Shown in pieces: positions 1 through 52,991 of a stretch of 52,991 nt of DNA. The stretch's first letter is position 1, and every line of letters starts with the position of its first letter. Position numbers and translations under genes: made by a program. A model generated the notes under the pieces. The model did no database searches. It was not told where the DNA came from and was given only the letters and a program-made list of their open reading frames with translations. This stretch comes from Girardia tigrina. Its lineage: Eukaryota. The stretch is from positions 53,752-106,742 of the forward strand of contig MQRK01244657.1 in the NCBI GenBank assembly GCA_001938485.1, written 5' to 3'.

Positions 1-129
1 GTACGTGTTAATATATGTAAAATTTTAAATTGTAATAAATGTTATTTTTCTGTTGTATATTCATTTTTTGAACTTTATGTCATTTTGTTCTCAAATAGCT
101 GCCGCACCCTGTATTTTCAAAAATATCTT

Positions 130-190
130 AATGATCGAAAATTGAGATGCGGGTTATACACGGGTACGGGTTATCCGCAGTAAATCTTTA
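130..190. mobile_element. possible 3' end of a pogo/Tigger-like DNA transposon
   Basis: Tandem GCGGGTTATACACGGG/ACGGGTTATCCGCAG motif resembling pogo-type subterminal repeats; no partner end in the window. Confidence 0.3.
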
Positions 191-653
191 TTTTAATTAA
201 TTTTACTATACTTGTATTTTAAACAAAAACTTATTTTCTTGTAACTATGTACTACATAGCGTTGTTTTATATATTTAAAAATTTTCAATTGTTTTTTTTA
301 ATTTGTGTGAAATATTATAATTTGCAGATGAAAAGATTTTGTTCGTTGGTACTTTTTCGAATATAAACTCAATCGGTTTATTAATACTCTAATATTCCTA
401 GTACAACTGGAAATTTTGGGGTATCGTCTTCGTACTCTATTTAAGAAAGTCTTTCTGTTACCTTTGATAAAAATTATCGATGATCCCCTGCGGTGTTGAT
501 GTTTCAATAGAGAAAAAATTGAAATTTTTAATTTTTTTACTTATTATTTTAAATAAAATTTTTTTGAAAAATATATGTAATATTTGTATAAAAAGTGTGT
601 TGGTTTGTTTGTTTTTCTGTCACACTTTTCAATGTGAAATTACGGACGAACCA

Positions 654-1080
654 GAGTGAATCCATTTAAGATCGTGGTCAATCTGGATAGTCCACATCAA
701 TACAATTATGTTGGTATAGCGCTTTCGCCGAAAGACGCCCGGAAGGTGATTAAATCGATCGAAAACCGTACAAGTCGTTAAATGGTTAAATTAACACCGA
801 TTTCGAATAATGATGATTTTGATGATTTTTACACGGATATTCGTGAAAATTTTTATCAAATTTGTTATCTTCTGATTCATGGTTTGTCAGTCAAACTCAA
901 ATTTTACTATAATCATATATATGCTGATAAAATGAGAAATAGTTGAGGAAAAGTGAGTGAATCCTCGTAAAGTTGAGATAGCTCTGCATAGTCCGCATCG
1001 AGACGGTTCTGTCTGTACAGCGCCTTTGCCGAAAGGCCCTGGGAGCCGATTTATTTGACTGACTGTTAAATTAACACATA
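654..1080. repeat. two diverged tandem copies of an interspersed repeat (possible HINE/Helitron-type)
   Basis: 654-800 and 955-1080 share GAGTGAATCC...ATAGTCCRCATC...GCCGAAAG...GTTAAATTAACAC. Confidence 0.4.
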
Positions 1081-2799
1081 ATTCAAAATAATTAATAATA
1101 AAGTATAATAATTACGAATTAAAAATTAAAACAGAAACTTTCAAAGTCGAAAATTCAGCTGACTCGTTATATATGACGGATATTTTTCTAATATTAAATA
1201 TTTTTCTTGGTGAAAATAATGTTAAAATAATATAGAGCTTGAACGAAAATTATTATTTATATTTTTTGGTATATATCTAATATTTATTGTTAGATATCTT
1301 TTTGTGATTTCATATAAAATTTTACCATTTTAATTTAACCTAAAAGTCAATAATTAGCAAAAATCTAAACAGAAAAGAGAAACATTTGGCATATTTATGA
1401 TTTAGTGACTCAATTGCCATTTGCCTTTCATTTTATGGGAATCCCGGAATCTTTATATCTATTATCGAGCTTTCATAATTTATAAATGCATGGAAAATAT
1501 TTATCCTTTTTTAATATGTCAATTAAAGGCAAGTGGTTTTATAGGAAAATGCCGGTAGAACAGGTGGGGACATGGGAGTTACTACTACCATCATTTAGTT
1601 AGTCATTAAATGGTTTCATGGAACAGATGTACCCATTCGAAATTGGCTGTGTTTCCCCACTGCAACCGTCCCATCAAGTGTGGTTTATATAAAAATATTA
1701 TAAAAATTCCTTTTTAAAGTACAAAATATTTTAATATATAAAGCATTTAATATTCTATTGTTTTCATTTGAAGCCATACCTTTTTGTATCAGAAATAATA
1801 ATAATTTATTATTATTAAAAGAAATAAAATATACAATTGTGAGTTAAAATAAAAGGGAAGAAACGAAACGAGACGAAAATCTTAAATCAATTTATTTTTA
1901 ATTAAATTTTGACACCTTTTTATGTTTTCTGATAATAAGTCCGGATGGACCGCTCAAACGGTCGTTAAGTATCTGCATCGACACTCCACTATTCACAACA
2001 GTGAAACAATAAATTGAAAGGACAACTTCCGATTGTTGAAGTTATTGGATAATTGAATATTTGATAAACAATTATTTCAGACAATAATCTAAAACATAGA
2101 GACAAAACTTTAATTAAAACTTTTTTTAATAAAAACGATTAATTCAATAATTTATTTGTACAACCATTATTTGGAATTCCATTGTTTTCATTGTGTATAC
2201 CTTTACTGGTTTTAACAAAATACATTTCGTATATTTAAATAATTGAAAACAAATGTTTGTGTATTATATTGTGTTATATTATATTATATATTATTAGGTT
2301 GTCAAGTATGAAAATTGTAGATCTGAAGTCAAAGTTTATTGATAATTTACTAATACAAATATTTGTGTCATTCATCATAGCATGCTCCCATATTATCGAA
2401 ACACTTTTGCAATTTGAACGGCAGCTAGTTGAGGCTAATTGATTAAAAATTTGGTAGGCGAGTATCTATAAATTCCTGGAAGTTCACTGTTGTGATTAAT
2501 TAGACGATCATCGGGTCGGATTTGTGATGGAGGCGGCAGAGGAACGCAATAATAAAACTCGGGCGCACTTCATAGCTCGTATATCGGCTCTTTCCAACGC
2601 CGTATGTTTGTGGATTTATCAAATCGATTTCCAGGATATTGGTCGGGAGAGAATAAGCATCTTCGATCGTTTTTTAAATTAATTTTTTAGTATTAATTTA
2701 ATTTGTTGATCCACTTTATTTTTGAATCCCATTATAAAGGAGCAACAGTAAAAACTGGGATAAAAAGTTTTTTTTTGTGAAAATTAATTATTGGTAAAA

Positions 2800-3790
2800 A
2801 TTTTAATAATTTATCATACACATAAATTATTTTCGTATGTGGAAATTCACGGAAAAAAAATTCGTTGATTAATGGTCACTACATTCACTTTTACGGTATC
2901 TTCGGAATTCAATTTTTCCTATCAAAAGGTTGTTAAAATTAAGGAAAAAATTGTAGTCAATTGAGATAAGGTCTGGTGAGTATGGACGATGATGCAGAAG
3001 TTCAACTCAATGTCATGCAGTTTTGTCACGGTCTTATGTGCAGTATGTGTTTTTGAATTGTCGTGGAGCGAGATGGGAGTTGACTTGTTTACAAAACACA
3101 GCTATCTTTCTTTGCGTTTCCTCGTCATATCTTCCAATTAGTTGCAGTAGACATAGATTACATCTGCGACAGACCTCCAAACACTCATCATAAGCTTCTT
3201 TTGATGAATGCTATGCTTTGGATTGTGTTTTGGTAATTCATTTGTCTCCACTCAGCTTGCTGAACGTTTACAATTATCAAATTGGATTAACTTTTTATCA
3301 TAAGTGACGATTCGATTCAAAAAGTGAACGAATTTATAACGAGAAAGCATCACGAAGCAAGTAACCAAACACTTTTGTTTTTGCTTTTCACTAAACTCAT
3401 GTGAAACCCTCTTATCCAACTTTTTCTTTTTAACAATTTCAACCAAGTGATTCAATATTATTTGTTTTGTAATAGCAAACTGTAGCAATAAATCATGAGC
3501 ACGTTGTGATGAATCTGACTCCATGGTTATCTTCAGTTCATCATTGTCTACCTGCGTTCTTAGGCAACATCGAGACTCATTAACGAGGTTAAAATTACCT
3601 TTCACAAATTTCTTGAACTAATTTGAGACTATCTGTTGCGTAGTAGCATTTTATCTCAATACACTATTAATTATTCTGACGGTTTTGATGATGGGATTCT
3701 ACTTAGAAACTCATACTTCATAATAGATCGAAATTCTGTCGGGCGGAACATTATATTATATTATATTATATCTGTAGTAAACTATTTCTA
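2800..3790 (-). mobile_element. degenerate mariner transposase remnant
   Basis: ORF 3252-3605 reads KKLDKRVSHEF...FLNRIVTYDKK (decayed WVPHEL and TGDEKW motifs); LHDNSKTH follows in a shifted frame. Confidence 0.8.
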
Positions 3791-4899
3791 TGAAATGGAA
3801 CATTCTCTTCTCATTGAAAATTTTTTATTATAAAATTGTTGTCTCAATCAAGTTTTGGATGAAATTTTTCAAGAATAATGACTTAGTAAAAATCTTAAAA
3901 TCAATAAAATAAACAACAGTTAAAAATTTTTTGAAATTTTAATTTTGTTATTTTGTAATTGTTGCGTGTTTTTTTCCAAATAACAAAAAAAACATTTTTG
4001 AAATTGTTTTTTATTTAATTTAAATTATCAATTTTAATTGATAAAGATTTTTTATATTAAAGTTGGTCAAATACAAAACAAATACAGGATAAATACAAAA
4101 AATATTGTATTCCGAAAATTCAGGATTTTCCATTAATCTTCTATAAAAATGAAAATTGGGGTTATCTATAATAAATATAAAAGCTAAAATGACTTTTTTG
4201 GAATAAGAAGCATAAATTTCCATGAGAAATTCTTTAAAATCTTCTCCATTGACTGGGCTTTAATAAATTTTATGATAAACCATATAATATGCTAGATTTG
4301 GACATATTTGATGAACCCTTTATTGGAATCAAACTCAAATTTAAAATAATTTCAAAATTCTACTTTAATAATATTTTCTGTTTTTTAAAACAAATTTCCG
4401 CGGAACATTATTTGAAATTCACAAACTTTATAAATCAATATTGTGTAAAATAAATATGAATGCGTTAAAATTTTAATTAAAATTTTACAACCTCACAATT
4501 TTTTTAAATTTAGAATTTCTCAATTATTAACAATTTTGAAATTTTACAATTTTATATTATTAACGTTCAAAAATTTTCGTAGGTACAAAATCAAAACATT
4601 CCCTCTTTTTTGAAAATTTTGAACTTTTCAACATTGCATAATATTTCTTCCATTTTTTCTTGAGTCTGTAACTCCTCTCGTGCATCTGTATATAATTTCG
4701 TATTGATATTCAATTCTTTTCTTTCCGCCTTTCCTTACTTCATTTTTGTCACAGACTAAATGCTCAATCTTGAATATTCTTCCTGTCTCTTTTTCTTCTG
4801 GGTTGTTCTTATTTTTTGTATTACTGAAGCATTGTTGTTGATATATTTTCCTACCAAACCCAACATCTGCAGGGCTGCAACCATATGAATATTCTATAA

Positions 4900-5165
4900 T
4901 AGTTTCCCAAGAAATTCCTTAATTTTTTAATACGTGATGTTCTTTTTATCACTGCCACTTTTTCAAGATTTGTCTGAATATCTCTGTTGTTTATTATTTA
5001 TCCTAGGAATTTTAACTCATAGCTTTTTATCTTGCATTTTTATAGATTTACTCTCAAACCTGTCTGTTTTATTCTTTTAAACATTTATCGCATTGCATTG
5101 TAATAATCTGTCCTTGCGCTCGTAACTATCAATATATTATTCAGATAGACTTTTGGAATAGCAAG
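4900..5165 (-). mobile_element. Ty3/gypsy reverse transcriptase remnant
   Basis: Minus strand reads VYLNNILIV...MFKRIKQTGLRVNL..KCKI..ELKFLG..I...IQTNLEKV, a decayed YLDD-to-FLG segment. Confidence 0.65.
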
Positions 5166-5199
5166 AATTAATAATATTTTATTAATAATAATATTTATT

Positions 5200-5470
5200 A
5201 TAAATGCATTATTTAAACAAATATAAATCTCTGAGAGTTAATTCAGGAGCATAGACGATTGGGTAATGGTAGCAATATTGCTGGACATATAGAAGTTTGT
5301 CGTTTGATAAACGATTAACAATGTGACGATAATAGATTTTAAAATACTGTACCGTAATTTTACAAATTATTGAGAGAAGGTCTTTTGTGAGGCATTATTG
5401 ATCAAATTACTTAATCCATCAATTGATGTACAAACAAAACTGTCTTCCACTTTGTTGAAAGTATTAATTA
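5200..5470 (+). mobile_element. Penelope-like GIY-YIG endonuclease remnant
   Basis: QEHRR..SNIAGHIEVC...FKILY...FCEALLIKLLNPSIDVQ across frameshifts; homologous to the better-preserved copy at ~20250. Confidence 0.65.
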
Positions 5471-6708
5471 TTTATTACATATTCACCATTTATGGTAGTA
5501 CAATTGTTGAAAATTTTGTAGAAAAAAAAGATTGTAGAAAATCCACCGAAATATATCTCAAAAAATTTTAAATAAATATATTTTTGAAGCTAAAATGGCG
5601 TTTTTGATTATTTGAAAGATTTGTCATTGTTTTTTTTTCATTGCCTTATGAATATATAAAATTATTTTAAATAATTTTTTATTTTTATTTTTCAAGATAT
5701 GCTATAAAGATATATGGTATAAAGGATAACATAAAAAAAGATTAGAAAAAAGAATTGTTTTATCATTAAATTTTCCTGTCAATAAACTTTAGGTTGATGT
5801 GACGAAAGTCTTTTCATTTATTGTTCGAAAGTTGCAGGACTATTTCGATATCATTTCTTTTAGATGTTGTCTTCCTTTTTCGTGAAATAAATGTACATGC
5901 TTTACTAAATTTGATGCCAAATTTTTATATGAAAGATTTTGATAACATGAAACTGACTGTAATTGTCAAAGAACATTCATATAAATAATTATATTTTTCT
6001 ATTCTTGTATCATTATCTAAAACTAAAAAAAATAAAGAATGACCAGAATCATCCATATTATATATTATATAATAATATAATAGAAAGGTTAAATGATTCT
6101 CAAATATATTTTATTGTCATATATAAATAAAAAATTAATTATTTATTAAATAAATAATGAATTATTTATATAATTAATATAAATAAATAAAAGTAAGAAA
6201 ATATTTTGGTGCCCTTTTGATACTTTTAGAAAATTTTGAGTCTATTCTCGAAAAGATCATTACAGCTACAGTGAGCAGTCTTACAACCTCCAAACGTAAC
6301 CCTGTTCCAAATATAATTCAAACCCAAAAATTATTTTTTTGTTTTTTTCAAAACATCTACGTGTATTACTATTTATTTCGTATTTATTTCAACTTAAAAT
6401 GTGAAAATTAATCTGACATATATATTAAAATTTCCATCAAATACTTCTAGTCATACAAATATATTTATCTAAAATACTTATGGAAATACGTGATATACAT
6501 AAATCACCATGGGCTGGCTGGCATTAGGGATCTTATGGGGAATGATAGGAAATGAAGAGATACAATTTCATACATTATCTATATCATTACTGATCAAATT
6601 TAAGATAAACTTTAGTGTTACTTCATTAATTATCATCAATTATATTTCTATACCACTTGCTTCTTATTGACAGTTGATGGCGCCTGATTATAATCTCTCC
6701 ATATTCAG

Positions 6709-7101
6709 ATTCTTTCTGCCAGTAACAATAACGACTACAGCCAACAAGTGTACATTCATATGATGAGGGAAAAGGCTTGTATCATGCTAAAATCTCTTGA
6801 TATGTACTGTTTAGTCGGACAGTCGGCCGCGTCAAATTCTAGCAAAGCCAGTATCTTAATCAAAATAATATCATTTTCAGATACGTTCGATGTAGACAGC
6901 AATAATTTTACAATACGAGTATATACCATACCAAATACAAAAGAAGCTTTGGAAAGCATTTATTTCAAAGAGAATCGGTCTGGAGGACAATTCTTAAATT
7001 GTTCTCAAGTTCTGAATTTTATGGATAATAGGGAAAATCTTGTATTAAGAATTAATGAAATAAGTAAAGGTTGGAAAGTAAAACAGACTCCACAAACTCA
7101 A
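6709..7101 (+). CDS. unc5: UNC5 netrin receptor, exon (end of ZU5 and UPA domain); upstream exons not found in the window
   Basis: ttcag acceptor and CAA|gtattt donor; YCLVGQS...FTIRVYTIPNTKEALE..ENRSGGQFL...NLVLRINEISKGWK matches the UNC5 UPA pattern. Confidence 0.85.
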
Positions 7102-7152
7102 GTATTTTACCAATTTTAATTTGAATGATTTTTAATTTATAAATGTTTCTAG

Positions 7153-7424
7153 TTGATAAAGTTTTCAATTGTGTGGAAAAGTCATGACTCTATTGGGATT
7201 TTGAATAGATTTTATTTTGAAAAAACAGATCAAAGTCAAAACAGCATTTCATGTAGTTTAGTGGCGTATCAGAATGGACATTATTCCAACCGACTGACTC
7301 TAGAACTGGCAAGTGGCAAAAATGCTTCCAAATCCGATCTTATTCGTCAGAGATCGATTGATAAAGTGCCAAAACAAGACACGACGATATACCCTTTCGT
7401 ACATCCGATTTTTGAAAATTTCAG
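7153..7424 (+). CDS. unc5: UNC5 exon (UPA C-terminal part and linker)
   Basis: Follows a 51-nt GT-AG intron in phase 0; IKFSIVW...FYFEK...ISCSLVAYQ; ends AG|gtac (phase 2). Confidence 0.85.
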
Positions 7425-7533
7425 GTACATATTTTCCTCTAGTTTAAGTGTTATAGTGTTATTAATTATTATTATTATTTCTATTATTATTATCATTATA
7501 ATGATTATAATTATATTTATAATTTTTCATTTA

Positions 7534-8804
7534 TTGGGTTGGCAACTAAGTATTTGCAGATTTCACTCATAGATGGCTTCAGTTAAATTTTTAGGTTTGT
7601 AGACGTAGTACAAATGTAAAACACATTTTGTTATTTGACAATTGGCAATTCAGCTGTCAATCAGTAAAAAAGGTTTTTTTATCGGTTGCGAAGTTTTCGT
7701 TTGGCCTTCGTTGAAAAATGGAAAATCAAAAGGAACATTTTCATCATATTTTGCTTTTTTATTTTCGCAGAGGGAAAAGCGCATTGCAAGCTCATAAAAA
7801 GTTATGTGCTGTTTATGTTGACGAAGCCTTAAAAGAACGGTAGTGCCAAAATTGGTTTTCCGAATTTCGTTCTGGTGATTTTTCACTCAAAGTCGTCCAG
7901 TTGAATTTGATGACGTCCTAATCAAAGTAATAATCGATTCGGATCGTCACAGTATAACGCATGAGATCGCAGAGAAGCTTCATGTATCGCATACATGCAT
8001 TGAAAATCACTTAAAACAACTTGACTATGTTCAAAAACTAGATAAATGGGTTCCTCATGAAATGATAGAAACGCATTTAACGCAACGCATTAACAGCTGC
8101 GATTTGCTAAAGAAACGTGATGAAAATGATCCATTTTTAAAACGACTGCTAACTGGCGATGAAAAATGGATTGTTTACAACAATATCAAGCGGAAAAGAT
8201 CGTGTAGCAGGCCAGGTGCACCAACTCAAACAACATCAAAAGCTGATATTTATCAAAGGAATGTTTTGCTATCTGTTTGGTGGGATTACAAAGGAATTGT
8301 CAACTTTGAACTCTTACCACCCAACCTAACGATCAATTCTGATGTCTACATTGAACAACTAACGAAAAAAAACAATGCAGTTGAAGAGAAGCGGCCCAAA
8401 TTGTCAAATCGAAAAAGTGTTGTATTCCATCATGACAATGCAATGCCACACACATCTTTGGCCACTCGGCAAAAATTATTGGAGCTTGGTTGGGCTGTTT
8501 TGCCACATCCACCATATAGTTATGACCTTGCACCATCTGATTACTTATCGTTTCGATCTTTACAAAACTCATCGAATGGTAAAAAAATCAATAATGATGA
8601 TGATGTCAAATCGTACCTAATTCAGTTTTTTGCTAATAAAAACCAGAAGTTTTATGAGCGTGGGATTATGATGCCGCCTGAAAGATGGCAAAGGGTCATT
8701 GATTAAAATGGGCAATACATTACAGAATAAAGTTATTTAGTTCCATGAAAAAAATTGTGTTTGATTTTCTAAAAAATTCCGCAATTACTTAGTTGCCAAC
8801 AGAA
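7534..8804 (+). mobile_element. full-length but inactivated mellifera-subfamily mariner (Famar1/Ammar1-like)
   Basis: ~30-bp TIRs TTGGGTTGGCAACTAAGTA..., TA flanks; transposase MENQKEHF (7718)...WVPHE...TGDEKW...HHDNA...YSYDLAPSDY with frameshifts and stops. Confidence 0.95.
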
Positions 8805-8910
8805 TATTTATTTTCATCTTAGCTGAATTTTCGTATCCAGTTTCTTTCCAATATATATTATTGTTCTATTTTTTTCATAAATTTTATTTTGTTTGAAATT
8901 CTCGATTAAA

Positions 8911-8911
8911 C

Positions 8912-8951
<40 letters not shown>

Positions 8952-9001
8952 NNNNNNNNNNNNNNNNNNNNNNNNNNNNNNNNNNNNNNNNNNNNNNNNN
9001 N

Positions 9002-9048
<47 letters not shown>
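8911..9048. repeat. (TA)n microsatellite spanning an assembly gap
   Basis: TA runs on both sides of an N run. Confidence 0.95.
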
Positions 9049-9053
<5 letters not shown>

Positions 9054-9984
9054 TATTTACTACTATCCAACTCAAACGTTAGACAGATATAGACAAATTT
9101 AAGGAAGAATAGATATGTTCCACTGGCATGGACTCCGCCTTGGGAAACCATATTAAAAGGATAAAATGGCTACCCAGAAGCTGTACTGAGCCATTTTAAG
9201 ACCTCAACAAGGATCTTGGAGGACCAGATGCAACTCCGATCGGCTTGGAATACAATACTGTATACAGTCAATCGCATGCATTCTAAAATTTATGTATTCA
9301 GCTGACTGTTGGGTACCAATACTTCTACGACAGGAACTTGCAAATAAGTCTTTACTAGTTTTAGCGTTTTTATTCATTCTTATTCGGTAATTTATTTAGT
9401 TAAGTCGTGTAAATTTTTCCAATTTTCAAAAAATGGTAAGTTAGACGATATGTGTCGATTCACAGACTTGGTAAAATTCGGTACAGGAAATACTGATTAA
9501 CTCAATTCCTATTTATTTATTTATTATATTATTTAATTCACCAATTCTACTTTTCGAAAATCAATCATCTATTTGATCATACGAGACTCCATTCACTAAT
9601 CAGTCATTCCTTTTTTACCAAACAAGAACCATTACAATAACTCCCATCGCCTGAAAATATCAACCTCAGAAATTAATTGTACGATAAATAAGTTATTGTT
9701 GTTATCGAAAATTTATATATAACCTTGCCTGTAACGCTTGTGAATCTACAATCACTAAAGTTAATATTTTTTCGATATTATGTTAATATTTTAGTTCAAT
9801 TTGCTAACTTTTATGTGTTCTGCAATGTTAATTCCACCCACATTACGACAATATTCATGGATTCTCCTACAAAGATGACAAGGCTTCAAGGGATGTGGTG
9901 TTACACTTATTGCATTTAAACTGATAAATGAGATGCGAACACATTCCAAATAGGGTTAGACAAGCTTATTGAATGTGTTTAGAT

Positions 9985-11771
9985 CAGTGGTGCGCAAACT
10001 ATTTTGTTGTACGACCCCTCTTCTGTATAAAATTTTGTCGCTACCCCATGGTAAATAATGGACATTTTTTCAATGAACAGTGTAGTTACAGTGAAATAAA
10101 ACACAAAATTTTTTAAGAACTGTTTTATTTATGTATAGAACTAATTTATAGAACTACAGTGAAGGACAAAAGTATTTGCTCAGATGTATTTTTAACATAT
10201 TTATGAAATATAAAATCTAAAAAGTTTAAAGCACCAAAGTTGGACAGTTGAAGATTGGAAACGTGTTATGTTCTCAGACGAAACAAAATTAAATAGAAGA
10301 GGCAGTGATTGAAAGGTCTGGACTTGGAGAAGACCTGGAGAACTTCTTAAACCAAAACATGTGAAGCAAACAGTCAAGCATGATGACTCTGTTATGGCTT
10401 GGGGATGTTTCAGTTCAGCTGGTGTTGGTGATATACAAATAATCGAAGGTATAATGCATGCCAATATGTATATCAGAATGCTTTCTCAGCATATGATTCC
10501 ATCATCAGCTCATTTATTTAAAGATGATTACATATTCCAGCATGATAATGATCCAAAGCACACAGCTAAGAAGGTGAAAGAGTATCTCACCAGAAAAAAA
10601 TATTGTAGTTTTAGACTGGCCAAGCCAAATTCCGGATCTAAACCCAATTGAAAACCTTTGGTTCAAGCTTAAAACCTTGATTAAATCAGAGGAAATAAAA
10701 AAATCAGATTAAATTGAAGGTATTAAAACATGCTGGAAAAAAATAACTAATGAGTATTGTAATTCGCTTATTGAGTCTATGCCACGTAGAATGGATCAAT
10801 TAGTTAAAAACAAAGGCTTATGGACAAATTATTAAAGTGTTTTTATGTCTTTTAAATAAATAAATCTTTCTGAGCAAATACTTTGCCTATGAGCAAATAA
10901 TGCCCATCGACTTTTCGAATTTTTCTTGTTTAATAAATAAAAATTAACCAAAATTAAAATTAAGCATATCAAATACATGTAGACGAGAACGAGAATTAAG
11001 AATATATTTATTTTTATGTTTTTGTGATTTTATATTTCATAAATATGTTAAAAATACATCTGAGCAAATACTTTTGTCCTGCACTGTATGTATTGAAATT
11101 TATGTATAGAACTATGTATCAATAGAACTAAGTATAGTTTAATATGTAAGCATGTATTTAATGAACTTTTCATAACAATATCAATTAATGAGAATGGTGA
11201 ACTGACAAAGTACTTATAATTGCGTATATATTTATATTTGAAATTGCATCCTCTGGGTCCCATAGAGATTGGTATTTTGATTTAATTGCCACTAATTTAG
11301 AAAATACAGCTTCGCATAAAGTAGGTTGATGCTAATTCAATCAAAATTGTTACCGTCTTCTTTAAATCGGTGTATTCATTTCCAATTGTTTACTAAAATA
11401 TTTGGCAAGTCCAGGACTTAAATTGAACTCGTAATATTTCGTCGTTTGAAATATATATTAATTGTTCTTTTTCAGTTAAAGTGATATTGAAATTTAAAAT
11501 ATCAAACTAGAATGGGTTGCAAATCAAACCTAATTCTTTTTTAAGAAATTTTTCAAAAAAATTTCTATCATTTTTATTAAATGTCCAGAAAAAATGTTTT
11601 TAAATAATTTTACATCAATATTAGTTTATTTGGCAAATTTTGAAAAGCACGGGAACATTTCTGTATTATTTTTATTTTGGTATTGATAAATAGATTTCTT
11701 CAAATTTTGCGACCCCCAAAATCTGTTCGCGGCATCTCCGGGGTTTGCGAACCCTAGTTTGCAGACCACTG
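9985..11771 (-). mobile_element. internally deleted hAT element, Charlie/Buster type
   Basis: TIR CAGTGGTGCGCAAACT / AGTTTGCAGACCACTG; perfect 8-bp TSD GTTTAGAT (NNNTANNN); minus-strand dimerisation motif ASTY.LCEAVFSKLVAIKSKY near 11270-11340. Confidence 0.9.
10157..11086 (+). mobile_element. internally deleted Tc1 (DD34E) element nested in the hAT
   Basis: ~60-bp TIRs starting CAGTG, TA flanks; FSDE, WGCFS, FQHDNDPKH and PDLNPIE motifs. Confidence 0.9.
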
Positions 11772-11846
11772 GTTTAGATGACACAAATATTCATTGATTA
11801 CATAATTCCTACTTGGCTATGTAAGCAGATTTATTATTCATAATTT

Positions 11847-12655
11847 AGTAAGGGGAAAATGTATGTTCGTTACCACCCCCGAGGAGGGATCACCCTAGCC
11901 TAGACAGCAACGGTTCCGGTTACGATAGCAATGGTCACAGTTACCACGGCAACGGTCTCTGTTACCAAAGCAACGCTTCTGATTTGTTCCTAGGTCCCTA
12001 GCAACGGTAGCGATTGGTCCCTGATTCCCTAGAAACGTTTCTCATTGGTTCCCAGTTCCTTAGCAACGGTTTCGGTTACCGCAGCAACGGGTTTCTATTC
12101 AAGTGCATCAGTACTTTTTTTTGATATTCTGCTTCTTTGTACCTCTAAAATCGATGTGCATTTTGTGTAAATATACACATTAAGCTAATTATAGGAAAAA
12201 GTAATCAATATATGAAATTTCTAATTGCATATTCAGATAGAAAATCAAAATCTGCATCAAACACATGATATCGATTTTTGACACTAGCACTTTTAGAAAA
12301 TTTTATGCATTGATTTTTGCACTTTTTGACATGTGCATTTTAAAAAGCACTGTGCTAGCACTTTAAAAATATCGATTAGCACATTTTTGCACTGTGCAGT
12401 GATCCATTAGCACTTTTTTCTACGGTTGCTATGGATACGGTAACCGTTACCAAGGTTACAACCGCCTTAAATCACTGTATCCGTTGTTAATGTAAAATGT
12501 CCCTTGGTTACCGTTGTTAGGGTGATCGGTTCCGTTGCTGCCTAGGCTTAGGGACCCTGGAATCAATGAGAAGTGTTACCAAGTGAACCGGAACCGTTGC
12601 CATGGCGACGGGTGACCCCTGGGGGGGGGGTAACGAACATACATTTTCCCCTACT
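11847..12655. mobile_element. non-autonomous Polinton/Maverick-like element
   Basis: Termini AGTA(A)GGGGAAAATGTATGTTCGTTACC / GGTAACGAACATACATTTTCCCCTACT; 6-bp TSD TAATTT on both sides; subterminal ~21-bp repeat arrays; no ORF. Confidence 0.75.
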
Positions 12656-13102
12656 TAATTTATTTGTGACCAGATGATGATGGCTATACCTTCGAAATTA
12701 TTTGTCTATAATTATAAAAAAAATCCTTCTTTAAATGGTGTCTTATTATGTTCAAAAATATAATACCGGTATTTTTTATTATTTAAATACAAATAAAATG
12801 GTAAGGAATTTTATTATGTATTGTGTAAAATAATAGGAAATCCAGACATTTTCCCTGAGTAGAATTGTTTCTTCGTAGTTGAGTTCTTACACTTTTATTC
12901 CTTTTCATCCCTTCTTCCTCTTGAAAACTAGAAAATATTATTATGAAATATATAAAAAAATTAAGTAATCAGAATACTTTGAATATGTAGCAAGACTCAA
13001 AATAACCACAGGAAAAGGTATTGCTCTTTAATTTAATATATTTATCGAAATTGTTTTAAATGTTAAATTGTTTTCAAAGTTTAATTTTTAAATTTAAATC
13101 AG

Positions 13103-13204
13103 TCTGTCAAATCAAACAAAAAAAGAACTATCCAAACTGTTGAATATGTACGATCCGTCTGGAAACGATTGGAGACTCCTGGCGAGAGAAATGCAAATAT
13201 TAAA
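13103..13204 (+). CDS. unc5: UNC5 exon (death domain, N-terminal half)
   Basis: Phase-2 junction gives FSLSNQTKKELSKLLNMYDPSGNDWRLLAREM, the UNC5 death-domain signature GNDWRLLA. Confidence 0.9.
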
Positions 13205-13247
13205 GTTAGAAGTTCAATTTGTAACAATATATAATTATTACTTTCAG

Positions 13248-13413
13248 AACAGACTTCTTTTTAAAAGAAAACCCAACAGACAGCTTACTTAATTTATGGC
13301 AAGCACAAAATTCTCAGAAGTCATATCTCAAAGATTTAATGATGATTTTTCAACGTCATAAAAGATTTGATTGCGTCTCCGTTCTGGAAAAATATGAAGG
13401 ATATCGACTGTGA
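13248..13413 (+). CDS. unc5: UNC5 terminal exon (death domain, C-terminal half)
   Basis: Follows a 43-nt intron; ENPTDSLLNLWQAQN...RFDCVSVLEKYEGYRL*; AATAAA at 13460-13465. Confidence 0.9.
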
Positions 13414-13839
13414 CCCTCACAATTATTCAGTTATTTAGAATTATTTAGAAATATTTTTTAATAAAACTTTTATTTTCAATGTTCATCGTCATTTAATGAT
13501 TTAATAAAGATCATAATTATAATGTAATAATAAAGTTCTTCTAAATAATTTACTGAATTATTCACAAAAAATATAAAATAAGATAATAAAAAGAAACACT
13601 GTATAAATAGTGAATTTATTTTCTTATAACATATAAAAGAATAAAAATATTTTGCAAATGTAAGAAAATCCCCCTCGGAAATTTTAATTATGATCTTAAT
13701 TACCTCTAAGATTTTTAACTGAATATTAGTTTTGCAAAGCATAGAAATTTTTCCTTCTTAAAACATTAAACATGCTGCAGATAACGAAATAGTCATATCT
13801 TTAAAAGTCGGTAATGAACAATAACCAAGTGATATTAGT

Positions 13840-14400
13840 TGCACTAAAGAAATCTTCTTAAGTGAAGTGACGATGTGGAGGCGTTATTGTATTAACCAAA
13901 ACTATATTTCAATGAACTTGCTTGAATATTTGTAAATTTCATATATCTTACGATTCACTGTATCTTAAAATTATTTGCAACTTTACAAATAACAAAAGGC
14001 ACAGCTGAACAATCTTTTTTCTACATTATGCAGAATCAAGACTTACAAGCGAAAAACGACATGAGAGCAAAGATTGAATGGCTTAGCTGTAATGAATATT
14101 CACGAAGTTTTAGACACTTTGGCGAAGTAGCCATGAAGATTTATGCTTCTGTAATTATTGCATAATTGTATGTAATTTTATTTCTCATAAAAGTTATTAA
14201 ATGTGGAATTTCGATGGTATTATAAATTTTATAATTTTAATAATAGTTAATTGTAATTTTTTAACTTTGAAAATCAAAACGCAAATACGCAAAAAATATT
14301 GCATAATATTTTATCCCCACCCCGATATATTTTTCTGTGTTAGAGCCAGGGGCGCCCGCACAGTAGGGCAAGGTCGGGCAGCTACTCGACCTTTGGAATC
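13840..14400 (+). mobile_element. hAT (Tip100/Zaphod-like) transposase 3' remnant with an adjacent hAT-type end
   Basis: TAEQSFSTLCRIKTY...EQRLNGLAVMNIH dimerisation motif at ~14000-14105; CAGGGGCGCCCGCA terminus at 14347. Confidence 0.65.
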
Positions 14401-15595
14401 CATATCCAGAAAAAACTAATGATGTAAATTAAAAGTATTACATGGATAATTTTTATTCCGTTTAGAACAATTAAAAGCAATTTTAACATTTAAATTGAGA
14501 AATTAAATAGTGAATTACATTTATTGTTTAATCAAATTAATTTGACTCAAAAGTTGATGGTGGGTTGCTTGAATTATAGATAAGTGAATAAGTTATTTTT
14601 GTAAACAATTAATCACATGCATTTAATGCAGACTTTACAGCAAAGTTTATAATTATTTGAAGTTTTATTTGAATGATGCAACATTGAAGATAAAAAACAT
14701 TCAACAACATTTCGTAATTGGTATGTAAAATAATATATTAATTAAGATAATTAGATAAATATAAATTTCAAATTTATAATAATATTTAGCATACTGTCAA
14801 TATCATAATAATATGGATTAAAGATGATGTGTCATCCCCAATCCCCATTACCTGTTCAATAACTTGTTTAGTCAATAAAACAATTATTAATATTAAACCA
14901 ATGCTTATACCACAATATCTGAATTATACTGAACATAATAGAAAAGCATAACAATAAAACATGCAATTAATCTTCCAATTTTAAAATCACTTTTTGAAGC
15001 AAATCTTACAAAAAATGTTAAAATAAACATTCATAAATCTTGACTTAAAAGAGATCTCAAAATGTCAAAAAAGCATTATAAGAAGTGTAAAATTTAAAAG
15101 TCATCAATTGCAATACGGCATCCATGTTACAAACTGCATAGTTATACAATTTATCAATTAAATTTTAAAGAGTGTAAGTTTTGTTGTAACTTTTTTTGAC
15201 TTTAGTGCAACCTTTAAGAAAAAATTTATTGTATGCTTACTAAATGTTGACATGTTGGTGATGTTGCACACTTGCTCTTATTATATATATATATATATAT
15301 TTGTTCAGATCACAATGCGTCGGAGTAACCAGCAAAATTTGAGTGATTCTTTGAATATACCACCAAAGTGTGACAATTTTGATGAGCAATGCGCCAATTT
15401 GTCACACCCTCCAATGCCTCCACTTCCTTCTACAACTGCTCAAGAAGTATGCGGATCTGCTATATCAAAAACAACAAGGAACATTGGTCCTGATTATGTC
15501 ATTCGTACCAGCTCCGATTCTCAGGAGGTGGAACGGAAATAATTTTTTGGCCGAACATTTTGACAGTTTTTAAATTTTAAAGAACTAAATTAAAT

Positions 15596-15626
<31 letters not shown>

Positions 15627-16429
15627 TGCCATAAATCCTACAACAATATAATTGTATTAAAAATAAGTATAATAATAATAAGTTACTTACAGGTTGAGCG
15701 CATCCTTCTGTACACGCAACCAACCTGATGACGTCGCGGCAGAATTAACCGGCGGGCTCGGGCCGAGTTCGGGATTCGAACATTTTAATTATTATATTTT
15801 TGTTTTTAAATTAAATTATTATCATTATTATATGTTCGTTTTAAATTGGTTTCAAATCAAATCAAATAAAAACAATTTCACATCAAATATCAAAAAGAAA
15901 ATCCAATCAAATTGAAATGGAAAATTAATTCATTAATTTTTGTCATTTTGAAAATTATTCGATGAAAATTGAACAATTTAAATTAATATTTTGAATATTT
16001 AGTTATTGATATTTGATAGTGTGAAATGACCTTGAGTTTTGTTTTGCGGAAATAAATTGACGAACTTGTAAAAACGATAGTGATTTTTGATTGATGAAAA
16101 TAAATTCGATACGTGACTGAATATCGTTTTGAATTGATTAAAGAGTGAATTTCTTTTCTGGATGCTGAATTATGCTAATCGCGATGTTAAAAAAAGACCA
16201 TAAATATTAAAATTACAAAAACATTGAATGATACGATTTTTGATGCGCCGCCTCTTCTCGTCGATATTATCAAACTCGAATCGATTTTAGATCTAAATTT
16301 GAATAGAAATAATCAAATAATCGGCGCAGTGTTTCTGTGTGATCGGCGAATAGAGAATTGTTCCAATAAGATTGGTTTTTACAAAGCGAAATGTGAATCA
16401 ATCAATTCGAAAATCGATACTGAAATGGT

Positions 16430-17103
16430 TAAAGTATTCTGTGAAAGATTCGAAAGATTTAATGACAAATTGAATTCGATAAGCGTTAATTTTCAAACGC
16501 TTCATCCATTCAAACCGTCATCGACTAAATGCACGAAAAACATCCGATATAATGCAATCGATTTTCGGGCCGGATTACTGGCGTCGATCGCCGGCAACAA
16601 TGTGGATTTCTGCATTGTCTCCTCGTGCGAGAGAGCGAGTATTGAATCGATCGACTTGAGGGACGGGCTCGTGAGTGTCGATCCGATTTTCTCTTTCAAA
16701 TTCCGGTTGAGTGTCACCTGGATCGAGTTCAGTTGCGGTGGATCGATTCTGCTGGTCGCCTTGGTGACCGATGATGGTCGATTGGCGACTGTCGGGTTGT
16801 TCCGTGTCGAGAGATCATTGCTGAAGAGTGGAGAATCGAATTTTTGTGAATATAAACTGAATACCGAGAGCCAGTTGGTTGATTTGCGGTGGCATCCAAA
16901 TGAGAAAGAGTCGTTTTTAGTGGTTTAGAACAATACGGTCTCGCTGTGTTGTGTGAAAGAAAACAAAATCGATATTATAAATCAGAAATCGAATGCTTTT
17001 TGTGTATCCTGGAGTCCGAAGTGATTTGTCATTAATCAGTACGACAATTTGATGAATGAAAAGCGTTCGAGTGCGATCAAAGACATTATCGACTCTCTCA
17101 GAG
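16430..17103 (+). pseudogene. Nup214 (CAN/Nup159) N-terminal beta-propeller fragment
   Basis: IEFSCGGSILLVA...FCEYKL...LVDLRWHP...AFCVSWSPK...INQYDNLMNEKR parallels NUP214 motifs; in-frame TAG at 16926 and TGA at 17022; GKQLAVG segment missing. Confidence 0.7.
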
Positions 17104-17643
17104 TATATATATTGACCCAGATGCTCCCTTCTTCCGGAAAAGTTGGAAACAGACCGCGTGTGTGGTTAAAAATATAAATACGCGCACAAAACACACACTT
17201 TTTTATACGATTTCATCGGACGAAATTTTCTACCGCCACTTACTTTGACACACATTTTATTCGTTTTTATTAACCAGTCGTCACTTTTCATAACCCAATC
17301 TTTAACTCTTAATTTACTTGATTGGAAATAATTGTAAGGTACGGTTTATTTCATGTATAGTTTATCTTATGTGGTTATTTTATAATTATTTTATAATTTT
17401 ATGATATTGTTATTTTGATAATTTAAATAAATATTATTCAATAATTTGCTTGTTATATCTATTTGTTTGTTTAAATAATTAGATTTCGAGAAATACCACT
17501 AGGAAGTTAATTTAGTAGTCCATTTTTAGAGTATAAACCTTATCGATGGTTTAGTCAACCTTTCTTAACAACGTATTCGCTTTATATGTAACTTCATGTT
17601 GGAGTTTATGTAGAGTTTATGAGTTTATATTCGATACTAATCT

Positions 17644-17680
<37 letters not shown>

Positions 17681-19865
17681 GGGATACTCATAAGCGTAAT
17701 TAGGACAAGGCCTAATAGCAAAGCCCGATCTACGTATCCCGGTCCGTGGTGCAGGGATTCAGAGGGATGTCCCTTAGGCCACGAGGTCTAGTCTCATGCC
17801 CACCTCATGTAGAATAATAGTCACAGAGGTTCAATCGTATTATAATTAGATGAACAGCGTTAAGTGTAATTCGATCATCATTTCAGTTTAAATTTTTAAG
17901 CTCTCAATTTATTATCTGATTTAGTTATTTGTAACGGCTAACTTATAACATATTGATTGGTAATTTAACGATTGAATCCTAAGCTTTAATTAATTATTTG
18001 ATAATTGTATTTAATTCTGATTTGCTTATTTATTTTCATTTTATATTTTGCTGCTTGCTTAGATTAGATTTCAACAAATCATGATTTATAATTCAATAAT
18101 TTAGTAATTTCTAACTCAGTAACTTAATAATTTGTAATTTCGTTCTTCATTATTTATTTTTCCAACAATTTTAAATTTAATTTAAATTTTAAGAACTTAC
18201 AATCCAGGTTTTAATAACGTATGATATTCAAATAATAATGTAACAATTTATAATTTAGTTTTATATTCAACTTAACCATTTATTAATTTTAAGCTTGTTT
18301 ATATGTAATTTATAATTCAATAACTGACAGATTAGTTGAGTACTTTACGATCTAATCGTTTATGATCAATAATTCATGGTTAAGTGATTTATGAATGTAT
18401 GATTTGTAAGATGGTAAATCAAGAGCTTAGAGTAATATGTGATTAATCACTTAATAGAATATAGTTTTATAACGGCGAAATTAATATTTATGACTTGGGA
18501 AATATAAACTTATGATTTTTAAATAAACGAGGTGATAATTCTTCATTGATTTAATCTTTCCGGACTATTTAATTTGTAATTTAAGAGGGTGTGGATTAAT
18601 GATAATACATTGGGAGCCCTCAATAACGATTTAATATCTTAGAAGGACGCAAGGTTGGCGAGTAACAGCAAAAAAAATAATCGTCAGAGTGTAAATAGTA
18701 CATAGTAAGTCTTGTAAATAAATCTGCTGAGAAAAGTCATTATCGAGCGCAGTGCTGAGATGACTCAACGAAATACCTGACTCGTCCATCGCATCTCTAA
18801 TGCGTACTATAGAGCGCATAGGTAACAACATTAGGAGGTCAGGATGTTCTGAGTCGTTTGAAGTCAGTAGCGTCCTATTTACCCACTTAGTTGATGTAGT
18901 CTTATGAGACGTTCAGAGTGATGAGAGCTTGCAGCAGAAGGGTTAGTCGATGGAGTATCTGCAAGTAAAAATTGACAGTAAGGTTGAAATTAAAATGTAA
19001 ATCTATGTCGTTTCCTTGGGAATAATAGCGAGTCATTAATGATAAAATATTTAAACCATAATTTTAATTTGCATGAAGTTTTGATAGGTCCCTAACAGTC
19101 GTTACACAAGCCTTACTGAATCTAATTATAAACTCAGTCGAGGTCTTATGCTATTGATTGATAAATGTGCGGCTATATTCTGCATATATTTCGAGAAAGA
19201 ATTAAAAACAAATCCTGTGTGTGAAAAACGGAAGAACCTTTTGGAGGTGACGCGGGTCGTTCCACAGAATGCACAGGCAGGCGGGCGATCGTAGTCTACT
19301 TACTCAGGGCTCTCTTCGTTCAGAAGCATGTTTTTTTTATATTTTGTGAAGCATGATAATGTAATCGTAAAATAAGCCATATTCAAACATATCAACCCTT
19401 CCAGATACTGAGGCTACTGGTCGGGCAATACTCGTCACCGGTCTGAACCCGAAGGCGCTCCGAAACGCGCAAAACTCGTTGATGTGCGTAGAGTAGACGC
19501 GTCCATTCGCCCTAAATTAGAGGTTATGGAACACCATGAGTTGTAGTTTAACTCAGAAAGCGACTAGGGGCTCGAGCCTGCAGAAATGTTGCAAAATAAA
19601 GGGAACGCGACACCGACCATCAACTATTTTCATCCAATTTGTCCTTTGTTCAGTCAAACATTAAAAAAAGTTCTTTTCTTAAACGAAAATTATTTTAGAT
19701 TAAGTATTTTCCTTTTATTCAAATACGATTCTTTCGAAAAAAAACTTTGTCTCCTTCAAGTTCATCTTTATTGACAAAATATATTCTAACTTTTTGGACA
19801 ACATAGCGACTCATTTATTGTTTCAAAATTATGATTCGGGATACCTGTTCATGAGAAATTTAGAG

Positions 19866-20170
19866 CAGTGGTGGGATTCAAATAATTTAAGAACCGGTTC
19901 GGTATGATGACTAAAAAATCAAAGGAAAATCTAAATTACCAACATTTACGTAACAAATAACAATAATATCAGATTAGACCATTTCGTAACATTACTAATA
20001 ATAGTTCAGTACATTAATTAATTAAAAAAATGCATAATTTTTGTTTACAATAAATTATGTTTGTAGGTTATTTTGAAATTTAAACTTGTTAGTAATCCGT
20101 TCGCCGAACTCAAAAAAATTTAAGAACCGGATCTACCAAACCGGTGTAAACCGACTGAATCAAACCATTT
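19866..20170. mobile_element. hAT-type MITE (degenerate)
   Basis: CAGTGGTGGGATTCA left end, GAACCGG subterminal repeats, eroded right end TGAATCAAACCAT. Confidence 0.55.
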
Positions 20171-20229
20171 GAGGTAGATTACCACAAATATATTGTAATT
20201 TAAATTACATTATTCGTTCTCCATCTAAG

Positions 20230-20760
20230 AAATATTCACTTTTTATATATAAAAATAATCTGGTATATAAATTTAATTGTCACGGGTGTCAAAACTCGTA
20301 CATCGGAGAGACAAATCGTCATCTCAAAACTCGAATTAGCGAGCACTCGTAAATGAGTAGATCGAGTAAGGTTCTTGATCATTGGTTATGTTGTAAGGAT
20401 AGAACCTCATCCATTTCAAAAGATGAGTTTTCTGTTTTACAAAAGGGTTTTGATTCACCTTACGAACGACAGTTTTGTGAATCTCTACTAATAAGACACT
20501 ACAACCCATCAATCAACATTCAGAATGGGTAAAGTAAAGTTATTTCAATACTTAAAATTTTTAATTAAAATATTTTTTGCCATTATTACCCAATAATATT
20601 TTCATAAATAAAAATATAAAATCCTTAATATACCTTTTAAAGTAGATGTATCTATTAAAATTGTGTTATTTAAACAATTCAATATTCATATACTAAACAT
20701 CCAAAAATTGCTGATGATGATGTATGTAAACATCGAAACATGTCCAATAGTTGTATAAAA
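20230..20760 (+). mobile_element. Penelope-like element 3' part (GIY-YIG endonuclease and pLTR)
   Basis: NLVYKFNCHGCQNSYIGETNRHLKTRISEH...DHWLCC...FSVL...FCESLLIRHYNPSINIQ with one internal stop. Confidence 0.85.
20707..20748 (+). ncRNA. minimal type I hammerhead ribozyme
   Basis: ATTG-CTGATGA-T-GATGT..ACATC-GAAA-CATG-TC-CAAT: stems I and II pair, palindromic stem III, GUC cleavage triplet ending at 20744. Confidence 0.75.
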
Positions 20761-21441
20761 AAAGCTTTAATCAAATTATATTTTAGAAATGTAAATATGA
20801 AGATATATAAATTTTAATATAGATAATTATTAACACCTGATTATCGAGTTTCATATGTTTTGTCACTCCAGATTTATTAAAAAACTGATCATCAAAATAT
20901 TGCTACCCATTTTAAATTTGAATAGCCTTTCCTTATATAAATCGAAACTCTACAACTCTAATAAGCTTTCTTATGTTCCCTGTCTTCTTAAAACCAAAAC
21001 GCGTAATAAATGAATTTCCCAATCTCTGTATTTTTCGTGGATGTTGCTGTTAAAAATATATTTGTTCTTTAAGAAAGTTAGCTTAACAGGTTTTCTTTAA
21101 CCACGTTTCTCTTTTAATTTTATAATATTTATAATATAGTTGAATTATTTACAATATTTCTAATTAAATCATTATTTTAATTATTTAATAAAATCTTAAC
21201 TTCTGAAAATAAAACAATAAAAACTGTGATATTTGTGTCTGTAGAGGTTCGAGAACCAAAAGCCCTCATCGCTTATCACTGATAAGTTATCAGCCCCTGT
21301 AGATGAAAGAGATGTGAAAAGTACAATATGAAAAGATATAGATCAATTGAAGCGACAATCAACATTTCGTAATTATTCAACATAATTTTCCTCGAAATAG
21401 TCTGCTAATGACATTCCTTTGTTCAATTGGTTGTTTATTCC

Positions 21442-21570
21442 ACAACAAAACATTATGTAATACTGAAAGGTAGGGCCGGCCCTAACAATTGCGAGACCCT
21501 ATGCGAATTTAAAATTAAACAAATTGTTAGCGCCAGCCCTGCATTTTAGTATTACTGAATGTTTTGTTGT
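21442..21570. repeat. fold-back inverted repeat containing a hAT-like end
   Basis: ~50-bp imperfect arms ACAACAAAACATT...AGGGCCGGCCCTAACAATT / AATTGTTAGCGCCAGCCCTG...AATGTTTTGTTGT. Confidence 0.7.
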
Positions 21571-22292
21571 ATATCTCTAAAATGATATAAAAAATGTAAG
21601 AATTTTAATAATTATATATATTCAAAAAATATACATTTGTTTAAATAAACCTTTCAAATTATCGTTGTTTGTTGTTTTTCTTTCAATCATTTTAGCGCAA
21701 CAAAATTATATCCGTCAAATTTTCATTACAATTTTACAGTGGTGATTCTTTTCGCAAACGTTCGACTTTATCTATTAACAACAGGAGATTCTCAACATAT
21801 CAATTTTTAACGCGACGAAAATCATCGACGAAAAATGTCTGATCGAGTGTTTTGGAATGGCGTATTTCCACGCAGTAATCACTTGAGATCACTTCGTCCT
21901 ATTCCACCACCGGTCAAACGTCAGATTAACTCTACCAGAGAGGCTTCAATCAACACAATCCTGATGGGTCAATTCGGTGCACAGTTCCTACATGTTTTCA
22001 TATTATCACGTCTTTGAAATCCATAGTTTTGACATAGCTAGATGACAATTAGATTAAAACAAACATAACCTACATGATGAAGGGAACAAAATTCAAGAAT
22101 TTATTACAAGTGGTTTTATAATAAAACCATAGACATCGATGACAAAGTTGAAGATCAGTTAACTCACAATATACTAACTGATAACACTTCAGATAGTAAT
22201 AACGAAAGGGAATTACCAATTGATGGTGCAAGAGCGGGTGCAGCGGTTTTGTGGCTGCGGCGCGCCGTCTCTTGCACCATCATTTCTGGTAG

Positions 22293-22620
<328 letters not shown>

Positions 22621-24025
22621 GGAGTTCATTGATATCATTCACACCGCTAATCTTCACATCCAACATTACAAATTCAAAAATTGCAAAGTCAAATAGCAAT
22701 TACGACTTTTCGATTCCACAAAAATATTTTTTCAATAAAAATTCTCTCGCATATCTCTTTACAACAATCGATTTTTAAAAAAAAATTATGGCGACTTTCA
22801 CTTTTTATTATCATAACCTTCGCGTCGATAAAAAGTAAATTAATACATTTAAACAAAACAAAACAGTTAACTTAATTAGATAAAATTTGAATGTTGGTGA
22901 AATAGTTTTGATTTACACACTAGAAACAGAGAGGTATTTTTGAAAAACAGACACTATTTTCAAATTCAATCGATTCGTAAATAATTTCGATGGTTCATTA
23001 CCGATAATCGATAAACATTTCAGACAACCGAAATTACATTTGAGATTTTTCAAAATAAACGAACCAGTTCTTCATTAGCATTTCAAAGATCGTCTGATTA
23101 CGGAATTTGATACGACAGAACTCATTGATTTGGGGATCAGTTTCAATGAATTCATATAAAACGTAATTGATTTCCAAAAAAATTCCAAAAGATTGACAAT
23201 TGTTTATTTGTTAAATTGAACGAATCTTTCATTTAAATTTTTTTACAAGCATGGTTTTGATTTATTTGAATAATTTTGAAACGATTTCAAAGACTTTCTG
23301 AAACAACTTTTACATTTCTTATAATAATCATCGCAAACGGATTTCTTTGATTTTATCGCGAAACACCAATAGCTCCAGAGATAAATATTCTACGAAACGA
23401 TCAAAGCACGTACAGAAGCTACCGAAATATCTAGATGAATGTGCAGTTTAATCTTGAGATCATGAGGGAGTGTAATTAAGTATTTCGTATCATAATTTTT
23501 AAAAATCTTACTATTAAATTGTAACAAGAATTGTTTATATCTTTTAAAAAAGGGGTTGTAAGGATGAATAAATATAAACAATCTTTTTTATATTACAATA
23601 GCTGATATTTATACTGAAATATTTTCATAAAATCTTGTAAAGTTTGTTTAAATAATGTCATCATTATTAATAAATTATTAACCATGACTTTACTTCTTAT
23701 AAAACAATTTAAAGGGAAAATATATTAACTATTTTCAAATATTAATTTATTTTAAATAATTATTACGATTATGTTACTGAATACTCCCATATTCAAATTA
23801 AACAAATATTTCTTTTAAAATAAAACTATTAAAACGAAGCATTTGTAAATTATTTTTCAATAATTAATTTATTTAAAATATTTAATACTGTTATATTAAC
23901 TATTATAAGATTATGTTATTTAATTTAAATTAAAAAAACAATTTCCATATAAAATTAAACAACGTTTGTTTTAATATTCATAAATTTCCAACATTATTTA
24001 AAAAACATAAATCAAAAATCAATAA

Positions 24026-24163
24026 ATGAATGAAGTTCACATTAACAAATCCGATATCGCATTTTTGAAATTTTCCTTTCTCGAAAATTCCTCTTCAGTC
24101 AATGTATCGTCATCCCAAGAAGGATATCTGGCGATAAGACAGTCGGATTCACTTGTGATCGGT
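24026..24163 (+). CDS. GTF3C4: GTF3C4 (TFIIIC90/Tfc8) exon 1
   Basis: ATG at 24026; VSSSQEGYLAIRQSDSLVIG resembles the WS.DG.LAV motif; gtgagt donor. Confidence 0.65.
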
Positions 24164-24232
24164 GTGAGTGACACACTAATATTATAACAACAAAATTTTC
24201 CTATTGATTTTTTTAACCGCAATGAATTCCAG

Positions 24233-24374
24233 ACGATCAATCATTATGGATTCAGTGACCATAGTATTTCTCACTTGACTCCGGCAATCGTCGATCTACA
24301 AACGCCAAGCGATAATTCGATAATTCGAGTCGTTTATCGATCGACTAAAAACGATGAAAGAAGTGAAATAATCG
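24233..24374 (+). CDS. GTF3C4: GTF3C4 exon 2 (donor may instead be at 24362)
   Basis: ttccag acceptor; open in phase 0; short phase-1 intron to 24421. Confidence 0.6.
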
Positions 24375-24421
24375 GTTCGCATTTTCCCACACGAAATTGC
24401 ATTGATAAAATTGATATTTAG

Positions 24422-24536
24422 AAATGAATATCGATCGATTAATGACGTCTTATAACACAATTAGCGCAATCAACGCGAATTTATCGGTAGACAATCTCCA
24501 AATCGAATGGAGTCCTTTCGATCAGTCGAGTAACAA
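24422..24536 (+). CDS. GTF3C4: GTF3C4 exon 3
   Basis: LQIEWSPFDQSSN carries the TFIIIC-delta WSP motif; phase 2 joins in frame to 29391. Confidence 0.75.
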
Positions 24537-25084
24537 GTTCGTCTTTGATGTCTAAAGAAATCGATGTGATTGGTTGTCGATCTCCATCGGTTTGAGAGAG
24601 TAAATGCATGGAACAATAACATAAACCGTTTATTTAAGAGACATTTAAGTTGGTTAAATGTCTCTTTGGTTTCGGTTTTATTTGAACTCAGATTCTGCAA
24701 TTTTTTCAATAATTTAATAGAATATTTTAATTCATTTCTAGAAACATTCTCGCATCGAATAATAACCGATGAGAAATGAATATCGATTCGGTCGTGCGCC
24801 TGCGCCACTTTGAGAGCATAAATTAATGGGAAAATTTATTTTTTTACAATTCGTTTTTGGTAAAACATCTTCGATTAATTCGCATATTTTTTTAATAATT
24901 AAAAAAAATATTTAATTTAATTAAAAAATCTTTTTTTAATTTTTTTTCAATTTAAATTCGATATATTTTTTTAATTGTTCGATAAATCGATTTAATTCAT
25001 TTCTAAAAATATCATTTTATTTATTCTAATTATTTATTAATTTTATTTATTGATTCTACAAATTAAATAATTCAGAGAAAATTG

Positions 25085-25810
25085 GGCGGAACGAATGTTA
25101 CACTGCCCCCATATATTATGCAATCTGTATAGATTATATAATTTCGTTTCGAATTAGAGGAATAACTGGCGGAATGGATGAATAAAATTGTTAATTAACT
25201 AATAAAAATGAAATAATTAATTATTAATTGATTGAAATTCAATCAAATTTAATTTAATTAAATTATTTATTTAATAAAATAAATAATAAATTAAATAATT
25301 TATTCATTCAATAAATAATTTATTCTTTACTTTATTTACTTTTTATTCATTTATGTAATAATTGATTTATTGATTCACTAATTTATTTATTCAATAAATT
25401 TAATTAATTAAAATAAATTAAATTAATTATTAATTTATTAAATAAATTAATTAAATAAATAATTAATCTTAAATAATAAATTAATTATTAAATTAAATTG
25501 ATAAAAAAATAATTAATTAAAATAATTAATTAATTAAAATTTATTTATTCAATTAATTAAATTAATTAATTATTATTAATTTATTAAATAAAGTAATTAA
25601 ATAAATAATTAATCTTAAATAATAAATTAATTATTAAATTAAATTGATAAAAAAATAATTAATTAATTAAAATTTATTTATTCAATTAATTAAATTAATT
25701 AATTATTATTAATTTATTAAATAAAGTAATTAAATAAATAATTAATCTTAAAGAATATATAAATCTTCACAGATTACATAATATATGGGGGACAGTATAA
25801 CAGTCGTACT
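25085..25810. mobile_element. TIR element (possibly MULE- or hAT-type MITE) filled with an AT tandem repeat
   Basis: ~38-bp inverted ends ACGAATGTTACACTGCCCCCATATATTATGCAATCTGT; GAAAATTG flanks both sides; internal almost pure A/T tandem units. Confidence 0.6.
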
Positions 25811-26001
25811 GAAAATTGATTTTTTTATTCGAGGAAAATCGTATTTTCAGATTGTGCGAAGTGTTTGTGGCATCGATTAATTAAACATCATTTTTTTTAT
25901 AATAATTTCCTAATGAAGCACACTGATCACCTCTCCTTGTGATCGTGCGTCCTCGTTTCCCTGTTCGTCTCCGGATCTTCTTTTACCTCTAGAATAATCT
26001 C

Positions 26002-26337
26002 TTGCTGTATTCTCTTCTCTTCTATCGCTCTCCATACCTTACTCCTCCTGATTTCTTTCTTTGGGATGTGTTAAAGAATTCAGTGTATGCCAAAAAGCCG
26101 GGAACAAAAGATCAACTTGTGGCAATGATAATGAATTCTTGCACAGAAATTAGTGATGATTTATGCCGAAGTGTTTGCTATTCTGTCGTTCGAAGGACTG
26201 CAAAATGCATTGAAGAAGGCGGCCAACATTTTGAGCATTTACTCCGTTAGAATATGTACACAATATCAATGTAATAATAAATTGAATTTTTAAAACATGT
26301 GTCGTTTTGAATACCCGGTGACTTCTGACTCACCCTG
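26002..26337 (+). mobile_element. 3' fragment of a rosa/DD41D-like Tc1/mariner element
   Basis: RSPYLTPPDFFLWDVLKNSVY...CIEEGGQHFEHLL; end TCACCCTG. Confidence 0.75.
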
Positions 26338-26478
26338 GATATAAAAGATTATCTCTGCATTCCAGGAAAAAAATTTATTTATTTATTTAAATTTATTTAT
26401 TTATTTATTAACAAAAAGTTAATAGAAAATATCGAAATTGATTATATAATCATCGACTTCTCTGGTTTAGTCCATGTA

Positions 26479-26920
26479 CAGAGTGGCCCATTATCCCTGA
26501 GCTTTTTGAGATAGTCTTTTTTATTGAGGGCAAGGAGATATAATTAACAATATAAACATTTTAATAATTCGTATTAGTTCTAGTTTAAAAAAATCTTGCT
26601 CCTTGAGTGGTCGACAGATCTGAATTTTATACGGCTTCATCCTTAAATATTCTTTTAAAATTCTTTGTAAGGTGGTGCGAGGTATGCTGAGCTCTTGAGA
26701 TGCTCTTCTTGTTGATGTTGATGGCTCCTGGAGAAAAAGTTCTCGAACTTTTTCGATGTTTTCCCTCGTTCCTTTCCTTTGTTAACATCTGCGGTTTCCA
26801 AAAAACTTTGAAATAATTCGTTTAACGCTTGCATCTGAGGGTGCTCCAGTTTTTTTAAAACTACAACTAATAAGAATTATTAAAATGTATATATTGTTAA
26901 TTTTATCTCCTTCCCCTTGA
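26479..26920 (-). mobile_element. rearranged Tc1/mariner remnant
   Basis: TA-CAGAGTGGCCC end, internal inverted repeat, minus-strand HTH remnant STSTRRASQELSIPRTTL. Confidence 0.5.
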
Positions 26921-27532
26921 TACTTTGATTTTTTTTAATAAAAATTGTGCGGTGTTTCCGCTTCTTTACAATATTTCATTATAACAAATTATTATTTTTT
27001 TAACAACAATTTTCAATATAACATAATCAAATTAATAGATCTTTTTCTTTTTCACAATTGACAATTATTTCTATGGCCAGCAGCACAGACTTTCTCAAAT
27101 GACATCTCAAAATGGTTTTTAACTTATAAAATATTGATTTACTGATTTATTATTAAATTAATCATTTTAAAAAATGTGTTTTAAGAAGAAAAGATAAAGT
27201 TAATTAATAGCGTAAATTCCTAAATTTGGTCAATCATCTAAAATCTTCTCCAACACCCATCAGAAAAATATTGATAAAACTAAATAATATCATACCAAAA
27301 AAAATTTTGGTGTACAAGCTTTTATAATTTGTCATATGTTTGCGGTTCTGTATCTATTTCACCCACTTGCCACATTTTTTGGCTGAATTATCAAAGCCTA
27401 CTAGGCGAAAATCCGCTTTCTATTTGCATTTAGATGTAGCAAATTTCAAAGCCTACTACTGAGGAAAACATGAGCACGACACTTTAATTACTTTTTGCGG
27501 CCAAACTAAAGGCGGTAGATGAGCAGTGACAG

Positions 27533-27680
27533 TGAAAAAGTGTATTGTCACCTAGAATACATCAGTCCTGAAAGTTTCATGTCGCTAGGTGAGCGGGAAG
27601 TGAGTGAATTTTCGATCGCAAGATCTGATGCACCCAGACAGACAAACACAAATGAAACGTAATAAAAGTTTGTAATAAAA
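27533..27680. mobile_element. HINE/Helentron-like short element, copy 1
   Basis: Near-identical to 28287-28425; CAGA microsatellite and T/A-rich end. Confidence 0.55.
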
Positions 27681-28286
27681 AGGTAATTATTAACAACATC
27701 ACAATTTGAATGTAAACATTTATTTAAAATACAAACAGATTCTTCACAACAATTTTCAGTGGTCATCTTTCTTTGATTAATATAGTTTTTGATTAAATAT
27801 TCAAATCTAAAAAACAACGAATGGGAAACATTAATAATAAATTTTAATTTCTCATAATTTTATTGGATAAAAGTCATTACATAATTTTTTAAATAAACAT
27901 TAATTTTTAAAATATGTTACATTTAATAAGTTTAAATCATTTACTGAAAATATTATTAAAATTCATAATTATCAAACTTTAATTAATTAGTACTTAAAAT
28001 TAAATTAATTTCATTAGATTCAAATAATCAATCAATAAACATATCAATCCCATCTGAGTAGGAGAGTCACAAATCTAAACAGCTTACAAACAACAAACTT
28101 ACAACATTATAAATTATCCCTCGCAGTAATAAAAGCTTGTAATCATTATTTGGTAATTTGGTAGAGTTTTAATTTCATTCATGAAAATAAACGAAAAGAT
28201 TGATATTTAATAAAGCGTATAAATTAGTAGATAATCGTAAGTGGTTTTTTTGCAAAAAAAATTATTTTTTTTCAAAAATTTTCAAG

Positions 28287-28425
28287 AAAAAGTGTATTGT
28301 CACCAAGAATACATCAGTCCTGAAAGTTTCATGTCGCTAGGTGAGCGGGAAGTGAGTGAATCGCAAGATTTGATGCATCCAGACAGACAGACAAACAAAT
28401 GAAACGTAATAAAAGCTTGTAAAAA
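28287..28425. mobile_element. HINE/Helentron-like short element, copy 2
   Basis: Duplicate of 27533-27680; a related inverted copy lies at 30470-30615. Confidence 0.55.
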
Positions 28426-29390
28426 TTTGAAAATTTTGAATTGTGTTTAAATGAATTCAAAAATGCTTTTAATTTATTTTTCAGTTAATGTTTGATAATT
28501 GAAAATATTTAATTATTTATTTTTTTGTTTTCTGTTAGTGTTTGATAATTTTTTTAATAAATTATTTTTAGCTATTTCTGAAAATACTTTTTTGTTTTGT
28601 TTAATATTCGTTTTATATTATAATTATTTTGATTTTCTTCAGTTAATATTTGATATTTTTAAAATACTTTTCAGAGAATTATTAAGAACACCAGTGTGAC
28701 TTTTAATATTTTTATTAATACCACAAGTTTGATTGTCATCAGGACAATCGTTGTCAAAACTTTCGTCTAATTAATGCCTTTATTTTTATTATCTGAGCGA
28801 ATGGAGATTTACATAAATTTTTAAAATATTTATTCAAAATTTTATTGGTTAAAAATTATATGATTATTAATTATTTAAAAATATTAATTTAATTTATTTA
28901 TTTAAAAATTGTAAATAAAATTAATTAACATATTTAACATTTTACAATTATTTTAAATTAGAAATAAATTTAAACATAACATATTTTCAGATAATAAGAA
29001 TTAAAATATTAATCATCCATCTGGGTAAGAGAGACACATTTCCAAATCAACATACAGTATACAAAGAAAAAATATGAAATATTCAAAATATTAATATTTG
29101 ATATTTTTTCAAATATTTTTCAGCGAATGAAAATCAATTTTCTCTTATTATAATTCATTAACTATTTAATTATTTGATTTTATTCATAATAAAAGAATAT
29201 TTTTAGAAATTTATTAAATATATATAACATTAAAAAATATGAGAATCAAATTTCTAATGAAACCGAATCAAATGGTACTTAAAACAAATTAAATAGTTTA
29301 AGTAAAATTATTCTCTTAAACCAGTTGGGACATAAAACCAAGCACATCCAACGTTTCGTTTTTAATTTAACGAAAATAATCTTTTGACAG

Positions 29391-29469
29391 GAGTCATTTG
29401 GCGCTGATGCAAATCGATGGTCGATTGGTTTTGTTGAGTTTCAATAAATCGACTGATCGATTTGAGAAG
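29391..29469 (+). CDS. GTF3C4: GTF3C4 exon 4
   Basis: KSHLALMQIDGRLVLL matches the conserved LAVLT.DGRL motif; GT-AG boundaries. Confidence 0.8.
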
Positions 29470-29525
29470 GTCATTTATATTGATGGGAATCAGTTATGAA
29501 TGATTGATTCATGTTTTGGTTTTAG

Positions 29526-29564
29526 GAATTCGATTTATTGGATTTCTATCACAGATATTACAAG
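29526..29564 (+). CDS. GTF3C4: GTF3C4 exon 5 (39 nt)
   Basis: Follows a 56-nt intron; EFDLLDFYHRYYK|gtgaga, phase 0. Confidence 0.7.
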
Positions 29565-29779
29565 GTGAGACATTCTTCGATTGATTTTTACAAATAGATA
29601 ATCATATATTAAATTAATGCATTAGTTTTCCATTATTCATATTTTTTTGCATTCATTGATTGCATTAATAGTTCTATCTAGAAATTTTTGTAAAAATCTC
29701 TTTATCATTAAAGAAAATATAAAAAAATAGAGCAACATTCATCTTAAATTATTGTTAATTCAAAGATTGTAGACTGCAA

Positions 29780-30430
29780 CCATCATGAACAACGGGGAGA
29801 AAATAGCCAAATAGTTTGGGTAGGCGTGCTCAATGACAAACAGTTGGGAATAACTAGATGAAACTATAAGGTCAATGCACAGAGGTACAAGAAGAAAAAG
29901 ATTCCACTAAATCGCAGATGGCTACATAGACATCTGGATGAACTAAAACTGCTGCTAAAGGAGAAATGGTCCAAAAGGAAAAAAATATGAAAAACAAGAG
30001 CCAACAGAATTACGATAAATGGAAAGATGCGAGACTCAAAACACTTCGAAGTTTGAAGCAATGGAAAAGAGAAAGAATTGAAGACATTGGAAAGGAAATA
30101 AAAGACATATTGAACAGAGAGAAAGAAGGAAAACTAGCTGAGTTGTACACTGAACGAAGAACACTCTGTAACAGTGAAATAGAAGAAACGTGTGGGTGGA
30201 GGACATAAGTAAGAACACATTTCATGTAAGAAATAAACAAGACGAAATTTGTGACACCAGGTACTCAGGCAAAATCAAGAGTGCTGGAAATTACAATACA
30301 GACAATCCGGCCAAAAACAAACGCACTGGCTCGGAACAAATATATAGAACAATATCGAGAGATATTACAAGTACAAATTTTACAGAATATCGAAATAGAA
30401 ATATCATTTGCTTCTTTTGAAGTGTATAGA
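29780..30430 (+). mobile_element. probable RTE-like LINE linker remnant
   Basis: K/E-rich decayed ORFs resembling the APE-RT linker; no catalytic motif seen. Confidence 0.35.
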
Positions 30431-30736
30431 TCGCCCTCGAATTTGGAACGGGCACATTAAATTAGATTTTATTTTTTACCACGTTTTTCTTAGCTTGGTC
30501 TGTCTGTTTGTCTGTCTGGAACAAATCTTGCGATTGATTTTTCGACCACTTTCAGTCATCCAATTGAGCTGAATTTTTTTATACAGGCTTGCTTCCGATG
30601 ACAATACAATATTTTNNNNNNNNNNNNNNNNNNNNNNNNNNNNNNNNNNNNNNNNNNNNNNNNNNNNNNNNNNNNNNNNNNNNNNNNNNNNNNNNNNNNN
30701 NNNNNNNNNNNNNNNNNNNNNNNNNNNNNNNNNNNN

Positions 30737-30993
30737 TTTCAAGCATTACCAATGCACTAAAAAGAGGAAAATAATTTTTTTCTAGACATGTGAGAAATTT
30801 TATACCTAACCAAAAACGTGGGACATAGAAATGATCGATTGTTACTAAAAAGCAGAAGAGGAAATAGCAGTTACTAATAGCAGTAATTCAGAAATCCGCC
30901 CCACGTTTTTGGGTTAGATATAAAATTTCTCACATGTCTAGAAAAAAATTATTTTCCTCTGTTTAGTGCATTGGTAATGCTTGAAAAACGTGG
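30737..30993. mobile_element. MITE-like inverted repeat (left end in gap)
   Basis: ~85-bp near-perfect inverted arms around a ~75-bp spacer. Confidence 0.75.
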
Positions 30994-31859
30994 TTGTTTT
31001 TATAAAAATTTTCTTTTATTAATAATCTCTTTATAAGTAGCGTTTATGCCAACAGATTATCAACAGATTCAAAGCTCGTAACTCAACACCAAAATTTTAT
31101 TAATATCACAACCTCAGATTTTCAAAAAAATTTTCGTTAATTAAAATTATCATTTCGCCCCATAAATTTTATTCTACATTAAATTTTATAATATAAACTT
31201 TTGTTTTGAAATTTTGGATCAAGTAAATAAAATGATCCCTGTTAAGAGAACTCACACATTTATTACATTCACAATTATTATTATATATCTTTATGATGAT
31301 CAATAGTAGTGCTTTTACTTAGATCCATCAATCAATTTTCAATACCTCCCATTATAATCTGAACTAACTTGATAAAATTATTTTATTTAAAAATATTTAA
31401 TTTAAATTTCATTAGCTGAAATAAAATATTTTTATAGTCCTTTTTTTAACATTAATTTGATTTTAATTATTTAAAAATTTACAAAAATAAAATCATTAAA
31501 ATTATTTAAATATTGCAATAATAAAAATTAAAAATTTGAATATTAAATCTAAATTTAAATAAATTAGTTTCAGATTATAAGAAATTAAATATTGATAATC
31601 CATCTGGTTAGGAGAGACACAATCCCAAATCAAACTACAACATTTAAACATGCAAACACTGCACAAAAACATCCACACACCAATTATTCCTCACAATCCC
31701 AAAGTTGAACAATTAAATAAAACTATCCTCACAATTTACACAAGTAAATAAATTAATCCTTCTAATAAACTCAAAAATACGAAAAATAAATAATGAGTAA
31801 AATTAAATAGAATGAAAAAATTATTTACTATATTTTATTAAATCTAAAGTTTTTTTAAA

Positions 31860-32010
31860 AGGATCACTCGGAGAGCAATCTCTGCACGAAACGCCGGGAC
31901 TTACTTGATTATTTTTTAGTAGAAGCCAGGTTTACTCATAGGATAAAGAATGTTGCAAGTATTCCAAACTATGACTGCGGATCAGATCATGATTGTGTTA
32001 TGAGGGACCT
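31860..32010 (+). mobile_element. LINE APE endonuclease remnant
   Basis: LDY..VEARFTHRIKNVASIPNYDCGSDHDCV (SDH catalytic motif). Confidence 0.65.
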
Positions 32011-32455
32011 CTTTGAATCCTCCTTGGAGGATATCCGGAGAGAACGTCGTCCTCGCCCCCTATCTTTACAGCTTCGGCTCGTCTTTGCAGGGATTCATTC
32101 TCCATATATATTCATTAAGATAACTTTCTAATTGATCCTTTCTTATTCCTCTAGCTCTCATCTTGACCCAATATGACTCAATATTATGAGTATGAACACC
32201 TGTTTTAGGCTCCACAAAGCTTACGGAATGATTTATTGTCTTATGTTGAAAATTCTTCTTGACATCGCGATATACTCGCTATTTGTTGTTTCTTATAATT
32301 GTTCCTGGTTGAAAAACCTCTTTAATAATTGGCAATATCGTTGAGGCGGATTTATCGTTAACTATTTTCATAAATCCACGAGAAGGAACAAAACTTCAAA
32401 ATGGACTGTAAATGTGATTGTAATAAAAATTCAAACGAGACTTTTCTAAATGTTC

Positions 32456-32995
32456 TTAATACGGTGAATGAGGCAAAGTTTCATATCCCAGTTCGTTTAA
32501 CTTCAGCATGGTCTTTCTTGCAACATGTGGACAAGCGTTGTCATGCAGAAGAATTGACCCCTTTCTTTTGAGTAATGCTGGCCGTTTTTTTGTAGTTCTT
32601 GGTGCATTTTGCCAATTTGCTGACAATACTTTTCCACTGTAATTGTTTCGCCTTGTTTTAGGAAGCGGTAATGGATTGAACCGTGTGCGGACCCCCAAAC
32701 AGTTACCATGACTTTTTTTGTGTAATTTTGGATTCGGGAAAGGTTTTGGAGCCTCATTGAAATCCAACCACTGAGCTGAACATCGCCGGTTGTCGTATAG
32801 GATCCATTTTTCATCGCACGCTACAATTTGATCCAGAAACGGGTCGTTTTGATTACGCCAAAGCAGAGAAGAAGACACGTTAAAACGACGATTTTTTTGA
32901 TTTTCGTTTAATTCGTGCGGCACCCACTTGTCCAGCTTTTTCCCGATTTTCTTCATTTGGTGAACAACTGTTGATTGGTGAACGTTGAGTTCTTT
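32456..32995 (-). mobile_element. cecropia-subfamily mariner fragment
   Basis: KKLDKWVPHELNENQKNRRF...CDEKWILYDNRR...LLHDNA...LNELGYETLPHSPY, frameshifted. Confidence 0.9.
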
Positions 32996-34494
32996 TAAAT
33001 TTATTTATACTTGTTATCAAAATATAGAGTAAAGTTTAGGCTTTAAAGTAAATTTAAATATGAATCTATTTATTAATGATTTTCTAAATATTTCAAAAAA
33101 TGAATATTAAATACATTAAAAACGACATTTTTTGCCTCAACCTATTTACAGGGTTTTCAGTAAGATATTTTGTTCTAAATTGCCGGAACATTTTAAAATA
33201 GTAACAATTGTTGGCTTAGATATTGATAGGTCTTTCATAAAATTTTTGATTTGCTCTTCTTTTGACCATCAATAAATAATTTCCAACTAATTTGTTAACG
33301 AAATTTTATAATTTTCTAAAAAAACTACAGTTTCTTAAGGGTACATAAAATTTGTATTTAACACAGTGTTTGTTTAGACATCTTCATGCGTATTTATCTG
33401 AAACATTGAATCTGTTGACAAAGACAGTTTCCGTTAAACACTCTGGTTTTAAAAAAAAATTAATGAGATCCATATTTGAACCACTGATAAATAGCTTCTC
33501 GATTAATTCATGATCGGTACTCATTTTTAATAATACTCACTGCAAATATAAGAACAAAAATAATTACAAATCGGAAATTACACAAGTTAATAAAATTATC
33601 CTCCAAATTACACTAGTAAATAAAATTATTCCAGGATCATTTTATTTACTTGATCCGGAATTTTATTTAATCAAGCTTTTTATTACTTTTTAAAATAAAA
33701 TATACTAAACATAAAATTAATTTATTCCATTTCTAATAAAGTCTAATTAATTTGTAAAAAAACATTTTTAACTTAAAAATAATTTATTGTGTTCTATTAC
33801 ATATTTTTGAATGTTTATTAAACTTTTATTATTTTTAAAATGCGTTTATAAAATTTTATGACAAAAATAAAATGCAATGAATTTGTAAAATCTAAAAAAA
33901 TATTTACAATTAAATCCATACTATTTGTTGAAATTTTTATTTATTATGTATTTTTAAAATATATTCTAAGCACAATAAAATTAATTTTTTTTTCATTTAT
34001 ATAAACATCTAATTTTAAAATTTATTTGTATAAAACTATTATAATTTCTTAAAAATACATTTGTAGTAGCTTGATATTATAAATTTAAGCAATAAATTTA
34101 TTTACTTTATTATTTCTTTTTAAAATCTTATTTTAATAATTTCTGCTGAATATATAAATTTTTGATTTTTTAGATTTTAAACTGTTTTTTGTCTTACATA
34201 AATATTTACTTTTTGCAAAATTTAAAATTATTTAGCGAATCAAAAATTTTAACTAACTCTTTATACTCTTTAAACTTTTCACGATACCACCACCTGATAC
34301 AATAACAAGATGGAAACAGGGTTCAAAATATGATGGTTGCATTATCAATTATTTTGATCTAAATGTTCTTTATAGTAAGGGGTATTCAATATTAAAAGAA
34401 TGTTTTAGATTTTTTTCTTGATTTTTATACTTTATAGACAGATTTTATTGTTAAAAAATGAAATAAATTTTTAAGATTATTGTATTTCAATCAG

Positions 34495-35337
34495 GAGAAC
34501 TTTCTATCAGTCAGTGATTTTGACGAATCAGGCGCTGTTTTGTGTTGCAATATAGATCAATATATTCGATTAATGAGCGATTTACGATTGTTGAGCTTCA
34601 GCTGGAGCGCTTTATGTCGAAAAATAACGAATGGGAATCAATATCGATTATTGGCTGTGCTCGCAGAATCGGGGCTGATGATTGTTTGGCGAATAATCGA
34701 AAACGACTGCGAATTGATTTACCATTATCGATTTGAATCGACCGCCCTCTCTAGGCCTATGCGAATTCAGTGTTGTGATTTATCAGCTAATCGGTTAATG
34801 ATAATCGTTTATTACACCGATCAGCGGATAGTTGCTCATTTGTATCAAATAAATCGATCAATCGATGGAGATGATAAATCTTTAGAATTGATCTCAACTC
34901 ACATGGTCCGAATTCCGATAGATAATCGATTTGGATGGTGTCAATCCGTGAAGACGTGTTGGGTGATCAATCACTCTCTACTGATTGTTGGGTTCGTATC
35001 GGAGTTATTGCTGATCAAATTTGAGGTACCAGACGCGACGGAGTCAACCCCGAGTATCGGGCGAGTGTCGGCCGTGTGCTCCTGGTTTGAAACACCATCT
35101 CATGGTACTGTTACCGGTTTGGTTGTCAAGGACAATACGGTAATCTTTAGCACGAGAGACGGACATCTGTTTGTGATCAAACTGGACACGACCTTTGATC
35201 AAATTGATCTCATTCAACTTCGGTCCGAGTGCCGAGAATTGGAAAGTTCGCGAAAGGAAATTATCACATTGTTTCTGTCACCGAATGGTGCTCAATTGGG
35301 TTGTGTCATCGCGGATATCGACCGATTATCTTCTCAG
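34495..35337 (+). CDS. GTF3C4: GTF3C4 exon 6 (beta-propeller)
   Basis: 843-nt open exon; FSWS...LLAVLAESGLMIVW...LFLSPNGAQL; CAG|gtaact donor. Confidence 0.85.
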
Positions 35338-35669
35338 GTAACTTTGACTTTGGGAATATTTGCGTTTAGTTTTATTTTTAAGAAAATATTTGACTTTATT
35401 AAAGTATTAAATAGGACTGCATAATTTTATTCTGTAATAAATTATACTTTTTATTATAAAATAATAATTGATTGTAAAGAAAATAAAATATAAACTTGAA
35501 TTTATTCACGAGATACAAACTGAATATTAAACCAAATACATTTGTTTGTCATATATTCATCGTTTCATTGAATAATTTTAATTAAAATCATCGTACAAAT
35601 AATCACATTCATCAGAGAAAACAACATCCTTAACAAATTTCAATCAACATCTAATAATTATCAAAAAGC

Positions 35670-36490
35670 CTCCCCCGACTGAATGGATAACTGAGTATCG
35701 TAGAGACTGCAGTACCAGCATTGGCGTACAGGGCAGTGAGTCATAGACTCTGTATCGGGTAGAAACCAGAAATAGACAATACAGAGCCTACTGACTTTCT
35801 CATAGGGCTTTAGATGCAAGAATGCGACCTTTCAGTGCACGGACACGCTTCGGTTTCCCAGTCAGAAAGGACCAGTCATGATCCGTGATTCTGTATAGCT
35901 TTGGCTGTGTAAGCACGTTTCGTACAATGAGTAAAGGGGCACAGAAATATCTCCACATTGTATTACTTAACCGAAAGTCGAGAATCACCATTGGAATTAA
36001 TACAGAGTCCGTTTCCAGGGTACCGTTAAATGGCACTGACACATCATGCATCACAATCGGGTTCGAAGATTTGGTACATCCTTCATCTACGTTAGTTTGT
36101 TAAACGCTAGTATCACTGGTACTGCCTTGGATTCGGTGATCGATCAATAAATGTCGCTTTAACTATCCATTCATTTCGCTTTATAGGACTTGTGACAATT
36201 TTCTAAGAGAAATTGGAAAGGTTTGTCACCATTCTGACACAGAGGCGTCGTGACTGTATGCACATTTTTGATGTGTTTTTAGTTCCTTCTGTTCCGCAAA
36301 AGCTTTGAAACAAAGATGCGTTCATTGAAATCTTTTGATACGCGGCTGCAGCATTTTCAGATACTTTTTTTCTCTATTCAATCACTTCTGTCAGTTTTTG
36401 ATCAGGTAGTTAAATTCTTTGTTAGTGTCGAGAATTCCCCTCCCATTCAAGTATTCCGTGTATTCGACCAATTGCGTCATCATTTCATTC
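35670..36490 (-). pseudogene. decayed C2H2 zinc-finger gene or element fragment
   Basis: RFQ*THLCFKAFAEQKELKTHQ.VHT...GDKPFQFLLENCHKSYK...LKRHLLIDH across frameshifts (36130-36340). Confidence 0.55.
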
Positions 36491-36599
36491 AAAACATTCA
36501 ATTATTTAATAATAATAATTTAATAATCTCTACGCAATTGTTCATGTACACAACTGTCTGGTCAGCAACCAGAGCATATCGCGGCCGATACACTCATTC

Positions 36600-37100
36600 A
36601 TCAACAACTTTTTAAACCCGCTTACTTTTCTATTTCCTGAGGCCATTTCAGAGTTTAATACTCCTTTTATTTTACATGCACCTTTTGGTCTATTGTGCTC
36701 AAAAAATACAATAAGCCGTTTCACCAGTTCCACATGCGCCTCGGTCAAACAAATTGATATATCCGTATTACGTATTCTGTCAAGTTTAGTTTTACCAAGA
36801 GCAGTGCATGTGCAGGTACTATGAAAACTTATAGCCGGGCTATCTCTTTTTCAGGTGTTGTCCAGCACTCACTCCCATAATACACTACCGGAAAAATACT
36901 TGATTCGAATGGTCTTCTTTTCAGCGCTATAGGAACTCGGTTACTTTGAATCGCAGGCTACAGTTCTCGTAACTTTCTCATTCCACAACATAACCGCTGA
37001 CCGATTACCCGACTGTAGCTACCACATGTGATCAATATACTACCGAGGTAACAGAACTCGTTCACCATTTCTATGACTTTTTAATAGTAATTTTCTAACA
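36600..37100 (-). mobile_element. RTE-clade LINE reverse transcriptase C-terminal remnant
   Basis: EMVNEFCYLGS...PVVYYGSECW...LGKTKLDRIRNTDI. Confidence 0.8.
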
Positions 37101-37189
37101 ACCCTCTCATAATTATATCTCACATAATTTGGAAAATATGATAATATATTTCTAAAATGAATGTTTTTTTTAAGAAATATTAAGACTGA

Positions 37190-37560
37190 TCACCCTTTTA
37201 AATTTCCAACCTCTTATCAGATCTTCAACTTTTCATAGCTGTTTACCACGTGAATGTTTCATCATATGCCTGATGAGGTAAAATCACTGAGATCAAGGTC
37301 TGGACTGTACTGTAAGGAGGATTAACCAATAGGTCCAATCTATTTTTTCCAAAACTCGTATGGATGCTGCAATTTTCTGGTTCCGTGCGTTGTCCTGGAT
37401 AAATCACATGAGAATGTTGCGTTTCTTTTCCTGACAAAAATCAGACTAATGTGCACAGTTATTTTTCTTATCTTTTTATGACTGATTTTACACTATCATA
37501 TAAATATTATTATAAAATCCTTCATCGTCCAAATGTTCAATGCCAAATCTTTATGTACCC
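37190..37560 (-). mobile_element. degenerate mariner remnant
   Basis: QDNAR and NPPYS..PDL motifs in shifted frames. Confidence 0.55.
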
Positions 37561-37686
37561 GTTTCACAAAGAATGAAGAAAGAATCGAAAATAAGAAAAT
37601 CATTATTTCAAAACTTAAAAGGTATTCTTAAAATAGAAAATTTCTACACACTAAAAAAAGTTTCTTCCAAACTAATGGTGTTTTAA

Positions 37687-38458
37687 GGAAATACACCAAC
37701 ACTTCACTTTGCGTTTGGGTACGTTCCAAAAAACACGACACAAATTAAAACAACGCAAAGTGTTATAAGATTTTCTATAGCAACCATGGGAAGATCGAAG
37801 ACAGGTTCCAGGATTACGAAAATTCTACTTTTACAAAGAAAATTGAACAAAGTAAACATTTAAAAAACAAAAATAATATAAAATTTACCTCATTTTGCGC
37901 CGGGATTACGTTCTAAAGAAACACGAAGCAAATTTTTGTCACAAAACTGATAGTTTTTTTTTATTTTTGGTAATTGTACCAGTAGCGCCCTTTCCACTCT
38001 TTTGACTAAAAAGTTACAAGTGTATGTACAAAATTTTATAACTGTATCTAAAAAAAATTGGAATATTTGGAAAATCTTTACCTTTTTTGTAACCAGAAAC
38101 AACCCGTAAAAAATCATAAAAATTTATTATTATCTTTAAAAAAAGCACAACACACTAATTGAAACGTTACAAAAAGCACGACTCCACTACATAATTGAAA
38201 CTGAACTCTAAAATTAGCAAAACAAAGTGAAAATAAAACTGTATTAAAATTGCGTTGATTTTCAGTTAGAAAGGGAATCCCCGAGTTTTAATGGTATCGC
38301 GCAATTAGAAAAAAAAGGGGTACCATCTTTTAGAAAAAAAGACTCCAACTGAAAACAACGAAATCTCGAAAATCTAACGACTCACAGTCAAAATTAGTAC
38401 TTATTAAGCAGCAACGCAACTTCGAAAATATGCAAAGCGCGATTTTGGTGTACGATGT
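37687..38458. mobile_element. possible Kolobok-like non-autonomous element
   Basis: TTAA flanks; imperfect inverted ends TACACCAACACTTCACTTTGCG / GCAAAGCGCGATTTTGGTGTA. Confidence 0.4.
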
Positions 38459-38562
38459 TTAAAGTATTTTTATTTCTAAACTGCTAATACTGAATTACTT
38501 TCTAAAATACATATTATATGTACAAGTAATGTTAGTTCAATATAATGGACTCAATATTACAG

Positions 38563-39340
38563 TCTGCGCATGGTACTCTATTCGATTTGGTTTTAATCAC
38601 GCTAATGTCTGAGAAAGAGTTACTAAGCATACTCATGGACAACAGCCGACCACTTTGGCGAAAGGGAGATGTGCTTGAGGTATTGCGGCAGATTTACTGG
38701 GGACAGCGCCACATGTATAACTCAGCCTTATCGCGTCTTGCACGCTGTGAGATCGTTTGGGAGTGCGGTGATATTTACGGACTACAATTAGCACGTCTTT
38801 TGTGTGTTCTATTCGGATATCGTCTCGACCAGAGCTTGGAGCAACACCGCTCATCGAATGATATGATACGGATGCGGCGACTAGAGTCTCACCTTGTCAT
38901 CAACTCGGTGCTAAACTCAATTGATTCTCTCATCAAATGTGAAAAGATTGATCGATCAGAGAGTGATTTCTGGCTCTCGCTGTTACTCGCGGTGCGCGTG
39001 CGAATTGCGATCAGTAACATCGTCACTGATCAATCGATTGCTGTCCTTAATCTCAGACAAGCCTGTGAGACCGCCGTTAAGAATACTCGCGGCATTCTAG
39101 CTGCACAATATGGGGCCAAAGATATTGACCTCGATCGGTGCGAGTCAGAAACGTTAAAGTGTGTTTGTCCCGTGTGTCAGGACAATTGCGCGTTTAGTCT
39201 ACACGCTTGCAGTTGCCACAAAGGTCATGTGACACAGCGTTGTTGCAAGACTCTCGAGCTGTGCACTGCAGACACCGCTGTTGACAAATGTACATTGTGT
39301 GGAGCTGTTCAGATATCTCGAAACAATTCCACAATCACGA
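38563..39340 (+). CDS. GTF3C4: GTF3C4 exon 7 (start of the C-terminal zinc-binding domain)
   Basis: CPVC...CHKGHVTQRCCKT...CTLC is the zf-TFIIIC pattern; A|gtgagt donor (phase 1). Confidence 0.85.
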
Positions 39341-39406
39341 GTGAGTGAAATTTTATGCGATTTTGATATTTATTGATTGAATTCTAATAATAAAATGAAT
39401 TTAATA

Positions 39407-39587
39407 CTCCCTCTGTCCCATATTACTGTATAGTTTTCTGCTTTTTATTTGTCCCACATTACTGTATAGTTTTCTTTAAAATTCTATATTAAAATTCATA
39501 AGAGAAAAAAAATTAAGTAAATGTTCATATTCGTGATAATCCACGGTCTCAAAGAGAAAACTATATAGTAATATGGGACAGAGGGAG
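39407..39587. mobile_element. Stowaway-like MITE
   Basis: TA-CTCCCTCTGTCCCATATTACTGTATAGTTTTCT ... AGAAAACTATATAGTAATATGGGACAGAGGGAG-TA. Confidence 0.85.
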
Positions 39588-39799
39588 TATTTAAAATTAA
39601 TTATCTGATGATGGACTTGGAATGACTAATCGATTTTTTTATGAAGAGATTTTAGTCCCTTTATTGTTTTAAAATTTTAAATTAATTTGTTAGGTGTAAC
39701 CGTCATCATCAGTTTATCTTGAAAATAATGATTTATTCTGAATCTGTTTATACAATCGCTTGGTATCAATAAGCTTCCCCGGACTGTTACGGATAACTG

Positions 39800-40120
39800 T
39801 TTATTACAAATAATACTCAGCACTGGCGCATAGGGTAATGAATTATAGACTCTGTGGGGACTCCACATTCTGCTGACGGAGATATGCCAGATACATCACA
39901 CTTCGACCAGCAGCCTTAACCAGAATCGCTTTTACAAGTCCAACTAACATATTAACATCACTAAAAGCTTTACGCTATTGTTCCATAACTATGTGCAGAA
40001 TATTAGCAATGCAAGTGACGTGAATAGATTTGACAAGAGAAGCCGAGAGTACATCTCGAAACGCCTTCTGACTTATAGCAGAATCGACAGAATAGGACAC
40101 CTCCATCCTCATATGACTTC
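39800..40120 (-). mobile_element. hAT (CGGBP1/DUF659-like) transposase remnant
   Basis: DSA...KA...IHVTCIANILHIVME...FSDVNML...KA.GR (decayed CxxH motif). Confidence 0.6.
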
Positions 40121-40157
40121 TCATTTCCAAATTTAACAACACGCTGGGTTGAATTTA

Positions 40158-41490
40158 TTGGGTTGTTGCATAAATTCCCGTCGTTACATGAAACTATTTG
40201 TTATACGAAGACTTTGATGTTTGGCGAAGTGTTATATACCATTAGAAAGCCCGTGCTATGCCCTACAAGATTAAAGTAATCGTTCTTGCCTATATTATTT
40301 TTTTGTCTTTTTTTAGAACCGTCATATGGATTGTCAAGTCGACAAAAAAATCGCATTTTCGACACCTTCCTTTCGCCTTTAATCGAGGTCAAAAAGCGAG
40401 TGAAGCTACCAGAGATATTTGCGCCGTGTATGGAGAGGACGCTATAGCTGAGAGAAATGCTCGGGATTGGTTTGCCAGGTTCAAACACGATAATTTCGAC
40501 CTCAACTATGCTCCTCGTTCCGGAAGACCAGTCGAGATAGACGAGGACCAACTTGGGGATCTTTTGAAGGAAGATGGCCGCCAGACATGCAGAGAATTGG
40601 TCGAAAAGATGAATTCTGATTTTGCGACAATTTCACGCCATCATCAGTCGATGGGTTTCACTCAAAAGCTTGGAGCTTGGGTCCCGCACGAACTCACCCA
40701 AAACAGAAGGATAAGCGGCTTTCCATTGCTGCTCAAAATCTCGCTCGACACCAAGGAACCCATGGCCACAGGCAACATTTCTTATACAGAATCGTCACTG
40801 GAGACGAAAAATGGTGTCTCTATGTGAATATGAAGTAAAGGAAAGTGTGGGGGAGTCCTGGAGAGAAGCCTCAGTCCAGGATCAAGAAAGACCTGCACCC
40901 AATGAAGACAATGATTTGCGTATGGTGGGATTGGGAAGGTCTAATCCACTGGGAAATGCTTGGAAGGAACATGACAGTAGAAAAGAATCTCTGTAAAGCC
41001 CAATTGCATCGAGTCAAAAAAGACCGGATTGACATGGCCAGGTGATCCTACTCCATGACAATGCTCGACCATACACCGCAAAAACTGTCAAGATGGCACT
41101 CCAAGAGCTCGGTTTGGAGGTCATTCAACATCCTCCCTATTCCCCAGACCTCGCCCCGACGGATTACCATCTCTTCCGCTGCCTTTCAAATGAAATGAGG
41201 GGTCTTAGCTTCGAAAATCAGGATCATCTTGAGAATTGGCTCAACAACTTCTTCGAGACTCGACCTAAGGATTTCTGACGAAATGGAATCAAGAAACTGG
41301 TGGAAAGATGGGAAGAAGAAGTGAACAATGAAGGAGAATACATAATTGATTGAAGTGTCATTATTTTTGCTGTTAAAATTTTATGATTTCATTAAATATA
41401 TAATTAACTGAGTCTTTTGGTTGTTAAAATTCTTTGATTTCTTTGAAAATAAATGTTTAAAAAACGGCGGGAACTTATGCAACAACCCAA
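40158..41490 (+). mobile_element. full-length, inactivated mellifera-type mariner
   Basis: TIRs TTGGGTTGTTGCATAA..., TA flanks; WVPHEL, TGDEKW, LHDNARP and YSPDLAPTDY split over frames. Confidence 0.95.
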
Positions 41491-41899
41491 TATATTTGTA
41501 CTAGCCATTACGACAATCACTTTAACAACAATTATTTATTTTATTTATTCGTGTAATTTGAAGGATTATTTTATTAACTTGTGTAATTTAAGGGATCAAT
41601 TTATTTATCTTTGCATTTTAAAAATAAATTCATTTACTTGTCTAATTTGAAGATAATTTTATTTAATGTGCAAATTTGAAAATTGATTATGGATTTTATT
41701 TATCTTTTAATAATATTCATCAAATAAAAATTATTGTTTGTTAATGAAGTAAAAATTTCTTTTAATTTTTAAAAATTCAGTCGTTTCTTAGCAATTTTTC
41801 ATGTCCAAAATACTTTGTCTTATTTTTTCGTGAACGTGAAAAAAGTAGCCCTAAAAATTATATAATTCCTCTTTTCTTACTTTTTCTTAGTACTGTGTC

Positions 41900-42370
41900 A
41901 TACAATTTAGATAATGCTCTTTCTCGATCCGTCGACCTTCACGAAATGGTAGTATCTCAGTTTCATAAAGTTTTCCCCCGTTTTTGCAAGCACTGCAAAC
42001 TATAGTGACCATTTTCTTGCAATGGCTGCATTTGATGGTATGGCATTCTCTTCGAATATGTTTTATTCATAGCATGTATGACATTTGTTAGGGCAATTCC
42101 TGCTGACATGTCCTTCCTTCTAACAGCTTCCACATACAACTAGATTTCTCAACTGTGGTTTTGATATTTCCATTTAATTTTTTGCATTAGTGGTTTAGCT
42201 AACCGCGAATTTAAATATTGATGACACCTTTGAACGATTTTTGCATATGTTTCTTTACGAGTCATTGCTGATATATGCATTAGTTCTTCTCTTTTTACAT
42301 TTTCAATTTTCGGATGACATCTGTAAGGCTCGGTATTATTTTCAGATGAGAATTTAGACATTTTCAAAAA
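41900..42370 (-). mobile_element. gag-like CCHC zinc-knuckle remnant
   Basis: CGSC*KEGHVSRNC followed by further CxxC motifs. Confidence 0.55.
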
Positions 42371-44141
42371 TTTTATTTTGTAACCACAATATAAACATTA
42401 ATCAAGCAATTTTTGAGAAACAAAATTTGAAATTTTTCTTGCACAAACCAATAAAATTAAAATACTTATAAATAATAAAATGCAGATTCATCATTTTCAA
42501 AATTTCGTATTATGTTTAATTTTATAAGATTTTTTGAATTCAAAGACTATTTTCATTATAGTTTATATGTTAACTTCGTATTTAATTTTGTATTTTTTAA
42601 TATTTATTATATGTTTTTTCTTTCAATTTGTATTTACTTTTAAAGTTTAATAAATTCTGTTAAAATATTTTTGGGTTCTTATATTAAATTCGTTTTTACA
42701 TATATTTTATTTATTAATTTGATTATTTTCAATTTAATTCGTTTTTTTAATTTATTCAATTACGAGTTTTATTATTTCAAATTTTATCTAAAATATTTTT
42801 TATAATTATTCAGATTGAAACTTTATACCACATTTAAAAATAAATTTCTATTTTTTACTTTTATTATTAAATATTAATTTTAAATGTTTTTTTATCTTTA
42901 ATTCAAAAATATAAGAGACATCAAAAATCCTTCTTTGATATGCTCCATGTTCTTGGCATCCCGTAAAGTCAAGTCTCGCTTAATTGTGGCATTTCTCGTA
43001 CAATATACCAAAAGAGACAATCAATTATTTTTCATCCCATACATTTTCTCGATTTTGTCAAAATATAAATTAGTTCTATTTGATCCTTTTTCGTATGAAT
43101 ATAAATTCATAAAATCTTGATTAAGTGATGAAAGTGTGGCAAATGCCTCCATCAACCATTCGTGGAATTCCACGATTTTTGAATTAACTTTCCAGTAAAT
43201 GGGAATAAAATCCTTTGAAATAAAGGTCTTCGTTCTAATTCTTTTGAGATTGGGATCTGTACCTGAAAATTAATTTTAAAAAATTAATATATAATGATAG
43301 TAATCTTCTTAACAGTATTCATATGAATCTATTTTATTTGTTTAAATCTACAATGAATCTCGTACATATATTCTAAAGCGCCTGTTGTTTCTTGATGTTC
43401 TTCCCCGTAATTATCCAGCTTTCACATCTTTAATAAATTACGGAGAATATACAGGCGTTCACCATCTTCCATTGATTCTGAGAGTAATTTTGGAACTCCT
43501 CAGTAGTGGTTTCACATCCTTGATCTTCTGGGTTCCTTACTTTATTCTTGTTTTAACATTTCAGATGTTGGTCTCCAATCTCTTTCGAATGGTACTGAGC
43601 CACTTGGCTCTTTAGATGGTCCACCCAAACTAAACTTAGGACAGCCGCGAAAAGGGCACTTGAACTCTTCCCTCGCTGTTGAGTCAGTGATCCTAAAAGT
43701 CAAGTGAGTATCTTCGGGATTAATCGTCTGCTCCACCACCATTAAGATAATCGGAGATTCTGTCGCTAACCGAGGATTGGTAGTTGGTATATTTTGTGGT
43801 GTGTCTGCTTCCGTTGTATTACTTCCTTCATTTGTTGTACTTGTCAGTTGAATTCGATTTTCTTCCTCTGTGTTCATGTGTTGTACAAATTCATTGTAAT
43901 CAGCAACTTCGCCGAATAGCCATTTCACATCGACACGGATATATTCTTTCATCATTTGTTTGCTCCTTCCTTTGATCTTCTTTCCAATTGGTAAAGTTGC
44001 TCTCCACAGTATGTTTGTCTCTGTGGAGTCCATTTTGCAATGGAACGTGAGTCTTTTACATGCAATTAAATCCATTGGATCTTTTCAGATGTAGATAGCT
44101 TTTCACCCATTGTAAGTTTATTTATAAATGATATCGGAAAA

Positions 44142-45584
44142 CAGTGCGTTCTAAAAGTAACTGTGCACCTGCAATTTCAAAACAAGAACGATATCCTGTG
44201 TTCTAAAAATCAATAACAAAATATTTTGAATAGTCAATTTTATGTGAAGAACAATGACCGTCTCTTAATTTATTAAAAATAACAAGAAAAGAGTAACAAC
44301 AACTGCTGGAAATGCCCACCAAGTTCGTGAATACAAACGTTAATTCGACGTTTCAAGTTTTCGAACANNNNNNNNNNNNNNNNNNNNNNNNNNNNNNNNN
44401 NNNNNNNNNNNNNNNNNNNNNNNNNNNNNNNNNNNNNNNNNNNNNNNNNNNNNNNNNNNNNNNNNNNNNNNNNNNNNNNNNNNNNNNNNNNNNNNNNNNN
44501 NNNNNNNNNNNNNNNNNNNNNNNNNNNNNNNNNNNNNNNNNNNNNNNNNNNNNNNNNNNNNNNNNNNNNNNNNNNNNNNNNNNNNNNNNNNNNNNNNNNN
44601 NNNNNNNNNNNNNNNNNNNNNNNNNNNNNNNNNNNNNNNNNNNNNNNNNNNNNNNNNNNNNNNNNNNNNNNNNNNNNNNNNNNNNNNNNNNNNNNNNNNN
44701 NNNNNNNNNNNNNNNNNNNNNNNNNNNNNNNNNNNNNNNNNNNNNNNNNNNNNNNNNNNNNNNNNNNNNNNNNNNNNNNNNNNNNNNNNNNNNNNNNNNN
44801 NNNNNNNNNNNNNNNNNNNNNNNNNNNNNNNNNNNNNNNNNNNNNNNNNNNNNNNNNNNNNNNNNNNNNNNNNNNNNNNNNNNNNNNNNNNNNNNNNNNN
44901 NNNNNNNNNNNNNNNNNNNNNNNNNNNNNNNNNNNNNNNNNNNNNNNNNNNNNNNNNNNNNNNNNNNNNNNNNNNNNNNNNNNNNNNNNNNNNNNNNNNN
45001 NNNNNNNNNNNNNNNNNNNNNNNNNNNNNNNNNNNNNNNNNNNNNNNNNNNNNNNNNNNNNNNNNNNNNNNNNNNNNNNNNNNNNNNNNNNNNNNNNNNN
45101 NNNNNNNNNNNNNNNNNNNNNNNNNNNNNNNNNNNNNNNNNNNNNNNNNNNNNNNNNNNNNNNNNNNNNNNNNNNNNNNNNNNNNNNNNNNNNNNNNNNN
45201 NNNNNNNNNNNNNNNNNNNNNNNNNGGGAAACTTTTCGGCAAATTTTTCCTTCACTGCTTCTGTGTATTCATCATTCGCACGAAAGACATGTTCAATCAA
45301 AAATATTCTCTCCTCCGTTGACAAAACCATTTTCAATTGGAATTTACTTCACAATAAATTGACTTTCGTCAATGATTAGATTGAATATCAAAATGATATT
45401 TTTTTCAAAAAAAATTTAAAACGCTCAGTGTCTAGGTCAAAGTTTGTAGGTATGTTTTTTGTTCACGAATCTATTTCATAGTTCGATTTCATAGAAATTT
45501 GCATTTAAAAAGTCTGCTACAACGCGGATTATCTAAAAATAAACCAGACAATGAAAGGTGCACAGTAACTTTCTGAACGCACTG
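44142..45584 (-). mobile_element. Tc1/mariner superfamily element (DUF4817-type HTH; rosa-like); centre lies in a gap
   Basis: TIR CAGTGCGTTC.AAAGT.ACTGTGCACCT; N-terminus MVLSTEERIFLIEH; C-terminus RRINVCIHELGGHFQQLL. Confidence 0.85.
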
Positions 45585-45764
45585 TACAAATGAAGAGATA
45601 GTTTTTATTTATATATCACTAAACACATCTCGAATTTTATAAAAAGCATCATATTTTAATAATTTTTGTTAAAATTTAAATTTGAAGTTAACAATCCCTC
45701 CAAATAAGGAATTGATAGACGTTCAGTAAGGCCTTATCAATAAGATCCATGAATTCGACAATTA

Positions 45765-47036
45765 CAGTATGATTCATAAGTCTGTTCACCCCCCTTATTT
45801 TTTGAGAAAAGATAAAATTCTTAACAAAACATTTATTATGTGGAACTTTCAATACTTAGTTGAATGTCCATTCATTTTCTTTATCATTTTTAATCGCCTA
45901 GGCATGGATTCAACAAGACTTACAATAATGGTTTGATAGTTCGTACCATATTTTTTGAACAGCCACCAACAACTGTTCTGACGATGTCCACCTTATCATC
46001 TATAATTTCCTTTTTAAAAGTCCCCATTCATTTTCGATAGGATTTGCGTCTGGTGAATTGCCTGGCCATGGTAAAAGGTCGAATTCCTCTTTTTTTAAGA
46101 AATTAAATATCGACAGTGCACGGTGTGGTGGTGCAAGATCTTACTGAAAAATGAATTGTTGTTTTGGAAATACCGAGCACTTTCCAATAATATCAATGTC
46201 ATGTATTATAATTTCTTGGTACATTTGAGCATTCATTGACCTTCTACCTACACAGACCTACACAGTTTGCCGAAAAGCACCCCCAGACATGAACTTTGGC
46301 TCCGTGGCTCATGGTTTCATGGATGTTTCCGAGTTTGAGCTTTTCATTTCTAGTTCGTCTGGTCCAATGTCTACCACGATGATTATAACATTGGAAAATG
46401 CATTCATCGCTAAATATAACAGAATACCATGTTTCTTTATCCCAATTTTGATATAATGATGCCCACTGCATTCTTCTTTGTCTCTGTTTGGCGGTAAGGA
46501 AAGGTTTCTTTACAGTTTTGAATGCCCGTATTCCATATTCCTGTAAAATCCTTTCGACTGTCGACTTATGGCTATTGAGGAAGAAGAATTAAATATCATT
46601 GTTTAAATAACTTATGCGTTTAATCACTCTTTCTGATCTGGCGCTTAGTTTATGAGGTCTGCCTCCACGTGGTTGATCTTTCACTTCTCCTGTTTTTAAA
46701 TACTTCGCCCATATTTTTTGCATTCCACATTTTGAAATATTTATATTATATCTTGTAAATAGTTCGACTTTTATTTGATTCCATTTACTTCCTGCATTTT
46801 TAAGTGCAACAATCATTCCACTCTCAAATTCACTAAATACTCTTGACATTTAATTTATCTAAAATTTAAAAAAATAAGTCATTAATGAAAATTTCAATAA
46901 TTAACATATAAATTCAAATGTGTAGCATAAAAAAACTATATATAAATAAATATTCAAAATTAATATGACGTCAAATTTTTAGTTAGAAAATAAGTAATCA
47001 AAATATGAGGGGTGAATAAACTTATGAATCATACTG
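45765..47036 (-). mobile_element. Tc1 (DD34E) element, full-length and inactivated
   Basis: TIRs CAGTATGATTCATAAG..., TA flanks; FSDE, WGCFS and NSPDANPIE motifs; stops and frameshifts. Confidence 0.9.
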
Positions 47037-47302
47037 TAATATTCAAGCCATGCACTTAACTTCTCTGTTTCGAATAGAACCTCATCATATTAGCGATTGG
47101 ATATTTATTTTTTGGGTAAAATTGGTTGTGAAATTGATTGTAATTTTGTCTTATGTGGACACTGGGACATATTAATTACTGAAATAAATTTTGAAAATAG
47201 CGTCTTTATTTTAATTAATATATTTTTAATTCTTTGAATGGAAATATAATTTTTATTTAATTCGAAAATTTATTTTTATTACAAATAATTATTTTGTTAT
47301 AG

Positions 47303-47376
47303 ATCTATCAAATTGGCGATTGGAAAGAATCAGTTCGAATTGTCCGTTTTGTGAAGGAAAATTTAGGAAGATTTAA
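47303..47376 (+). CDS. GTF3C4: GTF3C4 terminal exon
   Basis: Phase-compatible; NLSNWRLERISSNCPFCEGKFRKI* supplies the final CPFC pair; AATAAA at 47410-47415. Confidence 0.85.
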
Positions 47377-48965
47377 TTCATATTAAACAATATTGTGTAC
47401 TTAAATGTAAATAAATTGTTCTGTCTTCTTTGTGTCTTGTGATTTAATAACGCCAGTGTCATTTACAAATTATGTAACTGCTATTTGATTTTAATTTTTG
47501 AGTTTTTCGTACGATGTTCACTCCATCTTTTTGTATTAAAATTGTTTATTTCCAGGTATTATAAATTAATTTTTTTTTAATGCGAGCTGTTTTAATAAAA
47601 ATTTTAGTCTCTTAATAAAGGCACAAGACTGCATTTCCAAAGGTTTTTTATAGAAGAAAAACATGTTATCCATTATATTTTTGTGAAAAAAAACTATATC
47701 GTTAAATTTCTATAAATAATAATGAATTTGGTGCGTTTGAATATTTATTCACATCATAAATTATACATTTAACCTTTTACACCAAAATTGATAACTTTCT
47801 TGCATCTTTTTGTAAGTTTTATTTCATTTGAATAAATCTTGAATTATTTTTTGTTACAAGTCACATAATTGCTAGTTCGGATCTAATTTGCTAATTCCTG
47901 AGTGTATGGAAGACACGTTTAGTAAAAATGATAAACGTTTAAACACAAACCGTTTAAAGAATGAAACATTTAACCGAACATCACAAGGGGGAAATGAGTA
48001 CTGACGACAGAGCATGCGCAGTGTAGCTGCAGCACAATGATGTGAGTGTGAGGTTTTCGGGTCGAGGGGAATAAAAATTTAGTATCTTATCATGATATAT
48101 AGCTCCTTGGAAAATCTTTTCAAAATTTAATCCATATTTAACTCATAATTCATAATATGCACTCATTTTAAAATCTGCAGCAAATTTACGGGCTCTGAAA
48201 TCATCAATAACTCGAGGATTTGATTCACATAAAATCTTGTGTGAGTTTGTATATGAGTTCTATCGACAATTTTATCTTTTATGTCGGATTAAAAATATGA
48301 ACTTTGTTAGGATCGCTACCGGTTATTTTATTTATCAATTCGATCTATGAGTGAGTGCGCATGATGCAAACATTCACCATTTCAAATTCAACTCTTTAAA
48401 TTTTCGATGAAATAATTCTTTCAATTCTCTCGAAACAACAATCAAAATCTTTGATTTCCCACAAAATTCGAATCCCTTTGCAATCAAATCGATTAAAAAA
48501 ATCAATAATTTTTGGTGTACGAATAATAAATTTTCAATTGAGAGCAAAAGTAATTCAATCAGCTACAAATCACCACTTTATTCATGAGAAAAAAATCATT
48601 GATTCAAATAAGTTCAACTTTTGCCAATACAAAAAGTGATCAATTCAAACCTTTGTTACACAAAATCCAACATCCTTGATCCGTATAAACAAAAACAAAA
48701 AACGATCGATTTGTCACAATTTTCAAATTTTATAACTTTGAATTCAATTCAACCTTTTCAAATAAAAACTGCCCCATCAATATAACAATTAACGCGTTTA
48801 AACAAACGCGTTTTTGCCATTTATATTTTTTGTTTATTTTTTTTATTTTTATAATTTTTTATTTTTCATAATCATATTTTTTTAACTAAAACATTTTTTA
48901 CTCTCAGGTAATTAAGTTTTAAATTTAATACTTGTGAGCAGGAATAGTTACGTAATAATATTGTT

Positions 48966-49174
48966 TGTTACTACCTGAAATAACTAAGATTACTAACGTA
49001 ATAATTATTGTGTGATTGCCGATGACTTTGATTATGTAAAGTCAGTTGTGATGATACAAATAAAATGGGTTACTTGTCTGATGTTGAATGTATGCTGAAT
49101 GTATGTTGATAGTATATGTGTGTTTGAGAATGTAAACCAACGAAAAGGCTTTGAAAATGTGAGTCATTATAACA
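48966..49174 (-). mobile_element. putative 3' LTR of the adjacent gypsy element
   Basis: TGTTA...TAACA termini; purine tract GGGGAAAATAGTGA immediately precedes it on the minus strand. Confidence 0.5.
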
Positions 49175-49499
49175 TCACTATTTTCCCCATTAAATAGTCG
49201 AGATTATGGATATTGTGTTATAATTATAAAATCTTAGAATCGGAATTAGTCATTTTATTTTAAATGGATAACAATACTTTTAATTTTTTTGCAAAATTCA
49301 TACATTCAAGAATAAAAATAAATATTTATACATATTATAATTCTAAATTTTAGATTCTGAAATAAAGAACTTAAAAAACATTCAAATCGAATAATCATTT
49401 ACTAACTGATGAGCATTGTTATGAGAATTTGAATTTCAGAAGCTTCTTTAATATCCATGTCCGTTAATTCAGCAATTTTGTTTTTGTTTAGTTTAGGTT

Positions 49500-51420
49500 T
49501 AGTTTCATGAACTGGTTCTGATTCCACGAGGATACTGTTTGATATTAAATCAGATTGAGATTTGTATTACTATTTTGATCTTTTGGTAAGAAAAGAAAAC
49601 ATTTCTGTTTACACAATTATATGGTAGGGTAGCTTATTGCATAAAATGACTCGGAATTACGAGTTGATGAATTGCAGCAGAGCGGGAAGAGGAGAAGCCA
49701 TCGAAATGAAACTTATCGTGAAACAAGTACTTTTAATGTGTGAACAAAACCAATCACATAGCTTAGGGAAACTTCAATGGCTTTCACCTAATTATATTTT
49801 TCTAAAATTACAGTTTTTGAATGTCATATGTCCAAACCATCTCAATTAAGTTTCCGAAAAACGAATGCATTTTTATTTTACAAAAATCCATGCATACACT
49901 TCAAAAATATCAATTATGAAAGCATATTGGGTGATAAAGATGAGCGATCTTGTCGTAATAGAGGCGATGCAAGTCTAAAGGCTTCCGAAAAGGCAGTTGC
50001 AATTCAGAATAGAATTCTTTTAAAATAATATTGGTCGTTCTTTGTCGAAAATGCAGTTTTTTATTTTGAATCGTTCTCGAATTCAACTTGATGATATGTA
50101 CTCCCCAAGTCGATCGTGCTGAAGTATTTCGCTCCATTTAATGTATTTAGCATTTCTTCTACATTTGGCATTGGAAATGCTGGTCTGATTGTGACTTTAT
50201 TTAATTGTCAAAAATCAACACATACTCGGATATCCTGTTTGCCTTTTTTCCATACGTATACTAGCGGAAAATTCCACTGCGAACTGCATTTTTCAGTGAT
50301 ATCATTTTACTCGTAATTCTTGATAATATCATCTAGTTTTTTCTCAATGTTTTGGTTGTCGGTATGGTTTTACCAATATTAGTTCTACTTGCGTTTCAAT
50401 TTTATGCTTAGTTAGTGTGGTCTTCCCGATATCCCATTTGTCCGCCATAAATATCGTTTTATAATCTATTAGTAATTTCATTAATGGTTCATCTATCTTA
50501 TCTGCGTATATTTCCTTTATTCTTTTAAGTCTGTCTCTATCAGTTAAAGTATCGCGTATTACCAGCACTCCTTCGTTGTATCCTGTTTCTTTATTTAGTT
50601 TTATGCTGAATTTATTTAAAAAATCCATTCCTGCAATCATTTCGGGTTCTAAATCTTTTACTACAAAAAGTCCACTGTTTTCTGTATTCTTTCAATCTTA
50701 ATCTTTAGTTGTACTATTCCAAAATTTACTAGTTCTGAATCGTTAGCACAGTATATACGTCTTTTTGTCTCCTTTATTTTGATATTTTCCATATTTTTGA
50801 GTATATCTATATTAATTACATTGACTCGTGCTCCCGTATCCAATATACATCGTACTTTTTTATTCTTTATTTGAAATTCTATACTAGGTCTCCCTTTCGG
50901 TTCTTCGTATTCTATTTTAAACATTGATATTTTCATTATCTCTGTGCTTCTTTCTTCATCTTTTTCTGTGATCAAACTGTCACATTTCGCATTTTGTATT
51001 TCGTTTTCACCATCTAATATACACAATTCTTGAGGAATATTTTCAACAGCATCCCATACACAACATACGTCATCATACAAACAATCATTCATACAGTCAA
51101 ACATACACATACATTCGTTTCTCAGTGAAGTGCACTGATCACTTTTCCCTCCTCGTTTCCCTGTTCGTCTCTGAAATTTTTCTTGTTTTGTAATATTTTC
51201 TCTTCTTGTTAGACTTCCTCTTTTATTCGATCTTTCCGACATTCTTTCCCACTCGTCATCGGAGTCTTCTAATTCTGCTACTTGGTCTCTTCTATTCCTA
51301 TATCCCATCCGACCTCTGTACTGTGGGTTTGTATATTCTTTTCGTTCATTTCTTCTAATCCTTTTATCTTCTCTTCCACATTGTTCGCGTTCTATAAATC
51401 TGTTTGGATTCTGAAGAAGA
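49500..51420 (-). mobile_element. Ty3/gypsy gag-pol remnant (protease and RT)
   Basis: ILDTGA protease; PYR, WNFPLV, QLNKVT, FPMPNV and KTAFST RT motifs with stops and frameshifts. Confidence 0.85.
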
Positions 51421-51489
51421 TCAAAAGTTCTTACTACTCAAACATCGTTCTACTACTTCAGAAGCAGAGAAAGAAGGAATGACACAAGA

Positions 51490-51903
51490 GCAGAAAGTAT
51501 GATATCTATTTTTTACAAGATAATGATCACATTCACACCAGCAGCTTTTCATGACCGCAATTGAGCGTTGCGAGATCAATTTGATCCATCATCCGCCATA
51601 CTGTCCTATTTGGTTCCCTACGATTTTTCGTATTTAACCATCTTAAGAATCATCTGCAGGCAAGGTGTTTGTCAACAAACATGATTTGAGAGTCATCGCG
51701 AAGAGTTTCATGCGAGAAAAGCCTCCAGAAGTCTTCCAAAACGTACTCATAAACCTCCATATTCACTTGGAAAATTGTGTCAGTGCACAAGGAAATTATT
51801 TTGAAATGTGATGCCTCTTTTAATGCTTGTTCTAAACACTAAGTATTGTGTTGATATCTTAAGTCTTTCTATATTAGTCTCACGACTTATTGGGTGCACC
51901 AGG
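51490..51903 (+). mobile_element. mariner 3' remnant
   Basis: LQDNDHIH...HPPY.P...YDF; end CGACTTATTGGGTGCACCAGG-TA. Confidence 0.6.
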
Positions 51904-51912
51904 TATGATATA

Positions 51913-52870
51913 CAGGGGTGGCCATAAGTCGTTTTACCCAGTTTTAATAATAATAAACACAAAATTCTAAATGATTTATAAACAAAAACCAGATAAAATA
52001 TTTTGTTTTAATAATTATTTATTTAAAAAATTTTTAAATTATTTCATTTTGTTCATTTTTGTTTGCAATATTTGCATGGCACGACAAATAACCCTTTAGC
52101 AACGAATTTTTATAGTAAAGCAGTGGATAAAGCATGATAGAAATTCAAGAGCTGTAGCTGCAGCATTTGCAAAAGGGTATCCTAATGACGCTCCTCCATC
52201 ACGACAATCAATGCATGTTTTAGCTAAAAAGTTTCACGAGACCGGCTCTGTAACCGACAAAAAAAGAAGTGGGTGCCCTAACAATATGAATACCGATGAA
52301 AATAAAGAAAATGTTAGAACTTTCTATCAGAATGCGCCATCAACATCTGCAGTTCGTTCAAGTTTGCAGTTGCATATACCACGCACAAGTTTACGTAGAA
52401 TAATGAAGGACATTGAGTTGAAAGTTTGGCGACCTCGTTTGCTCCATCAAATGAATGATGACGATTATGACAGGCGCATAGAATTTTGCGAATGGTTACA
52501 GCAACAACGACATGAGAACATTGACATCAGGGACAGAATAATTGGGACCGATGAAGCTTCATTGAAGTTGAATGGTCACGTTAATTTGCATAATGCCGTG
52601 TACTACTCCACTGAGAATCCTTATCTGGTATGGGAGCCCAACAATCTTTCTCCAGGAATTTGTGTGTGGGGAGAAATACGTTCAACTGGTGTGCTGGGTC
52701 CATACTTCTTTGATGGAATGGTCAATTCTCAGCTATATCTCGACATGATGCGTGATTTTGCCGTACCTCAGTTTGATACAGATAACGACGTTTGGATGCA
52801 AGCACCGTCTTAGACGGTGCTCTCCCTCATTATGGTAGAAATGTACGCGACTTTTCGGATAACACTTTTG
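51913..52870 (+). mobile_element. rosa/DD41D-like Tc1/mariner element, interrupted
   Basis: TA-CAGGGGTGGCCATAA end; KFHETGSV, TDEASLKLNGHVN, GPYFF and DGA.PH motifs; homology stops at 52870. Confidence 0.85.
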
Positions 52871-52991
52871 AGTAGGGAGAAAATGGGCATTCGGCCTACA
52901 CCCCCCCCCACCTAGCCGTAACCATGGCAACGGTATAGGTTATCGTGGTTACCATGGCAACCGTCGCGATTACCTTAGCAACGGTCGCGGT
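52871..52991. mobile_element. left terminus of a second Polinton-like element (runs off the window)
   Basis: AGTAGGGAGAAAATG...C-run, then CCATGGCAAC repeats; same architecture as 11847. Confidence 0.7.

Follow-up and report, generated by a model that had tools for sequence, protein, structure and literature searches.

What is the 809-bp insertion at positions 11847..12655 of the Girardia tigrina DNA analysed here (the window, a stretch of 52,991 nucleotides to which unprefixed positions refer), from what does it derive, and what might read the arrays of X-box-like motifs at its ends? The element begins AGTAAGGGG, finishes CCCCTACT and is flanked on both sides by TAATTT. An initial annotation, made from the letters alone, had described AGT..ACT termini, an exact 6-bp target site duplication (TSD) and no coding capacity at these coordinates, and the sequence bears this out in full: the two copies of TAATTT occupy 11841..11846 and 12656..12661 (both on the + strand), and no stop-to-stop frame inside the insertion is longer than 49 aa. 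Contigs of two public runs cross both the left and the right insertion junction with 0–1 differences, and no empty-site allele was present among the joints listed for these two runs. Summed depths in public runs were around 1e7 over the core vs about 90 over the single-copy flank, figures that do not represent a copy number.

The ends are genuinely inverted, as had been proposed, but the suggested repeat core of about 45 bp underestimates them: the left tip (11847..11921, + strand; AGTAAGGGG..., with a run of C) mirrors the right tip (12586..12655, − strand; AGTAGGGG... when read inward) over approximately 72 bp at 82%, and beyond this the arrays of the two ends differ. The left array (11906..12089, + strand) contains X-box-like units at 11940, 11961, 11993, 12055 and 12075 with periods of 21 and 31 bp, together with ATTGG at 12013 and 12044, and the right array (12421..12612, − strand) contains units at 12425, 12446, 12499, 12575 and 12596. 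At the deletion junction, 12089..12090 (no strand assigned), the left array is joined to an AT-rich segment from the right terminal repeat, 12090..12420 (+ strand), that is about 85% identical to the inner repeat of the type A, B and S elements described below. Far from being filler, these 'central' 330 bp are the inner (subterminal) part of the long terminal repeat of the family.

The presence of X-box arrays at both ends was upheld by comparison with 1000 dinucleotide shuffles of the ends. Together the ends contain five strict GTNRCC-N0-3-RGYAAC sites, where the shuffles average 0.01, and 18 RGYAAC half-sites, where 1.5 are expected, neither number being reached in any of the 1000 shuffles. 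The ends thereby match, above chance, the RFX consensus RTNRCC-N1-3-RGYAAC as given in PMC2375033. The three example motifs of the initial annotation lie where it had placed them (11940, 12425 and 12596) and its spacing of about 21 bp is present, but the estimate of some seven to eight units per end is reduced to five per end at up to two mismatches. Similarly, ATTGG (CCAAT) boxes were said to be interleaved with the X-boxes; two exact sites do exist, but both are in the left arm and their number is at chance level (reached in 280 of 1000 shuffles).

When the genome was searched with the 809-bp element, 6876 candidates were returned, 40 of which were scored, and the best matches all start at element position 243–273 and run on inward into further family sequence. 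The terminal inverted repeats of single elements align over 583–1171 bp between their two ends, and the best matches to the left end of the 809-bp copy reach only 74–87%. Because the matches start at 243–273 and continue inward, the copy can be understood as the outer 243 bp of one end fused to 566 bp of the other, and on the strength of these matches and its sequence we describe 11847..12655 (no strand assigned) as a gene-less internal-deletion derivative of an X-box-ended Polinton family. As for TSD length, in nine of 12 two-ended copies 5–6 of the 6 flanking bases match (1.1% by chance), with poor agreement at lengths of 4, 5, 7 or 8, and three have no duplication. This count leaves out L134, whose right end is beyond its stretch, and L095/L096, whose left tip is eroded.

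Elements that share these ends do carry genes, as the suggested search for autonomous partners encoding polymerase, integrase and capsid had anticipated. Type A, of about 8–9 kb, has the same ends as the 809-bp copy (L115/L116, L119/L120, L170) and lacks a polymerase; between its ends lie, in order, an ATPase-like gene, the integrase, the minor capsid, a small core-like gene, the major capsid, the protease and a small gene termed ORFz. The integrase is recognized by Pfam (rve, PF00665, E 8e-13, plus a chromodomain), and the ATPase-like gene gives weak P-loop matches. The model of the major capsid (pLDDT 88.7) matches the double jelly-roll capsids of iridovirus, PBCV-1, mavirus and Sputnik, with E of approximately 1e-15 to 1e-13 for the first three. 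No match was returned for the capsid, protease or minor capsid in the Pfam search, and a scan of viral contigs with the capsid alignment gave nothing; the protease and minor capsid are presumably what their names say, being assigned from known motifs and from the gene order common to relatives.

Type B, of about 6–8.5 kb, encodes a protein-primed polymerase (pPolB) with an endonuclease VII-like insert and has neither capsid nor integrase. The family pPolB, found in types B and S, is matched by Pfam (PF03175, E 2e-13), and that of type B is closest to the polymerases of arthropod Polintons and adintoviruses (40–55%). In L095/L096 an 851-bp inverted repeat (90%) surrounds the pPolB gene, with ends as in the 809-bp copy. 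Type B sometimes also carries a TBP-like gene and one unknown gene. The former (L150:1897-2190; PF00352, E 3e-17 in L182) adjoins the ATPase in whole relatives (L182:2160-2618), and the latter, of 187 aa, varies in position among type B copies, preceding the polymerase in some and following it in others (L134:7700-8260; L150:2587-2809; L055; L067). Between the polymerase start frames of L150 there is, in addition, a short inverted-repeat insertion that by eye resembles a C-terminal fragment of histone H4.

The association of the same ends with pPolB, integrase and capsid genes and with a putative ATPase and protease, together with the 6-bp TSD of other copies, establishes membership of the Polintons, and we are in very little doubt that the 809-bp insertion is of Polinton origin. 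A MITE from an unrelated cut-and-paste superfamily would likewise be short and non-coding with inverted ends, but the direct flanking of pPolB and capsid genes by these ends and the inner repeat refutes such an origin and leaves it a negligible probability.

The two coding types appear separate. Among stretches of up to 10 kb picked on longer contigs, none of the 20 chosen by polymerase (from 140 scored matches) contained capsid-module genes, and none of the 39 chosen by capsid (from 150) contained the family pPolB. In the same way, 27 of 30 type A ORFz loci run into the terminal repeat and none into a polymerase (three are uninformative), and 24 of 30 type B polymerase starts follow the terminal repeat or the unknown gene and none follows ORFz (six are uninformative). 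The idea that the family has no whole element at all was nevertheless overturned by type S, in which ORFz leads directly into the polymerase start on more than 20 contigs and in one outside record. Here capsid, protease, ORFz and pPolB are contiguous, with the capsid genes directly before pPolB; on five scaffolds the S polymerase is linked across a gap of 3.7–4.5 kb to an X-box end, and on a sixth the 3' part of the polymerase adjoins the inner repeat. Type S is known from short contigs and gapped scaffolds, no copy being complete end to end, and it is young, with a within-S synonymous distance of 0.02–0.06 in ORFz and the polymerase region POL1. Its sequence occurs in RNA or possibly-RNA runs, the contigs of which cannot themselves show transcription. 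No stretch of this genome among those examined held S integrase and polymerase together, while both are present on one element in the relatives L182 and L198. Two type S scaffolds (L345:4107-4502, L346:4335-4813) also have small ATPase-end genes downstream of the polymerase, across a gap; this reflects terminal repeats that contain genes or else an error of scaffolding.

The metagenomes yield more distant relatives, which are whole, have the polymerase facing the capsid module and contain 0–1 X-boxes in the stretches examined, from which element ends may be missing. One apparent pairing of capsid and polymerase in this genome (L113/L114) was rejected, as it places a family capsid gene near the distant polymerase (37%) of a different Polinton that has a gene set of its own. 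Further, distant families of pPolB are present in the genome (L053, L093/L094, L113, L109, L060, L080), with 2257 candidates for PF03175, and no strict X-box was found in ten stretches of such families that were checked.

The initial annotation regarded the 809-bp copy as a cis-only parasite of a virus-like element. A gene-less copy with Polinton ends fits this idea, but its amplification as a mini-family is unsupported: the junction of the copy is spanned by no other among the 40 scored matches, which include no MITE-like set of many copies sharing one junction and length. Because the junction is in no other scored copy, we regard it as a one-off deletion and not an amplified MITE. Other small two-ended copies of 801, 1014 and 1314 bp each have another junction. 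For the same reason, that no second copy shares the junction, the deletion may have occurred in place, a long Polinton having inserted here and lost its interior later so that the 809-bp form never moved as such. The differing junctions of all four small copies examined and the low identity of the left end to its best matches favour such a course of events, which is nearly as likely as a deletion before insertion. Against it, 4 of the top 40 loci are small two-ended copies, so that these are not rare, and three of them keep an exact duplication; moreover, defective linear replicons likewise give rise to internal deletions. Overall we lean, by a little, towards a deletion that preceded insertion.

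Whether the coding types are themselves functional was addressed by comparing codon differences common to at least three copies with private ones in the classified A and B loci. Shared variants of type A comprise 59 synonymous and 51 replacement changes vs 234 and 795 among private ones (p 5e-11), and those of type B 234 and 218 vs 365 and 1109 (p 4e-26); the integrase, with six copies in the classified set, is too sparse for this tally. The genes of A and B both show purifying selection in their shared variants. As type A copies have one homologous ORFz-to-repeat junction (24 readable of 27), the shared A variants post-date the loss of the polymerase, unless they were imported by recombination.

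The synonymous distance between A and S is 0.23–0.27 vs 0.60–0.75 between B and S, and with A so much nearer to S, a simple fission of the present S into A and B does not account for the two types. Polymerases of B and S form one clade (100/100) with B nested inside; the ORFz tree is a quick version that does not resolve the nesting of S within A. Near-identical S ORFz genes precede polymerase starts with differences of up to 40%, a sign that modules have been exchanged at that junction. The inner terminal repeats are equally alike (0.86–0.89) within and between A, B, S and the minis and intermingle in one FastTree tree, which has no support values shown and serves only for the lack of clustering.

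Complementary gene sets are found on separate molecules with shared ends, an arrangement expected of a segmented (bipartite) virus, and we slightly favour the view that A and B complemented each other as a working pair, although they need not depend on each other because the whole element S exists; the selection on both bears on mutual dependence indirectly. That this Polinton lineage is a segmented integrating dsDNA virus, with a capsid/integrase and a polymerase segment whose recombining RFX-site ends are pooled with those of a whole sister and of defective minis, is a reading we hold tentatively, at just under an even chance. Alternatively, and with a somewhat lower but still appreciable probability, A and B are two long-lived non-autonomous classes helped by S, their apparent selection being inherited or imported by recombination. 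The presence of S, its youth and its identical type of end are all in keeping with such help, as is the nesting of B polymerases among those of S, and mobile polB-less Polintons are reported in insects (bioRxiv 2025.02.07.637071). Arguing the other way, the single ORFz-to-repeat junction dates the shared variants after the loss, unless imported, and selection to maintain genes for capsid, protease and polymerase is not what one would expect in pure parasites.

The arrays vary across the family in a manner that bears on their function. Over 95 family tips, which start AGTAG and then become G-rich (88 start AG, the search pattern itself having demanded an AGTAG-like start), they are assembled from a small kit of units in widely varying number, the commonest being a 14-bp palindrome with a 21-bp period. 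Among 51 readable arrays there are 49 different layouts, a number that fuzzy matching may inflate. The variable positions of the 14-bp unit are those left open by the RFX consensus: when units are aligned at GTTRCC, their right half is A-T-(A.48/G.45)-G-C-A-A-C, and four of the eight positions after it vary widely. Conservation of the units is not independent evidence of selection because they descend from one another. The host genome contains RFX genes or RFX domains, and we consider it likely, from the motif profile, that the terminal arrays are binding platforms for host RFX; that RFX is their actual reader is somewhat better than an even bet.

Alternatively, the reader of the arrays could be encoded by the element itself, as its integrase or its terminal protein-polymerase, or the arrays could be products of slippage; the likeness to X-boxes would then be incidental. 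The highly variable layouts and unit number suit this alternative, as does the greater divergence of the tips than of the inner repeat within one element (76% vs 96% between the left and right sides of L150), and we consider it a minority possibility that deserves weight. A first point against incidental likeness is that 42 of 55 ATTGG sites at family ends fit the extended NF-Y pattern and lie on one strand; these are candidate sites, supporting a possible role of NF-Y at the level of the family only. In addition, the unit agrees with the strict RFX consensus, including its purine/pyrimidine degeneracy (PMC2375033). Reading by the element's own protein is at odds with metagenome relatives that have the same integrase and no arrays; since these related whole elements lack X-box arrays in the stretches examined, Polintons in general do not require them. 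For RFX itself there is a precedent in the AAV2 terminal repeat, which is bound by RFX1 and RFX3 according to PMC5760533, and by analogy recruitment of host RFX to the Polinton ends is plausible.

The insertion was also said to lie in an unc5 intron, and this location is confirmed: upstream is an exon with a UPA domain (6694..7116, + strand; PF17217, E 2.7e-13) and downstream are two death-domain exons of the same unc5-like gene (13098..13410, + strand; PF00531 positions 1–39 and 44–85). The accompanying suggestion that the inserted X-boxes provide an enhancer found no evidence. The idea that the unc5-like gene has co-opted the insertion as an enhancer of cilia type draws on the intronic position and the X-boxes carried there, but we consider it very unlikely: the units of this copy are no nearer the consensus than those of other copies, an intronic copy is to be expected because there are thousands of family candidates genome-wide, and an X-box by itself is no predictor of control by RFX (PMC2375033). 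A second family member is visible at 52871..52991 (+ strand, from its sequence) as a left tip with the first X-box units, cut by the contig end, and is inserted where a Tc1/mariner-type transposase frame (52100-52813) ends. Remnants of Tc1/mariner transposases are also found at 7879-8706, 10313-10835, 32456-33004, 40246-40827 and 46244-46588, two of them in the same unc5 intron. The window further contains large host exons at 16191-16928, 34462-35424, which matches the TFIIIC delta propeller (E 2e-11), and 38536-39348, as well as a ubiquitin fragment (22293-22541, +) and, overlapping it on the other strand, an exon for the N-terminus of importin-beta (22388-22699, −).

Non-autonomous Polintons in Repbase have lost sequence but retain intact ends, and would depend on enzymes supplied in trans by a complete element. 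A gene-less Polinton remnant is ordinary in itself; a family with reshuffled RFX-type ends that occurs side by side in whole, split and gene-less form is notable. The 6-bp TSD, AG-starting ends and long terminal inverted repeats are shared with Polintons/Mavericks (adintoviruses), as are the pPolB, rve integrase and major capsid of the parent family and its putative ATPase, protease and minor capsid (PMC8097293, PMC10748475, PMC8502044). Unlike these, the family also exists as separate capsid/integrase and polymerase elements, its ends carry reshuffled X-box arrays and the 809-bp copy has no genes. The ends read AGTAG and not the (AGT)2 or (AG)3 of vertebrate Mavericks, although other types of Maverick end motif are also listed in PMC8097293. 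The mobile polB-less Polintons of butterflies (bioRxiv 10.1101/2025.02.07.637071) are similarly deleted elements with intact ends and would require trans-acting enzymes, but the helper there is a complete element and no polymerase-only counterpart is described in the portion available, whereas here the polymerase-only class is abundant and under selection. Bidnaviruses resemble the family in that their genome consists of two segments whose termini match and in that their pPolB derives from a Polinton; they differ in being single-stranded, with a parvovirus-type capsid and no integrase (PMC8502044). AAV2, likewise a linear DNA virus, has an RFX site within its terminal repeat, in the D sequence; there one imperfect site is present and binding is shown (PMC5760533), while here there is an array of near-perfect palindromes, to which binding is predicted. 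A Maverick expansion is reported for Dugesia in bioRxiv 2025.12.11.693146, and nothing decisive was added by PMC11071308, PMC6431247 and PMC3245922. No description of a split or bipartite Polinton, or of RFX sites or X-boxes in Polinton ends, planarian Polintons included, was found in the literature covered, outside which lie most subscription journals, Repbase and supplements.

Taken together, we consider it probable that the 809-bp element is a gene-less, Polinton-derived insertion, a defective replication product inserted in trans, whose arrays are candidate RFX platforms. The family would replicate as linear DNA, with a protein-primed start at the AGT tips, and deletions sparing both ends could generate defective genomes during replication, which integrase from A or S would then insert in trans with a 6-bp duplication. 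A and B may complement each other, or draw on S, for polymerase, integrase and capsid. Much as RFX1/3 act on the AAV terminal repeat, dimers of host RFX bound to the palindromes, perhaps aided by NF-Y on the ATTGG module, might activate or license the ends, opening them in particular host cells.

Cis-acting Polinton ends are almost uncharacterised, and this family offers ends reduced to a minimum, a candidate host factor and arrays whose number of sites varies naturally. The whole, split and gene-less forms together would constitute a natural record of a linear DNA virus becoming segmented. Polymerase modules able to move by themselves would account for the polymerase exchanges reported between Polintons (PMC10748475). 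If the reshuffled arrays are indeed acted on by RFX, this would tie activation to ciliated or germ-line cells, with ends competing for the host factor, and X-box arrays present in thousands could titrate RFX or rewire the cilia genes of the host.
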